NCBI GenBank assembly: GCA_963663165.1 | Contig: OY760175.1 | Coordinates: 1,440,001-1,504,000, forward strand | DNA: 64,000 nt | DNA from: an uncultured Desulfospira sp. | GTDB taxonomy: Bacteria > Desulfobacterota > Desulfobacteria > Desulfobacterales > Desulfobacteraceae | Reading direction: 5' to 3' | Shown here: positions 1 to 64,000 of the stretch, piece after piece | How the letters are laid out: every line of letters begins with the position of its first letter | How positions within the stretch are numbered: the first letter of the stretch is position 1 | Translations under genes and position numbers: made by a program | Notes under the pieces: generated by a model | Told to the model about the DNA's origin: nothing | Databases searched by the model: none | The model's input: the letters and a program-made list of their open reading frames with translations, nothing else

Positions 1-1876
1 TGAATTCCTGATACCACAACTCAAACATCAGAAAACTCCACAACACAGCCGCATAGCTCCTTTTTTTAGACTGGTGGGTTTCCCATATTTTTTTTACCTC
101 GCCCATGTTGAAAAAATGGCCCAGGCCGGATTCAGCAGAAAACAGGGTTGAAGAGGCCAGTTCTTTTAGCTCGCCTGTGAACCAGTCATCCAAGGGAACG
201 GAAAATCCCATCTTCTTTCGATAAAGTATGCTGTCAGGCAGCACCCCGGAAAGGCCCTGCTTCATGATATATTTTTTCTCTCCCTGCCGGTACTTCAGCC
301 GGGCGGGAAGGGATGCGGCAAACTCTATGACTTTTTTATCCAGAATAGGCGCCCTGACTTCCAGAGAATGGGCCATGCTCATTCGATCAACTTTGACCAG
401 AATATCACCGGGCAGATAAGATTTTAAATCCGCATACAAAATTTTGGAAAGGTGATTGTCGGTATCGGCTTTATTGTAGTAGGCCCGGGTAACGGAAAAC
501 GGATCGTAGTCTCCGATCTTCTGACGGGTTCCTTCCGTGACAACCCGGTCCCAGAGGCTTTGTTCAAATTGGGTGTTTGTCAGATAGAATCCGTAATCGG
601 AATCGAAGCTTAACGAATTCAACAGGGTATGGCCCCGTCTGGCCATGCTCATATTCCAGGGGGCCAGTACTTTTGCAAGCAACGGAATAATTGATTTCCT
701 CGTCCATGCCGGGAATTTGTTCCTGATCCGATTTTCGATATCATCAATATAGTATTTTTCATAACCTGCAAAATTTTCATCCCCTCCGTCTCCGGAAAGG
801 GCAACGGTTACCTTTTCCCTTGCAAGCTTGCAGACGTAATAGGTTGGCACCGCCGAAGAGTCGGCAAAGGGTTCGTCAAAATGAAAGGCAAGGTCTTTTA
901 AAATATGTTCGGCCCTGTTTTTGACGGTAAACTCGTTGTGGTCCGTATGATACAAATCGGCAACAATGCGGGCAAACCGGATCTCATCGTAAATTTTTGA
1001 GTCAAAGCCGATGGAACAGGTGGTGACCGGCTGATCCTGCTGTCCGGCCATGAGTGCGACAATCCCGCTGGAATCAATACCGCCGCTTAAGAATGCGCCT
1101 AAGGGGACATCGCTGATCATCCTGTACTTAACGCTTTGGGTTAGTATTTCAAAAAATTGCTCTTTGGCACTTTCAATTGAATACCCGGAATTTTCCTTAA
1201 ATGAGATGTCCCAGTATTCCTTTTCTTCCAACCCGTTTTTTGTGCAGGTCAGGTAATGCCCCGGTTTTAGTTTGAAAATATTTTTATAAATGGTTTTAGG
1301 GTCCGGCACGTACTGATATTTAAAATAATCGTAAAACGCCTCATAATTCATCTGTCGCTCTACGCCAGGATCTTCCAGAATGGATTTAATTTCCGATGCA
1401 AAAACCAGACTTTTTCCATTGGTATAATAAAATAACGGTTTTTTTCCGATAGGGTCCCTTGCAAGAAAAAGGGTGGACGCATCCGCATCCCAAAGGGCAA
1501 AAGAAAACATACCTCTCAAATATTGCAGGCATTTTTCTTTGTATTCCCTGTAAAGGTATAAAATCACCTCTGTATCCGTGTCACTCTTAAACGAATACCC
1601 TTTTTTAATTAAATCTTTTCGGAGTTCAATAAAATTGTAAATTTCACCGTTAAATACAATCCATAACCCGGCATCGGCGGTTGCCATGGGCTGATGCCCT
1701 TTTTCGGACAAGTCAATGATACTCAGCCGCCGGTGCCCAAACCCCACTGGTCCCTGGGCATATACCCCCTGATCATCCGGTCCCCTGTAGGCAATCTTGT
1801 CACACATTTGTTTTATCAGATCGCAAGAGACGGATTCATGGCCGGCATAATTAAATTTTCCTGCTATTCCACACAT
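1..1876 (-). CDS. asnB: Asparagine synthase (glutamine-hydrolysing) / XrtA-system amidotransferase; 3' end runs off the window
   Basis: Missing from the ORF track. Reverse strand starts ATG TGT GGA ATA (MCGIAG, Ntn Cys2) at 1876. Contains HRGPD, LGHRRLSIID, FNGEIYN, AFLSGGIDSS, LSGDGGDE and DRMSMAHSLEVRAP motifs and reads ...LWSFLMFELWYQEF at the window edge. Confidence 0.93.
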   Translation of the reverse strand, partial: MCGIAGKFNYAGHESVSCDLIKQMCDKIAYRGPDDQGVYAQGPVGFGHRRLSIIDLSEKGHQPMATADAGLWIVFNGEIYNFIELRKDLIKKGYSFKSDTDTEVILYLYREYKEKCLQYLRGMFSFALWDADASTLFLARDPIGKKPLFYYTNGKSLVFASEIKSILEDPGVERQMNYEAFYDYFKYQYVPDPKTIYKNIFKLKPGHYLTCTKNGLEEKEYWDISFKENSGYSIESAKEQFFEILTQSVKYRMISDVPLGAFLSGGIDSSGIVALMAGQQDQPVTTCSIGFDSKIYDEIRFARIVADLYHTDHNEFTVKNRAEHILKDLAFHFDEPFADSSAVPTYYVCKLAREKVTVALSGDGGDENFAGYEKYYIDDIENRIRNKFPAWTRKSIIPLLAKVLAPWNMSMARRGHTLLNSLSFDSDYGFYLTNTQFEQSLWDRVVTEGTRQKIGDYDPFSVTRAYYNKADTDNHLSKILYADLKSYLPGDILVKVDRMSMAHSLEVRAPILDKKVIEFAASLPARLKYRQGEKKYIMKQGLSGVLPDSILYRKKMGFSVPLDDWFTGELKELASSTLFSAESGLGHFFNMGEVKKIWETHQSKKRSYAAVLWSFLMFELWYQEF

Positions 1877-1948
1877 TTTATGGTAACAGTACCGTTCCTG
1901 GACTTACAGACAGCTGATTCATTCTTGTGCCTTAATATCCAAGCCTTT

Positions 1949-3010
1949 TTATAATGGGATATATTTTCTGGTTGAACTGCCAAATGCTGTCGACAGTGAT
2001 ACCGGCAGTTTCTTTATTATGGATTCGGCACGTTCTCTTGTCTTAAATTTAGAATCGCCCGAGCAGTTAAACTTTATTTTTATCTGGTTATCACCATTAT
2101 CATTGACTAATTCAGCCCAATGGAGGGATTCCGGCTGTGCCCCCCATTGTTTCTTAAAATTATACGTGCCTTCACCAATAGTCGAACGTCCAAAATCAAA
2201 AGACTTGAAGCCGTTATCGGCTGCAAATTTTAAAAAGGTCCAATATAGCATCATGTTGGGGTTGAGTTTATTGAACCTTCGCAGGGAAGAGGCCCAGGGA
2301 ATGGACACCACATTAGGGTGGCACAGAATGACCCCGGCGGCCGCAGGGTCACCTGAAGGCGTATAAACAATGCCTAAATGGGCCCGGTTCCCATAAAATT
2401 TTAAAATGGAATGTATCCATTTTCTGCTGTGGACCGGTGATCCAAGATCCCGCATGTTTTCAGAAAAAACTGAATAAAAATCGTTTAATAACCCCAAGGA
2501 CCCAATGACCGATGCCAGGCCGTTTTTATATGCTTTTTTTACCTGGCTGCGAACCTTGGCTTTTAATCCGGATAGCACTTTGTCAGCACCTGAAGACAGA
2601 TTAAGCACCATTCTAACTTTCTGTTTATTTACAGTGTTTTCTGAAACGAATCCTGCAAAAGGCCTGGTAGACCGTATGCTTAATTGGCCGCTCTGTGACA
2701 GCTTTAATGCCTGTTGCAACATTTTTTTTTCGATTGACTCATTATCTGCTAAAGGCCCGCCTGCATCACAATACGGAAGGGATATGAGATTTCTTTTTAT
2801 AAAAAAGGGCTTAAAGTTGACCAGTGGCAAAACGCCTTTGATCTGATTGCTATCCTCTGCCATAAGATAGCAGCATTCAAATTTATAGGCTTTTTCAACC
2901 GCCTGCTTCCAGGAAAAAAGCTGGTAACCGGTCCCTTGAGGATGCGAAAGAACATACTTGTCCCAAGCTTCTTTATCTGAATTCCCGGCTATTTTTATTA
3001 TTTGATTCGT
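1949..3010 (-). CDS. FemAB-like (GNAT) protein of the XrtA/PEP-CTERM EPS system; probable start codon reads ACG
   Basis: The ORF-track protein (LISLPYCDAGG, FDFGRS, NFKKQWGA) extends in frame 49 codons upstream (WDKYVLSHPQGTGYQLFSWKQAVEKAY) to ACG at 3010, which has AGGA 9 nt upstream. Confidence 0.85.
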   Translation of the reverse strand, partial: TNQIIKIAGNSDKEAWDKYVLSHPQGTGYQLFSWKQAVEKAYKFECCYLMAEDSNQIKGVLPLVNFKPFFIKRNLISLPYCDAGGPLADNESIEKKMLQQALKLSQSGQLSIRSTRPFAGFVSENTVNKQKVRMVLNLSSGADKVLSGLKAKVRSQVKKAYKNGLASVIGSLGLLNDFYSVFSENMRDLGSPVHSRKWIHSILKFYGNRAHLGIVYTPSGDPAAAGVILCHPNVVSIPWASSLRRFNKLNPNMMLYWTFLKFAADNGFKSFDFGRSTIGEGTYNFKKQWGAQPESLHWAELVNDNGDNQIKIKFNCSGDSKFKTRERAESIIKKLPVSLSTAFGSSTRKYIPL

Positions 3011-3016
3011 AGCCTG

Positions 3017-3255
3017 TTATCCTAAATTTACAATAAGGTTTTCTATCGTCTTGAGGCATTCCGGGAGTTTTGAGTGGATTTGCTCAAAGTTTTCCATATT
3101 AAGTCTACCACGACCTCAAACTTCTTGACCTGCCCTGATTTGATGGTATCTATGATTTCCGGGGACATGCCGTCCGTTTTAATGGACATGGAAACCTGAA
3201 AGCCCCTGATCGCCCGTTTGAACTGATCTGTTTTATATGTTAACCGGTCTTCCAT
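3017..3255 (-). pseudogene. HI0074-family (HepT-like HEPN) protein, internally deleted and frameshifted
   Basis: N-terminal part QVKKFEVVVDLIWKT. A C-terminal-like helix FEQIHSKLPECLKTIENLIVNLG* lies in another frame and ends at 3017. No RX4-6H motif remains. Confidence 0.7.
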
Positions 3256-3554
3256 ACTTTAGTATATTTTGATGCCTGGTTTTTAAAATCAGAGTTAACT
3301 GTATCAAAATTGATGAGATCGACTTCATAAGGGACAATACTCTCATCCAAGAATGCATAAAATTTTATTGAAACAGCCTCAAACTCCCTCTCATCTATGC
3401 CCTGTATACCGATATCAAAATCTGAGCCTTTTTTTATATTATCCATTGCTCTGGAACCAAACAGAATCTTGCACGATTTTCCCCGGCACAGGCGGGTCAG
3501 CTCCTCACGGAGGATCCGTTCGTACTTTTCTTCGTATTTTTTGTCGAGTTCCAC
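3240..3554 (-). CDS. Minimal nucleotidyltransferase (MntA-like antitoxin)
   Basis: LFGSRAMDNIKKGSDFD = GSx10DxD motif, plus VDLI; 104 aa; overlaps the HEPN-like gene. Confidence 0.88.
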   Translation of the reverse strand: MELDKKYEEKYERILREELTRLCRGKSCKILFGSRAMDNIKKGSDFDIGIQGIDEREFEAVSIKFYAFLDESIVPYEVDLINFDTVNSDFKNQASKYTKVWKTG

Positions 3555-3563
3555 TATATTCTT

Positions 3564-3653
3564 CTTCGCGCCTCTGCGGCTTTGCGTGATTATTGAAAAG
3601 ACTCAATGCGGCTTTGCCGCATTTTGGTTTTGGACTCTCGCAAAGGCGCAAAG
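3564..3653. repeat. 8-bp periodic repeat arms (GGCGCAAA type) with a GCAAAGC mini-hairpin
   Basis: cttcgcgcctctgcggctttgcgtga (3564-3589), tgcggctttgccgca (3607-3621), tctcgcaaaggcgcaaag (3636-3653). Confidence 0.75.
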
Positions 3654-3674
3654 GTTTTTAATTGAGTTCACTTG

Positions 3675-4538
3675 TTACATGGGCAACGCCTTGATGTTTT
3701 CGATATATTTTGCGCAGGTGATAAACTGATGATCTTGAAATGAGTTTATCAAATTTTTTAATTTGGTTTCGGTTTTATCCAAATTAATGTAATGCCTGAA
3801 TTTAAACCCGGTAGAGGCCTGTTCCACCCTTGGCTGCTCTGGATCAAATTCCCATGGGTGGGCGTAAAAAACAAAAGCGCTGTCCTTTTTTAAAACCAAT
3901 TTCATACCAAGCTTAAAAAAGGGAAAGGGATATAACCTGAAATATCCGCCTCCCCCCAAAGGAAATATCTTTCTCATAAGCTTGAGATTGCTCAACGGCA
4001 GTTCATAAAACCGATCCGAAATTTTAAACAGACCGTCTTTTTTTGGGGCAGCTGACAGATCAATTGTTCCGTACCGGCCATGTGCTGAAAAAGAATTATA
4101 GCTTGAATCATATGTATATCCAGCCTGCTCGATGGAACATAATACCGTATCATTGACGGCAAAACTGGGTGCCCGGTATCCAAAAACCGGACTTCCGGTC
4201 ATATCCTCTAAAAGAAATTTACTTGTTTTGAGATCTTCAAGCAGGTCTTGTGGGGTCAGATTGGCACACAGGTGATGGTTAAATCCATGGGATGCGATTT
4301 CATGGCCCCGGCTTTGAATTTCCCTGACCAGATTGGGACATTTTTGGGCAATCCATCCCAGGACGAAAAAGGTTGCTTTGGGTTTGAATGGAAAACTGTC
4401 GAGAAAATCAAGGATGTTATGGGTATTTTTTTCTACCCGTAACTCAAAAGAATTCCAGGTTGAGAATTCGATATAACTTTTGAAATTCTCAACCTGGAAC
4501 CAGTCTTCTACGTCAAAGGTTAATAGGATGGGCCCCAT
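3675..4538 (-). CDS. XrtA-system polysaccharide deacetylase (DUF3473-type)
   Basis: TFDVEDWFQ, ATFFVLGW, HEIASHG, GYRAPSF, GGGYFRL and HPWEFDP motifs. Confidence 0.92.
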   Translation of the reverse strand: MGPILLTFDVEDWFQVENFKSYIEFSTWNSFELRVEKNTHNILDFLDSFPFKPKATFFVLGWIAQKCPNLVREIQSRGHEIASHGFNHHLCANLTPQDLLEDLKTSKFLLEDMTGSPVFGYRAPSFAVNDTVLCSIEQAGYTYDSSYNSFSAHGRYGTIDLSAAPKKDGLFKISDRFYELPLSNLKLMRKIFPLGGGGYFRLYPFPFFKLGMKLVLKKDSAFVFYAHPWEFDPEQPRVEQASTGFKFRHYINLDKTETKLKNLINSFQDHQFITCAKYIENIKALPM

Positions 4539-5884
4539 TATTGTTGATTAAATTCCCGACCGATGCCGTGATACTCAAATCCGGCTTCCCGGACCTCTTC
4601 AGGATCATATTGATTCCGGCCGTCAAAGATGACCGGTTCTTTCATCAGCTCCTTCATTTTCTTGAAATCCGGCTGCCGGAAGGCCTTCCATTCCGTGACC
4701 AGGAGCAGGGCATCTGCATCTTTTATGGCCTCATACTGGGTATCGGCCATGCAGATCTTTTGATCGTCAATATATGCTTTGGGCAGCTCTTTTTTGGCCT
4801 GTTCCATGGCCACCGGATCATAGGCGTTTATTATGCCGCCTGCCTGGATTAATGCATTGATCAGAACAATGGAGGAGGCTTCCCTCATATCGTCTGTTCC
4901 CGGCTTAAAGGAAAGACCCCATAGACAGAAAGTTTTTCCTGAAAGGTCCCGGCCGAAGCGGTTGATGATTTTTTCGGGCAGGATCATTTTCTGGGCGTTG
5001 TTTCTGTTTTCAACCGCATCCAGGACCAGGGGATCAAATCCGTTGTCTTTGCTGGTTTTAATAAGGGCTTTTACATCTTTGGGAAAGCAGGAACCGCCAT
5101 AGCCGCAGCCCGGATAAATAAAAGAATATCCGATCCGGCTGTCTGATCCGATTCCTTTTCTGACATTTTCCACATCCACCCCCAGCCGTTCACAGAGATT
5201 TGAGATTTCATTCATAAAAGAAATCTTGGTGGCCAGCATGGAATTGGCGGCATATTTGGTCATTTCAGCGTCCCGGACATTCATCAAAATAACCTTTTCC
5301 CTATTTCTGGAAAAGGGCGCATAAAGCCGTTTCATAATCTTGGCCGCCCGGTCTGAATTGGCACCGACCACAATCCGGTCTGGTTTTAAAAAATCATTGA
5401 CCGCAGCCCCCTCTTTTAAAAATTCCGGGTTGGAGACCACATCGAATTCAACCGTTACCCCTCTTTCTTCAAGGGCTTCATTAATGGTTGCCCGAACCTT
5501 GTCCGCCGTTCCCACAGGTACAGTTGATTTGTCCACAACAACTGAATACTTGGTGATGTGCTGACCGATCTCCCGGGCTACCTGAAGGACGTACTGCAGA
5601 TCGGCAGACCCGTCTTCCCCGGGCGGGGTTCCCACGGCAATGAAAAAAATGTTTGAATTGGCCGCAGCCTGTTCCAGGCTGGTGGTAAATTCCAATGTGC
5701 CCTCTTTGTAATTATTGATTACCAAAGATTCAAGACCTGGCTCGTAGATAGGAAGAATTCCGCTCTTAAGCCCGTTGATTTTGCCTTCATCCACATCTAC
5801 ACAGGTGACTCGTGATCCCATTTCAGCAAAACAGGCGCCTGTGACCAGGCCAACGTATCCGGTTCCAATAATTGTAATATTCAT
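4538..5884 (-). CDS. ugd: UDP-glucose 6-dehydrogenase
   Basis: GTGYVG Rossmann fold, KSTVPVGT, SNPEFLKEG, catalytic GYGGSCFPKD. Confidence 0.95.
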   Translation of the reverse strand: MNITIIGTGYVGLVTGACFAEMGSRVTCVDVDEGKINGLKSGILPIYEPGLESLVINNYKEGTLEFTTSLEQAAANSNIFFIAVGTPPGEDGSADLQYVLQVAREIGQHITKYSVVVDKSTVPVGTADKVRATINEALEERGVTVEFDVVSNPEFLKEGAAVNDFLKPDRIVVGANSDRAAKIMKRLYAPFSRNREKVILMNVRDAEMTKYAANSMLATKISFMNEISNLCERLGVDVENVRKGIGSDSRIGYSFIYPGCGYGGSCFPKDVKALIKTSKDNGFDPLVLDAVENRNNAQKMILPEKIINRFGRDLSGKTFCLWGLSFKPGTDDMREASSIVLINALIQAGGIINAYDPVAMEQAKKELPKAYIDDQKICMADTQYEAIKDADALLLVTEWKAFRQPDFKKMKELMKEPVIFDGRNQYDPEEVREAGFEYHGIGREFNQQ

Positions 5885-5954
5885 TTTTTTTTATTTACCT
5901 TTTTAATTTGTAACTATTCCGCGAATGCTAAAAACTAAGCAGAAATCAGGGTCC

Positions 5955-6061
5955 GTAACTGTTCATCAGTGCTTCATATTTGTTTAGTCAGGACTTCGTA
6001 GCATACTTTTGCTATGTGAGAAGGCCTGAATGAGCGAAGATGGGGCACTGCTGAACAGTTA
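5955..6061. mobile_element. ~107-bp palindromic MITE/REP-like element whose right end is interrupted by the IS
   Basis: Terminal inverted repeats taactgttcatcagtgc / gcactgctgaacagtta (16/17 match). A partial extra end gtaactattc lies at 5910. Confidence 0.65.
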
Positions 6062-7442
6062 GGGATGTGGTAAAATTAAAACCCACAATTCATTCCTCAT
6101 AGCATGGAATATCAACAGCCCATTTTTCAATCCCTGGAATCCGAATAATTTTGTTTTCTATATTATTCACGGCGGACTTGACCAAACGTACCCCTGTCGG
6201 GTAAACACCTTTGATTAATTTGACGACAGGATTTTCTCCTTTCCATGTCATTGTTCGACATAGACCGAGAACCTTTTCAATTTTGTTCAGCAATTCGCCT
6301 TTCCAATGATTTTCCAAAACACCCCAAACTCGCTCTATTGGGTTGTATTTACTGTGGTACGGGGGATAGTACACCAAACTAATATTTACAAATGCTGATT
6401 TGGCAAAGTCCACGAGGCGACTAATGAATTGGCTCCTTCGGCTACTATTTTCCGGCCCATTATCAAGATTGATCACCAGTGTATGTGGGGCGAATCTTGC
6501 GTTCAAAGAAGGCCAGAGTGATTCCAGCGCATCAATCATGAAATCAGAGGTGATGTTGCTTTCAGTGAAGTACATATAATTTTCATCCAGAGCAGGTATG
6601 TTGATACCGAAAAGTTTCAAAAGGGAATCGGGTTTAAAATCATGGTCCGCCGCTTTAAGATTGCAACGACTATATCCGCCTCGGGAATAAGGCCCTATTT
6701 TAATAGTGGCTTTTGCGTCCATTGAGATACGTAAAACGCCATCTGTTTCATCGGCTAGTTGGTTTGTCCTATGCACATATTCAAAAATGATGTCTGTTTC
6801 AGGAATTTTTTTTTTACCTTGGCTTTGGCGACCTTCTTCAGTTTAAAACCCAATTTATTCATTATGGTGGATAGAGTCCGTACTGTTGGCATATTCTCAG
6901 GGTCATATCCCATGTCGTCAACTAATCGACGGAATACTTCATTCGCAGATATTGGGGAATATAAATTCTGGGTACGGAATGTAGGATCAGTCTGACATAT
7001 AGGGTTTACAATACGAGTTATGTCCTCTTTTAAATTCGGAAAATGTTCTAAACACGATTTCCGGCCTCGTCCGGAAAAATTATCAACACAGGTAACTCCG
7101 CTTTCTATTTCCCGTCGCCCTTTGATTATTGTTTTCCGATCCCAACCCAGTTCTCTTTCAGCCTTTAGTTGTCCGCCGTGCCCCATAAGGGAGACAACGC
7201 GTGCCATGAATTGGCGCCGTTCATGGCCTTTTAATTTGCTTCGAGTGGTATTCAGAAAATCCTTTAGTGGTGGCGTTAATTCCGATATAGTTTTGGGTAA
7301 ATTGTGCTTAGAATGATCAAACATGGTCCTCCTGTATTTTTTATGTAATCTTCCATGTTGACCATAAACTATCGATTCCATGTTGTCTATAGAAATCAGA
7401 ATTCAGACTATGGAATTGTGGATATTAATTTTTCTGAGGCCC
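6062..7442 (-). mobile_element. ISAzo13-family insertion sequence, 1381 bp
   Basis: Imperfect 30-bp terminal IRs starting GGG (22/30 match), TTA duplicated at 6059-6061 and 7443-7445, transposase inside. Confidence 0.85.
6090..7324 (-). CDS. ISAzo13-family DDE transposase split into two ORFs joined by a -1 frameshift
   Basis: ORF A (6755-7324, SD GGAGG, HTH-like, QTDPTFRT) and ORF B (ISMDAKA, NLDNGPEN, YYPPYHSKYNPIER). An A10 run at 6806-6815 gives KKIPETDIIF in the -1 frame. Confidence 0.88.
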
Positions 7443-8279
7443 TTACTTTAATTTTTCAATTTTTATTTCAATAAGAAACACCAGGTACACCAAGACAAGC
7501 GCCGTGCCAAAAATAATCAGCCCGGACATGTCATGGAGAAACCCATGGGCGGTTTCAGGGCCCACCCAGGCAGCCAATCCGCCGGTGATGGTCAGCCGGA
7601 CCACATTAACGGCTACGGCAATGGGAATGGCCGATAAAAATAAGATCCACTTTTTTAATGTTGTTAAAGGTGCCAGGAAAGAAAATGCGCCGGTCAACGC
7701 CAGCAAAGACGTCAGGGACCGTATCCCGGAACAGGCATCCACTACCTCAAGGGAAGTGTTGGACAGGTGAAGAATATTTCCTTCCCGGAATACCGGAATC
7801 CCCAGCATGCCGATGGTCTCGCTGGAAATGCCGGCCGCAAACATTTGCAGGGGAAAGGCGATTTTATTCCATATAATGGCAGGGATGGGGATCATCATGA
7901 TCAAATAAAGGACCGGAACCATAACCACTCTATACATCGTGAATCCATAACAATAAACAATGATGCCGGAAATGGTAATGATCATGGAAAACCGCATTAA
8001 AAACAACTCTGATCCCACATTGCCTGCAATATGGATCAACATGCCCAGGATAATGATATATAGCCCTGTGTTTGATGGATCTTTAGGGGTCCGGCGAATT
8101 TCATGCTGCCGGTACCAGACCATATATAAAGAAACAAAGGGGATCAAAAACCCATGGGAAAAATTGGCATCCGTGGACCAGTCTGAGATGAGTTTCAGGA
8201 TGGCATGGTGATACAGGAAGCCGAAAGCTATAACGAGGAAGGCGAGTTGGTATATGTTTTTTTTCATTTGGACTTTCAT
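7443..8279 (-). CDS. xrtA: Exosortase A
   Basis: Multi-TM protein; FSHGFLIP, catalytic VVDACSGIRS, NVVR, GFLH (Cys-Arg-His triad). Start may be 8267. Confidence 0.93.
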   Translation of the reverse strand: MKVQMKKNIYQLAFLVIAFGFLYHHAILKLISDWSTDANFSHGFLIPFVSLYMVWYRQHEIRRTPKDPSNTGLYIIILGMLIHIAGNVGSELFLMRFSMIITISGIIVYCYGFTMYRVVMVPVLYLIMMIPIPAIIWNKIAFPLQMFAAGISSETIGMLGIPVFREGNILHLSNTSLEVVDACSGIRSLTSLLALTGAFSFLAPLTTLKKWILFLSAIPIAVAVNVVRLTITGGLAAWVGPETAHGFLHDMSGLIIFGTALVLVYLVFLIEIKIEKLK

Positions 8280-8701
8280 TGGGACTTGGGACTTGGGACT
8301 TGGGACTTGGGGGGAGTTTCCCTTAATTGATCCCGAAGCTTGAAGTTTTTAAATCCTGTCAGCAACCTGCTAACTCTATCGATGAGCGCAAGGACCGTTT
8401 CCTTTGATTCTGAGTTAATATATCCCAACTTGCTTGAAATTTCTATCTGGGTATCTAATTCATAAAGCGAACCTTTTGCAATATCAAGGAAACGGGTGAG
8501 TTCTTTAATGGTATATCTTCCGTGTCCTTCTGCTATATTCGATGGGATTGAAACGGCACATCTCCTCATTTGTGCGATCAAGCCGTATTGTTCATGACTT
8601 AGGAATCTTTTAGTTATTGTATAAACCAATAAAACCAAATCCATAGATCGTTGCCAGACCGCTAACGTCTTGAAACTATATTTATTTTTCTCATGCCCCA
8701 T
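8276..8701 (-). CDS. Four helix bundle protein (23S rRNA IVP / Avd-like family)
   Basis: FKTLAVWQRSMDL, EQYGLIAQMRRCAVSIPSNIAEGHGR, FLDIAKGSLYELDTQ. The C-terminus runs into the repeat (PKSQVPSPKSQ). The ORF-track start 8722 lies inside the repeat. Confidence 0.92.
   Translation of the reverse strand: MGHEKNKYSFKTLAVWQRSMDLVLLVYTITKRFLSHEQYGLIAQMRRCAVSIPSNIAEGHGRYTIKELTRFLDIAKGSLYELDTQIEISSKLGYINSESKETVLALIDRVSRLLTGFKNFKLRDQLRETPPKSQVPSPKSQ
8280..8312. repeat. Heptamer tandem array (GGGACTT)n, closing arm of the four-helix cassette
   Basis: tgggacttgggacttgggacttgggacttgggg. Confidence 0.95.
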
Positions 8702-8732
8702 ACCCCAAGTCCCATATCTCAAGCCCCAAGTC
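8696..8732. repeat. Inverted heptamer array (AAGTCCC-type), opening arm of the four-helix cassette
   Basis: ccccataccccaagtcccatatctcaagccccaagtc. Confidence 0.9.
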
Positions 8733-9367
8733 TAATTAGGAATATGCACTTTCAAAGCTGGATAAACTGCTTTTGCGTAATCTTTCAGAATATTAAGGCT
8801 GTCCTCTTCGGTGGTTATGACAGGGGAAATCAATCGGACAAAGGACCCGTCAGTCCGGTTTTTCGTGATGGAGTCGATCACCAGCCAGATTTTTTGCATA
8901 TACTCTGAAGCGATGATCCTGCCCCGGGACTGAAACCAGTAAAGAACCACCATTTTTTCAGGTCCTTTGGCCAGCAGGAGTTTGATTACCTTTCCCGGCT
9001 GTCCGGTATCGTCCAGGACGACGGGGATCGCTGAGCTTTCAATGATATTCCATCCGGCACCCGGCATGCAGTTTTTGGGGGAATGGATAAGGTCCCCTTC
9101 CTTCTGGCTCTGGTAAAATCCCACATAAAGGTTGACCTGTTCACCCGATGTCTTCCGGTAATCGGCCATGATATAATCTTCAACCCCGAGAATGTTATAG
9201 ACTTTTTGATCCATCTGGCCTCTCGTCCCCTGCCAGGGGCCTATTGTCAGGGGGAATTCACTAAAAGGCTTATTGGGGGCAATCCGTTCGGAGTGGCTTG
9301 CCAATGCCGTCAGGCCTGCGGTGATCAGCAGGATGGCGACAATGATTATGGTTCGTTTAATGGTCAT
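8732..9367 (-). CDS. epsI: Exosortase-associated EpsI family protein
   Basis: N-terminal TM, YVGFYQSQ, IHSPKNCMPGAGW, VLYWFQ, RTDGSFVR. Confidence 0.9.
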   Translation of the reverse strand: MTIKRTIIIVAILLITAGLTALASHSERIAPNKPFSEFPLTIGPWQGTRGQMDQKVYNILGVEDYIMADYRKTSGEQVNLYVGFYQSQKEGDLIHSPKNCMPGAGWNIIESSAIPVVLDDTGQPGKVIKLLLAKGPEKMVVLYWFQSRGRIIASEYMQKIWLVIDSITKNRTDGSFVRLISPVITTEEDSLNILKDYAKAVYPALKVHIPN

Positions 9368-9380
9368 TATTTTTATATGA

Positions 9381-9460
9381 GGGTACGGGATATGGGACCT
9401 GGGATTTGGGGTTACCTATCGGCACTCTCCGCAGGTCCCACGTCCCATATCCCATATCCG
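9381..9460. repeat. Empty inverted pair of heptamer arrays
   Basis: gggtacgggatatgggacctgggatttgggg ... aggtcccacgtcccatatcccatatccg. Confidence 0.9.
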
Positions 9461-9461
9461 T

Positions 9462-10874
9462 TTAATCAAACAATTCTTTTTCCAAAGCCTTGCGTGACGG
9501 CATTTTATCCGGCCGAATCGGCTTTTCGGGAATCAGCCGGACAAAAAAGGTGATCACATTTTCTTCGTAGTCTTCGCGTCTGTCATCATCTGATCTGAAA
9601 TTGGTGTGGGTGGCTCTGAGGCTCAGCTGCATCCATTTAAAAGGACTCCAGGTCAGGCCGCCTCCAACTTCCAGGGTTTGATCCCTTCTGTCTACATCAT
9701 CTTCACTGAAATCCTGGAGTTTGTAGGAGCCATAAAGGCTTGAAGACATTCTCTTCATGAGCTGGTAATCCAGACTGAACCCGGCCTGGTAGTAAATATT
9801 ATATCCCAGGCTGCCGGCGTCTTCATCCCCCTCGTCATACCCGCTTGAGCCGGTGAGGGCTAATGAACCCCTTCTGCTGAAGTTAAAAATTTTATAGACA
9901 TCTATGTCTATAAAAGGATTCGTTGAATCATCATTTTCATTGTCCCATTCATGGAACTGAACACCAAACCCTATGGATATACCCGAGTCCTCATCAATGT
10001 CCCAGTCAAAGCCCACAGACGGGTGATAGATTTCGTGATTTCCATCGGATCTGTCTGACAGATAATGCCGGTATTTGATATACCCGTCAAAATGCCTGGA
10101 AAACCTCCTGATATACCGAATGTCTCCGCTGATGGTCTCGTAATCCCTGTCTGAAAAAGATTCGAACTCCTTATTTTCATACTCAAGGTTGGATTCGATA
10201 CCGTCCAGCCGGGTGAACCAGTATTTTACAAAGGCCGAGGGTTCCCAGCTGGCATACTCATCTTGATCTGAATTCTTGTATTCATCAAATTCATAGGTAA
10301 GATCCATTCCTATTGAATTTTTTCCCCCGAACTTCTTGGTGATCCTTGCCAGGGTAGTGTTGGTCTGGTGTTCTTTATAGTCACCGGTCCTGACCTGCTC
10401 ATCAAAACTGTTTGAATAGTCCTGTGAAAGATAAATCCCAACAGTTTCAGTCAACTGGCTGTCCAAAGTTACCGATGCTGTATGTTCCCAGGAGTCCCCG
10501 TCATTATTGCCGTCATGGCCGTCATACTCCAAGTCCGCCCCTATACTGGTGTGTTTTGTGGGCTGGAAATCGGCGTTCAAACTTAAATTATGGTCCAGGC
10601 TGTCCCTGTCATCCATGGAGTCATAATCTTCGTAAGCCGGATTATAGCCAAAGTAAACCCTGCTTTTTTTATTCAAAAACCCCACGGAAAACCCAAGTTC
10701 ATAGGTAGTGGTCCACTCTTCTTTTTTATTTGAATCTGTGTTGAAATAATTATCATTAAACTCTTCGGTTATGGTCAGCGTTGGTGTGATCTGGGTAATC
10801 ATCCTGGCCTGAACCGGAACAGCCGGCAATAGACAGACCAAAACAATCCATACATGTTGTTTTTTGAATTTCAT
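9462..10874 (-). CDS. PEP-CTERM/EPS-associated outer-membrane beta-barrel protein
   Basis: Signal peptide (MKFKKQHVWIVLVCLLPAVPVQA), ITPTLTITEEFNDN, alternating beta-strand pattern, locus context. Confidence 0.8.
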   Translation of the reverse strand: MKFKKQHVWIVLVCLLPAVPVQARMITQITPTLTITEEFNDNYFNTDSNKKEEWTTTYELGFSVGFLNKKSRVYFGYNPAYEDYDSMDDRDSLDHNLSLNADFQPTKHTSIGADLEYDGHDGNNDGDSWEHTASVTLDSQLTETVGIYLSQDYSNSFDEQVRTGDYKEHQTNTTLARITKKFGGKNSIGMDLTYEFDEYKNSDQDEYASWEPSAFVKYWFTRLDGIESNLEYENKEFESFSDRDYETISGDIRYIRRFSRHFDGYIKYRHYLSDRSDGNHEIYHPSVGFDWDIDEDSGISIGFGVQFHEWDNENDDSTNPFIDIDVYKIFNFSRRGSLALTGSSGYDEGDEDAGSLGYNIYYQAGFSLDYQLMKRMSSSLYGSYKLQDFSEDDVDRRDQTLEVGGGLTWSPFKWMQLSLRATHTNFRSDDDRREDYEENVITFFVRLIPEKPIRPDKMPSRKALEKELFD

Positions 10875-10965
10875 CAGCACATCTCCCCCCAAATATGATT
10901 CAAAAGGCCTGGATGGCGCCATATTTCGCGGTCCTAAAAAGCCTGAGCACACACACCTTCTCCAC

Positions 10966-10997
10966 CCTCAAATCCCACATCCCACGTCCCATATCTC
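10966..10997. repeat. Single heptamer arm after the stop of the Wza-like gene
   Basis: cctcaaatcccacatcccacgtcccatatctc. Confidence 0.8.
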
Positions 10998-11003
10998 TAC
11001 CTA

Positions 11004-11591
11004 TCAAGGCACAATAATAATATCATCCGCCTTTAACTGGATATCTTTTTCAAGTTTTCCTTTAGTGATATCATCATAATCTATTTTAATCATCTGTTCT
11101 TTTCCGCCACTTCTGCGAAACAGGATAATTTCGTCCTTGGATGCCCACTCCGTAAACCCCTTGGCAAGGGCAAAGGCCTGGACAACGGTCAGTTTTTTAA
11201 TCAATGGATATTCCCCAACCCCCTGAACCTCGCCCAGAATATAATATTTCTGGCTTATGGGGTTTGCCAGGGTAACTGTAACGGTTGGCGCTTCAACAAA
11301 CTCCACCAGTTTCTCCTGGATGGCCTCTTTAAGTTCCATGGTGGTTTTTCCCTGAGCCTGAAGGTCGTCCAGAAGCGGAAAGGTAATTTTCCCATCGTTT
11401 CGTACCATGAGACCCTCAAACGAAAGATCCTCTTCTTTCCAGGTGCTAATTTTGAGTACATCCCCAATCCCGATTTTATAGTCAGGAGAAGATGGGGCAT
11501 CCTGGGAAAATCCGGTTTCAACCATAAATGAAAACAAAAAAGCCAAGGACAAAAACACCGGAAATATTCTAACCCGCCTAATCTTAAACAT
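11004..11591 (-). CDS. Polysaccharide biosynthesis/export protein (Poly_export + SLBB, Wza-like)
   Basis: YKIGIGDVLKI, VRNDGKITFPLL, ILGEV, ALAKGFTEWA, DIIIVP. Start reassigned to MFKIRR at 11591. Confidence 0.9.
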   Translation of the reverse strand: MFKIRRVRIFPVFLSLAFLFSFMVETGFSQDAPSSPDYKIGIGDVLKISTWKEEDLSFEGLMVRNDGKITFPLLDDLQAQGKTTMELKEAIQEKLVEFVEAPTVTVTLANPISQKYYILGEVQGVGEYPLIKKLTVVQAFALAKGFTEWASKDEIILFRRSGGKEQMIKIDYDDITKGKLEKDIQLKADDIIIVP

Positions 11592-11630
11592 AGCTCCGCC
11601 CTTTCGATTACATCGAATATCTTTGTTATA

Positions 11631-11706
11631 GAAATCTTGATTTGAAATTTGGATTTTACAAGGGAGTTTCACTCCCCCATCTCCCAAATCCCATACCCCA
11701 AGTCCC
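11631..11706. repeat. Heptamer arm plus degenerate counter-arm
   Basis: cccccatctcccaaatcccataccccaagtccc (11674-11706); degenerate gatttgaaatttggatttt (~11639-11657). Confidence 0.65.
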
Positions 11707-11709
11707 TTG

Positions 11710-13104
11710 TTATCTTGCCCCTCTCCCAAAAAGCACGGTTTTAACCGTCTTCATGATAATGACGATATCAAGCATCAGGGACATGTTTTTAATATAAAAA
11801 AGTTCGTAATTTAATTTTTCAACTGCATCTTCAATGGTCGCCCCGTAGTCATAGCAGACCTGGGCCCAGCCGGTAAGCCCGGGTTTTACGTTAAACCTCT
11901 GACTGTAAAAGGGAATCTGCTGTTCAAGCTGGTCTGTAAAATGTTTTCGCTCAGGCCTTGGGCCCACCATACTCATTTTACCGCAAAGGACCTCCCAAAG
12001 CTGGGGCAGTTCATCAATCCGGTATTTTCGGATAACCCGGCCCACCCGGGTGATCCGGGTGTCATTCTCCCCGGCCCAGACCGGCCCGGTCTTTTTCTCG
12101 GCATCGGCCACCATGGAACGGAATTTATGCATCATATACTCTTTTTTCCCTTTGCCTACCCGGTCTTGAGAAAACAATATTGGCCCTTTGGAATCAAGTT
12201 TGATCAAAATCGCTGTTATGATAAGAAGGGGGGACAAAAGGAGCAACATGATTGTTGACAAAATAATGTCTTCAATTCTTTTAAAAGTGGATTTTAATCT
12301 GGATTTTTGAAATCCCTCCGAAAAAATTAACCAGGAAGGATTGATATTTTTAACCAGAACCTTTCCGGCCAGCATTTCATAAAAAGAAGAGCCTTCCAGC
12401 ACTTCAATGCCTGCTGTTCTGCATTGCACCAGCTCGTCAACAGGGAAATACCCTCTTTTTTCTTTGAGTGCGACAACAATTTTATCAACATTGTTTTTGA
12501 TTGCAAGAGAATAAAGGGTGTTATCTCCCATTGGGGTAATCAAATTTTCAGGGACGTCCAGCGCATCAACATCTGTATTGGGACCTGGAATAATGCCCGT
12601 TACTTCATATCCGCAATCTATGGCCCCTGATACTCTGGTGTATATTTTTCGGGCAAGGTCACTTGCCCCTAAGATAATGATTTTTTTATTAAACATGCCG
12701 CGGTTGAGCAAATGGATATATCCTACCCGCCACAGGATAATAAACACCATTAGCAACAGAATACTTAGCATATAAATGCGCTGATCCAGAATCACCAGGG
12801 GAAAAATATAATAAATCAGAGCCAATGCAATGGAAGCAATCCCAAGGGCCTGGAGCAGCCGGACGGAAATTTCAGGCACACTGGAGATAATATCAAAATC
12901 ATACAGGTCATTATAATACAGACAGGTCTGGCAAATAATCGTAATCAGGGCAATTCTAAATAAAAGTAAAAAATCAAACCAATAAGAGCTTGAAAACGTC
13001 AGCAGGACCGATGAAACAAGAAAGGTGCCAAAGATAATAAGGCCTTCAAGCACAAGAAAAATCATGTTCCTGATGGGGAAATATTGTCTTAAAATTCTTA
13101 ACAC
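11710..13104 (-). CDS. XrtA/PEP-CTERM system sugar transferase (priming glycosyltransferase)
   Basis: KRIEDI, KFRSM, DTRITRVGRVIRKYRIDELPQ, MSMVGPRPE, VKPGLTGWAQV. Confidence 0.93.
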   Translation of the reverse strand: MLRILRQYFPIRNMIFLVLEGLIIFGTFLVSSVLLTFSSSYWFDFLLLFRIALITIICQTCLYYNDLYDFDIISSVPEISVRLLQALGIASIALALIYYIFPLVILDQRIYMLSILLLMVFIILWRVGYIHLLNRGMFNKKIIILGASDLARKIYTRVSGAIDCGYEVTGIIPGPNTDVDALDVPENLITPMGDNTLYSLAIKNNVDKIVVALKEKRGYFPVDELVQCRTAGIEVLEGSSFYEMLAGKVLVKNINPSWLIFSEGFQKSRLKSTFKRIEDIILSTIMLLLLSPLLIITAILIKLDSKGPILFSQDRVGKGKKEYMMHKFRSMVADAEKKTGPVWAGENDTRITRVGRVIRKYRIDELPQLWEVLCGKMSMVGPRPERKHFTDQLEQQIPFYSQRFNVKPGLTGWAQVCYDYGATIEDAVEKLNYELFYIKNMSLMLDIVIIMKTVKTVLFGRGAR

Positions 13105-13125
13105 CGGCTTAACCTCATCGCTTTT

Positions 13126-14025
13126 TTACTGGGTATAGCCATATCCGTATTTTTTATACCCATACCCGTACCCTATGGTTTTTTTGGAAAAGTTAGTGAT
13201 AACCCCCAGAATCTTTTCTCTTCCGTATATGTCCACAATATCCTGAACTTCTTTGATCCTGGTTTTACCGTGCCTGACCACTATCACGATACCATCAACG
13301 TATCTGGCAATGGCATTGGTCTCCGAAGTAATATAAGGCGGCGGGGTGTCAATGATGATGTATCTGTCGCTGTACCTGAGCTTGACCTCATGGAGCATTC
13401 GCCTCATCTGCTCAGATGACAACAGCTCTGACGGGTTTGAAGGAACAGGCCCCCCGGGCAGAATAGTCAGCTTACTGACAAATGTTTTATGCATAACCGA
13501 AGACAAGGGTGCCCCGGCAGACAGATAATCACTTAACCCCTTAATCTTCCTGCCCTCCAACCCAAACAGGGAATGAACGGTCGGGGACCTGAGGTCACAA
13601 TCCATTAAAAGAACATATTCGTCAATGCTTTGGGCCATGCTGATGGCCAGATTGGCGGAAACAAAGGACTTTCCTTCATGGGGAGAGGGGCTGGTAATCA
13701 TTATGGTCCGGGCCGGTTCCCCGTGTTCAGGAAAAAGAATATTGGTTTTTAACAGCCTGAACTGTTCCGCTGCCGGGGAATATGGTTTTAAAAGGGTGAT
13801 CAGTGCCGGATTTAAATCGACTGGGATTGATTCAATCTCCCGAATTTGATGGTCAGTTGTCTCATTTGCCTCATGGTCACCGTCCGTTTCAACTTCGTCA
13901 ACCAGCCCGTTTGCTGAAACGCTTTCAGTCACATCCGGTTCTTCGTGAGAACTGCCGATCACCGGTTCCTCACCGTCATGGATATGTTGTTCGGATTTTT
14001 CCAGCGCCTTGAATATTTTCCCCAA
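13126..14025 (-). CDS. Polysaccharide biosynthesis tyrosine autokinase (CpsD/CapB-like)
   Basis: Walker A SPHEGKS, DCDLRSP, IIDTPP, C-terminal Tyr cluster GYGYGYKKYGYGY. Probable TTG start (MGKIFKALEK). Confidence 0.93.
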   Translation of the reverse strand: MGKIFKALEKSEQHIHDGEEPVIGSSHEEPDVTESVSANGLVDEVETDGDHEANETTDHQIREIESIPVDLNPALITLLKPYSPAAEQFRLLKTNILFPEHGEPARTIMITSPSPHEGKSFVSANLAISMAQSIDEYVLLMDCDLRSPTVHSLFGLEGRKIKGLSDYLSAGAPLSSVMHKTFVSKLTILPGGPVPSNPSELLSSEQMRRMLHEVKLRYSDRYIIIDTPPPYITSETNAIARYVDGIVIVVRHGKTRIKEVQDIVDIYGREKILGVITNFSKKTIGYGYGYKKYGYGYTQ

Positions 14026-14042
14026 AATGCGTTCCCCCAAAG

Positions 14043-15707
14043 TTAAGACATAATGTGCATTTTAATAAAGTTGAGGGTCCTGTCCAAACCCTTTTGGTTT
14101 AAAATAATAAAAAACCCTAAGAACACAGCCGCATAGATACAGCATCCAGTAAAAACAAATGCTTTTATCCGGGTTCTGGCCCTGTCCGACGGTTTTTCCA
14201 AGGGAGGAATTACCGCCAGGATATGAAGCCCCAGGGTCTTTTCAATCTGCTCATCCCGTCTGATTACCGAGATGTTCAACATTTCCAGTAAAAAGACAAT
14301 GCCGCCGCCAATACCTGCCCCGCCGGCAATTGAAAGCAGGAAAAACAGCTTCACATTGGGGGAAATGGGTTTTTCAGGAAGGCGGGCATAATCAAGAATT
14401 CTAAACTGCTCCCCTTTCTGCTTTTTTTCCATATTTACCGAAAGCTCGGCTTCCAGCTTCCGGTCTAAAAGAGAGTTGTATATCTCCTGTATATTGGAAT
14501 AGTCCCGCTTCAGGGACTGGAGTTCCAGCTCTCGTTTAGGCGTATCTTCCACCCGCTGCTGGTAGATTTTCATCTTGTTTTCAATATCGGCAATGTCGGA
14601 CTCAAGTTTCTGAATCTCATTTTTCATTTGCGTTAACTGAGTCTCTTGCTGCATGGCTGCAAAATTGGGCATTGCCCCAAAATCTTTTTCAATGCTCTCC
14701 TCTTCCGGAATTGTTTCCTCTCCTGCCAGTGCCTTTTCTTCTTCAAGGGCTTTTTGCTGTTCTGCAATGGATTTTTCCAGATTTTCCATGATTTTTTTTA
14801 ATTTAGCCACATCCGGATGCTTTTCCGTGTATCGTAACAGAAGATTTTCATATTGTTCTTTAACTGAGGCCAGTTTCTTTTCATCTTCCGATTCCATCCT
14901 GGTATCATCTTCAAAATCAAAACTGCTGAAGGAATCATCAAAAGACTGGGATGCCATTTGCCTGGACTGGGCGATCTGGGTTTGCAGCATTTTCAACGAA
15001 TTATTGGCATCCCTTAACAGGGTGCCTTTTTCTGTGAGCTGCTGCTGAAGCCGGTCCAGGGTTCTTAAATTGGTTTCAAGCTCGTCGGGCAGGCCGCCCA
15101 GATACTTTGCCCGGTACGCCGCCAATTTTTGTTCACGTTCTTCCAGACGTTTCTTGGTTTTTTCCAGCTCTGAATCTAAAAACTCACTGGTGCCGATGGC
15201 CTGGGCCTCACGCACTTTAAGGTTTTCATCCATAAAATAGCTGGCCAGGGTATTGGCGATGCGCATCACCCGCTGAGGCTCCTGCCCTGTAAAGGATATG
15301 GAAAAAGCTTCTGCCCCGTCCCTGGCCCGTTCGATTTTAACGTTTATTTTTTTGCGCATGGATGCAATCTTGTCTTCTAAGTACATGCTCTCTTCATCGG
15401 CGAACAGGCCGAACTGATCAATAATTTTTTCCAGATTGCTCCGGCTTAGGATCTGCTGGGAAATGGTGCTGATCCGCTGACTGATAGTAGAAGTAACAAC
15501 GGATTGAACATAGTTGGTAGGGACCCGCTGGGGCTGAACCAGGATCAGGGTAGAGGCCTCATAGACCTTGTCCGCGGTCAGAGTCATAAAAAGACCTGCG
15601 GTTAAGGATATGCAAAGGGGGATGATGATGATCCATTTACCGCGGATGATGGTGTCCAGGATTTGATCCGGCTTGATCTGGGCCGGTGCTTGAAAGGGTT
15701 CTGCCAT
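14043..15707 (-). CDS. Polysaccharide chain-length determinant (Wzz/Wzc-type, XrtA system)
   Basis: N-terminal TM, long coiled coil, YTEKHPDV, GEQFRILDYARLPEKPISPN, C-terminal TMs. Confidence 0.9.
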   Translation of the reverse strand: MAEPFQAPAQIKPDQILDTIIRGKWIIIIPLCISLTAGLFMTLTADKVYEASTLILVQPQRVPTNYVQSVVTSTISQRISTISQQILSRSNLEKIIDQFGLFADEESMYLEDKIASMRKKINVKIERARDGAEAFSISFTGQEPQRVMRIANTLASYFMDENLKVREAQAIGTSEFLDSELEKTKKRLEEREQKLAAYRAKYLGGLPDELETNLRTLDRLQQQLTEKGTLLRDANNSLKMLQTQIAQSRQMASQSFDDSFSSFDFEDDTRMESEDEKKLASVKEQYENLLLRYTEKHPDVAKLKKIMENLEKSIAEQQKALEEEKALAGEETIPEEESIEKDFGAMPNFAAMQQETQLTQMKNEIQKLESDIADIENKMKIYQQRVEDTPKRELELQSLKRDYSNIQEIYNSLLDRKLEAELSVNMEKKQKGEQFRILDYARLPEKPISPNVKLFFLLSIAGGAGIGGGIVFLLEMLNISVIRRDEQIEKTLGLHILAVIPPLEKPSDRARTRIKAFVFTGCCIYAAVFLGFFIILNQKGLDRTLNFIKMHIMS

Positions 15708-16235
15708 CTTAATCCTAAATTATAAGTTAATCCTGTTAAAATGTTTTAGGCACGACCGCCTGTCGATGTATAACAGGTTCTTCCTCAGGTGTATGTTTCC
15801 CGGTTTCAACACCCAAAACCGGACACCCCGGAACTTCCAACAGCCATAACCTAAACAGAATCTTCATTCTTCTATCAAGTTTGGGGCTTTTGTCAACGGT
15901 TTAGTCGCTGAAATCCCTATTAATCATGTTTTTCTAACGTTTCTTTAAATCTTAAGGGCGGCGTGGAACCCAAACCGGGATCCCATGCCTGGGCATTTTA
16001 TTCCGCTGCTTTCTATTTTACACACCTAAAGGAAGCAATGCTTGATCTAACTTTACTGAACCATCCTGCGTTATTGACACAATCGATATTCGTAATTAAA
16101 GCAATTTTCATACCAATACACTCAAACCGATATAAAACGATGATTCCCCGGTGGAAGGCTTGTTTCAGGTCCCGATTCTCCGATTAAAAAAGCGGGCACC
16201 GGGCAAGAAAGGACTTTTTTTGGCAATACCGTGAC

Positions 16236-16273
16236 AAAAAAAAACAGGCTGTAGCGTTATTTCCTACAGCCTG
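16236..16273 (-). terminator. Rho-independent terminator after the PEP-CTERM gene
   Basis: CAGGCTGTAG / CTACAGCCTG stem followed by a 9-nt U tract on the minus strand. Confidence 0.8.
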
Positions 16274-16353
16274 CCTTCTTCAAATTAATGGGATGGATAA
16301 TGAGGGTTGTCTTTTAAAGTATGCCCAGGATCGGATTGATCGGATTTAAAACC

Positions 16354-17259
16354 CTAAGCTTGAAACCGCTTTCTGCCAAAAATGCTGGCACCGATAAGAC
16401 CGAAACCGAACAGAAGCAGGGTTTCGGGTTCAGGTACGGGAGATTCAGGGTCATTGCTTGACGTTGAGGGGATATCAGACCTGGCTGCAAGAAAGTCATT
16501 ACCGCATGACGGCTGCCAGTACATGGTGACGGAATCATAATCTGAAATCGTTATACCGGCCATAGTGGATAATATATTTGACAACTCAGTGAAGCTGATG
16601 GCTGCTTCCAATGTATACCGCCCGTTATAAGTTTCATGATTCCAATAATTTTCATCATACCCCAGGCTGAGTTTCCCTACATCTTCAAATGTATGAAGCA
16701 CAGTCCCGGTTTTTTCCCAATCCTTACCAAAATTGTCATAGTCGCTTGTTGTAGATCCCGTCATACCGCTGCCGGCGAGTAAACGCAAATCAACGTTGCC
16801 ATCTCCATCAATTGTAAAATCAAATGCAAAGTCATCGCTATCTACATTATCGGCAAAGGTTGCATCAAAAGATCCATTAGATGATTGATCGAAGTTGAAT
16901 ATAAAATCACCGGCAAGTACGCCTGTGGCATTCGATCCCGTTGTTTTATTAAGGTTAAACTCCGTCTGCAAACCGATATACAAGGTGTCGGTGCTTATAT
17001 ACAGGCCTAATTCTTCCACATCGTAGTCGTTATTCCCCGCCGCATATTGCTCTTCAACGCTCACATTGGTCAGGTTCGTTGATTTATTGAACCCGTTGGT
17101 GAAATTGGTTATTTTGTCGGATCCAAGAGTCCCCCAGTCCAGAGAAGAGTTGCTATACGACATATAACCGTCAGAAACATTAGGCGCTGCAAACGCCCCG
17201 GAAGAAAAAATAAAGACTGCTGTCAAGCTGAACATCAAAATTCTCATTAATTGTTTCAT
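16354..17259 (-). CDS. PEP-CTERM sorting-domain surface protein
   Basis: Signal peptide; Ser/Thr/Asn/Asp-rich body; WQPSCGND; C-terminal VPEP + TM + GRKR. Confidence 0.93.
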   Translation of the reverse strand: MKQLMRILMFSLTAVFIFSSGAFAAPNVSDGYMSYSNSSLDWGTLGSDKITNFTNGFNKSTNLTNVSVEEQYAAGNNDYDVEELGLYISTDTLYIGLQTEFNLNKTTGSNATGVLAGDFIFNFDQSSNGSFDATFADNVDSDDFAFDFTIDGDGNVDLRLLAGSGMTGSTTSDYDNFGKDWEKTGTVLHTFEDVGKLSLGYDENYWNHETYNGRYTLEAAISFTELSNILSTMAGITISDYDSVTMYWQPSCGNDFLAARSDIPSTSSNDPESPVPEPETLLLFGFGLIGASIFGRKRFQA

Positions 17260-17330
17260 TATCCTATACCTTTAATTAATAGTGACACTGTTTATAAATA
17301 ATTTATTAATTCAAATGTAAAAATCTATAT

Positions 17331-17346
17331 TGCAACCTTAGTGCCA
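17331..17346 (-). promoter_or_regulatory. Sigma-54 (-24/-12) promoter of the PEP-CTERM gene
   Basis: TGGCACTAAGGTTGCA matches TGGCAC-N5-TTGCW. Confidence 0.88.
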
Positions 17347-17484
17347 TTAAACACATAAAAATAAAATAAAAAACAAAATGATTAAAAAACACCTATATTT
17401 CAATTGGTTATATTTATCTTTTTTTTCGTCCTATAAAAAAAACTTGGCCCAAAAGTCTCTGGATGTTTCGAAAATCGGCCATAT

Positions 17485-17546
17485 GAGAAAAATTTTTCAC
17501 AATCATGAGAAAAAATTTTCACAATTTCTAGGAGAAATTTTTCACA
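17485..17546. promoter_or_regulatory. Triple near-palindromic GAGAAA(A)ATTTTCACA sites, probable enhancer (UAS)
   Basis: Copies at 17485, 17507 and 17532, ~140-200 bp upstream of the sigma54 promoter. Confidence 0.6.
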
Positions 17547-17574
17547 CCTGGAGAAAACCACAGAGATAATAGGG

Positions 17575-19932
17575 TTAATTTAACATTTTTCTGGCTTTTT
17601 CTGCATCTCTGAAGTCCGGGTCCAGGTCCAGGGCCTTTTTAAAAAACTGTCTGGCCTTTTCAAACTCCTGGTTCCGGTACAGGGTCATGCCGTAATGGTA
17701 ACAGGTAAGGGGGTTCTCAGGATTAAGCTTAAGGCTTTCCTGGAGTTCCGACCTGGCGTTAAGGTAATTTCCTTTCTGATAATACAGCCATCCCATGGTA
17801 TCCAGCACATTGGGATCTTTGGGTTTTTGCTGCCGGGCGATTTTTGCAAGGTCAAAGGCCTCGTCAACGGATTTTTCATCTTCTGATAAAATATAGGCCA
17901 GGTTGTTGGCGGCATCCGGATGTTTTGGGCTCAGGTTGAGAACCTTCCGGTAATACATAACTGCCATGGCATAATTTTCCAGCCGGTCATACAGAACCGC
18001 CATGGCCATAAGAGCCGGCAGGTAAGAAGGTTGGCTTTCTTCAACCACCTGATACTCTGCCAGGGCTTTATGAAACCGCCCTTTTTGCTTGTAATATGCG
18101 GCAATGTGCATTCGGGGACTGATAAACTCAGGCATTTTCTCTACTGCCCGGTTAAAATGTTCCAGCGCAGTGGAATGCTCCCCGGACTTTAGATATATCT
18201 CCCCTTTCAGATTCTCATAAAATGGGGTCGAATCCCTTTCTAACGCCTCTGGTCCGGCTGACATGTAGCCATTTACCAGGTCAATGGCTTCTTTAAACTT
18301 TTTTTCAGCCATGAGGATCTCGGTCATCATCTGGACCAATCCTGTTTGATCCGGCTGAAGCTTATGGGCCGTCTTGATGCATTCCAGGGCCTGGTCGGGC
18401 CTGCCCATGGACCGGTACAGCATCCCTAAACGGATATGGGCCGGGATGTATTCCGGCCTTTCTTTAAGGATTGTCTTTAAAATCTTTTCCGCCTCCTTTA
18501 CATCCCCCTCTAACAGGCTTATCCCGGACAGTAAGGTCATCACACGGATGCCCGGCTGTGAAATTTTAAACACCTCTTCAAGCTGTTCTTTGGCTTTGAC
18601 CAGATTCTTTTCAAGAATATAAATTTCAGCCAGATCAAGCCTGGCATCCACCAGCCCGGGGTCCACAGCAATCGCGGCCAGAAGATTTCCCTTGATCTGG
18701 TCTCTTTCAAATTCTTCAGGATTGTTCAGCATGCCGGCAGCTGCCCTGAAAATCTTTTGTTCCGGACGGTCTGTGGCCCCACGTTGTTCAATGCAAAGGG
18801 CCCGGTAGTAATAAGCCTTGGCATGGATCCGGTTAATGGCCAGGACTTGATCAAACTTGTCCAAAGCTTTTTTAAAGTCTTGTTTCAACATTAGAATCCG
18901 GCCCTGCTGGAAAAGGGCATCAATATAATTTTCATCAATGCTCAATGCCTTGTTAACGGCCTCTTCTGCCTCAGGTATCATATTAAAATGAGTGTAAACC
19001 TGGGCTAGCGCTGAATAAAGCAGCGGGCTTCGTTTTTGCTTGGCCAAAGCATTTTTTACCATTAAAACCGCCTTATCCAAATCTTTCTGCCGGGTATAGA
19101 ACTGGGCCAGGTTGAGCAGGGGCTCAATTCTGTCCGGTCCTTCCATCATGGCGTTCTGATAGCTTTCCTCTGCCAGATCAAATTTGCCCCGGTTCTCGTA
19201 AAACTTGGCCAGATCGGTATATTTTAACAGTTTGTTGCCCCCGGCCTCCAGGGTCCCTTTTAACAGACTTTCAACTTTATCCCACTCACGATCATAAGCA
19301 TATATCCGGGCAAGCCCCATATAGGCATCCCTGGCGGATGGATCAGCTGAAAGTGCCGCCAAATAGGCATTGGCCGCCTTATCAACCGCTCCGGTTTTAA
19401 TATAAAGTTGGGCCAGTGAGGTATAGGTCCGGGTATTTTTGGAATCAATGGATGCGGCTTTGTTTAACGTCTCAATGGCCGCCCCAAGGTCTCTTTCTTT
19501 AACCATGATCCCGGCAAGGATATGGTGGGCGGCAACAGACAATGGGGCTATGTCCAAGACTTTTGAAACATACTCCCGGGCCTCAAGAAGCTGTCCGGTC
19601 TGCATATAGATCTGGGCCAGCCGCAAATGGGGCATGATATTCTGGGGATTTGCCTTGGCCGCCAGGTTGTAATACCGGGTGGCCTTGTTGACTTGGCGGG
19701 TAAGCACATAGGCTTCGGCCAGTTCAAACAGGGCCACATCATTGTTGGGGTCCAGCTGCACCGCATTCCGAAACTCCACGACCGCCATTTCCGGTTTGTT
19801 CTGGGCCATATAATCCCTGGCCTTTTTAATATGGCCTTGGGCCTCTTTTTTATCGGAATTTGAACATCCTGCCATGCAAAGGCAGCATATAAGAATGGCA
19901 CTGATCAGATGTTTTGCACAAAGCTTCTTCAT
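17575..19932 (-). CDS. TPR-repeat lipoprotein (PrsT-like)
   Basis: Lipobox MAGC, many TPRs, C-terminal AANNLAY / NVLDTMGWLYY. Confidence 0.88.
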   Translation of the reverse strand: MKKLCAKHLISAILICCLCMAGCSNSDKKEAQGHIKKARDYMAQNKPEMAVVEFRNAVQLDPNNDVALFELAEAYVLTRQVNKATRYYNLAAKANPQNIMPHLRLAQIYMQTGQLLEAREYVSKVLDIAPLSVAAHHILAGIMVKERDLGAAIETLNKAASIDSKNTRTYTSLAQLYIKTGAVDKAANAYLAALSADPSARDAYMGLARIYAYDREWDKVESLLKGTLEAGGNKLLKYTDLAKFYENRGKFDLAEESYQNAMMEGPDRIEPLLNLAQFYTRQKDLDKAVLMVKNALAKQKRSPLLYSALAQVYTHFNMIPEAEEAVNKALSIDENYIDALFQQGRILMLKQDFKKALDKFDQVLAINRIHAKAYYYRALCIEQRGATDRPEQKIFRAAAGMLNNPEEFERDQIKGNLLAAIAVDPGLVDARLDLAEIYILEKNLVKAKEQLEEVFKISQPGIRVMTLLSGISLLEGDVKEAEKILKTILKERPEYIPAHIRLGMLYRSMGRPDQALECIKTAHKLQPDQTGLVQMMTEILMAEKKFKEAIDLVNGYMSAGPEALERDSTPFYENLKGEIYLKSGEHSTALEHFNRAVEKMPEFISPRMHIAAYYKQKGRFHKALAEYQVVEESQPSYLPALMAMAVLYDRLENYAMAVMYYRKVLNLSPKHPDAANNLAYILSEDEKSVDEAFDLAKIARQQKPKDPNVLDTMGWLYYQKGNYLNARSELQESLKLNPENPLTCYHYGMTLYRNQEFEKARQFFKKALDLDPDFRDAEKARKMLN

Positions 19933-19947
19933 TGGCAGTATCCTTTA

Positions 19948-20215
19948 TTATAAGGGGACTTGGGATATGGGACTTGGGACTTGGGACTTGGGACTTGGGG
20001 TTTTATATTGTCTGTGTTCCTTAAAAACTTAATATTTTAAACCGCATATAAGGGGACTTGGGATATGGGACTTGGGACTTGGGGTTTTATATTGTCTGTG
20101 TTCTTTAAAAATTTTATATCTGATAAGACCGCTTTAAAATCTAAAATCTGAGACTAATTCACGGATGGCATCCCCAAGTCCCACATCCCAAGTCCCAAAT
20201 CCCATAACCCATATC
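19948..20215. repeat. Duplicated heptamer arm plus unique segment (~98-bp unit) and an inverted arm
   Basis: tataaggggacttgggatatgggactt...ggggttttatattgtctgtgttc occurs at ~19948 and ~20047; C-rich arm at 20171-20215. Confidence 0.88.
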
Positions 20216-20239
20216 GGATTAATAAACAAAAATCAAGAA

Positions 20240-20268
20240 TTGACAAGAGGGGACCGGGGTTTTATTGT
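20240..20268 (+). promoter_or_regulatory. Sigma-70 promoter of pepN, probably leaderless
   Basis: TTGACA-17 nt-TATTGT, ending 7 nt before the ATG at 20276. Confidence 0.6.
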
Positions 20269-20275
20269 TTTCCTC

Positions 20276-22888
20276 ATGAATGAGCCTGAGACCATATACC
20301 TGAAAAATTATACCGCGCCGGATTTTTTTGTTGATACTGTAGACCTGAAGTTTGAACTTGACCGGACCCGCACCCGGGTGACGGCAAGTCTCAAAATCCG
20401 GAAAAACTTAACCACCGCCGATGAAACCACGCCCCTTGTGCTGGACAAGGCCGATTTTAAAATCGAATCCGTTGTGGCCGGCGGCATGATCCTCATGCCC
20501 CATGAATATGAGGTCACCAAAGAGACTTTTAGACTTGCCAAAACGCCGGACTGCTTTGATTTAGAGATCGTATCCATCCTTAATCCCGCGGCCAACACCA
20601 GCCTGGAAGGGCTTTACTGTTCCGGTGAGTTTATCTGCACCCAGTGCGAAGCCCAGGGGTTCCGGAAAATCACCCCTTTTCCGGACAGGCCCGATGTGAT
20701 GGCGGTTTACTCCACCACCATTATTGCGGATAAGGACCTTTACCCGGTTTTGCTGTCCAATGGAAACCGGGTGGATTCAGGGGACCTTGAAAATAATCGC
20801 CATTATGTCCGATGGGAGGATCCTTTCAAAAAGCCGTGTTATCTGTTTGCCCTGGTGGCAGGGGACTTAGGCTGCTTAAGCGACACCTTTACCACCCGGT
20901 CCGGCCGGACGGTGGATTTAAAAATTTATTCGGAAAAAGAGAATATTGACCGGTGTTGCCATGCCATGACCAGCCTGAAACAGTCCATGGCATGGGATGA
21001 AGACCGGTTCGGCCTTGAGTACGACCTTGACCTGTACCAGATTGTGGCCATCAATGATTTTAATGCCGGGGCCATGGAAAACAAGGGGCTGAATGTGTTT
21101 AACGCCAAGTATGTCCTGGCAAGCCCTGAAACCGCCACAGATGATGATTACATGAACATCCAGGGGGTGATCGGCCACGAGTATTTCCATAACTGGACCG
21201 GAAACCGCGTGACCTTGAAAAACTGGTTCCAGCTCAGCCTGAAAGAGGGGTTGACCGTGTTCCGGGACCAGGAGTTTTCATCCGATCTCAATGCCCGGTC
21301 GGTGAAGCGCATCTCAAGTGTTAATGCCTTAAGATCCCTTCAGTTCCCGGAGGATGCCGGCCCCATGACCCACCCGGTAAGGCCCGAGTCCTATATCAAG
21401 ATGGACAACTTTTACACCATGACCGTGTATGAAAAAGGGGCTGAGCTGATCCGGATGATTCATACCCTTCTGGGGGAAGAAAACTTCCAGAACGCCATGG
21501 CCCTTTATGTTGAACGCTTTGACGGCATGGCCGTTACCATAGAAGATTTTTTAACGGCCATGGCCGATGCCTCGGGCAAGGATCTGTCCCAGTTCAAGCT
21601 GTGGTATTCCCAGTCCGGAACGCCCCGGGTGACCCTGAAACGCGCTTACGATGAAGGGGCTGATGAACTTACCCTTGAATTTGAGCAGCAGACCCCGCCG
21701 GACCGGAACCAGGAAATCAAGCAGCCCCTGCATATCCCGGTCAAATTTGCCCTTTTTGACCACCGGGGAAAGGACATTACCCCGGAAGGCCAGTCCCTGC
21801 TGGAGCTCACATCACCGCAGCAGGTCTTCAAATTCAAAAGAACCGGACCTGGCGCAGTCCCTTCGGTGTTCCGGGAATTTTCCGCGCCTATTTATCTTGA
21901 AACCGACCTGTCCCAGGAAGACCTCTCCTTTCTCATGTCAAAGGACAGCGATGAATTCAACCGGTGGGACGCAGCCCAGACCCTGTTTCTAAGGCAGATT
22001 AAAACCCTTGTTCGATCCATTCAGAACCAGGAACCCCTCACGGTTTCCAAAGATCTGATCAAGGCCTTTGAGGCATCATTGACAGACACCAAAGCAGACC
22101 GGGCCTTTCTGGCCAAAGCCCTTGCCCTGCCCTCGGAAGTTCAGATCAAGGACCACTATGAGTGCATTGATGTGTGCGCCATCCACCAGGCCAGACACTT
22201 TCTAAAACAAACCCTGGCCCAAAGCCTTAAAGACCAGTTCATGCAGGTGATTCAGACATGCTCTTCAGCGGACCCGGCATCCCTTGCCCACAGTGCCATG
22301 GCCGACAGGAGCCTTAACAACCTGGCCCTGTCCTATTTGGGATCATTGGGGGACTCGGAAAGCAGCGGCCTGGTTCTTGAGCGGTTTGAAACGGCCCGCA
22401 ACATGACCGATGAATATGCCGCGTTCAGGATATTGAGCCATATTTCCCCGGCTCTGCGGCAAAAAGCAGCGGACGGATTTTACGCCAAATGGGGCCACGA
22501 CACACTGGTTCTGGATAAATGGTTTGCGGTTCAGGCAGGCTCCACCCTTGACGATACTTTAGACCTGGTAACCGCCCTTGCCGGCCATGGGGGTTTTTCC
22601 ATGGCCAATCCCAATAAGGTGCGGTCCCTGCTCTTTGTGCTTGCCATGCAAAATCCGGTTGGGTTTCACCGGCCCGACGGGAAAGGGTATGAATATATAG
22701 CCGACCGGATTATAGAGCTGAACGGTATCAACCCCCAGATCGCGGCCAGGCTGTCCGCATGCTTTAATCTCTGGAAACGGTATGATGATAAGTTAAAGCC
22801 CATGATGAAGGCACAGCTTGAACGGATTCTGGCCGTCAAAGATCTTTCCGGGAATGTTTATGAGATTGTGTCCAGCGCGTTGAGCTGA
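20276..22888 (+). CDS. pepN: Aminopeptidase N (M1)
   Basis: GAMENKG, HEYFH...E zinc motif, YEKGAE, NPNKVRSL. Start reassigned to MNEPETIYL. Confidence 0.96.
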   Translation: MNEPETIYLKNYTAPDFFVDTVDLKFELDRTRTRVTASLKIRKNLTTADETTPLVLDKADFKIESVVAGGMILMPHEYEVTKETFRLAKTPDCFDLEIVSILNPAANTSLEGLYCSGEFICTQCEAQGFRKITPFPDRPDVMAVYSTTIIADKDLYPVLLSNGNRVDSGDLENNRHYVRWEDPFKKPCYLFALVAGDLGCLSDTFTTRSGRTVDLKIYSEKENIDRCCHAMTSLKQSMAWDEDRFGLEYDLDLYQIVAINDFNAGAMENKGLNVFNAKYVLASPETATDDDYMNIQGVIGHEYFHNWTGNRVTLKNWFQLSLKEGLTVFRDQEFSSDLNARSVKRISSVNALRSLQFPEDAGPMTHPVRPESYIKMDNFYTMTVYEKGAELIRMIHTLLGEENFQNAMALYVERFDGMAVTIEDFLTAMADASGKDLSQFKLWYSQSGTPRVTLKRAYDEGADELTLEFEQQTPPDRNQEIKQPLHIPVKFALFDHRGKDITPEGQSLLELTSPQQVFKFKRTGPGAVPSVFREFSAPIYLETDLSQEDLSFLMSKDSDEFNRWDAAQTLFLRQIKTLVRSIQNQEPLTVSKDLIKAFEASLTDTKADRAFLAKALALPSEVQIKDHYECIDVCAIHQARHFLKQTLAQSLKDQFMQVIQTCSSADPASLAHSAMADRSLNNLALSYLGSLGDSESSGLVLERFETARNMTDEYAAFRILSHISPALRQKAADGFYAKWGHDTLVLDKWFAVQAGSTLDDTLDLVTALAGHGGFSMANPNKVRSLLFVLAMQNPVGFHRPDGKGYEYIADRIIELNGINPQIAARLSACFNLWKRYDDKLKPMMKAQLERILAVKDLSGNVYEIVSSALS

Positions 22889-22917
22889 AGCCAACGGCTG
22901 AAAGCCGTTTGTATATT

Positions 22918-23022
22918 CTCACACAAAGGCACTAAGGCACAAAGAAAGAAACTTCCCAAGGGAATACAGCTTCGTGTCTTTGTGCCTTTGTGTGAGTTTT
23001 TTAAAAGAAGCCGGCAAAGCGG
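22918..23022. repeat. 8-bp periodic inverted pair (GGCACAAA) plus a degenerate mini-hairpin
   Basis: ctcacacaaaggcactaaggcacaaag ... cttcgtgtctttgtgcctttgtgtgag; ccggcaaagcgg. Confidence 0.85.
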
Positions 23023-23081
23023 AAGATTGCGAAAATCAAAAATTGGGGGAACTGGTTTAGAAATCAGGCCATAAACAAAAC

Positions 23082-23113
23082 AAAGGCGCGGAACCCATTT
23101 TATCCGCGCCTTT
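23082..23113 (-). terminator. Terminator after the cold-shock gene
   Basis: AAAGGCGCGGA / TCCGCGCCTTT stem with a U-rich tail. Confidence 0.7.
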
Positions 23114-23136
23114 ATTCTTTGATGCGTTACAAGAAA

Positions 23137-23337
23137 TTACTCAACGGTGACGTTGACGGCAGCCGGCCCTTTCTGTCCGTCTTCTACTTCAAAGGTCACC
23201 TTGTCTCCTTCATTCAGAGACCTGAAACCGGTTGAGTTTATGCCGGAATGATGGACAAATACGTCCGGTCCGTTTTCCTGCTCGATAAACCCATACCCTT
23301 TTGCATCGTTAAACCATTTTACAATCCCATTTGCCAT
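23137..23337 (-). CDS. Cold-shock protein
   Basis: [25 protein letters not shown] (RNP1/RNP2); 66 aa. Confidence 0.96.
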
Positions 23338-23675
23338 TGCGACTCTCTCCTTAAAAAAAATGAATAAATACAGTTTCAACCCTCAGGTCCTGCCACTAAA
23401 CAAATGGGTCTTGCCTGTAGAACGAAACTTGCGAAGCCCTCCGTTTTCGCTTCGGATGTATAATATTAAAGTTATATTAAAAATCAAGGATTATTTTAAA
23501 AAATTTTATTTTTCCTGATCACGGGCGTTATCACGCGCTGTTCCTTTATCCACAGGCGTCCTGTGGACATCCCCCGGCCAATTTTATAAAAAGCTGAGGG
23601 ACTCATGAAGAAACAAGCCTCAAAAAATAAAAAAATATTCATATTTTCAAAAGCTTAAAAAATATGGTCAAGTCA

Positions 23676-24692
23676 TCAGGGCTGGTGATAAAGATGGCAT
23701 GCCGTGCCATGATCCCCTTTAATCCAGGTCATTTCCGGTATTTTTTCCCGGCAGATGTCCATGGCCCGGGGACACCGTGTCACAAACCGGCAACCTGAGG
23801 GAAGCGCCAAAAGGGAGGGGACCGATCCCTCAATTGTGGGCAACATAGTTTTCGCTTTTTTCGCAAGGCTGGGGATGGAATCCAACAGTCCCCGGGTATA
23901 CGGGTGAAGGGGATTTTTAAACAGGGTTTTCACATCGGCGATTTCTGCTATCCGCCCGGCGTACATGATCACCACCCGGTCACAGTTTTCAGCGATTACT
24001 CCCAAATCGTGGGTAATCAAAAGAACGGACATGGCCAGGTCTTTCTGAAACTGCCTGATCAGATCCAGAATCTGGGCCTGTACCGTCACATCCAGGGCCG
24101 TGGTCGGTTCATCGGCAATCAGGATATCCGGTTTACAGGCCAGGGCCATGGCGATCATTACCCGCTGCCGCATGCCGCCGGACAGCTGGTGGGGATATTT
24201 GTCCATGATCTTGTCAGGGTCGGCAATCCCAACCTTTTCGAGCATGTCCTGCGCGGATGATCTCATCCGTTCCATGCCCATTTCCGGGAAATGAAGGCGA
24301 TAAACTTCAACCAGCTGCCGGCCCACTGACTGGACCGGATTCAGGGCGGTCATGGGTTCCTGAAAAATCATGGAGATCTTTTTTCCCCGGATGCGATGCA
24401 TCTTTTCCACGGGAAGGGACAGCAGATCCCGGGACTTGAACAGGATACGGCCGCCACATATTTTCGACACAGGCTTTGGCAAAAGGCGCATGATGCCCAG
24501 AGCCGTGACGCTTTTACCGCACCCCGACTCCCCGGCAAGGCCTAAAACAGACCCCGCCTCAAGGTCAAATCCCACCTTGTCCACGGCCCTGATCCGGCCC
24601 TGTTCGGTTTCGAATTCCACGGCCAGGTCTTGGATTTGAAGAAGGGGCGGCCGGAGACCGGAGACCGGAAGGCGGCGATTGTCAATTTCCAT
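23676..24692 (-). CDS. Oligopeptide/dipeptide ABC transporter ATP-binding subunit (OppD/DppD-like)
   Basis: [30 protein letters not shown]-terminal GCRF..RC..C. The N-terminus includes repeat-derived residues. Confidence 0.93.
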
Positions 24693-24860
24693 TGCATTTA
24701 GTCCTAAAATTCATACTCACGCTCCTTTTATGGCCGGCAAATTCATAGCTGACAGTCCCATCCCCTTCTTTCCATACTTCAAATTTTCCAAACCAGCCCT
24801 TCATCTACTGTCTTCCGTCTTTGTTTCTGGCGGTCTCCGGTTCCCGGTTTCCGGTCTCCC
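24651..24860. repeat. Inverted GGARACC-type heptamer arms enclosing a 40-codon ORF
   Basis: ccggagaccggagaccggaagg (24651-24672) and cggtctccggttcccggtttccggtctccc (24831-24860). Confidence 0.85.
24682..24804 (-). pseudogene. Probable remnant of a four-helix-bundle gene
   Basis: MKGWFGKFEVWKEG then, after a 1-nt shift, MGLSA; resembles the family N-terminus FxxLxVWxxxMxL. Confidence 0.45.
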
Positions 24861-26724
24861 CTACCCTATATTGCGTATCCATTATGGTGACCGGTGCGGC
24901 CGCCCGGCCCTGCTTCAAATCTTTCATGGTCTGGAGCCGTTCTTGATCATCAATCCAGAACAGTCCGCCTGTGGCCGAAGAAAAAGGATCAAACAGACTG
25001 TCCGACATCCGGGTCCCGTGAAATTTCGGCAGTTTCATCCATCGCCAGTAGGCAGCCCTGACATAAGGGACCATATAGGTCGGCACATAGGCACAGATCT
25101 CATGGATTTTGTTCTGGATCTTCTTTGACAGAATGATCCGCTCTTGAGTATCCAGACTTGCCCGGTACTGGTCAATCATTTTGTCCAGGTCCGGGTCATC
25201 GGTATTGGTGATGTTGTTGGTCTGGGCTTTATGGGCATTGTCCGAATGCCACCCCTGCCAGTAGGAAGGCCTTAAGTTGGTGGTCCAGCCCATCCAGGCC
25301 ACGTCATGTTTTTTTTCAAGAAATTTTTTAAACATGGCCGATGGGTCCAGTTTTTCCAGTTCCAGTTCAATCCCGGCTTTAAGGGCCTCTTCTTTTAATA
25401 CGGCCAGTCTTGGCATGTGGTCCTCATGCCCGTAAGTAACCTTTACCGAATACCGGCTGCCCCCTTTTTTCCAGATACCGTCCCCTCCTCTGGCCCAGCC
25501 CGCAGATGTCATCAGTTCTTTAACCCGGTCGATATCATAGAGCCGGGGCGTGATCGTATAATCGGTATAATCGCCATACCCGTAAAACGGCTGGGCCAGC
25601 CGGAAATAGTCCCCCCTGAGGACCTGGGACAGCACCTTGTCCACGTTCATGGCATGGGCAAAGGCCTCTCGCAGCCGGACATCCTTAAAAATGTCCTTAT
25701 CCTGGTTGAGCCACATGCCGTAGCTGGGCCGCTCGCGGTCGTTAAAAAACCAGATCCGGTGGACAAACCCGTCCTGAAACACCCGGGTTTTTGACTTGTC
25801 ATGCCAGTATTTGGGCTGAACAAGCCCAAACGTATCCAGGCGCCCTTTTTTAAAATATTCCCATTGCAGGTTCATATCCCGGATCACTGTAAACTGAACC
25901 GTATCCACGTTAAACCGGTTCTTAAAATACCGCCGGTCAGCCGCCCACCAGTTTTCCTTTCTTTTGAACCGGACAAACCGGCCTTTTTTATAGTCTGAAA
26001 TCTGGTAAGCCCCTGTGTTGGGGACCACGGCCCAGTTGGTGTCCTGGACAAACCGCTCATTCAACGGATGAAAAAAATGTTCCGGAACCGGGCTGATGCC
26101 AAGGGTTAAGTAAAGGTCCGGCACGGCCTTGGTGCTTTTAACGCCGATGGTATAATCGTCAAACACCATGACCTTTTCAATTTCTTTTGAATAATAATCG
26201 TTGTACCAGGGCGCCACAATATGCTTGGAGCGCATAAAGGTTAAGGTGTAAACATAATCCCATGCCGTGACCGGCTCTCCGTCAGACCACCGGGCCTGCC
26301 GGTCCAGCTTGAAATACATGGTTTTTTTATCTCCCCCAAAGGCCCAGTGGGTGGCCAGCTCCGGGATGATGTTCATGGTGTTGGGATGGATATTGATCAA
26401 CGACAGCTGGTTATCCAGAATGGCCGACCGGAACCCCCCGTTGGAATCCGGCCCCACGGTCCTGAAGGTCATGGGAAAACTGAGCAGCCCCGATCTTAAG
26501 GTTCCCCCTTTTTGGGCGTCAGGACTTGCAAACACCGGGTCTTCATCATTGGTCAGCCAGGTGATCTGTTCGGGCAAAGGCTCATAATCCCTTTTTAAAG
26601 GTTGCGCTTCTTTTTTTTCTATACCCTTTTGTCCGGAATCTGAATGGTCATCGGACGGCCCGCACCCGGTAAAGCAGGTTAAAAAAACAATCAGAAAAAA
26701 CAGCCATGATTTTGCAGGGGTCAT
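24805..26724 (-). CDS. ABC transporter substrate-binding lipoprotein, family 5 (YejA-like)
   Basis: Lipobox FTGC, PDAQKGGTL, PELATHW, WSDGEPVTA. Confidence 0.88.
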   Translation of the reverse strand: MTPAKSWLFFLIVFLTCFTGCGPSDDHSDSGQKGIEKKEAQPLKRDYEPLPEQITWLTNDEDPVFASPDAQKGGTLRSGLLSFPMTFRTVGPDSNGGFRSAILDNQLSLINIHPNTMNIIPELATHWAFGGDKKTMYFKLDRQARWSDGEPVTAWDYVYTLTFMRSKHIVAPWYNDYYSKEIEKVMVFDDYTIGVKSTKAVPDLYLTLGISPVPEHFFHPLNERFVQDTNWAVVPNTGAYQISDYKKGRFVRFKRKENWWAADRRYFKNRFNVDTVQFTVIRDMNLQWEYFKKGRLDTFGLVQPKYWHDKSKTRVFQDGFVHRIWFFNDRERPSYGMWLNQDKDIFKDVRLREAFAHAMNVDKVLSQVLRGDYFRLAQPFYGYGDYTDYTITPRLYDIDRVKELMTSAGWARGGDGIWKKGGSRYSVKVTYGHEDHMPRLAVLKEEALKAGIELELEKLDPSAMFKKFLEKKHDVAWMGWTTNLRPSYWQGWHSDNAHKAQTNNITNTDDPDLDKMIDQYRASLDTQERIILSKKIQNKIHEICAYVPTYMVPYVRAAYWRWMKLPKFHGTRMSDSLFDPFSSATGGLFWIDDQERLQTMKDLKQGRAAAPVTIMDTQYRVGETGNREPETARNKDGRQ

Positions 26725-26839
26725 TTATTTTTCCAAAAATATGTTCCTTTTTAAAGGATCATCCATACCAGATACCGGCCTTGAAATCCAATACTTGTTT
26801 CTTTCTTGACCGTTATGATCCGATATAATACAACATGAA

Positions 26840-26982
26840 AGCAATTAGCAGTTAGCCGTTAGCTATTAGCTGTCAGCGGTGGGCGGTCAAAACAGATATG
26901 GGGACTTGGGATATGAAACTTGGGATATGGGTTAAAGAACTGAAAGCCTGCCCCAAATCCCACGTCCCATGTCCCAAGTCCC
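26840..26982. repeat. AGCTRTT heptamer arm followed by an empty GGGACTT inverted pair in the motA leader
   Basis: agcaattagcagttagccgttagctattagctgtcagc; ggggacttgggatatg ... ccccaaatcccacgtcccatgtcccaagtccc. Confidence 0.85.
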
Positions 26983-26992
26983 TTTTAAAACT

Positions 26993-27787
26993 ATGGACAT
27001 AGCATCTTTTATCGGCATCATTTCTGGTATTTCCTTAATTGTTTCGGCCATATTTCTGGGCGGCGACATTCATAATTTTATCAATATCCAGGGCATAATG
27101 ATTGTTTTCGGCGGCACCATAGCCACCACCTTGATCACCTTTCAGTTCCATGATGTGGCCGCGGCATTTAAAGCCGCCTACTTTGTATTTTCCAAAGATA
27201 AAGAAGACCCCAATGACGCAGTGGCCACCATGATCCGGTTAAGCCATATCAGTCGGCGCCAGGGGCTGCTCCAGCTGTCCCGGGTTGAAACCAACTCCCA
27301 GTTTCTGAAAAAAGCCTGCGGCCTGATGGCGGACGGATCATCTGAGGAGATTATCCGGACTGCCCTGACCACGGAGATGAAATCCCTTCAGATGCGCCAC
27401 TTCATTGTCCAGGACGTGTTCCGGAAGATGGGCATGTATGCCCCGGCATTCGGCATGTTAGGGACCTTGATCGGCCTGGTCCAGATGTTAAGCAAGCTCC
27501 AGGACCCCAGCACCATTGGCCCGTCTTTATCCGTTGCCCTGCTCACCACATTTTACGGTTCTTTGATTTCCACTGTTTTTTTTCTGCCCATTGCCGGCAA
27601 GCTCCGGTCCCGGACCGTGGTTGAACTGATTACCCTTGAAATCATCCTGGAAGGGGCCGCATCCATTACCAACAACAACAATCCCATTGTTATTTATGAA
27701 AAACTGTCCAGTTTTATTTCTTCGAGACTGCGCAAATCTTTTAACGAAATTAATATAGTGCCTGGGAAAAGAAATCATAGAGCTTGA
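26993..27787 (+). CDS. motA: MotA/PomA-family stator subunit
   Basis: IVFGGTIA, APAFGMLGTLIGLVQML, ALLTTFYG. Confidence 0.88.
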   Translation: MDIASFIGIISGISLIVSAIFLGGDIHNFINIQGIMIVFGGTIATTLITFQFHDVAAAFKAAYFVFSKDKEDPNDAVATMIRLSHISRRQGLLQLSRVETNSQFLKKACGLMADGSSEEIIRTALTTEMKSLQMRHFIVQDVFRKMGMYAPAFGMLGTLIGLVQMLSKLQDPSTIGPSLSVALLTTFYGSLISTVFFLPIAGKLRSRTVVELITLEIILEGAASITNNNNPIVIYEKLSSFISSRLRKSFNEINIVPGKRNHRA

Positions 27788-27799
27788 GCTTTTTTTAAG

Positions 27800-28528
27800 A
27801 TGAAAACCCCAACCTTTGAAAACGACTTTATCATCGAAGACGACGAATCCACATTTCTGGTCACCTACTCGGATCTCGTCACCCTGCTCCTTGTTTTTTT
27901 TATTTTTCTTTACACCATGGGCTCCAGCCAGCTTGAACGGGCAAAAAACTCTTTAAAGGAAATTCAGGACCAGGCAGACCCGGCAGGAAAAACAGCGAAA
28001 CTCCAGGAAATGGCGGATATGCTCCATCCCGGCAAATTCACCATCGAAGACGTTACGGGGCTTAAATCAAGGGATACCAGACTGTTGGAAGCCGTCAAAT
28101 ATATGGTCCGGCAGACCGGACAGGAGGAAAACATCACCTCGGAATTTAAAGACGGCAAAACCATTATCAACATATCCGGACAAACCCTGTTTTCATCGGG
28201 GTCGGCCACCATCAATGCCAAAGCTGTCTGGATTTTTGATGAAATGGCTGCTATCTTTAAAACATATCCGGATTACACCATCAACATCAAAGGCCACACA
28301 GACGACAACCCTATTTCAACAGATAAATTTCCGTCCAACTGGGAGCTGTCTGCCATCAGGGCCACCAATGTTCTAAGACGGATGGTTGCAATGGGGATCG
28401 ACCCCCACCGGCTGACCGCCACCGGTTACGGGAAGATCATGCCCCGGGTCCCCAATATCAGCGACAGGAACAGGGCCATGAACAGGAGGGTTGAATTTGT
28501 TCTCGAAAAAAAAGAACGCAACAATTAA
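27800..28528 (+). CDS. motB: MotB/PomB-family stator subunit (OmpA-like C-terminus)
   Basis: LVTYSDLVTLLLVFF with the conserved Asp; GHTD, NWELSAIRA, NRRVE. Confidence 0.88.
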   Translation: MKTPTFENDFIIEDDESTFLVTYSDLVTLLLVFFIFLYTMGSSQLERAKNSLKEIQDQADPAGKTAKLQEMADMLHPGKFTIEDVTGLKSRDTRLLEAVKYMVRQTGQEENITSEFKDGKTIINISGQTLFSSGSATINAKAVWIFDEMAAIFKTYPDYTINIKGHTDDNPISTDKFPSNWELSAIRATNVLRRMVAMGIDPHRLTATGYGKIMPRVPNISDRNRAMNRRVEFVLEKKERNN

Positions 28529-28889
28529 GGTCATTGACCCGGGAGAGGCGGATAACCGGCGGCAGGCCTACCGGTATACCTTCTCACAGCAGATGCCGCC
28601 TGAAATAACGTTTAAGCAAAGAACCGTCACCCTGATGAACATCAGCGCCGGCGGCCTGGCATTTAAGGCGGATGGATTTGCCGTCAACGATGGCGATGAG
28701 GTTTCCTTGACCCTTATGGTCCCGGGATCAGGCAAACAGTTTAATATCAATGTAAGGCTTCATATTTTTGAAATCAAATCCCCGGACATCTGCCACTGCA
28801 CTTTTGAAAACCTTGACCCGGACCAGGAAGAACTCATCCACCGGTATGTCCTTGAAATGCAAAAACAGGATTTGGGAAAACCCATCTAA
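28491..28889 (+). CDS. PilZ domain protein (start uncertain)
   Basis: RRQAYR (RxxxR) and NISAGG (D/NxSxxG). Confidence 0.82.
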   Translation: MNLFSKKKNATIKVIDPGEADNRRQAYRYTFSQQMPPEITFKQRTVTLMNISAGGLAFKADGFAVNDGDEVSLTLMVPGSGKQFNINVRLHIFEIKSPDICHCTFENLDPDQEELIHRYVLEMQKQDLGKPI

Positions 28890-30071
28890 GTGATCCTTCA
28901 CATTGACATGGATGCCTTTTTTGCCGCGGTTGAGCAACGGGACCACCCCGAACTTCAAAACCGCCCCATTGTGGTGTCCGGCAGGTCCCAAAGAAGCGTG
29001 GTCTCAACGGCCAGCTACGAGGCCAGAAAATTTGGCATCCATTCGGCCATGCCGGTATTCAAGGCCCTGCAGTTATGCCCTGAACTGATCATTGTCCCGG
29101 GGGATAAAAAAAAATACGCGGCTGAATCAAAGGCCATCATGGATATTCTTTCGGCGTTTTCCCCCCTGGTGGAGCCGGTCTCCATTGATGAGGCCTATGT
29201 GGATGTTAAAGGATGCGTCAAACTGTTCGGCTCCCCCCGGACCATTGCCGAAACCATCAAAAGCCAAATCAAAGAACGGCGGAACCTGACCTGTTCCATT
29301 GGGATCGCCCCGTTAAAATTCTTAGCAAAAATCGCCTCAGACATGAATAAACCCGCCGGACTGACCCTTATTTCACCGGACAAGGCCCATGAATTTATTC
29401 GACACCTGCCCATTGAAAAGGTCCCGGGGGTGGGAAAACAGGCCATGAACCGGATGAGACAACTCAACATTAACACCTTAGGGGATGTCTACAGGTTTGA
29501 TGAAGCCCTGTTGAAAAATCATTTCGGCATCTTTGGGTCCAGGCTGTTTTCATTGTCCAGGGGAATTGATGACAATCCGGTCACGGCAGGCCATGAACGA
29601 AAATCCATTTCCAGTGAAACCACCCTGTCACAGGATATCCATGATTTCAAGGATGCCAGGAATATCTTGCTTTCCCATTCCCAGAGAGTCGGCATGGATC
29701 TGCGGCAAAAAAACATGGTCTGCCACGCTGTTTCCATTAAGGTAAAGTTTTCCGACTTTACCCAGATCACCCGAAGCCAGAAGACCCCAAGCCCCATATG
29801 CTCGTCCAAGGCCATTTTCGACCATGCCTTAGCCCTGTATTCAAAGGTGAAACCGGCCAAAAAAATAAGGCTTTTAGGGGTGGGGGTCTCCCATTTGAGG
29901 GACAAAGGCCTGCCGGTTCAAATGGACCTTTTCAATCCCCCGGGACAGGTATCCGGCCGGCAGTGGGAAAAGGTGGATTCAGCGGCCGATGCCGTGGCCA
30001 AAAAATTCGGTGCTGATTTGATTAAGAAAGCCTCTTTAACACCGGGCCATTCAAAAAAAGAGACGGGATGA
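28890..30071 (+). CDS. dinB: DNA polymerase IV
   Basis: HIDMDAFFA, SYEARKFG, SIDEAY, LAKIASD. Confidence 0.95.
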   Translation: MILHIDMDAFFAAVEQRDHPELQNRPIVVSGRSQRSVVSTASYEARKFGIHSAMPVFKALQLCPELIIVPGDKKKYAAESKAIMDILSAFSPLVEPVSIDEAYVDVKGCVKLFGSPRTIAETIKSQIKERRNLTCSIGIAPLKFLAKIASDMNKPAGLTLISPDKAHEFIRHLPIEKVPGVGKQAMNRMRQLNINTLGDVYRFDEALLKNHFGIFGSRLFSLSRGIDDNPVTAGHERKSISSETTLSQDIHDFKDARNILLSHSQRVGMDLRQKNMVCHAVSIKVKFSDFTQITRSQKTPSPICSSKAIFDHALALYSKVKPAKKIRLLGVGVSHLRDKGLPVQMDLFNPPGQVSGRQWEKVDSAADAVAKKFGADLIKKASLTPGHSKKETG

Positions 30072-30102
30072 GCCAGGCCGGAGGGTTAAATTATAAAAAA
30101 AC

Positions 30103-30205
30103 TCACGCTAAGGCGCAAAGGCGCAAAGCTTAATTTTTCTGGGCAATGGTATTCTTTGCGCCTTAGCGCCTTTGCGTGAAAATATAAAAAAGAGGGCGAA
30201 GCCGT
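30103..30205. repeat. 8-bp periodic inverted pair (GGCGCAAA) plus a GCGAAGC mini-hairpin
   Basis: tcacgctaaggcgcaaaggcgcaaag ... ctttgcgccttagcgcctttgcgtga; ggcgaagcc. Confidence 0.88.
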
Positions 30206-30215
30206 CAACTGCGCC

Positions 30216-30320
30216 AAATCCCAGATCCCAATCCCCAAGTCTCAGATCCCAATCCCCAAGTCTCAAATCCCAAGTCCCAAGTCCCAAGTCTCAAATCCCA
30301 AGTCCCAAGTCCCAAGTCCC
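30216..30320. repeat. 15-unit heptamer array (AAGTCCC consensus) with a 21-bp higher-order period
   Basis: aaatccc agatccc aatcccc aagtctc ... aagtccc x3, directly after the LUD gene stop. Confidence 0.95.
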
Positions 30321-30321
30321 G

Positions 30322-30975
30322 CTAAAACCCCAAATCCTGATTAACAAAAATAATTTTGATTCGCTTTTTCACAAAGCTTTTCTCAATGATGGTCCAGTAG
30401 TTACAGATCCGGTCCGGGCTCGAGCAGTCATGGCAGACCCCGGTTTTCACACAGGGGGTTTTCTTGCCAAGCTTCATGGTGTTCACCGGGGCGGCATAAT
30501 GTTTGACCCGTTCCATGGCACTTTCAAGATCAGGGCAGATCTTATTGCGGCCGATGATCAAAAGAACGTTCTTAGGCCCCCACATCATGGCGGCCACCCG
30601 GTTGCCGATCATATCTAAATTGACCAGCTGGCCGTCCTCGGTAACCGCATTGGTTCCGGTGATAAACAGATCCACCATCAAGGCCTGGCGGCGGCGCTCA
30701 AACATATCTTCAGCGGAAATGCTCTGGTCAAAGGTATTGATGACCGTTAAGTCCTTTTGGTCCATTACCCCATGATAAAGCCCGGTTTCCACAAAAGAGA
30801 CCGATCCCCCGAAAGACACGGTTTCAGGGGACAGAACCGGGATAATGTCATTTAAAGCGATATCCTTGGCCGCCTGGGCCGTATCGGCAATAAACACCTC
30901 AAAATTGTTTTTCTCAAGGTTCTCTTTTACGGCCTCAAGTTTGAGTTTCCAGTAGTTGTCGATGGGGTTCTTCAT
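30322..30975 (-). CDS. LUD-domain (lactate utilization-type) protein
   Basis: FGGSVS, FITGTNAVTEDGQLVNLDMIGNRVAA, PCVKTGVCHDC...RICN. Confidence 0.85.
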   Translation of the reverse strand: MKNPIDNYWKLKLEAVKENLEKNNFEVFIADTAQAAKDIALNDIIPVLSPETVSFGGSVSFVETGLYHGVMDQKDLTVINTFDQSISAEDMFERRRQALMVDLFITGTNAVTEDGQLVNLDMIGNRVAAMMWGPKNVLLIIGRNKICPDLESAMERVKHYAAPVNTMKLGKKTPCVKTGVCHDCSSPDRICNYWTIIEKSFVKKRIKIIFVNQDLGF

Positions 30976-31439
30976 TGAAAAAACTCCTTTTTTCTGGGGT
31001 TACAGGTCACCGGTAAAATATACCTTCCGGCACAAGGGCATGCAACGATTATTTTGCCGTTAACATTCCGATCCGACGACAGAAAAAAGCAGAAAAATCT
31101 TTTTTTTATTGACTTAATCTGAAGTTCTTAATATGTGTTGTATTATAAATAAATCAGATTCAGTAAATAATTTTGATTCTTCTTTCCTGCTTGAGCACCG
31201 GTGCCGCCTGATTCTCTTTTATGCAACAGCCCCACCCACCTCCCCTTAACCTGCCGCTGAATTGATACTGAAATTTACACCATATGTGCCACCCTTTTTG
31301 ACCTGAAACCATGTTTTACTAACCGTTTTTTTGACAACTTTAGTTTTTCATCGCGAAAGAAAAGGAGGTGATGCCGTTTTTTCCCTGTTTTAACCATAAC
31401 CGATTTTTTGACAACCCAAAGAATCCAAAGGAGATGCCG

Positions 31440-33470
31440 ATGAGCAAAAAAGATGTTGTCGAAACCACTGAAGCCCAGATAGCCGTTCACTGGAAAGAAG
31501 AAGACTACTATTACCCTTCAGCAAAATTTATCGGCCAGGCCAACCTCACTGATCCCGATATTTTTAACCGGTTCAGCCTGGATAATTTCCCTGATTATTT
31601 CACGGAATATGCAGAGCTTCTCACCTGGTACAAGTACTGGGACGAGGTTCTCGACACCAGCGACGCCCCCTGCTACAAATGGTTCAGAGGCGGCCTGATC
31701 AATGCCAGTTACAACTGCATTGACCGCCACCTGAAAACCAACAAAAACAAAACCGCCATTCATTTTGTTCCGGAACCGGAAAACGAAAAAGTAGACCACA
31801 TCACCTACCAGGAACTCTATGTCAAGGTCAATGAAATGGCGGCCCTGCTCAAGGGGACGGCCAAACTCAAAAGAGGGGATAGGGTGACCATTCACATGCC
31901 CATGTCGGCTGAACTTCCCATTACCATGCTGGCCTGCGCAAGGCTCGGGGTGGTTCATTCCGTTGTTTTCGGCGGGTTCTCCGCCAGCGCCAGTGCCGAC
32001 CGGATTGTGGATTCCCAGTCCCGGGTATTGATTGTCATGGATTCCTATTACCGGTCCGGCAAGCTGCTGAACCACAAGATCAATGCCGACGATGCCGTGA
32101 GACTGGCCCAGGAGCAGGGCCAGACCGTGGATACGGTTCTGGTCTGGCAGCGGTATCCCGGGACCTACGCCTCGGATACCCCCCTGGTGGACGGCCGGGA
32201 CGTTCTGGTCAACGAGGAAATCAAAAAATACTACGGCGCCCGGGTAGAACCCGAAAAGATGCTCTCTGAGGATCCGTTGTTTCTCATGTATACCTCCGGC
32301 ACCACCGGAAAGCCCAAAGGCTGTCAGCACGGGACCGGCGGCTACCTGTCCTATGTCACGGCCATGTCAAAGTATATCCAGGACATCCATCCCGAAGACG
32401 TTTACTGGTGCATGGCCGATATCGGCTGGATCACGGGCCATTCCTTTATAGTCTATGGTCCTCTGGCCCTGTGCGCCTCATCGGTAATTTATGAAGGGGT
32501 GCCCACTTACCCCGATGCGGGACGGTCCTGGCGGATCGCCCAGGATCTGGATGTCAATATCTTCCACACCGCGCCCACCGCCATCAGGGCGTTACGGAAA
32601 GTCGGCCCGGAAGAACCGGCCAAGTACAATTACCACTTTAAGCATATGACCACGGTGGGCGAACCCATTGAGCCTGAAGTATGGAAATGGTACGAATCCG
32701 CTGTGGGCAAGGGTGAGGCCATTATCGTGGACACCTGGTGGCAGACGGAAACCGGCGGTTTCCTTTGCTCCACGGTTCCGGGCTTAAAACCCATGAAACC
32801 GGGCAGTGCCGGCCCGGGTGTGCCCGGGATTCACCCCATTATTTACGATGATGAGGGAAAGCAGATTAAAGAACCCGGCATTGCCGGCAATATCTGCATC
32901 CAGAACCCCTGGCCCGGCATGTTCCAGACCATCTGGGGGGACCGGGACCGGTTCGTGTCCACCTATTTTTCACGCTACTGCAAAGACCCCAAGTCAACCA
33001 ACTGGCAGGACTGGCCGTACCTGACCGGGGATGCGGCCATGATGGCCGAAGACGGGTATTACCGGATCCTTGGACGGATTGACGATGTCATTAACGTGTC
33101 CGGCCACAGGCTGGGCACCAAAGAAATCGAATCCGCCGCCCTGGTGGTGGATGAAGTGGCCGAGTCGGCCGTGGTTCCGGTGGCCCACGACATCAAGGGA
33201 AAAGAGCCCGATCTTTACATTGCCTTGAAACCGGGCATCGAACCTTCTGAAGCCATTGCCCAGAAAATTTCCGACGCCATTTGCGATCAGATCGGCAAAA
33301 TTGCCAAACCCCGGAAGGTCTGGCTGGTTCCGGACATGCCCAAAACCCGGTCCGGAAAGATCATGCGCCGGGTCCTCGGGGCCATTTCCAACAGAACCGA
33401 TGTGGGCAATGTCATGACCCTGGCCAACCCGGAAGTCGTGGATGAAATTAGAAATATGGTGCAAGGATAG
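31440..33470 (+). CDS. acs: Acetate--CoA ligase
   Basis: YTSGTTGKPKG, DTWWQTETG, GRIDDVINVSGHRLG, PKTRSGKIMRR; SD AAGGAG before MSKKD. Confidence 0.95.
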   Translation: MSKKDVVETTEAQIAVHWKEEDYYYPSAKFIGQANLTDPDIFNRFSLDNFPDYFTEYAELLTWYKYWDEVLDTSDAPCYKWFRGGLINASYNCIDRHLKTNKNKTAIHFVPEPENEKVDHITYQELYVKVNEMAALLKGTAKLKRGDRVTIHMPMSAELPITMLACARLGVVHSVVFGGFSASASADRIVDSQSRVLIVMDSYYRSGKLLNHKINADDAVRLAQEQGQTVDTVLVWQRYPGTYASDTPLVDGRDVLVNEEIKKYYGARVEPEKMLSEDPLFLMYTSGTTGKPKGCQHGTGGYLSYVTAMSKYIQDIHPEDVYWCMADIGWITGHSFIVYGPLALCASSVIYEGVPTYPDAGRSWRIAQDLDVNIFHTAPTAIRALRKVGPEEPAKYNYHFKHMTTVGEPIEPEVWKWYESAVGKGEAIIVDTWWQTETGGFLCSTVPGLKPMKPGSAGPGVPGIHPIIYDDEGKQIKEPGIAGNICIQNPWPGMFQTIWGDRDRFVSTYFSRYCKDPKSTNWQDWPYLTGDAAMMAEDGYYRILGRIDDVINVSGHRLGTKEIESAALVVDEVAESAVVPVAHDIKGKEPDLYIALKPGIEPSEAIAQKISDAICDQIGKIAKPRKVWLVPDMPKTRSGKIMRRVLGAISNRTDVGNVMTLANPEVVDEIRNMVQG

Positions 33471-33505
33471 ACTTGAATTTTGGGACTTGAGACTTGGGAC
33501 TTGAG
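33470..33505. repeat. Heptamer arm after the acs stop
   Basis: gacttgaattttgggacttgagacttgggacttgag. Confidence 0.8.
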
Positions 33506-33532
33506 TTCTAAAGCATAACGGTTAACCACTAA

Positions 33533-33686
33533 CTAATGCCTGAACGATAACCCCGTGTTTGGGCGAAAAGTTGCCCAGATGCAAGGCGCAGAAAAATTTG
33601 CAACCGGAGCAACCTAAAGGGTTGTGAGGATTGCAGATTTTTCTGCAACGCAGCAGGTGGGGGACTTTTCGGTCAAACACCACTTA
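33533..33686. mobile_element. ~150-bp palindromic MITE-like element, copy 1
   Basis: IR gtgtttgggcgaaaag...cttttcggtcaaacac; core gcccagatgcaaggcg...ggagcaacct...gtgaggattgc...gcaacgcagcag shared with the copy at 40107. Confidence 0.8.
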
Positions 33687-33698
33687 AGGAGAACATTC

Positions 33699-35600
33699 AT
33701 GCTCAACTCTTATTCAGATGTACACAAGAAATCCATCAATGATCCTGAGGGTTTTTGGGGACCCATTGCTGAAGACTGCCACTGGACCAAATCCTGGGAC
33801 AAGGTCCTGGATGACTCAAACCCGCCCTTTTACCGGTGGTTTCAAGGCGGCGAAACCAATACCTGCTACAACGCCATTGACCTGCACATTGAGAACGGCC
33901 TGGGAAACCAGGCGGCCCTGATTTATGACAGTCCGGTCACGGACACCATTAAAACGTTTACCTATAACCATCTTAAAGAACAGGTATCCCTGTTTGCCGG
34001 GGTATTGGCCGACAAAGGCGTGGTCAAGGGGGACCGGGTCATCATTTACATGCCCATGATTCCCGAGGCCGTGTTTGCCATGCTGGCCTGCGCCCGGATC
34101 GGGGCGGTCCACTCGGTTGTGTTCGGCGGATTCGCGGCCAACGAACTGGCCACCCGGATCAACGATGCCAAGCCCCGGGTCATTGTGTCCGCCTCCTGCG
34201 GCATTGAGGTCAACCGGGTCATTGAGTATAAGCCCTTGCTGGACCAGGCCATTGATCTGTCCGATTCAAAGCCGGAGTCCTGCATCATTTTCCAGCGGCC
34301 CCAGGCCAACGCCACCATGATAAATGGCCGGGACTTTGACTGGAACGAGTGCATGGACCGGGCCAAGCCCCAGGACTGTGTTCCGGTGGCGGCCACCGAC
34401 CCGCTCTACATCCTTTATACTTCGGGCACCACAGGCCAGCCCAAAGGCGTGGTAAGGGACAACGGCGGCCATATGGTGGCCTTAAAATGGACCATGAGCG
34501 CCATTTACGGGGTTGACCAGGGGGATGTCTACTGGGCCGCGTCGGATATCGGCTGGGTGGTGGGCCACTCCTATATTGTTTACGGCCCCCTTCTCAAGGG
34601 GTGTACCTCTATTTTGTTTGAGGGCAAACCCGTGGGAACGCCCGACGCTTCGGTCTTCTGGCGGGTGATTTCCCAGCACGGGGTAAAATCCATGTTCACA
34701 GCCCCCACGGCCTTCAGGGCCATCAAGCGCGAAGACCCCAGGGCCGAACTGATGAAAGGATTTGACCTGTCCAAATTTAAATACCTGTTCCTGGCCGGAG
34801 AACGGCTGGATCCGGACACCCTCACCTGGGCCGAAAACAGCCTGAAGGTGCCGGTCATTGACCACTGGTGGCAGACCGAAACCGGCTGGGCCATTGCGGC
34901 CAACTGTGTAGGGATTGAACAATTCAAAGTCAAGCCCGGTTCCCCCACCAAGGCGGTGCCCGGCTGGCGTCTGGACGTTCTCGGGGAAAACGGCCAGTCC
35001 ATGCCGGCAGGAGAAATCGGCGCCATTGTGGCCAAGCTGCCCCTGCCCCCGGGGACCCTGCCCACCCTGTGGCAGAATGACCAGCGGTACAAAGACGCCT
35101 ATTTGTCCGAGTTTGATGGATATTATGAAACATCCGATGCCGGATATATTGACCAGGACGGTTATGTCTTTGTCATGGCCCGGACTGACGACATTATCAA
35201 CGTGGCCGGCCACAGGCTTTCCACCGGGGCCATGGAAGAGGTGATTGCGGCCCATCCCGATGTGGCCGAATGTGCGGTCATGGGCGTTGCCGATTCCCTC
35301 AAGGGGCAGATCCCCTTAGGCATGGTGGTGTTAAATGCCGGTGTGGACCGGTCTGAAGATGACATTGTCAGGGAAGTGGTCGGCCTGGTCAGGGAAAAAA
35401 TCGGGCCTGTGGCGGCCTTCAAGACCGCCACCGTGGTCAAGCGGCTGCCCAAGACCAGATCCGGTAAAATCCTGAGGGGGACCATGCGGTCCATCGCAGA
35501 CAAGAAAGAGTACAAAGTACCGGCAACCATAGACGACTATACCATCCTGGACGAAATTGAAGATTCCCTTGGCAGGATCGGGTATGGGAAAAAAGCTTAA
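33699..35600 (+). CDS. prpE: Propionyl-CoA synthetase
   Basis: YTSGTTGQPKGVVRDNGG, LFLAGER, DHWWQTETG, LPKTRSGKILR. Confidence 0.88.
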   Translation: MLNSYSDVHKKSINDPEGFWGPIAEDCHWTKSWDKVLDDSNPPFYRWFQGGETNTCYNAIDLHIENGLGNQAALIYDSPVTDTIKTFTYNHLKEQVSLFAGVLADKGVVKGDRVIIYMPMIPEAVFAMLACARIGAVHSVVFGGFAANELATRINDAKPRVIVSASCGIEVNRVIEYKPLLDQAIDLSDSKPESCIIFQRPQANATMINGRDFDWNECMDRAKPQDCVPVAATDPLYILYTSGTTGQPKGVVRDNGGHMVALKWTMSAIYGVDQGDVYWAASDIGWVVGHSYIVYGPLLKGCTSILFEGKPVGTPDASVFWRVISQHGVKSMFTAPTAFRAIKREDPRAELMKGFDLSKFKYLFLAGERLDPDTLTWAENSLKVPVIDHWWQTETGWAIAANCVGIEQFKVKPGSPTKAVPGWRLDVLGENGQSMPAGEIGAIVAKLPLPPGTLPTLWQNDQRYKDAYLSEFDGYYETSDAGYIDQDGYVFVMARTDDIINVAGHRLSTGAMEEVIAAHPDVAECAVMGVADSLKGQIPLGMVVLNAGVDRSEDDIVREVVGLVREKIGPVAAFKTATVVKRLPKTRSGKILRGTMRSIADKKEYKVPATIDDYTILDEIEDSLGRIGYGKKA

Positions 35601-35697
35601 AGACTGAAGGCTGAAGGCTGAAGGAGGGGATTCATACATGTTAAGTCTAACTTCCTTCAGCCTAACCCCCTTCAGCCTAAATACCTAACCCCCTAAA
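35601..35697. repeat. GGCTGAA-type inverted heptamer pair
   Basis: agactgaaggctgaaggctgaagg ... ccttcagcctaacccccttcagcctaaatacctaacccccta. Confidence 0.8.
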
Positions 35698-35937
35698 CCA
35701 CGAAAGGAGGTGATGCCGTATGCTTGCTGGCTCGCCTTGCGGCCATGGGCCGGCCTGGTGATATAAACCGGGGTCTGCCCGCAACACACGTGAAAGAGAT
35801 CATCCTTTGGGCTGACAGCACCCGGCTTTGAAGCACTTTTTAAAAAAGCCGGCAGCTTAAAAGGCAATGCCCTTTCACCAGACAAATTTAAAAAACCCGA
35901 TCGAATCAAAAATTTATGAAACAGGAGGAAAGAATTT

Positions 35938-37722
35938 ATGGACCCTAAAATGTGGGTGTACATCCTTTTGGGATTGTATATTGTTTACTGTTTCTGGTGG
36001 GGCCTTAAGGGATTTTTCACTGAGAAAAAAGCGTCCGGATATGCCATTGCCGGCCGGTCTATTCCCTTTATCGCTTTTCTTATGGCGGCCACAGCGGCCT
36101 CATTTTCAGGATGGACTTTTATCGGGCATCCGGGTTTGATCTGGAGTGCAGGACTTGTCTATGCCTATGCCTCTTTTTATGTACTGACCATTCCCATTAC
36201 CGGAGCGTTTTTCGCCAAACGGAACTGGTTGATGGGCAAGCGGTACGGGTTTATCACCCCGGGTGACATGTTTGCCTATTACTACAACAACGAGGCGGTC
36301 AGATGGCTGACGGTGATTGCGGCCTTTTTGTACTCTATTTTCTACTCAGGCCTTCAGCTCATTGCCGCGGCCAAGCTCTTTTACTGGGTGGCCGGCGTGC
36401 CCCAGACCTTTGGTTTGATTTTTATGGCGTTTATTGTATGGTTTTACGTGGTCACAGGCGGACTGAAAGCCTCCACCTGGGTCGGCGTACTTCAGTTCCT
36501 GCTCCTGGTGAGCGGCATTATCCTGCTCGGATTTTATGTCCTCACCTCGGATACCATTGGCGGATGGTCCGGATTTGTGGCGTCCATGCAGGGAATTGAG
36601 GAGAAATATATGAAAGTTCCGGGGCTGATCCACATCGGCCTTGGCACCGGCGGCTGGACCGCCGTGATGATCTTAACCTATATGTTTGCCCTCATGGGCA
36701 TCCAGTCATCCCCGGCCTTTACCCTGTGGAACTTCGGCATCAAGTCTCCCAAACCCCTGGCCTGGCAGCAGGTGTTCATGTCCACCTTTGTGGTGGGGCT
36801 TGCCCTGTTCTTTTTTACGGCATTCCAGGGGATCGGTGCCCGGATCCTCATGGTGGCAGGGGAACTTGCGCCCAAGGTAGACGGGGACGTGGTTCCCATG
36901 CTCATGACTAAATTTTTACCCGGACCTGTTCTCGGGCTGGTTTTCCTAGGGGCCATTGCCGCCATCCATTCCACGGCAGCCCCTTATATCGGCACCGGCG
37001 GCACCATTATCCAGCGGGATGTCTGGTGGCGGTATGTCAGAAAACAGTCCGGTTCCCACTCAGAACAGATCTGGACCAACCGGATCTTTGCCACCATCCT
37101 GGCAGCCGCAGCGGTTATCGTCAGCCTTACATCCACTGACGCCATTGTGATGATCGGCGGGTTTGCCACGGCCTTCGGCACCATCATGTACCTGTGCCTT
37201 TTAGGGGTTCACTGGGGGTTCCGGTTCCCGAGCGTCGGCGTGGTATTAGGCCTTCTGGCCGCCATTGCCGCCTGCTTTTTAACCTATTACGTCTGGAAAT
37301 ATCCCTTGTCCATCCATACGGCCGGCTGGGGGATTTTCGTTGGCCTTGCCGTGGCCTATTTATGCCGGGGCCTAGGCATGAAGGACAGCCAGGAAACCAT
37401 TGACCGGCAAAAAGAAGTCCGGGAATGGCTGGACTCTATCGATGGGCCTTCTGAAAGCGGCAAGGTCTGGCGTTCCAGAATGAAAATACTGGTACCGGCC
37501 TGGTACCTTATGGCCTTGGGACCAGGGGTTCTGATCGGGAACACGGCCTTTACTTTCTGCGGTTTTCCGCCCATCTGGGCCTGGCAGATTGTCTGGTGGA
37601 TCATCGGCATCGTCATGATGTGGGCCCTGTGCTTTAAGGCAGAGATGTCCACCACTAACGAAGAACAGATCCGCAGGGCCGACGTCGAAACCATGGACGT
37701 CACCAAGGAAGCCGACGCGTAA
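35938..37722 (+). CDS. Sodium:solute symporter family (SLC5) transporter
   Basis: YAIAGRS, ASFSGWTFIGHPG, YVVTGGLKA, AAIHSTA; many TM segments. Confidence 0.9.
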   Translation: MDPKMWVYILLGLYIVYCFWWGLKGFFTEKKASGYAIAGRSIPFIAFLMAATAASFSGWTFIGHPGLIWSAGLVYAYASFYVLTIPITGAFFAKRNWLMGKRYGFITPGDMFAYYYNNEAVRWLTVIAAFLYSIFYSGLQLIAAAKLFYWVAGVPQTFGLIFMAFIVWFYVVTGGLKASTWVGVLQFLLLVSGIILLGFYVLTSDTIGGWSGFVASMQGIEEKYMKVPGLIHIGLGTGGWTAVMILTYMFALMGIQSSPAFTLWNFGIKSPKPLAWQQVFMSTFVVGLALFFFTAFQGIGARILMVAGELAPKVDGDVVPMLMTKFLPGPVLGLVFLGAIAAIHSTAAPYIGTGGTIIQRDVWWRYVRKQSGSHSEQIWTNRIFATILAAAAVIVSLTSTDAIVMIGGFATAFGTIMYLCLLGVHWGFRFPSVGVVLGLLAAIAACFLTYYVWKYPLSIHTAGWGIFVGLAVAYLCRGLGMKDSQETIDRQKEVREWLDSIDGPSESGKVWRSRMKILVPAWYLMALGPGVLIGNTAFTFCGFPPIWAWQIVWWIIGIVMMWALCFKAEMSTTNEEQIRRADVETMDVTKEADA

Positions 37723-37753
37723 AAAACCCTTTAACATCAAGGAGACTTAAATT

Positions 37754-37840
37754 ATGGCGCTTGAAGACAAATATCTAATTGCAACCCTTCTTTTCTGCAT
37801 TTTATTTGTGGCATCCTTTGGCCTGGGCTGGTGGGGCTAA
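37754..37840 (+). CDS. 28-aa single-TM small protein
   Basis: SD AAGGAG at 37739; MALEDKYLIATLLFCILFVASFGLGWWG*. Confidence 0.7.
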   Translation: MALEDKYLIATLLFCILFVASFGLGWWG

Positions 37841-37846
37841 AAGGAA

Positions 37847-37899
37847 AGGATGAAGGATGAAGGATGAGGGATGAGGGAAACCTCGTCCTTCATCCTTTC
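37847..37899. repeat. GGATGAA-type inverted heptamer pair
   Basis: aggatgaaggatgaaggatgagggatgaggg...cctcgtccttcatcctttc. Confidence 0.8.
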
Positions 37900-37905
37900 A
37901 AAAAC

Positions 37906-40029
37906 ATGCTTCAAACCAACCGTTTCTGGAAATTTTCATTTATCAGTGCCGGCGTTGTTCTCATGCTGGCCACCCTGATTTTGTTTTATATCTGGTCAGA
38001 ACTTACGGCAGACCAGCACCATGTCCTCTCTGAAATTGCCCGGGACCATATCTATGAAGGGCTTGGCCTTTGCTTTCTGCTGTCAGGATCGTTCTGGGTC
38101 CTGTCCGACATTGTCTATACGGTGTATATCAAACCGGTTAAAAAGATATCCGCCGAAGCCCAGGTCATCTATGAGTCCAACCCGTCCCACCGGATTGCCA
38201 TAAAGGGAAACAAAGACATTGCCGACCTGATCCGGGTGATTAACGATTTTGCCGATTTGTTCGAATCCCTGGATAAACGGATCACCCAGCAGATCCTGGC
38301 GGCCAGGACCAGAATCCAAAAGGAAAGAAACCTTCTGGCCGCCGTGATGTCGGAAATCCCCCACGGCATCATTATCTGCAATACCAGCGGGCAGATTCTG
38401 CTGTTCAATTCCCTGGCCAAACAGCTGTTTACCCATTCTGACGACCCCCAAAACACCCATGGATTCATCGGCCTTGGCCGGTCCATCTACCACTTGTTAG
38501 ACAAAGGGGTGATCCGCCAGGCCTTAGATGAAATCAACACCCATCCGGCCGGGGAACGGCGCCATACCGAGTCCCATTTTATCACCGCCATCGGCACCGG
38601 CCGACTGATCCGGGGACAGGCCATGCCGGTTCTGGACAAGGAAAAAACCATGACCGGGGTGATCCTCTCCTTTCAAGAGGTTTCGGACAGCATCAAAACC
38701 GTTGAAGCCATTGAAACCTGCTTATCTGATTTTGGACGGGAACTTTCCTGCCGCAGCCAGAAAGCCGGCATGGCCCTCAAAAAATTAGAAACCCTTTCCC
38801 TTTCCCAAGGCCTTGAAGACGATATAAACACGGTAACAAAAGCATTGGAAGGCCTTGGCGAAGATTATGCCCGGACATCGGCCCGGTTAACGGAACTGTC
38901 CTTATCTGTGCTGGCCTTAAATTCAATTGACCTGAACCGCTTTTTGGGAATGGTTCAAAAAGAAGCCGGGATTCTTTACGACATTCGGATCAATATATTC
39001 AACCCCCTCAAGGATGCCCGGATCCTGGCCGACCCCTATTCCCTTTCCCGGGCATGTCTGTTTATGATTCGCGCCATCTGTTCTGCCGCGGGGAAACCCA
39101 TTGAGTTCAGCCTTTCGGTCAGCCGGCAGGATCAGCTTATCGGCTTTGACATTTCCTGGGAAAAAGAACCCGTTGCGGCATCGGCTGTCATGGCGGCGAC
39201 CGAACAGAAAATTGACGGCCTGCCCCGGTTCGGACATGTGTTAAAATTAAACCGGGCCCGGTTGCACCCCATAGGCCACACAGCCATAAACCGGATCACC
39301 ATTACCGTGCAGGCCAGTGACCAGCCGGGGATCCTGGCAAAACAAAAAATCCGGGTCCTGGCCGGGGCCAGGCCTGAGTTTTATAATTTCAACCTGTTCC
39401 AGGTCAACCACCACACCGAGAACCTGCTGGACACCCCGCTGAAATCCATTGTGTTTACGGCCTTTGATACGGAAACCACCGGCCTTTGCCCGGAAGGGGG
39501 GGATGAAATCATCTCCATTGGCGCAGTCCGGATCGTCAACAACCGGATCAATTACCAGGATACCTTTGAAGAACTGGTGGACCCCCGAAGGGAAATCCCC
39601 ATGGAAGCCTACAAGATCCATGGGATCAGCCATGAAATGGTGACGGGCCGGGACACCATAGACAAGGTGCTGCCCCGGTTTAAACGCTTTTCTTCAGAAA
39701 CGGTGTTTTTGGGACATAACATTGCATTTGACTTGAAAATGCTCAAACTCAAAGAGAATTTGACAGGAATTAAATTCACCAATCCGGCCTTGGACACCCT
39801 TTTGCTGTCGTCAGTGCTTCACCCGGTCCATGACCGGCATGACCTGGCCAGTATTGCCAACCGGCTCGGGGTTAAGGTGATCGGCCGGCATTCGGCTTTA
39901 GGAGATGCCCTGATCACGGCTGAAATTTTTCTGAAACTGATACCCATTTTAAACTCAAATGGTATACTGACCCTGAATCATGCATTAAAAGCCTCGAAAA
40001 AAACTTATTATGCCCGGCTGAAGTATTAG
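37906..40029 (+). CDS. Membrane protein with HAMP-like, PAS and C-terminal DEDDh 3'-5' exonuclease (DnaQ-like) domains
   Basis: Two N-terminal TMs; GIIICNTSGQILLFN (PAS); FDTETTG / GHNIAFD / RHSALGDA (ExoI-III). Confidence 0.85.
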   Translation: MLQTNRFWKFSFISAGVVLMLATLILFYIWSELTADQHHVLSEIARDHIYEGLGLCFLLSGSFWVLSDIVYTVYIKPVKKISAEAQVIYESNPSHRIAIKGNKDIADLIRVINDFADLFESLDKRITQQILAARTRIQKERNLLAAVMSEIPHGIIICNTSGQILLFNSLAKQLFTHSDDPQNTHGFIGLGRSIYHLLDKGVIRQALDEINTHPAGERRHTESHFITAIGTGRLIRGQAMPVLDKEKTMTGVILSFQEVSDSIKTVEAIETCLSDFGRELSCRSQKAGMALKKLETLSLSQGLEDDINTVTKALEGLGEDYARTSARLTELSLSVLALNSIDLNRFLGMVQKEAGILYDIRINIFNPLKDARILADPYSLSRACLFMIRAICSAAGKPIEFSLSVSRQDQLIGFDISWEKEPVAASAVMAATEQKIDGLPRFGHVLKLNRARLHPIGHTAINRITITVQASDQPGILAKQKIRVLAGARPEFYNFNLFQVNHHTENLLDTPLKSIVFTAFDTETTGLCPEGGDEIISIGAVRIVNNRINYQDTFEELVDPRREIPMEAYKIHGISHEMVTGRDTIDKVLPRFKRFSSETVFLGHNIAFDLKMLKLKENLTGIKFTNPALDTLLLSSVLHPVHDRHDLASIANRLGVKVIGRHSALGDALITAEIFLKLIPILNSNGILTLNHALKASKKTYYARLKY

Positions 40030-40087
40030 ATTTGGGATTTGGGACCTGGGACCTGGGACCTGGGATTTTGGACCTGGGACCTGGGGT
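40030..40087. repeat. Heptamer arm (GGGACCT)n after the exonuclease stop
   Basis: atttgggatttgggacctgggacctgggacctgggattttggacctgggacctggggt. Confidence 0.9.
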
Positions 40088-40106
40088 CTAAGGCCTATGG
40101 TCTAAA

Positions 40107-40278
40107 TTAGTGGCTGAACGAGAGCCCGTGTTTTGGCGAAAAATTGCCCAGATGCAAGGCGTAACCAAAGGTCAGAAACCAGAAAAATTTATAACCGGAG
40201 CAACCTTGAGGGTTGTGAGGATTGCAAATTTTTCTGCAACGCAGCAGATGGGTGATTTTTCGTTCAAACACAAATTAA
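40107..40278. mobile_element. Palindromic MITE-like element, copy 2 (with a ~18-bp internal insertion)
   Basis: Aligns by eye with 33533-33686; extra taaccaaaggtcagaaac after gcaaggcg. Confidence 0.8.
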
Positions 40279-40288
40279 CAGAAAGGAT

Positions 40289-40933
40289 TTGAACATGGAG
40301 AACTCACCTGGAATGAAACACGGATGGCTGATGTTGACCGGGGTTTGCGCTGTGGTCAGCGGCATTGTTCTTTTCTGCGTGGTGGCCGGCGGGTACACCA
40401 GCCTTTTGCGGGCCAAAAACAGGATCAACACGGCCAAATCCCTTCTGGCCCAGGAATGTATCAAACGGTCCGGCCTTGTCCGGGACCTTGTTGCCATGGC
40501 CGCCCCGGTCCTTTCCCCTGAGGTTTTTAACACCTTAAAGAAACAGGACGCCCTTGCCATGTCAATTCTAAATGAGGCGGACCAGATCAAGGTCCCCCTG
40601 TCCCCCGGGCAGGTAAATGAGATTGAAGCCTCCCAGCATCAGTTGTCCCGGCAGATTTTTTTCGTCATTGGTGAAATGGAACAGGTTCAATCCATTAAAG
40701 ACGCCAACTCCTTCCGGGACCTTTCCCGGGCCATCAAAGACCAGACTCAGATCGTCATTTACACCACAAAACGGTATAACAAAGAAGCCGTGTATTTCAA
40801 CACCCGGAAACAGGTTTTCCCGGGCTTTTTGGTGGCCCGCTGGTTCGGCCTTGACCAGATGACCTTTCCCCAGATCCCGGTCCGGATATTCGAATTTGAA
40901 GAACCCCCTTCAAAAGACGGTTCCCTGTCATGA
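40289..40933 (+). CDS. LemA-family protein
   Basis: N-terminal TM; YTSLLRAKNRI; KRYNKEAVYFNTRKQVFPGFLVARWFG. Confidence 0.75.
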   Translation: MNMENSPGMKHGWLMLTGVCAVVSGIVLFCVVAGGYTSLLRAKNRINTAKSLLAQECIKRSGLVRDLVAMAAPVLSPEVFNTLKKQDALAMSILNEADQIKVPLSPGQVNEIEASQHQLSRQIFFVIGEMEQVQSIKDANSFRDLSRAIKDQTQIVIYTTKRYNKEAVYFNTRKQVFPGFLVARWFGLDQMTFPQIPVRIFEFEEPPSKDGSLS

Positions 40934-42048
40934 GCCCCAAAGGCGATCCGGCCATGGCGGACCAGGCCACGGACCTGCCGTTGCTGTACTGGCCCCAGGG
41001 GGAATCTCCCCTGATCAAGAACGTCAATGCGGCCCGGACCGTGGAGCAGCTTGGCGATATCCACCAGAAGCTGTGCCGCACCCTTTTGTCCCCCATCCAA
41101 AACGGGATCAGCCCGGAAGCCATCACCCATCTGATCACCAGCTTTTCAGATGCGGTCATCGACAAAATCATGGCCCTGGCCCTCAATGAAACCGGACCGC
41201 CGCCCTGCCCCTTTGTGTTTATGACCATGGGCTCCGAAGGCCGGCAGGAACAAACCCTTATTTCCGACCAGGACAATGCCATTATTTTTGAAGATATGGC
41301 CGATAAAGCCAGGGCCCAAGAGGCCAAGGCCTTTTTTGACCACCTGGCCCAAACGGTCTGTGCCGGCTTAGACCGCGCCGGCTACCGGTTCTGCGAAGGA
41401 AACAACATGGCCCAGAACCCCAAGTGGTGCCAGCCCCTGTCGGTCTGGAAAGGGTACTTTCATGAGTGGATTCATGCCGCAGAGCCCGAGGACCTGCTCC
41501 ATTCCAGTATTTTTTTTGATTTCAGGGGAACCTTCGGCCAGCTGTCCCTGGCAGACCAGCTCAAGGCCTTTTTGTTTAAATCCATTAAAGGGTGGGCCGG
41601 ATTTTTACGGCACATGGCGGAAAACGCCCTGTGTTTCAGGCCGCCTTTGGGCCTGTTCAACAAGTTCCTGGTTGAGACCGAAAAGGGGCCCCATAAAGAC
41701 TGCATCGATATTAAGTATGCCCTGCTTCCTGTTGTGGATTACGCCCGGGTGTATGCCCTGAAACATTCCATTCCCGAGACCAACACCTTAGGAAGGCTCA
41801 AGCAGCTGCACACGAAAAATATCTTGACGCCAAAAGAACACGTCCATATAGTCCAGGCCTATAATTTTCTGATGGGTTTGCGGTTTCAACGACAGGCCAC
41901 AGCCCTCATGGACCAGGAAAAAGAGCCGGATAATTTTGTTAACCCGGGCAGTCTCTCCAAATTTGACCGGCTGATGTTAAGGGAAGTTCTCAAAATGGCG
42001 CGTAAAATGCAGCAGAAACTGGGAATAGAATTTATAGGGGTGGTTTAA
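40930..42048 (+). CDS. DUF294 nucleotidyltransferase-like protein with DUF294_C, without CBS/cNMP domains
   Basis: MGSEGRQEQTLISDQDNAII, CEGNNMAQNPKW, IFFDFR, IDIK...PVVDYARVYAL, NTLGRL. Confidence 0.85.
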   Translation: MSPKGDPAMADQATDLPLLYWPQGESPLIKNVNAARTVEQLGDIHQKLCRTLLSPIQNGISPEAITHLITSFSDAVIDKIMALALNETGPPPCPFVFMTMGSEGRQEQTLISDQDNAIIFEDMADKARAQEAKAFFDHLAQTVCAGLDRAGYRFCEGNNMAQNPKWCQPLSVWKGYFHEWIHAAEPEDLLHSSIFFDFRGTFGQLSLADQLKAFLFKSIKGWAGFLRHMAENALCFRPPLGLFNKFLVETEKGPHKDCIDIKYALLPVVDYARVYALKHSIPETNTLGRLKQLHTKNILTPKEHVHIVQAYNFLMGLRFQRQATALMDQEKEPDNFVNPGSLSKFDRLMLREVLKMARKMQQKLGIEFIGVV

Positions 42049-42049
42049 A

Positions 42050-42937
42050 TTGGCACCTGACCCTGATATGCCGGCGGCAGCCGGCCTGGTCGGCGCCCAT
42101 TTTTCAACATCAAAGGGGCTTGAACAGGCGGTGTATACGGCAAAGGACTTAGGGTGTGCCGTCCTTCAGCTGTTCACTAAAAACGGCCGGACATGGCAGG
42201 AAAAGGACCTGGTTTCAGATCAGGTGGACACTTTTTGCAAGGCCCGCCGGGAGGCGGGCATCACCTGGGTCCTCTCCCACTGCACCTATCTGATCAACAT
42301 TGCCTCAAACGACAGGGACAAGCTTGAAAAATCCAGGGCGGCCCTGCTGGCAGAAATGGAAAGGTCCGCAACCCTTGGGATTAATTATGTGGTCCTTCAT
42401 CCCGGTTCCCACATGGGCCGGGGAGAAGAAAAAGGACTTGAAGCCGCAGCCGAATCTTTGAACCGGGTCTTGTCCAAAAGGGATTCTTCATGGCCCATGC
42501 TGCTGCTGGAAACCACGGCCGGCCAGGGCACCAACTTAGGACACACCTTTGAACAGCTCGCCTTTCTGTTAGACAACCTTGATTCTCAAGGGGCCGCCGG
42601 GGTCTGCCTGGACACCAGCCATATGTTTGCCGCCGGATATGATATCTCCGGTGCTAAGGCCTATGAACAGACCATGGCAGCCCTGGAAAAAAGTATCGGC
42701 CGCAACCGGGTCCACGCCATCCATGTCAACGATTCAAAAGCCCCTTTGGGCTCCGGAAAAGACCGGCACGAGCATATCGGCAAAGGGTGTATCGGAGCCA
42801 GCGGATTTGAACTGATCATGGCCGATCAGCGGCTGTCCCATCTTCCCAAAATACTGGAAACCCCTAAAGAACTGGATAACGTTCCCATGGACCCGGTGAA
42901 TCTTGCCTTGTTGCGGCGGATGATCCCCAAAACATAA
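42050..42937 (+). CDS. nfo: Endonuclease IV
   Basis: GAHFS, YLINIAS, LHPGSH, LLETTAGQG, CLDTSH, HVNDSK, DRHEHIG, ILETP. Confidence 0.93.
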   Translation: MAPDPDMPAAAGLVGAHFSTSKGLEQAVYTAKDLGCAVLQLFTKNGRTWQEKDLVSDQVDTFCKARREAGITWVLSHCTYLINIASNDRDKLEKSRAALLAEMERSATLGINYVVLHPGSHMGRGEEKGLEAAAESLNRVLSKRDSSWPMLLLETTAGQGTNLGHTFEQLAFLLDNLDSQGAAGVCLDTSHMFAAGYDISGAKAYEQTMAALEKSIGRNRVHAIHVNDSKAPLGSGKDRHEHIGKGCIGASGFELIMADQRLSHLPKILETPKELDNVPMDPVNLALLRRMIPKT

Positions 42938-42949
42938 AAAATGAAGACT

Positions 42950-43015
42950 GGAAACGGGAGACCGGAAACCGCAGTTTCATCGGATATACGCATTCCGGTC
43001 TCCGGTTTCCGGTTC
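42950..43015. repeat. GGAAACC-type inverted heptamer pair (empty)
   Basis: ggaaacgggagaccggaaacc ... ccggtctccggtttccggttc. Confidence 0.8.
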
Positions 43016-43080
43016 GCCCCCTTGAAATTCAACCCCAGGAGTGGTAAATCAGGTCAGATTTAAATTGTAAGGATACCATT

Positions 43081-43278
43081 ATGTGTGAATCAAACGTATA
43101 TGTCAGGCAGAACGGTCAGGAAGAACTGGTCATGGAAAACGTGGCCGCCATCACCCCGTCCGGGGAAAACACCTTTCTTCTCAAGGGACTGCTTGGGGAA
43201 AGCCGGGAAATTAAAGGCATTATCGAGGACATCAACCTCATGGGGCATAAAATCATCCTAAAGGCGCTGGAGAACTGA
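43081..43278 (+). CDS. CooT-family nickel-binding protein
   Basis: MCESNVY N-terminus (Cys2), ELVMENV, INLMGHKIIL; 65 aa. Confidence 0.8.
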   Translation: MCESNVYVRQNGQEELVMENVAAITPSGENTFLLKGLLGESREIKGIIEDINLMGHKIILKALEN

Positions 43279-43310
43279 TAGCCGATTTGCTGTAAGCGTC
43301 AGACTGCCCT

Positions 43311-43865
43311 GTGACTGAGAAGTTTAAGACATACCTTGAAACCATTGCCCTGGCCAATGGCCTGGAAAAAAATGTCCAGTGGATGTTCTATCCGGGAATG
43401 CTCCAGGACAGCCGTGCCAAATGGTGGGATGATTTTTTAACCCGCCATGCTTACCATGAAGGCATCGACATCTGCTTTCACCGGGACCCGGCCCAAAAAG
43501 AGATGAAATTTCACTGGGGACTTAAGGTGCCGGCCTTTGACCGGGGGACCATCCTCAATATCTGCAAGGATTTCCTAGGCCAGTCTCTAATCGTAGAACA
43601 TGACGGGTATGAAAATCTTCCGCTAAGGGTGGTTTTCGTTTACTCCCACATAGACCCGGAACCCGGGTTATCCCCGGGGTCCAGGATCCAGAAAGGACAG
43701 ATCATTGCCCGGGTGTCTGATACCCGGCCCCAGAAATCCAAACTCATCTCCCATCTGCACCTTTCCTGTATTGAACTTGGCCGTGACATTGCCTTTGAAC
43801 AGCTCAACTGGGACCTGTTTCCCTCAAGGGATCAGGTGAATCTGATTAACCCGGTATTTATATAG
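43311..43865 (+). CDS. M23-family metallopeptidase-like protein
   Basis: HEGID (HxxxD), YSHI, KGQII, SHLHLS (HxH). Confidence 0.7.
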   Translation: MTEKFKTYLETIALANGLEKNVQWMFYPGMLQDSRAKWWDDFLTRHAYHEGIDICFHRDPAQKEMKFHWGLKVPAFDRGTILNICKDFLGQSLIVEHDGYENLPLRVVFVYSHIDPEPGLSPGSRIQKGQIIARVSDTRPQKSKLISHLHLSCIELGRDIAFEQLNWDLFPSRDQVNLINPVFI

Positions 43866-44017
43866 CCCGAATATTAGAAAACCCAAATCCGGCATCCCTG
43901 TAAAATAACGATTTTTCAGCCTGTTAAATCCCAAAAGAAGAATTGAAAAAATCTAAAATTTGATCTATGATCACCAGAATTTAACTAGGACATTTGAACA
44001 TATTGTGGAGAAAATGA

Positions 44018-44497
44018 ATGAAAACCGTTAAATTTCTTATTTTATTGATCGTCCTGGGACTGTTGGGGCTTTTGGTGTGGCAGAACCAGGAATACTTCCT
44101 GTCAAGGCACCCCCTGATTTTTGATCTCAAGGTATCCAACTGGGGCTGGACGATTCCCGCATTTCCCGAGATCGGATTCTGGGGCATCTGTTTTGGGCTC
44201 GGATTGTTGATCAGCGGTATAAAAGGGCTGACCATCTCTTTTTCTCTGGGCAGGGAAATCAAGAAAAAAGAGGCGCAACTGGCATCATTGCGGCAGGATA
44301 TCGCCAAGGTGAAAGAACGGCTGGACGTTTTCATTCATGATCCGTTCATCAAAAAGGTCGTTGACCCGGAAACCGGTGATCTGCTGCCTGAGGAAAAGGC
44401 TGAAACCCCGGACCTTCCAACGCCGTCGGCCCCTGAGGCTGACAAAAAACCGGAATCACCGGAAGATCCGGCCCCGGACAATTCGCCCAAAGCATAA
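44018..44497 (+). CDS. LapA-family membrane protein
   Basis: Two TMs with QN after TM1, coiled coil, Pro/Glu-rich tail. Confidence 0.6.
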   Translation: MKTVKFLILLIVLGLLGLLVWQNQEYFLSRHPLIFDLKVSNWGWTIPAFPEIGFWGICFGLGLLISGIKGLTISFSLGREIKKKEAQLASLRQDIAKVKERLDVFIHDPFIKKVVDPETGDLLPEEKAETPDLPTPSAPEADKKPESPEDPAPDNSPKA

Positions 44498-44638
44498 CCT
44501 CGCCATAACGGCTGTGAACCGGTTTGACTTTTTCCTTAACCGCATGGCCACAGCAAAGTACGAAAGAATTCAATCGGTTTGCCGGTTCTTTCTAAAAAAT
44601 GAATTCAAACCACAAGGCGGCCCGTCACATTTAAGCCA

Positions 44639-47311
44639 ATGAGTGAAAAAAAGAACACCCCCATGATGGAACAATACCTGTCCATCAAGGAAGAATACCC
44701 TGACACCATACTCTTTTACAGAATGGGGGACTTCTATGAGATGTTCAACCAGGACGCCCATAAGGCTGCCGGCATCCTGGAAATTGCCCTGACCTCCCGG
44801 AACAAAAATGACAAAGACCCCATTCCCATGTGCGGGGTCCCTTTTAAAGCCGCTGACAATTACATTTCCAGGCTCATTGAAAACGGCTGCAAAGTCGCCG
44901 TGTGCGAACAGGTGGAAGACCCGGCCCAGAGTAAAGGCCTGGTTAAGCGCCAGGTGGTCCGGGTGGTCACCCCGGGGATGATCTTAAATGAGTCCCTTCT
45001 GGACAAAACCACCAATAACTTTTTGCTTTCCTTGAGCAGTGTAAAGGACTATGCCGGGCTGGCCTGCTTAGACATCTCCACGGGCAGCTTCAGAACCTGC
45101 CAGGTGCCCAGAACATCATCCGTATTTCCGGCCGCCCTTCTCGACGAGGCCATGAAACTGGATCCCAAGGAGATTCTGCTGCCGGCCCAGTTTGAACGGG
45201 ACCCCGTGTTCAAACAGGTGAGAAAAGCCTTTTCCGGCCGGCAGATCACCTACCTGCCCCGGTCGGAGTTCACCGAAGCCGATGCCAGGGACCGGCTGAC
45301 CCGTCAATTTAAAACCAGAAGCCTTGAAGGGTTCGGCATTGAGGAAAAGCCTGCCGCCATATCGGCGGCCGGTGCGGTCCTGTCTTATGTCAGGGACACC
45401 CAGCTTACCGACAGCCGCCATATTTTCCAGATATCGGCCTATGACCTTGAAAATTACCTTAAAATCGACGACCGGTCCTGCAAAAACTTAGAACTTCTGG
45501 CCAATATCCAGACCCAGGATAAAAAGGGCAGTTTGATTTCGGTCCTGGACAAAACCGTTACGGCCATGGGCGGCCGGATGATCAAAAACTGGATCCGGCA
45601 CCCCCTGGTGGACAAAAACAAAATTGAAGAAAGGCTGTCTGCCGTTGAAGAGCTGCTCAATGCCGCCCATATTCATCAGCTTCTGGTAAACCACTTAAAA
45701 TCGGTATATGACCTGGAGCGCTTAGGTTCAAGAATCTCCATGGGCCAGGGAAACGCCCGGGATATGCTTTCTTTGAAAACCTCCCTTGAAAAGCTGCCGG
45801 ACATTTTCAGAGAACTGTCCATGTTCTCATCGCCCCTTTTAAACGGCAAGGGCCTGGATGAAAAAGACCGGGTCTTAGAAGAACTCACGGCCCTGGCCGG
45901 CCTTATCCATTCGGCCATAAGGGAAGATGCGGTCCATGTCCTCAACGAAGGCCATTTGATCAAAGACGGCTACAGCCCTGAATTAGACGAGCTGCTGGCC
46001 ATTTCAAGAGACGGAAAATCCTGGATCGCCAAAGCCGAGGCCAAGGAAAAAAAGGCCACCGGGCTCTCCTCCCTGAAAATAAAGTACAACAAGGTCTTCG
46101 GGTATTTTATCGAGGTTTCCAAAGCCCAGGCCCCATCGGTCCCGGACCATTATATCCGCAAGCAGACCCTGGTCAATGCGGAACGGTTCATTACCGAAGC
46201 CATGAAAGAGGTGGAATCCACCATCCTCAACGCCCAGGAAAAACGAAGCGCCCTGGAATACGATATTTTCTGCTCCGTAAGGGACCAGGTGGTTGCAAAA
46301 GCGATTTTTATTCTCAAGACCGCCCGGTTTATTGCCCGCATCGACACCCTTCAGGGGTTTGCCGCCGCTGCCATGGAAAACAACTATGTCAGGCCCCATA
46401 TTAACGAGTCCAAAGAAATCTTCATTGAAGAGGGGCGCCATCCTGTGGTAGAAAAACTCATCCAGGGAGAACGGTATGTGCCCAACTCCGTTGAGATGGA
46501 CAATCAGACCCACCAGGTGCTGCTGATCACCGGTCCCAACATGGCCGGAAAATCAACGGTGCTGCGTCAGGTGGCCTTAACCGTACTCATGGCCCAGACC
46601 GGGTCTTTTGTGCCGGCCAAAAAAGCGTCGATCTGCCTGGTGGACCGGATATTTACCCGGGTGGGGGCACTGGACAACCTGTCGTCAGGCCAGTCCACCT
46701 TTATGGTTGAAATGGAAGAAACCGCCAACATCGTCAACAACGCCACACCGGACAGTCTGGTGATTTTAGACGAAATCGGCCGGGGCACCTCCACCTATGA
46801 CGGCATGAGCATTGCCTGGGCCGTGGCTGATTTTCTCCATGACCTTGGCGGGCAGGGGGTGAAGACCCTTTTTGCCACCCACTACCATGAACTGACCCGG
46901 CTTGAAGACCTCAAGCCCCGGGTTAAAAACTTCAACATTGCCGTGAAGGAGTTTAACGACAACATTGTTTTTTTAAGACGGCTGATTAAAGGGGGCACCA
47001 ATAAAAGCTACGGCATCCAGGTGGCAAGGCTTGCCGGCATCCCGGATGCCATTATCCACTGCGCCAAGCATGTCCTGTCCGGCACGGAAAAACAGGGGCA
47101 GGTCCCTATAGACAGCCTGCCCGCTTCCGAGTCTCAAAAACCGGCCCAACGGCGCAAAAAGAAAAAATCGGTTTCAGACCCCGGCCAAATGGAGTTGTTT
47201 GACACCAGAGGCCAGGATTTAAACGACATGCTGAAAAAAGCAGACATTTCCAATATGACCCCGTTACAGGCGCTGAATTTGTTAAACGAAATGAAACAAA
47301 AGGTACTATAG
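44639..47311 (+). CDS. mutS: DNA mismatch repair protein MutS
   Basis: TPMMEQY, GDFYEMF, TGPNMAGKST, DEIGRGTST, FATHYHEL, SYGIQVA. Confidence 0.97.
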   Translation: MSEKKNTPMMEQYLSIKEEYPDTILFYRMGDFYEMFNQDAHKAAGILEIALTSRNKNDKDPIPMCGVPFKAADNYISRLIENGCKVAVCEQVEDPAQSKGLVKRQVVRVVTPGMILNESLLDKTTNNFLLSLSSVKDYAGLACLDISTGSFRTCQVPRTSSVFPAALLDEAMKLDPKEILLPAQFERDPVFKQVRKAFSGRQITYLPRSEFTEADARDRLTRQFKTRSLEGFGIEEKPAAISAAGAVLSYVRDTQLTDSRHIFQISAYDLENYLKIDDRSCKNLELLANIQTQDKKGSLISVLDKTVTAMGGRMIKNWIRHPLVDKNKIEERLSAVEELLNAAHIHQLLVNHLKSVYDLERLGSRISMGQGNARDMLSLKTSLEKLPDIFRELSMFSSPLLNGKGLDEKDRVLEELTALAGLIHSAIREDAVHVLNEGHLIKDGYSPELDELLAISRDGKSWIAKAEAKEKKATGLSSLKIKYNKVFGYFIEVSKAQAPSVPDHYIRKQTLVNAERFITEAMKEVESTILNAQEKRSALEYDIFCSVRDQVVAKAIFILKTARFIARIDTLQGFAAAAMENNYVRPHINESKEIFIEEGRHPVVEKLIQGERYVPNSVEMDNQTHQVLLITGPNMAGKSTVLRQVALTVLMAQTGSFVPAKKASICLVDRIFTRVGALDNLSSGQSTFMVEMEETANIVNNATPDSLVILDEIGRGTSTYDGMSIAWAVADFLHDLGGQGVKTLFATHYHELTRLEDLKPRVKNFNIAVKEFNDNIVFLRRLIKGGTNKSYGIQVARLAGIPDAIIHCAKHVLSGTEKQGQVPIDSLPASESQKPAQRRKKKKSVSDPGQMELFDTRGQDLNDMLKKADISNMTPLQALNLLNEMKQKVL

Positions 47312-47317
47312 TTAACC

Positions 47318-49174
47318 ATGCCAGGGCGTAAATCCACTGTTGATCTTTTAAGGCCGGATTTGCCTTTAACATTAAGCGCTTCTTCAGGAAAAAGCGTTCT
47401 GTTGCGGGTGTTGCTGGGCTGCATCCTGATTTTTCTGATGTCCGGGTCCCAGGCCCTGGCCCAGACCGGGGCAAAAAACAAATACCTTGAAGCCGACGCC
47501 TGCTATAAAAAACTGCGCCACTCAGAAGAAAAAAAGAAAAAACTGCTGGAATGGCTCAACTGCATTGACCGGTATGAGGATATATACCTCAAGTATCCGG
47601 ATTCCTCCTGGGCCCCGGCCGGCATGTATAAAGCCGCCCAGCTGTACCTGACCTTGTTTGACATGTCTGCGGACAGCATCTACCAGACCCGGGCCGCCGA
47701 TCTTCTGGCCAGAATTCAAAAAAGATATCCCGCAAGCGCTTACAGCCCCCGGGCGGAAAAACTGTTAAAGACCTTCACCAAAGGGCCTGTCACCGTACCG
47801 GTTAAACATTTGCGGTCCAAAAAAGCCCAGACCCGGAAACGGACCATCTCCCCTGAAAATGCGGAAGGCAGAACAGCGGACCTGGCCCGGCCAAACCCGC
47901 TGCCGGATATGGAGGATTCGCCGGATCAGGGGGACCCTGTGGACCCGGATGAGTCTTCGGATCAGGAGGAGTCCCCGCAAATTTGTGCCAGCCCCCAGGA
48001 AACCGAACCGGACACCCCGGAAGGCGACACCCACGTCACTGACTTACGGTTCTGGTCCAACCCGGAATACACCCGGGTCGTGATCAATGCATCCTCCCAG
48101 CGGGACTATACCCACAGGCTTTTAAAAAAGGACCCCTCCATCAACCAGCCTTTTGAGCGGCTTTACGTGGATATTGAGCATTCAAGGCTTGCCCAGGAAG
48201 TGCCCGGCCACACCCTGATTGACGACAACCTGCTCAAACAGGCCCGGGCCGGACAGTACCTTCCCCATACGGTCCGGGTGGTGGTGGACATTAAATCCTT
48301 TGAAAATTATAAGATTTTCTCCCTTAAAGACCCCTTTCGAATCGTTATTGACGTCTGGGGGACCGGGGACGGCACCCCCCTGCCTATCGACGGCGGAAAG
48401 CAAGTTGCCGCCGCCCCCAAAGAAACCCCCAAACAGATCACCACGGATCATTTAAAATCTTCGGATATCACCCGGCAGCTGGCCTTAGGGGTTCGCAAAA
48501 TCGTTATTGATCCGGGACACGGGGGGTCTGATCCCGGTGCCCCGGGAGCCATTAAAGGGGTGTGGGAAAAAGATATTGTCTTAAAACTGGCCACCACCCT
48601 GGCCCAGGAACTGCGGGACCGGATGCACTGCACCGTGGTCCTAACCCGGAGTACGGACAAAAAGCTGACCTTAGAAGAGCGGACCGCCATTGCCAATACC
48701 CAGCGGGCCGACCTGTTCATCTCCCTTCACTGCAATGCAGCCCAAAGCAAGACTCTCCGGGGCATTGAGACCTATATACTCAACCTGGCCACGGACGAGC
48801 AGGCCATTGCCGTTGCGGCCCGGGAAAACGCCACATCCAAGAAAAATATTTCAGACCTGGAATATATACTAAGCGACCTGATGAAAAACGCCAAAATTGA
48901 AGAATCCACCCGCCTGGCCAACGATGTTCACCAGGCCCTGGTCACCGGAACGAAAAAAAAATATTCAGACATTAAAGACCTTGGGGTGAAGCAGGCCCCC
49001 TTTTATGTGCTGCTTGGCGCCCGGATGCCGTCGATTCTCATTGAAAGTTCCTTCATCAGCAACAAAAAGGAATGCAAACGGCTTTTGACTGCATCCTATA
49101 GAAATGTTATCTGTAATGCCATTGCCGACGGGGTTGAAAAATACATCAATGCGACAAATCCCCGACAGCTTTAA
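47318..49174 (+). CDS. N-acetylmuramoyl-L-alanine amidase (TPR + AMIN + Amidase_3)
   Basis: YTRVVI, IDPGHGGSDPGA, EKD, ISLHCNA, SILIE. Confidence 0.92.
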   Translation: MPGRKSTVDLLRPDLPLTLSASSGKSVLLRVLLGCILIFLMSGSQALAQTGAKNKYLEADACYKKLRHSEEKKKKLLEWLNCIDRYEDIYLKYPDSSWAPAGMYKAAQLYLTLFDMSADSIYQTRAADLLARIQKRYPASAYSPRAEKLLKTFTKGPVTVPVKHLRSKKAQTRKRTISPENAEGRTADLARPNPLPDMEDSPDQGDPVDPDESSDQEESPQICASPQETEPDTPEGDTHVTDLRFWSNPEYTRVVINASSQRDYTHRLLKKDPSINQPFERLYVDIEHSRLAQEVPGHTLIDDNLLKQARAGQYLPHTVRVVVDIKSFENYKIFSLKDPFRIVIDVWGTGDGTPLPIDGGKQVAAAPKETPKQITTDHLKSSDITRQLALGVRKIVIDPGHGGSDPGAPGAIKGVWEKDIVLKLATTLAQELRDRMHCTVVLTRSTDKKLTLEERTAIANTQRADLFISLHCNAAQSKTLRGIETYILNLATDEQAIAVAARENATSKKNISDLEYILSDLMKNAKIEESTRLANDVHQALVTGTKKKYSDIKDLGVKQAPFYVLLGARMPSILIESSFISNKKECKRLLTASYRNVICNAIADGVEKYINATNPRQL

Positions 49175-49235
49175 CCCCCATATGAAAAGGACCACAGTGA
49201 CCCTTGGAATGCCATGGTCCTAAATTTTAAAGGAG

Positions 49236-50030
49236 ATGCCCATGTCTTTTGAAAACATTATACTTGAAGTTGATGACCGGATTGCCACCATCTTTTTTAA
49301 CCGGCCCAAGGCGTTAAATGCACTGAACAACGCGACCTTTGATGAACTTGAACAAGCCCTTGACCAGGTTAAAGACACCCCGTCCATAAAGGTTTTAATC
49401 CTCACCGGTGCCGGAGACAAGGCCTTTGTTGCCGGGGCGGATATTGTGGAACTGTCCACCATGAACCCCTTACAGGGCAAGAACTTTTCCGCCAAAGGCC
49501 AGCGGGTGTTTTTTAAAATAAGGACCCTGCCCATTCCGGTGATTGCCGCTGTAAACGGCTATGCCCTTGGCGGGGGATCCGAAGCCGCATTGGCCTGTGA
49601 TTTTATCTATGCCTCGGACAGAGCGGTTTTCGGGCTGCCCGAGATTACGCTGGGATTGATTCCCGGGTTTGGCGGCACCCAGCGTCTGTCAAGGCTTATC
49701 GGCAATAAACTCACTAAAGAACTGGTGTTTACAGGTAAAAATATCAAGGCCGAGCAGGCCCTTGCATATGGCATGGTCAACCAGGTGTTTCCCCACGAGA
49801 CCCTGATGGAGGAAGTCCTTAAAACCGCGAAGGTTATAGCCTCAAAAGGGAAAGTGGCGTTACGGGCGGCCAAGGAAACCATCCATTACGGCAGCTTCTG
49901 CGATCTTGAAACCGGGTGCCGGATTGAAAATGACGCATTTGCATTGACCATGGCAAGTGATGATGCCAAGGAAGGCACCAAGGCCTTTCTTGAAAAACGT
50001 AAGCCTGAATTTAAAGGAGAGCTGGGATAG
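49236..50030 (+). CDS. Enoyl-CoA hydratase / crotonase
   Basis: NRPKALNAL, AFVAGADI, GYALGGGSE, PEITLGLIPGFGGTQRL. Confidence 0.92.
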   Translation: MPMSFENIILEVDDRIATIFFNRPKALNALNNATFDELEQALDQVKDTPSIKVLILTGAGDKAFVAGADIVELSTMNPLQGKNFSAKGQRVFFKIRTLPIPVIAAVNGYALGGGSEAALACDFIYASDRAVFGLPEITLGLIPGFGGTQRLSRLIGNKLTKELVFTGKNIKAEQALAYGMVNQVFPHETLMEEVLKTAKVIASKGKVALRAAKETIHYGSFCDLETGCRIENDAFALTMASDDAKEGTKAFLEKRKPEFKGELG

Positions 50031-50081
50031 CCCTTCAAGTTCATGGCCATATAAAATTACATTAAGGAAAGAATAAGAATC

Positions 50082-51386
50082 ATGCCCATTTACGACATTG
50101 ACTTTGAAACCATGCCCAGAGAAGGTCTTGAGGCCATCCAGCTTCGCAGGCTTCAAACCACCCTTAAACGGGTCTATGCCACGGTTCCCTTCTACAAGAA
50201 GGAATTTGACAAGGCAGGGCTCAAACCCGAAGACGTTAAAAGCCTGGATGATTTAAGGCGGATCCCCTTTACCACCAAACAGGACTTAAGGGACAACTAT
50301 CCCTACCACATGTTTGCCGTTCCTATGGAGCAGGTGGTCCGGATCCACGCCTCTTCGGGGACAACCGGAAAACCCACGGTGGTGGGATACACCAAGCGGG
50401 ACATCAATACCTGGGCCGAGCTGATGGCCAGAAGCCTGAGTGCGGCCGGGGGAACCTGCGGCGACATCATTCACAACGCCTTTGGTTACGGCCTGTTCAC
50501 CGGCGGCCTCGGGGCCCACTACGGGGCTGAAAAACTCGGGGCTTCCGTCATTCCGGTCTCCGGCGGAAACACCAAGCGGCAGATTACCATCATGCAGGAT
50601 TTCAAGCCCACCCTGATCTGCGGCACCCCGTCTTATATTCTCCATCTCGCCGAAGTGGCCGAAGAAATGGGCGTTGATTTTCATGACCTGTCCTTTAAGG
50701 CCGGCATTTTCGGTGCCGAGCCCTGGACTGAAAAGATGAGGGCCGAAATCGAGGCCAAGCTGGATCTCAAAGCCATTGACATTTACGGGCTCAGCGAAGT
50801 TCTCGGACCCGGCGTTTCCATTGAATGCTGGGAGGAACAGGCCGGGTTGCATGTATTTGAAGATCATTTCATCGTTGAAGTGGTTGACCCGGATACCCTG
50901 GAACCCCTGCCCCACGGTGAAACCGGGGAGCTTGTCTTTACCTCCCTGACCAAGGAGGCCTTTCCCGTGATCCGGTACCGGACCAAGGATATCTCTTCGT
51001 TGAACCCGGTTCCCTGCACCTGCGGCAGAACCCATATCAGGATGAACAAACCCACTGGCCGGACAGACGACATGCTCATTATCCGGGGCGTAAACGTCTT
51101 CCCGTCCCAGATTGAAAGCGTTCTGATGGAAACCAAGCAGGTCCTTCCCCACTACCAGCTGGAAGTGGACCGCAAGGATAACCTGGACACCCTTACGGTT
51201 AAAGTAGAAATTGATGAAGAACTTTTCAGTGATGACATCAAGGGGCTCCAGGCCATGGAGCTTAACATTGCAAAAGACATCAAGGAGACCTTGGGTGTGT
51301 CGGCCAGGGTGCTTCTGGTGGAACCTAAAACCATTGAGAGAAGCCAGGGCAAGGCCGTAAGGGTCATCGACAAACGGCAGTTTTAA
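50082..51386 (+). CDS. paaK: Phenylacetate--CoA ligase
   Basis: [43 protein letters not shown]. Confidence 0.92.
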
Positions 51387-51392
51387 AAAAAA

Positions 51393-51476
51393 AGCTGTTA
51401 GCTATTAGCCATTAGCTGTTAGCTTTTAGGGTCGTTGGGCCAATAGCTAAATGCTAACGGCTAAAAGCTAACCGCT
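51393..51476. repeat. AGCTRTT-type inverted heptamer pair (empty)
   Basis: agctgttagctattagccattagctgttagct ... aatagctaaatgctaacggctaaaagctaaccgct. Confidence 0.88.
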
Positions 51477-51498
51477 CTAATACGAAAGGAAACAGTCC

Positions 51499-51930
51499 AT
51501 GTTTGCAGAACAAATATCCATATTTATTGAGAACAAGGAAGGACGGCTGGCCGAGGTCACCAACATCCTTAAAGAGGCCAAGGTAAACATCAGGGCATTG
51601 TCTCTGGCAGACACCACTGATTTTGGCGTGCTGCGCCTGATTGTCGACAACAATGAGGTGGCTGAGCAGGCCCTGAAAAAAGAAGGGTTTACCGTGGGGA
51701 AAACCAAGGTTCTGGCGGTTGAGGTTTCCGATGAGCCCGGCGGCCTGAACAAGGTTCTGGATCCCCTTTGCGCACAGGACGTCAATGTAGAGTACATGTA
51801 CGCCTTTGCCAATCCCAAATGCCAGAATGCCATCATGATTTTCCGGTTCCACGACTCCCAGAAGGCCTTGAGCATCCTCAACGAAAACGGGATCAGGGCC
51901 ATTGATGCCAAAGAACTGAGCAACCTATAG
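51499..51930 (+). CDS. Tandem ACT-domain protein (usual paaK neighbour)
   Basis: QISIFIENKEGRL, NIRALSLAD, DEPGGL, NVEYMYAF. Confidence 0.9.
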   Translation: MFAEQISIFIENKEGRLAEVTNILKEAKVNIRALSLADTTDFGVLRLIVDNNEVAEQALKKEGFTVGKTKVLAVEVSDEPGGLNKVLDPLCAQDVNVEYMYAFANPKCQNAIMIFRFHDSQKALSILNENGIRAIDAKELSNL

Positions 51931-51937
51931 AAACGAT

Positions 51938-52047
51938 GTGGGGTGGGCACGCTGTTTGTGCCCACCGGAATAAAATTGACGCAGACTGAAGAACCAAATC
52001 CGGGGATACGCGATCCGGTCTCCCGTTTCCGGCTTCCTGCCTCCCCC
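51938..52047. repeat. REP-like palindrome plus a GGAAACC-type arm between convergent genes
   Basis: gtgg-ggtgggcac-gctgttt-gtgcccacc (51938-51966); ccggtctcccgtttccggcttcctgcctccc. Confidence 0.6.
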
Positions 52048-52052
52048 TATTC

Positions 52053-54095
52053 CTATTCCCCCTGCCCCACCGGCAGCCGGATCCGAAAACAGCACCCTTC
52101 TCCAGGCTCGGACTCCACCTCAATCTGCCCGCCATGGTTTTCCGTAACAATAAAATAGGAAATGGAAAGCCCTAAACCGGTTCCATCTCCCACGTCCTTG
52201 GTCGTAAAAAAAGGATCAAATATTCTCTTCCGGATTTGGTCGTCCATGCCGGGCCCGTTGTCCCTGATCTCAACACAAACCATGTCCTCATCTTCGATCT
52301 GCTCACCAAAAACCTTGATGGTAAATCGGGGATCAGCCGTGTTCTGCCCGGACATCATGGCCTGGGCCCCGTTTGACAGTATATTAAAGAAAACCTGCTG
52401 GATTTCACTGGCCCGGCAGCGGCATGCCGGGGTGTCCGGATCATATGCCTTAACAATATCAATTTTCCTGAAATCAAATTTGGTTTTCAGGTTATAATCG
52501 CTTTGGGCCAGCTCCACGGTTTTATCCAGCAGGCCTGATACATTTTCAAAGGCCAGCTCCCCGCTGCTCTTGCGTGAAAATGAAAGCATATTGGAAACAA
52601 TCGCCGCAGCACGTTTCCCGGCGGTCATGATGGAGCCGAGCATGGCATAAATTTTTCGTTTCTCCATGTATTCTTGAAGGCAGTCCAGATCCAGGCGGGC
52701 TTCCTGTGCGGCGTTAAGATTGGCCGGAAGCCTGGTTTTCAGCCGGCTTTCTATGACCTGGGCGTTTTGGAGAATTCCGGCCAGAGGATTGTTGATTTCA
52801 TGGGCCAGCCCCGCTGCCATGCCGCCAAGGGAGGCCATTTTTTCAGAGTGGAGAATCATTTTCTCAAGCCTTGCCTTTTCATTTTCTTTCTGCTTGAGGT
52901 TTAATGCCTCTCCAAGGGAAAGGGCCAGGATCAATCCGGCTTCCAGGTCTTCATCGTCATACCCCGAAGATTTACCGGCAAAGGCTATGATTCCCTCTAT
53001 TTGTGAGCCCAGCCAGATGGGAATCCCCATAAAATTATCCGAATGAAAAGGCCCGGAGGACAGGCCCGTAAAAAGGGGATGTGTATCCAGTTCATTGGCA
53101 ATGACCGGGCTGTTCTCCCGGACCACCTGGGACAACGCCCCATCGGCTTTAACCCTTATGGATTTGTTTTTGTTCAAGCCGTGCTCCGTGTACAGATTTT
53201 CAGATGCGGCCAGAATATCAAGTTCTTCGGGGATTTCACTTCGTCTATGGCCAATAAAACTGTATCTGGACGGAATTACCTCCATTGCAATGGGGATGAA
53301 CAGCCGGGCCACATCCACGGATGACCGGGCCAGCATAGATTTTTGGAAAATGTTTTTTACCGAAGAAATCACCACGCTCTGGCGAAGAATTTTTTCTTCA
53401 GTCCGTTCCTTGTTCAAAATTTCCTGCTCCAGCTCCGCATTGGTCTGGGCAAGGGCCGTGATTTTTTCTTTAACAGCGTTTTGCATGGCCGCAAAATTCC
53501 GGGCAAGCTCCCCGATCTCGCCTTGTCCGATTTGCTCAATTTCCTTGTCAAGGTTGCCGGCAGCAATCTGGGAAGCGGCCTGGGATAACCGGGTCACCGG
53601 TCTGAGCAGCCGGTTGATCAGGCTGGTAAGAATCAGAACAAACATCGCGGTCACAATAAAACTAAACACCAGCATTTGCCCCCGGAATTCGGCCATTTTT
53701 TTTTCAATGCGGCCCGTTGAGTAGACCACGGACATTTGGCCGAGTCGCTGGCCTTCATGAACAATATCAAATTTTCTTTTAATATCGATTCCGCCGGGCT
53801 CAATTTTTCGTTCAATATAAAAATTGGTACCAATATCGGATTCCTCAATGGCAATCCGCTTCATGTTCTTATCACCAAAAAAGGTGATCATATTATGCTT
53901 TAGGGTATCCCTGTCCTCGTTAAAAAGGGGCCTGGCATTGATGAACTTCATAATCTGAACAGCCCCGTCAATCCGCTTGTTAAGGGTTACAAGTTCCATC
54001 CGGCCGATTTGTTCTGTAAAATAAAAACAAAGAAAAAAATTAATAATGGCGCTGGAAATGGCAACAACGGCGATAATGCGTGATCTTAGACCCAT
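52053..54095 (-). CDS. Sensor histidine kinase (TM-HAMP-GAF-HisKA-HATPase)
   Basis: AHEINNPL H-box, QVFFNILSN, DNGPG, FFTTK, GTGLGL. Confidence 0.93.
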   Translation of the reverse strand: MGLRSRIIAVVAISSAIINFFLCFYFTEQIGRMELVTLNKRIDGAVQIMKFINARPLFNEDRDTLKHNMITFFGDKNMKRIAIEESDIGTNFYIERKIEPGGIDIKRKFDIVHEGQRLGQMSVVYSTGRIEKKMAEFRGQMLVFSFIVTAMFVLILTSLINRLLRPVTRLSQAASQIAAGNLDKEIEQIGQGEIGELARNFAAMQNAVKEKITALAQTNAELEQEILNKERTEEKILRQSVVISSVKNIFQKSMLARSSVDVARLFIPIAMEVIPSRYSFIGHRRSEIPEELDILAASENLYTEHGLNKNKSIRVKADGALSQVVRENSPVIANELDTHPLFTGLSSGPFHSDNFMGIPIWLGSQIEGIIAFAGKSSGYDDEDLEAGLILALSLGEALNLKQKENEKARLEKMILHSEKMASLGGMAAGLAHEINNPLAGILQNAQVIESRLKTRLPANLNAAQEARLDLDCLQEYMEKRKIYAMLGSIMTAGKRAAAIVSNMLSFSRKSSGELAFENVSGLLDKTVELAQSDYNLKTKFDFRKIDIVKAYDPDTPACRCRASEIQQVFFNILSNGAQAMMSGQNTADPRFTIKVFGEQIEDEDMVCVEIRDNGPGMDDQIRKRIFDPFFTTKDVGDGTGLGLSISYFIVTENHGGQIEVESEPGEGCCFRIRLPVGQGE

Positions 54096-54146
54096 TTTTC
54101 ATGGTTCCTGTGATGCCCGCAAGAGGGGCTTAGGCTGCCCCTCTTT

Positions 54147-55085
54147 TCAGGCAAGAGCGTTTTCGTTCAGGCTGACCTTTCTGACCAGTTCCCGGTAATC
54201 TGCAGACGCAGTAGAGCCGGGTGCAAACTCAAAAATTGACTTCCCAAATGACGGTGCCTCAGACAGGCTTTCGCTGTATCTGATGGGGGTGCATACATAT
54301 TCCGGATAAAGTCTTTTTAATTGGGAATAAAGGGTTTGGGGACCTTTAATCCGGGTATCCATAAAGGTGGGGACAATGTATTTGAGCTGGATTTCTTTTC
54401 TGTACTTCTGAATGGACCCCAGGCTTTTCATAAATTCAGACAGCCCGTGCAGGGGCATGACTTCCAGGGCCACCGGAACCAGCACCTCTGTCGCATAAAA
54501 CAGAACGTTTACGATGAGCTGGTCCCATCCCGGCGATGTGTCCATGATAATAAAATCAAATTTCCGGTTCAGGGGCTTTAATGCCTCTGCCAGGGTGTAT
54601 TCGGCCCCAAAGCTCTTTCGGTCTATAATTCGTTTGACGCCGGCCAGAGACTTCCCCCCGCTCAAAAGCCAAAGGTTGTTCCGGGCCTGGACCAGGCATT
54701 CCTCGGGGGTGAGTTCCCGGGTGAGCAGTTCGGTCAGGCCGGCCTTGGGTTTTTTCCCGAGCAGATAAGAAGACTGGCCCTGGGTATCGGTATCCACCAG
54801 CAGAACCTTGTATCCGGCAAGGCAGAGCCCTACCCCGAGGTTCACCGATGTGGTTGTCTTTCCTACCCCGCCCTTACTTAAGGTGACACAAATTTTCCTG
54901 GCCTCGGGCCGGGGTTTTTCCTGGGTGTCCGAAGGTGTGTCAGACAGCTGATCCATGGGAACCGGGAATTTATGGCCGCAGGAGCGGCAGGTGGCAAACA
55001 CCTTTTTCCCTGTTTGAACATGGGCTTTGATATTGTCCGGATTTACCTTGTGTTTTCTGGCGCATTTAGGGCAGACAATGATCAT
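54147..55085 (-). CDS. ParA-family ATPase with an N-terminal zinc ribbon
   Basis: CPKC...CRSC; KGGVGKTT; DTDTQG; IMDTSP. Confidence 0.88.
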   Translation of the reverse strand: MIIVCPKCARKHKVNPDNIKAHVQTGKKVFATCRSCGHKFPVPMDQLSDTPSDTQEKPRPEARKICVTLSKGGVGKTTTSVNLGVGLCLAGYKVLLVDTDTQGQSSYLLGKKPKAGLTELLTRELTPEECLVQARNNLWLLSGGKSLAGVKRIIDRKSFGAEYTLAEALKPLNRKFDFIIMDTSPGWDQLIVNVLFYATEVLVPVALEVMPLHGLSEFMKSLGSIQKYRKEIQLKYIVPTFMDTRIKGPQTLYSQLKRLYPEYVCTPIRYSESLSEAPSFGKSIFEFAPGSTASADYRELVRKVSLNENALA

Positions 55086-55411
55086 GACTCGGGCTCCTCC
55101 CTTTTCAATTCATCAAGGATAGCGTTCACAGCGATACTGGCAATCCGCTTCATGGACATGGTTCTGTATTTTCCGGGCCCCACTTTTAACCGGATCTTGG
55201 CCTTGCCCTCCCATACTTCCACGGAAACATTCTCCTTTGATAATTTCCAGGATTTTTCCCTGGCGCCGTTATCCGTGTCCGTCGATTCTGTGTCCGGAAT
55301 GTCATCTTCGGTGCCCCGGTAAATCAGGCAGTCCAGCTCACGGGTTTTTTCGGCAAATTCCTTATCATCGCCCCCCAGGATTTTTCCCATGATGTCTTTT
55401 TTCGGGTCCAT
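55082..55411 (-). CDS. Hypothetical protein, coupled to the ParA gene
   Basis: 4-nt overlap (ATGA) with the ParA gene; acidic N-half. Confidence 0.65.
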   Translation of the reverse strand: MDPKKDIMGKILGGDDKEFAEKTRELDCLIYRGTEDDIPDTESTDTDNGAREKSWKLSKENVSVEVWEGKAKIRLKVGPGKYRTMSMKRIASIAVNAILDELKREEPES

Positions 55412-55423
55412 GGTGCTGTTTTC

Positions 55424-55843
55424 CTATTCTGCCGATACGTCTCGGTCCGTCAGGCTCAGGGCCTCTTTTTTCATCCGGGCCAGAACCTCGTTCATCTGGT
55501 TGAGTTTATCCCGGCCCAGGTTTTGCCATTTAAGCCCGTACATCCAGCCCCCCTGGGCATCAAAAGATCGATGAACAATTTCGCCTTCAAGATTGGGAAA
55601 GGTCATGCCCCCCATGGACAGAACCGCATTGGATACTTTGGTTCCAATTTCAAAGTCCTGGCCGCCGTCCCTGTCTTTGATGCCGATGCCTTGAGCATTG
55701 GCGTCCATGACCGCATATTGTCTGGTTTCCCCGAGAATCAGAACCACACTGCCGTCCTCCAAAACGGGGACACGATAATGCTTGCGGACCTGATCCTCAG
55801 ACTCTCCGGTAACCGGTTGGATATTAATGGATTCCTCTGTCAT
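55424..55843 (-). CDS. PilZ domain protein
   Basis: RKHYR (RxxxR), DANAQG (degenerate DxSxxG), GEIVH, YGLKW. Confidence 0.7.
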   Translation of the reverse strand: MTEESINIQPVTGESEDQVRKHYRVPVLEDGSVVLILGETRQYAVMDANAQGIGIKDRDGGQDFEIGTKVSNAVLSMGGMTFPNLEGEIVHRSFDAQGGWMYGLKWQNLGRDKLNQMNEVLARMKKEALSLTDRDVSAE

Positions 55844-55961
55844 GGTTCACCTTTCATTAAAAATACAGGGTGAAGGCATTTAATATTACGATGAAAAAAT
55901 ATAACAGCTATGCCCGATTCAGGCAAGAAGGCTCGTGAAATATTCCTGGGTAACCAAATAA

Positions 55962-56000
55962 AAAAAAGTGCCGGACCTTATGGAAGGCCCGGCACTTTTT
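55962..56000 (-). terminator. Terminator after atpE
   Basis: AAAAGTGCCGG ... CCGGCACTTTT stem with A/T tails. Confidence 0.8.
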
Positions 56001-56021
56001 AAACCGCTATATCCGTATGGA

Positions 56022-56291
56022 TTAATGTCCGCCCAGTGCGCCCACTGCTGCTGTCAGAGCAGGATGTGCGTACATAAGGATCAGGGCGACAACCAGTGCG
56101 TAGATACACAGAGATTCGATCATGGCCAGACCGATCAGCATGTTAACCTGGATTTTACCGGCTGCTTCGGGGTTTCTTGAAATACCGCTCATGGCGCCGG
56201 CAAGACCAAGGCCCTGACCAATGCCGCAACCAAATGCTGCAATACCAATTGCAAGACCTGCTGCCCATACACTACCTACGAGAAATTCCAT
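56022..56291 (-). CDS. atpE: ATP synthase F0 subunit c
   Basis: GxGxGxG helix, RNPE loop, IESLCIY. Confidence 0.95.
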
Positions 56292-56374
56292 GTTTTACTC
56301 CTTAAAACTAATAAGTTAATATAAAATTTAACGGGCTTCTTCCAGTTCCCGTAAAACCGCTCGTTTTGCTTTCC

Positions 56375-57070
56375 CTAATGTGCTTCTTCTATGGCACCGG
56401 CAATATACATGGTGGAGAGAAGGTAAAATACAAAGGCCTGGATAAAGGCGACCAGAACACCTAAGGTCATCACCGGCAGGGGGGCCAGGAACATGCCGCC
56501 AAGGCCAAGCAGAATCCCCACAACCAGCTCATGGCCGGCCATGTTGCCGAAAAGACGGAAGGTCAGGGACAGAACCCGTGCCGAATGCCCGATGATCTCA
56601 ATGGGGAGAAACAACGGGATCATGGCCGGTACCGGTCCCAGAAAATGTTTGATATATTTGATGCCGTGCTGCTGAATACCGACGATATGGCTCCAGAGAA
56701 CTGCAATAAGGGCCATGGCCAGGGTGGTGTTGATGCTCGCGGTGGGCGGGAAAAAGGCCGGAACCAGCCCCATGAGGTTGCCGATGAGAACAAATAAGAA
56801 GATAGTCAGCACCAGGGGAAAGGATTTGCGCCCTTCTTCGCCGGTGACGCTGACCGTGAATTCTTCGAGTCCGGAAATCAGTACTTCAAAGAAATTCTGG
56901 GCTGCCTTGGGGACAATGGAAACGCTTTTTCCTGCCAGCCAGCCGAGAAAAATCAGAATAATCATGGCCAGCCACATATAGGTCACATGGGAATTATGAG
57001 CTGCCCATTCCTCTGCACCGGAACCAAAAATACCAAACAACGAAGTAAGAAATAAATACGGATGTTCCAC
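56375..57070 (-). CDS. atpB: ATP synthase F0 subunit a
   Basis: QNFFE, PPTASINTT, SLTFRLFGN, IQAFVF. Confidence 0.95.
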   Translation of the reverse strand: MEHPYLFLTSLFGIFGSGAEEWAAHNSHVTYMWLAMIILIFLGWLAGKSVSIVPKAAQNFFEVLISGLEEFTVSVTGEEGRKSFPLVLTIFLFVLIGNLMGLVPAFFPPTASINTTLAMALIAVLWSHIVGIQQHGIKYIKHFLGPVPAMIPLFLPIEIIGHSARVLSLTFRLFGNMAGHELVVGILLGLGGMFLAPLPVMTLGVLVAFIQAFVFYLLSTMYIAGAIEEAH

Positions 57071-57071
57071 C

Positions 57072-57476
57072 TTAAACCGCCTCCTTGAATAATAATCTTG
57101 TCAACGCAAACATTGTTGCCAGAAAAATGCTTGCCACAACCACTGAAAGCCCTGCCAGGAGCCCCAGGGGATGAACAATATGCTTTGATACCAGCAGAAA
57201 TATCACAATCCCGCTGATTAAGAATCGAATATAATATTTGACCAGGACATTCCCGAGAAGCGAATTCCCTTTTTCCAGCACCTTGTTGGGGGACAGGCTG
57301 TTTTTAACGGTTTTTTTCAGGGCATGAAAATTCACCGCCCCGATCAACCCGCCGCAGATAATCCCCAGGTAGACCGCCTGGCTTGCCGAAGCCAGGGCAA
57401 TCATCCCCGCCAGGGCCAGAAGCAGCCAGTTGGATACCGTGACAAAATCCACCAGTTTTGAAATATCCTGAATCAA
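57072..57476 (-). CDS. atpI: ATP synthase subunit I
   Basis: Four TMs, NFHAL, YYIRF; position before atpB. Confidence 0.8.
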   Translation of the reverse strand: MIQDISKLVDFVTVSNWLLLALAGMIALASASQAVYLGIICGGLIGAVNFHALKKTVKNSLSPNKVLEKGNSLLGNVLVKYYIRFLISGIVIFLLVSKHIVHPLGLLAGLSVVVASIFLATMFALTRLLFKEAV

Positions 57477-57691
57477 TACTTTTTCCCTTTTTTCCCGGCC
57501 CTGATGATATTGCTGAACCCGGCTGCGATGCCGAATGCCAGCCCCACGAACATCAGGATGGGTTTGGTGCCGAATGTCTTGTCAAGCCAGAGCCCCAGAG
57601 CAAGCCCCATGAAAATGGCAAGGGCCACGGAAAGCCCGAGACTGGCAAAATACCCCAGTTCTCTGACAGTCTGACCGGTTTCCTTTTTCAT
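57473..57691 (-). CDS. atpZ: AtpZ/AtpI-family protein
   Basis: GLWLDKTFGTKP, GIAAGF. Confidence 0.85.
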   Translation of the reverse strand: MKKETGQTVRELGYFASLGLSVALAIFMGLALGLWLDKTFGTKPILMFVGLAFGIAAGFSNIIRAGKKGKKY

Positions 57692-57885
57692 AAGTGGGTT
57701 CCCTGCTGCTCTCTACAGCTTCCAAAGATCAAATTACTTAGGAGCAAATATCATATGCTCCCGGGTAAGTCAACGTGAAAAAGTGATTAAAATCCACCCG
57801 GGAATGCCGGTCCGGCCTGCCCGTTTCTATAAAGCCCGGGGCCTTTACTGGCCGGCGGTTTCTTAAAAAAACAACCCCATGAATT

Positions 57886-58647
57886 TCACCGCAGGACCAG
57901 GGCGGCACCCACGGCAAAGCGCCCGGTGATACGGCCTGCCCGGTATGAAAAAAAACGGCCGGCATTACACCTTGTACAGATGGCCATATTTTCAATATTC
58001 TTCTCCCGGACCCCTTTTTCCAGAAGCTGGTCCCTTGAAAGGGCCCAGAAATCAAAATAATCCCGGCCGTCAAGCCGGTACTGCCACAGGGTTTCCGGAA
58101 TCTCGGTTCTGTAATGGATAAACTCGGCGCAGCACGGCCCCAAAGAAGGGGAAATGCCGGCCAGAAGATCCCTGGGATCTGAGCCGAATTCCGCTGTCAT
58201 CAGGTCCACACACCGGCCAATGATATTGCCGACGCTTCCCCGCCAGCCCGAATGCACATTGGCCACCACCTTTTGTTGGGGATCATACACCAGAACCGCC
58301 TGGCAGTCGGCAACCTGAATCATCAGGGCAAGGCCCGGGATATCGGTGACCGCCCCGTCCGCCGGCGGCAGGTCTGAAAGCCCAGGATCGGGATCACGGG
58401 ATTGTTTCAAGACCACCAAATCAGGGCCATGCACCTGGTTGAGCCAGACCGCCTCTGAAACCCCTAAACATTCCAGAATCCTCTGCTGGTTTTCCCTTAC
58501 CGCTTTGGGGTCATCCCCCGTGGACAACCCCACGTTCAAAGATTCCCACGCCCCCTTGCTGATGCCCCCCTCACGGGAAAACACCCGGTGAACCAGCCCC
58601 GGGGCCTGTTTCAGATGGGAAAACTCAAGCCAAGGCAGGTCAATCAT
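57886..58647 (-). CDS. pgeF: Peptidoglycan editing factor PgeF (YfiH-like)
   Basis: SREGGIS, SLNVG, QVHG, ADC, HSGWRG, FFSYR. Confidence 0.9.
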   Translation of the reverse strand: MIDLPWLEFSHLKQAPGLVHRVFSREGGISKGAWESLNVGLSTGDDPKAVRENQQRILECLGVSEAVWLNQVHGPDLVVLKQSRDPDPGLSDLPPADGAVTDIPGLALMIQVADCQAVLVYDPQQKVVANVHSGWRGSVGNIIGRCVDLMTAEFGSDPRDLLAGISPSLGPCCAEFIHYRTEIPETLWQYRLDGRDYFDFWALSRDQLLEKGVREKNIENMAICTRCNAGRFFSYRAGRITGRFAVGAALVLR

Positions 58648-59119
58648 CGTAAAGCCTTTTAATCCGTTCAATAATGGCGGTGGTGGAAATATCATGTTCA
58701 AACGCCACCCTCACCACCCGGCCGCCCCGGGATTTGACAAAATCAGCCCCGATGATCTGATCTTCAGGCCAGTCCGCCCCTTTAACCAGGACATCCGGGC
58801 AGACCGACCGGATCAGGTTTCCCGGGTCCGCCTCATCAAACAGCACGACATGGGATACGGCCTCCAGGGCCGCCAGGACACTTGCCCTGTGGTCCTGGCC
58901 GATGACCGGCCGCTTGTCCCCTTTTATTTTTTTTACAGAGGTATCTGAATTCAGACCCACCACCAGGATATCCCCCTGGTCCGCGGCCAGGGCAAGGTAG
59001 GCGGCATGGCCGGCATGGAGGATATCAAAGCAGCCGTTGGTAAATACAATGGTTTTGCCCGATGCCCTGTAAGTTTCAGAAAGTTCTGCCATTTTTCCGT
59101 AAGAAAGAATTTTATCCAT
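58640..59119 (-). CDS. rfaE2: D-glycero-beta-D-manno-heptose 1-phosphate adenylyltransferase
   Basis: FTNGCFDILHAGH, GLNSD, LVKGADW, STTAII. Confidence 0.92.
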   Translation of the reverse strand: MDKILSYGKMAELSETYRASGKTIVFTNGCFDILHAGHAAYLALAADQGDILVVGLNSDTSVKKIKGDKRPVIGQDHRASVLAALEAVSHVVLFDEADPGNLIRSVCPDVLVKGADWPEDQIIGADFVKSRGGRVVRVAFEHDISTTAIIERIKRLYDD

Positions 59120-59897
59120 AGATATCCCCCCTCCGGCCGGCCATGCAGGGGATCATCTGTCTGGCCTTTTCAATTTGTTGAAAATCAATGTCACCAAAGG
59201 CGCAGGAACGGTCTTCTTCAAGAAGGGTCACCACCTTTCCCAGGGGATCAACGATCATGGAGTGGCCGGGAAAAACAAGGTCCCCGTCCTTTCCCGTCCG
59301 GTTGGCGCAAACCATGTACAGCTGGTTTTCAATGGCCCTTGCCTGAACCAGGCACGCCCAGTGTTCAATTCTGGGAAGGGGCCACTGGGCCGGGACCAGA
59401 ATCATCATAACATCCTGAAGGCAAAGGTTCCGGGCCAGCTCAGGAAACCGCAAATCATAACAGATCATCAGCCCTATTTTCCCGAGACTGGTGTCAATGG
59501 CCACCATCCGGTTTCCGGCGGTAAAACTGCCATCCTCCCCGGTTAAGGGGAACAAATGGAGTTTCCGGTAATATCCTTTAATTTCACCATCCGCGTCAAT
59601 AAAGTAATGGGTGTTAAACACCTGTCCTTTTTCCTGCTCGGGAAGGCTGCCGGAAATAGCCATTTTCCTTTGGGCGGCCGCATTGCAAAGGCGGTCTAAA
59701 ACCATGGGGGTATGGGCCGCACACTCTTTGACATGCCCTTTTTCAAACCCGCAGGAAAACAGTTCGGGCAGCACGGCCAGATCCGCCCCCTGCCCGGCCA
59801 GCTGTTCAATGTTTTCCATTACCCGTTCCATGTTGGCGTCGATCCTGCCGTTTTTAACGTCAAACTGAACCACGCCGGCTTTGATTTTTCGTTTCAT
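59112..59897 (-). CDS. Carbon-nitrogen (nitrilase-family) hydrolase
   Basis: LPEL, YRKLHLF, ICYDLRFPE, ARAIENQ (E-K-C triad). Confidence 0.92.
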   Translation of the reverse strand: MKRKIKAGVVQFDVKNGRIDANMERVMENIEQLAGQGADLAVLPELFSCGFEKGHVKECAAHTPMVLDRLCNAAAQRKMAISGSLPEQEKGQVFNTHYFIDADGEIKGYYRKLHLFPLTGEDGSFTAGNRMVAIDTSLGKIGLMICYDLRFPELARNLCLQDVMMILVPAQWPLPRIEHWACLVQARAIENQLYMVCANRTGKDGDLVFPGHSMIVDPLGKVVTLLEEDRSCAFGDIDFQQIEKARQMIPCMAGRRGDIYG

Positions 59898-60083
59898 AGG
59901 CTAACCCGTTATATTGCGCCCTGTTACCATTTAATTCATATTTAAATCATAGAACATAGCCCCATCTGTCACGGTCCGTCAATTGTTTTGGGTCGATTTC
60001 TTTCTTTTACAAGTTTTATGAATATGATATTTTATAGACTTTAATCAATCCAACGTTTCAGGCAAAAGGACAAAGAAGGGGAC

Positions 60084-61757
60084 ATGGAAGAAGACAGCAA
60101 AAAAGGACATTTCATAGAGTCCATTATCAGACAGGACATTGCAGCCAATAAAAATGACGGCAAAGTGGTTACCCGGTTTCCGCCGGAACCCAACGGGTAT
60201 CTTCACATCGGCCACGCCAAGTCCATCTGCCTGAATTTCGGCATGGCCGGCAAGTTCAACGGCAAATGCAACCTGCGGTTTGACGATTCAAACCCGGCCA
60301 AAGAAAAACAGGTCTATATTGATTCCATTAAATCCACCGTTGAATGGCTCGGGTTCGAATACGGAAGCCCCCTGTATGCCTCAGACTATTTTGACCGGCT
60401 TTATGAATTTGCCCTTGAACTGATCAAAAAGGGCAAGGCTTACGTATGCAGCCTGTCTGCAGATGAAATCCGGGAATACCGGGGCACCCTGACCGAACCG
60501 GGCAAAGACAGCCCCTACCGGGACAGAACCGTGGAAGAGAACATGGACCTGTTCCTTCGCATGAAAAACGGGGAGTTCGGGGAGGGCGAACACACCTTAA
60601 GGGCCAAAATCGACATGGCCTCTCCCAACATCAACATGAGGGATCCCATCATCTACCGGGTCAAAAAGGCCCCCCATCCCCGGACCGGGGACCAGTGGTG
60701 CATTTATCCCATGTATGATTTCACCCATTGCCTGTCCGATGCCTTAGAGGGGATTACCCACTCTTTGTGTTCCCTGGAATTTGAAGACCACCGGCCCCTT
60801 TACGACTGGATCATTGACCAGCTCGATACCCCCTGCCACCCTCAGCAGATCGAGTTTGCCCGGATGAACATCAACTATACCGTGTTAAGCAAACGCAAAC
60901 TTCAGCGCCTGGTGGAACAGGAAATCGTTTCCGGATGGGACGACCCGAGGCTGCCCACCTTGGAAGGCATGAGAAGACGGGGGTACACCCCGGCCTCCCT
61001 CAGGAATTTCTGTGAGCTGATCGGGGTGTCCAAAAAGGAGAGCCGCATTGACATGGGCCTTCTGGAATCCTGCCTCAGGGATGATTTAAATGAGACCGCC
61101 CCCCGGGCGATGGCCGTCCTTCGCCCCCTGAAGGTGACCATTGAAAACTACCCTGAAGACCAGACCGAAACCATGGAGGCCATGAACCATCCCCAGAAAC
61201 CCGAATTCGGAAAACGCAACTTGACCTTTTCCCGGGAACTGTGGGTGGAACGCGATGACTTCATGGAAAATCCCCCCAAAAAGTTCTTCCGCCTGGGACC
61301 GGGCCGGGAGGTCCGGCTGCGGTACGCTTATCTCATTACCTGCAAAGAGGTGATCAAGGACGACGCCGGAAACGTTGTTGAGCTGATCTGCACCTATGAC
61401 CCTGAAACAAAAGGCGGCAACGCCCCTGACGGCCGAAAGGTCAAAGGAACCATCCACTGGGTCAATGCCAGGGACTGCATGGATGCCGAGGTCAGGCTCT
61501 ATGACCGGCTGTTCCGGGATGAAGACCCGGAACAGGGCAAGCAGGACTTTATCGACAATCTGAACCCCGACTCTCTTGAAATCTTAAAGGGATGCAAGCT
61601 GGAAAAAAGCCTTGGTGCCGCAGCGCCTGAAAAGGTGTTCCAGTTTGAGCGTCTGGGGTATTTCTGCCTGGATTCTAAAGACGCCACCAAAGATGCCCCG
61701 GTCTTTAACCGGACCGTGACCCTGCGGGACACCTGGGCCAAGGTGGCCCGTAAATAA
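60084..61757 (+). CDS. glnS: Glutamine--tRNA ligase
   Basis: [32 protein letters not shown]. Confidence 0.96.
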
Positions 61758-61766
61758 GCGATCTTA

Positions 61767-61844
61767 GTGGACCTGGAGGACGAAGTGGACCCTGTGACTG
61801 CAGCGCACCGGGTCCACGCTGTTCACAACGTCAAAACTGTTCAC
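61767..61844. repeat. 9-bp periodic inverted pair (GTGGAC/GTCCAC)
   Basis: gtggacctggaggacgaagtggac ... gtccacgctgttcacaacgtcaaaactgttcac. Confidence 0.7.
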
Positions 61845-61882
61845 AATTCCAGCGGTATGGCAAGCCCACCCCCATTTATCTG

Positions 61883-62647
61883 TCATTTAAATTCCGATAA
61901 TGAGGTGTGGAGAATTTCTTGATATTCTCCGCTTTCTTTCATGGCATTTAAGGTTTCATTAAATTGATGCAATAACGCCGTCTGATTCATTATCTTAGGA
62001 AAAATGAGGTGGGTTGCGTTGGTGGCAACACATCCGGGAAGCTCAATGATGTGGTTCTTAAATCTGTCTTCTGACAGCAGCCTTCTGCCGCTGTCTTTAA
62101 TGGCAATGGCACAGTCGATTCGTCTGAAAAACAACTTCTGGAAATTTTGTTCATCACTGCCGGCTTCTTCCACCATAAAAAATTGTTTTTGTTGATAGGT
62201 ATCAAACTCATGCCCGTAACTCCATCCCCGGATAGCCCCAATTCTCTTGTCTTTTAACCCATTGAGATTTCCAGACAGCCCTTTATTGTCTTTATGTGAG
62301 AAAAACACCAGATCCTCCTGGAACAGGACATCGGAATAATCATATTTCTGAAGCCTTTCCGCAGTTTTATAAATACCGGCGATGCCGGAAAGCCCCATAT
62401 CCGCATTTCGAAGGGCCCGTTTCCATGGCAACGCGGTTATCTCAACCGGTGTTCCCATATGGTGAAAAACGGCGTAAACAAGATCCGGATACAATCCGCC
62501 GGCACGGCCGCCATGGTTAAACATGAATGGGGGATTCCCCTCATCAACGGTGATAAGGATCGGTTCCTCTCCAAACGCCAGGGAATAACTGACCAATAAA
62601 AATGCGACCATTACGATGCATCTTTTCATCATCATCCTCATCTGCAC
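61883..62647 (-). CDS. Periplasmic substrate-binding protein (family 3-like); start may be a few codons later
   Basis: Signal peptide, NPPFMF, LPWKRA, TAER, GAIRGWSYG. Confidence 0.85.
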   Translation of the reverse strand: MQMRMMMKRCIVMVAFLLVSYSLAFGEEPILITVDEGNPPFMFNHGGRAGGLYPDLVYAVFHHMGTPVEITALPWKRALRNADMGLSGIAGIYKTAERLQKYDYSDVLFQEDLVFFSHKDNKGLSGNLNGLKDKRIGAIRGWSYGHEFDTYQQKQFFMVEEAGSDEQNFQKLFFRRIDCAIAIKDSGRRLLSEDRFKNHIIELPGCVATNATHLIFPKIMNQTALLHQFNETLNAMKESGEYQEILHTSLSEFK

Positions 62648-62747
62648 CGATTTAATATTGTTAGATATTATTGTCGCCAGAGCATCAGAATGTCAAACAA
62701 AAAGAAACCGCATTTTCAACGGCGTGGATGAATGTAAAGGAAAAGCG

Positions 62748-63410
62748 TCAGGCCGGCCGGGTTACCATCACCCAGAACCCGGTATCGTCATCAATCACCT
62801 GATATGTTTTCCAGTCCAGCTGCTCAAACATCAGGTCAAACCGCCGGTGGGCTTCGGTATCGCCTTCTTTTTTGGCATAGCAGTTCCAGTTGGGATCTAC
62901 CTTGGCCATATCTTTAATCACCTGTTCCCTAAGGGCAAGGCTGCCGAATCCGCCGCCGATATAGGTAGCGCCGCCCGGTGCCAGGATCCGGATGATTTCA
63001 GCAAAGGCGGTTTTCAGATCGTCCCAGAAAAACATGGAGCCCCGGCTGATGATCAGATCAAAGCTCTGGTCCTCAAAGGGCATGTCGTGAACGTCACCAA
63101 AGGCGGTGCTGATCCTGTTTTCCAGCTTTGCCTCACAGATATTGGCCTCGGCAATTTCCTGGGCGCCTTCTGAAAAATCAAAGGCGGTCACCGACATATC
63201 AGGGACGGCCCGGGCCAAGGCCATGGCCATCATGGCAGGACCGGTGCCCAGATCCAGGCATTTGCCCCGGCAGATGCCGGTGATATCTAAAACGTTTTGA
63301 ACAATTACCGGATATATGGGCTTAAACACGGTTTTGGCAATTTTATCCATATGCAGGGCACTGTCTTTGTTAAATGTGGGTTTCCGGGTCTGGGTCCAGT
63401 TTCTGGTCAT
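62748..63410 (-). CDS. Class I SAM-dependent methyltransferase
   Basis: LDLGTGPA, GDVHDMPF, FDLIISRGS, RILAPGG; SD GGAGGTG before MTRNW. Confidence 0.9.
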   Translation of the reverse strand: MTRNWTQTRKPTFNKDSALHMDKIAKTVFKPIYPVIVQNVLDITGICRGKCLDLGTGPAMMAMALARAVPDMSVTAFDFSEGAQEIAEANICEAKLENRISTAFGDVHDMPFEDQSFDLIISRGSMFFWDDLKTAFAEIIRILAPGGATYIGGGFGSLALREQVIKDMAKVDPNWNCYAKKEGDTEAHRRFDLMFEQLDWKTYQVIDDDTGFWVMVTRPA

Positions 63411-64000
63411 GATGTTTTTTTCACCTCCCATGGGAATTGCGGCAGCCGGCTGCTGGTAAAGGGCTGGCCGTAAAATATGTTATAAAAATCTTCGGCCTCT
63501 GATTCAAGGTCGAAATGAAAGACGGCCGGCCGCATGGTGTTGGCCACGGCCATGAGCCCTAAAATCCAGTCCGGGTTGGTGGAACAGCGAAAAGGGTAAA
63601 GGGAAAAGATCTGCCCGTTCCGGACAGCCGGTACATCAAGGCCATTTTCAAGGCAATAGGCCATAACGTCTTGTTTGGGCCAGGCCACGGCGTCAGAAAC
63701 GATCATGACATCCGGGGCCAGTTTATTGAACTCCTCCCGGGAAATCATCATCCCGGGCCGGCTTTCCCGCCGGATGAGCCGGTTGGTTAAAAATCCGCCG
63801 CCCCTTTCGGCCAGACAGGCCTCCATCTTGTCATCAAACACGGCGATCAGGGGATGGCCCAGGGAACAGTAAACCCTTGGCCGGTCACCCGGCTGTGCTG
63901 CCGCAACAATTGAATCCATCCGGGACCGGACAACCTCCCGGTACAGCAACGCCCGGTTTTCCAGGCCGGTCTGTGCCCCGAAAAAATCCATGGTATCAAA
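63407..64000 (-). CDS. C-terminal part of a protein with a helical-backbone (Fe/cobalamin-type) substrate-binding-like domain; 5' end outside the window
   Basis: RPRVY, EEFNKLAPDVMIV, VPAVRNGQIF, PDWILGL; frame open to the window edge. Confidence 0.55.
   Translation of the reverse strand, partial: FDTMDFFGAQTGLENRALLYREVVRSRMDSIVAAAQPGDRPRVYCSLGHPLIAVFDDKMEACLAERGGGFLTNRLIRRESRPGMMISREEFNKLAPDVMIVSDAVAWPKQDVMAYCLENGLDVPAVRNGQIFSLYPFRCSTNPDWILGLMAVANTMRPAVFHFDLESEAEDFYNIFYGQPFTSSRLPQFPWEVKKTS

Follow-up and report, generated by a model that had tools for sequence, protein, structure and literature searches.

A four-helix-bundle gene framed by inverted heptamer arms as a discrete insertion between epsI and an exosortase gene

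The 64,000 nucleotides of DNA analysed here, which we refer to as the window, carry on their minus strand a four-helix-bundle gene (8276..8701) framed by inverted arrays of a seven-base repeat, and this unit is a discrete insertion of about 460 bp with filled and empty alleles at the orthologous site. The same packaging is found around most relatives of the gene, and an orphan protein family is in this way connected to the unexplained seven-base repeats of bacteria.

An insertion at the epsI-exosortase junction

The insertion separates two host genes on the minus strand. The upstream gene is epsI (DUF3485, 8732..9367), which scores over the cut-offs of PF11984 and TIGR02914, whose product is 94% identical in the sister genome G001, and whose stop codon TAG (8734-8732) abuts the cassette. 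The downstream gene is an exosortase (7443..8279) matching PF09721 and TIGR02602. Named xrtA in the preliminary description, it passes the generic TIGR02602 cut-off but falls short of that for XrtA (189.5 vs 208 bits). In an alignment with G001, a member of the same genus with 92-94% protein identity, the whole insertion extends over 8268..8731 (minus strand, about 459-464 bp), with its right end uncertain by 5 nt and with no target duplication beyond 1 nt. In G001, 4 nt separate the epsI stop from the exosortase ATG, with neither a four-helix gene nor any remnant of an arm at this junction, and it is this direct contact between both host genes that defines the unit as an insertion. The ancestral exosortase start is probably ATG 8267, to which the G001 start aligns, and ATG 8279 was probably supplied by the cassette.

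Empty alleles, for which the preliminary description had proposed a search at this junction, are found in relatives. An EpsI query over 41 genomes matched 21 of them, and in the 13 best non-self loci that we compared, the four-helix gene is absent throughout (13/13), while both host genes are found in 12 and are at most 32 nt apart in seven of these 12. In a public DNA contig from a related organism, positions 8213 and 8739 are bridged by 62 other letters at a depth of 105, and the same sample also contains, at a depth of 2-9, the filled allele with a sequence identical to that of the window; these contigs represent two organisms and not an excision. Joints between 8304-8312 and 8696-8704 in the DNA run X2, which seemingly skip the gene, were dismissed as artefacts because the letters between them are loops of gene-less hairpins located elsewhere. 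To judge from two further genomes, the junction downstream of epsI draws cassette-like DNA repeatedly: G033 holds a different 7-mer array directly after the epsI stop and G034 a distant four-helix gene directly after a distant epsI homologue. No transposase, recombinase or reverse transcriptase belonging to the cassette was found, in line with the earlier statement that no dedicated recombinase or transposase is visible, and the query with the focal protein retrieved no close homologue from G001.

Both arms are built from tandem heptamers. The 5' G-rich arm (8688..8732, minus strand), delineated from sequence, TRF and its inverted pair, contains six degenerate units of the type NTGGGNN/NTGAGNN over 8729-8688, of which four carry GGG and the other two GAG, and TRF assigns a period of 7 to 8704-8732. 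The start codon of the four-helix gene (ATG 8701) is itself a repeat unit, the fifth of this arm. The 3' C-rich arm (8268..8312, minus strand) combines a perfect AAGTCCC array of 4.7 copies (8279-8311) with a terminal degenerate unit that reaches to 8268 and matches the end of gene-less hairpins. The four-helix frame reads through this arm, which encodes the C-terminus of the protein, and ends at TGA 8276 within an ATGA overlap (8279-8276) of stop and start. Across 30 nt, the segments 8283-8312 and 8703-8732 of the two arms show 87% complementarity, and their pairing closes the stem of the MFE as well as of the centroid fold (z = -3.75), with none of 100 shuffles folding as well; in this predicted fold the cassette displays the terminal inverted repeats with closing stem that characterise 23S rRNA intervening sequences (IVSs). 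The preliminary description of arms that can pair and loop out the gene is borne out by the predicted fold, as is, by the sequence, its placement of the G-rich arm at the epsI stop, where the arm begins within the TAG, though in degenerate form. Its account of four AAGTCCC copies ending at the exosortase ATG is refined to 4.7 copies, an overlap of stop and start and a probable ancestral start at 8267.

Two features border on the host genes. The junction between an outer-membrane protein gene and epsI (9381..9459, minus strand) is occupied by a hairpin without a gene, which agrees with the cassette in repeat family and polarity and is also present in G001 with a different loop. On the other side, an ISAzo13-family transposase in two ORFs (6090-7443) begins right at the exosortase stop, and its high contig depth suggests many copies.

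The four-helix family and its repeats

The protein of 141 residues, encoded from ATG 8701 to TGA 8276, scores far over the cut-offs of PF05635 (127.4 vs 33.8 bits) and TIGR02436 (118.7 vs 24 bits), is about 50% identical to Xcc0516 (PDB 2GSC; phmmer E 7e-29) and shares the S23p fold of this structure by Foldseek (E 9e-6). It stays far below both cut-offs for Avd (23.4 vs 40 and 22.7 vs 80 bits). By analogy to 2GSC at 50% identity, the protein is likely a homopentamer, and it appears to contain no catalytic motif; a single-sequence structure model was of mediocre quality (pLDDT 69.5) and was left out of residue placement. The gene at the epsI-exosortase junction exists as one copy only in its own genome. 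Sister genes are under purifying selection, with dN/dS of about 0.1-0.33 for the listed sister pairs. The focal protein itself may be decaying, as suggested by its long branch in the family tree and by eight positions, including Pro34 -> Leu, at which at least nine of ten sisters differ from it.

We have compared the surroundings of 168 family loci, of which 146 were distinct, full-length and had enough flank; since these are mostly best-scoring HMM matches and include kin, they are not independent. An inverted match between the flanks (score >=12) is found at 119 of the 146 loci compared to seven of 500 control ORFs, sampled from 1321 small ORFs in this genome. Direct matches are seen at 28/146, mismatched flank pairs reach 3.5%, a period of 7 on both flanks is found in 80/146 family loci vs 4/500 controls and the median arm length is 30 nt. 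In a second, independent set, drawn mainly from two other phyla, 75 of 89 loci show inverted and 15 direct matches. Genes of this family are thus placed between inverted 7-mer arms far more often than control ORFs, which is the relationship that the preliminary description had put forward; arm periods of 8 and 9 are found in particular clades. The cassette lands just after a stop codon, which is preserved, usually in the orientation of its neighbours (166/225 upstream and 173/225 downstream), with a median of 63.5 nt between the upstream stop and the four-helix start, and it passes translation on through the ATGA overlap. By a crude motif test, at least two of 225 loci are embedded in rRNA.

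Proteins that are closely related tend to share repeat units: the units differ by at most one position in 46% of pairs with 60-70% identity, compared to 1-2% of pairs below 40%, although co-inheritance alone suffices to explain this relationship. When 80 7-mer loci were scanned without regard to phase, the strongest covariate was residue 109 (r -0.19), with a value reached by none of 100 within-cluster permutations. A latent-phase scan was unstable and placed columns 54 and 27 on a par with 109, and a global phase alignment of the units, which barely beat shuffles (-584 vs -588 to -606), yielded no clear residue-to-base code. A rule set beforehand, according to which the units of Glu109 proteins contain A-purine and the others do not, described the training set (58/61 Glu109 vs 22/39 others) but failed on independent loci (31/33 vs 27/29). 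A post-hoc rule linking Arg/Lys109 to CG was found in 9/14 vs 7/61 training and 3/4 vs 4/34 test loci.

The focal protein provides a natural comparison in this respect. Its 11 nearest relatives (55-61% identity) all contain Glu109 and are flanked by RTGAGNN-type arms (two of them short or weak), whereas the focal protein combines Arg109 (codon 8377-8375, minus strand) with TGGG arms. These relatives reside at unrelated junctions with different neighbours, two of them at other junctions of the same polysaccharide locus, and ten group with the focal protein in a tree with support 94/87. The change from Glu to Arg matches the change from A to G in the arms, and contacts of Glu with adenine and of Arg with guanine are standard chemistry. 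This correspondence is suggestive of a protein that reads its own repeat via residue 109, and with filled and empty alleles in sister species, the locus offers a clean test pair.

Gene-less hairpins and the origin of the cassette

As to how the cassette came about, we give an even chance to a mobile cassette of the rRNA-IVS type that resides outside rRNA and encodes a protein which binds to the arms of its own unit and lends specificity to enzymes from other loci. The G-rich arm, the four-helix gene and the complementary arm form a discrete unit, and gene and repeat type travel together to unrelated junctions. In the proposed scheme, the pentamer would bind the repeats of its own arms as single-stranded or hairpin RNA or DNA, with approximately one 7-mer per subunit in arms of 4-5 units and with residue 109 among the base readers. 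Host or borrowed enzymes would then copy and insert the arm-bounded unit under the direction of the protein, which is the weakest step of the proposal, and gene-less hairpins with unique loops at gene junctions would be deletion remnants or non-autonomous copies. The earlier reading of the locus as the loaded form of a mobile or RNA-excisable cassette is in part sustained by the discrete unit and its empty allele in relatives. Against this explanation stand the lack of an enzyme and of a duplication at the focal site, the single gene copy and the presence of hairpins in G001 with no detectable cognate gene.

Gene-less hairpins are abundant. The genome containing the window (G000) holds 565 period-7 arrays of about six repeat families, whereas period 6 accounts for 79 arrays and period 8 for 45. 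None were detected in 2 Mb of shuffled DNA, which rules out a chance origin. For most of the six families, no cognate four-helix gene is found in this genome. The purine arm comes first in all hairpins of the focal repeat (69:0) and of the AGCTGTT family (56:0, or 81:1 with a looser pattern), and the focal family contains G at the contrast position 515 times vs A 39 times. A common loop is shared by 47 of 73 focal-repeat hairpins, which are located far from gene ends at a median of 160 nt from a stop codon. The other 26 and all 62 hairpins of the AGCTGTT type contain mostly unique loops and are found, like the cassette, close to gene ends, the median distance being 9-11 nt from the preceding stop and 27-30 nt from the following start, as measured from crude longest-ORF calls of gene ends.

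Such positions are expected for a regulatory module, in which the protein would act as a repeat-binding post-transcriptional regulator, with arms that mediate autoregulation and junction hairpins that tune translation, termination or RNase III processing, and with the unit moving by ordinary recombination and horizontal transfer only. The overlap of the arms with the ribosome-binding region and the purifying selection on four-helix genes point in the same direction, and a similar role was proposed in the parts available to us of reports on Beggiatoaceae heptamers (PMC4679880) and Geobacter arrays (PMC2700814). We nevertheless regard this explanation as unlikely, since most of the six families here have no cognate gene, since the position of the four-helix gene is not conserved and since hairpins swap family or vanish at orthologous junctions of the sister genome, with four swaps of repeat family and one clean absence in a 360-kb stretch of G001 that offered 40 orthologous array sites for comparison.

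The common loop is the cargo of a MITE of about 200 bp with terminal inverted repeats (TIRs), several copies of which show perfect 10-bp duplications. Intact TIR pairs enclose 13 of 73 matches to this loop, and a TIR lies within 250 nt of 26/73 matches compared to 17/2000 random positions. The loop occurs in three of 161 family genomes with 63, 34 and one copies, the 34 copies being those of G001. Inspection by eye of 30 G001 copies revealed ten without a syntenic pair, five with the loop also in G000, seven with another repeat family in the same frame in G000 and two clean empty sites with duplications of about 10 nt. Since 47 of 73 hairpins are MITE cargo, spread of the common loop requires no four-helix protein, and these hairpins must not be counted as empty cassettes. 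The 'empty forms' of the preliminary description consequently hold only for the class with unique loops, which resides at junctions as the cassette does, and not for those that ride a conventional MITE. No MITE TIR is found near the focal cassette, and the sole TIR match in the window is about 47 kb away.

A carrier of this kind opens the prospect that slippage, gene conversion and transport by MITEs account for the spread of the hairpins and that the gene was captured between arms as a passenger, moving via recombination of look-alike arms and encoding a protein of unrelated function that ignores the repeat. The TIR element with 10-bp duplications, which carries hairpins of three repeat families, the retention of hairpins without the gene in G001 and the failure of the residue-109 rule on independent loci would all suit such a history, as would the observation, in the part of PMC4990558 that was accessible, that Coxiella S23p is apparently not made in vivo. 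Conversely, the four-helix family is the only one so placed in the comparison with control ORFs, its proteins are under purifying selection, the G001 junction retains no remnant of an arm for recombination, and the loops of 61/62 AGCTGTT-type hairpins are unique or paired, with MITE-frame words in only 1/56, which renders passive capture improbable in our view. It is very unlikely that the unit is solely an RNA-excised IVS, with RNase III cutting the stem, freeing the gene RNA and splitting the epsI/exosortase message, and with spread of the freed RNA by a reverse transcriptase in trans: the predicted 30-bp closing stem, the strand-fixed polarity and co-orientation that fit an RNA stage, the role of the structural relative Avd as cofactor of a reverse transcriptase and an ORF in the genome that we take to resemble an intron reverse transcriptase speak for it, but the stem would be opened by ribosomes translating both arms, mRNA ends are not rejoined after an excision and none of the cassettes examined by eye is linked to a reverse transcriptase. 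The excision of the Coxiella IVS by RNase III at the first heptamer (PMC4990558, as far as available) is a further point in its favour.

If the mobile cassette is taken at its broadest, an inert pentamer would read five copies of its own 7-mer (Glu109 specifying A, Arg109 G) and direct insertion at stop/start junctions and rRNA helices, as an undescribed but widespread minimal selfish element that is the source of heptamer arrays and ORF-bearing rRNA IVSs. We consider this generalisation doubtful; if true, the pentamer would constitute a small reprogrammable repeat-binding scaffold.

Several observations concern the wider set of repeats. The MITE belongs to a family of 170-500 bp elements with TIRs of about 18 bp, 10-bp target duplications and interchangeable inner hairpins, which at one internal position comprise three 7-mer families, a 6-mer and an 8-mer family and which differ between G000 and G001 at orthologous sites (examples are G000:C1 5632270-5632489, 1147810-1148033 and 4774823-4775036, and loci L365 and L371). 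We presume its ends to be ISAs1-like; no autonomous partner was found among ten PF13808 matches, with the MITE ends missing in the four copies inspected. One 2288-bp copy (G000:C1:2421228-2423515) holds an intron-like insert of about 2 kb with a 469-residue ORF, presumably resembling a group II intron reverse transcriptase. Within the window, further 7-mer arrays or hairpins are located at the junctions 35592-35624, 19955-20213, 26840-26982, 30214-30320, 40029-40104 and 51393-51476; the hairpin at 35.6 kb belongs to a different repeat family in G001, and two families are stacked at 26.8 kb. A parallel family of inverted 8-mer arrays of the CGCAAAGG type, which may be linked to GxxExxY genes, is found at the junctions 3639-3654, 22922-22992 and 30106-30176. 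In G001, one four-helix gene (L026, G001:C1:2500502) is flanked on both sides by an 8-mer of the AAAGTGAG type in direct orientation and another (L062, G001:C1:576111) is associated with an AGGATGA-type 7-mer. Both repeats exist in G000 as gene-less arrays, which suggests that arrays outlast the gain and loss of their cognate genes. In G000, two four-helix genes that are divergent, longer and below the Pfam cut-off (G000:C1:4153705 and 2501870) are accompanied by upstream 9-mer or distant 7-mer arrays rather than by paired arms.

Relation to known systems

A cassette of the same design is found in the rRNA of the same genome. Two of the three 23S rRNA copies that we found contain an IVS with a PF05635 gene between inverted arms of a different, CAAGAAA-type 7-mer (G000:C1:1024920-1025343 and 3719661-3720084), the paralogous cassette L035 residing inside LSU rRNA, and the third contains no IVS gene and only a short hairpin. 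The link to 23S rRNA IVSs drawn in the preliminary description is in this way found within a single genome, where the CAAGAAA-type 7-mer also forms dozens of arrays elsewhere. The focal cassette shares with the IVSs of Coxiella and Leptospira the S23p/PF05635 protein family, a sporadic presence and a stem of about 30 bp made by terminal inverted repeats, and with that of Coxiella the heptamers before the ATG; as far as the source was available, the Coxiella IVS has a 28-bp stem, heptamer repeats preceding the S23p ATG and RNase III excision, and the old idea that the IVS ORF aids mobility is cited in the same work (PMC4990558). Four-helix genes have also been located at several 16S and 23S sites (bioRxiv 2024.02.27.582315), and 18 of them inside cas operons (PMC3936711), both according to the accessible parts of these reports. 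Unlike in a 23S IVS, the arms are here translated or placed over start and stop signals between protein-coding genes, and the focal locus (L020) yields no match to Rfam.

Similarity extends to REP/REPIN-RAYT systems. In these, a gene is flanked by inverted short repeats, and gene-less intergenic hairpin doublets outlast gene loss; the focal gene likewise has inverted short repeats on its flanks and many gene-less hairpins. It does not, however, encode an HUH tyrosine transposase, and its arms are tandem 7-mers instead of palindromic REPs. A RAYT as mobiliser was ruled out, as the Y1_Tnp genes show no linkage to heptamer arrays, with GGGACTT-type arrays flanking none of the 14 matches in the genome. 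RAYT-like Y1 genes with flanking repeats of their own are found at G000:C1 4834496, 3023645, 4888309, 4421637, 1954530 and 4076509, and their palindromes are also nested inside the loops of heptamer hairpins.

Bacterial heptameric repeats were reportedly treated by Mrazek et al. in 2007. The orphan arrays on record, in the portions of the reports available, include GGGAATC in Xanthomonas, with 70-75 inverted pairs, GGGGA(C/T)T in Nostoc (both PMC4692102), TAACTGA in Beggiatoaceae (PMC4679880) and elements of four heptanucleotides in Geobacter (PMC2700814). Like the arrays described here, they are intergenic, near gene ends, often in inverted pairs and of unexplained origin; unlike in the accessible parts of these three reports, which draw no link to a four-helix gene, the inverted pair here encloses the gene as its loop. 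The Avd protein of diversity-generating retroelements (DGRs) shares the related four-helix pentamer fold and binds an RNA stem-loop; according to the part seen of one study, each of the five protomers takes part in this contact, and bases are flipped out between the subunits (bioRxiv 2023.10.23.563531), and homology between PF05635 and Avd is noted in PMC10053308, as far as accessible. The focal protein differs in missing the Avd cut-offs, and its locus contains neither a DGR reverse transcriptase nor a template repeat. IS elements and MITEs of the DDE type are represented by the element with TIRs and 10-bp duplications that carries the commonest gene-less hairpin of the focal repeat elsewhere in the genome, whereas the cassette itself has no transposase, no nearby TIR and no target duplication beyond 1 nt.

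Searches of full texts, covering few subscription journals and main texts only, gave no description that treats cassettes of a gene and its arms at mRNA junctions as a class. The cassette connects the puzzle of S23p/four-helix-bundle function to that of the origin of bacterial 7-mer repeat arrays. It is of mobile and non-random origin and, rather than a member of the IVS, REP/RAYT, IS/MITE or DGR systems, a variant of the ORF-bearing IVS.
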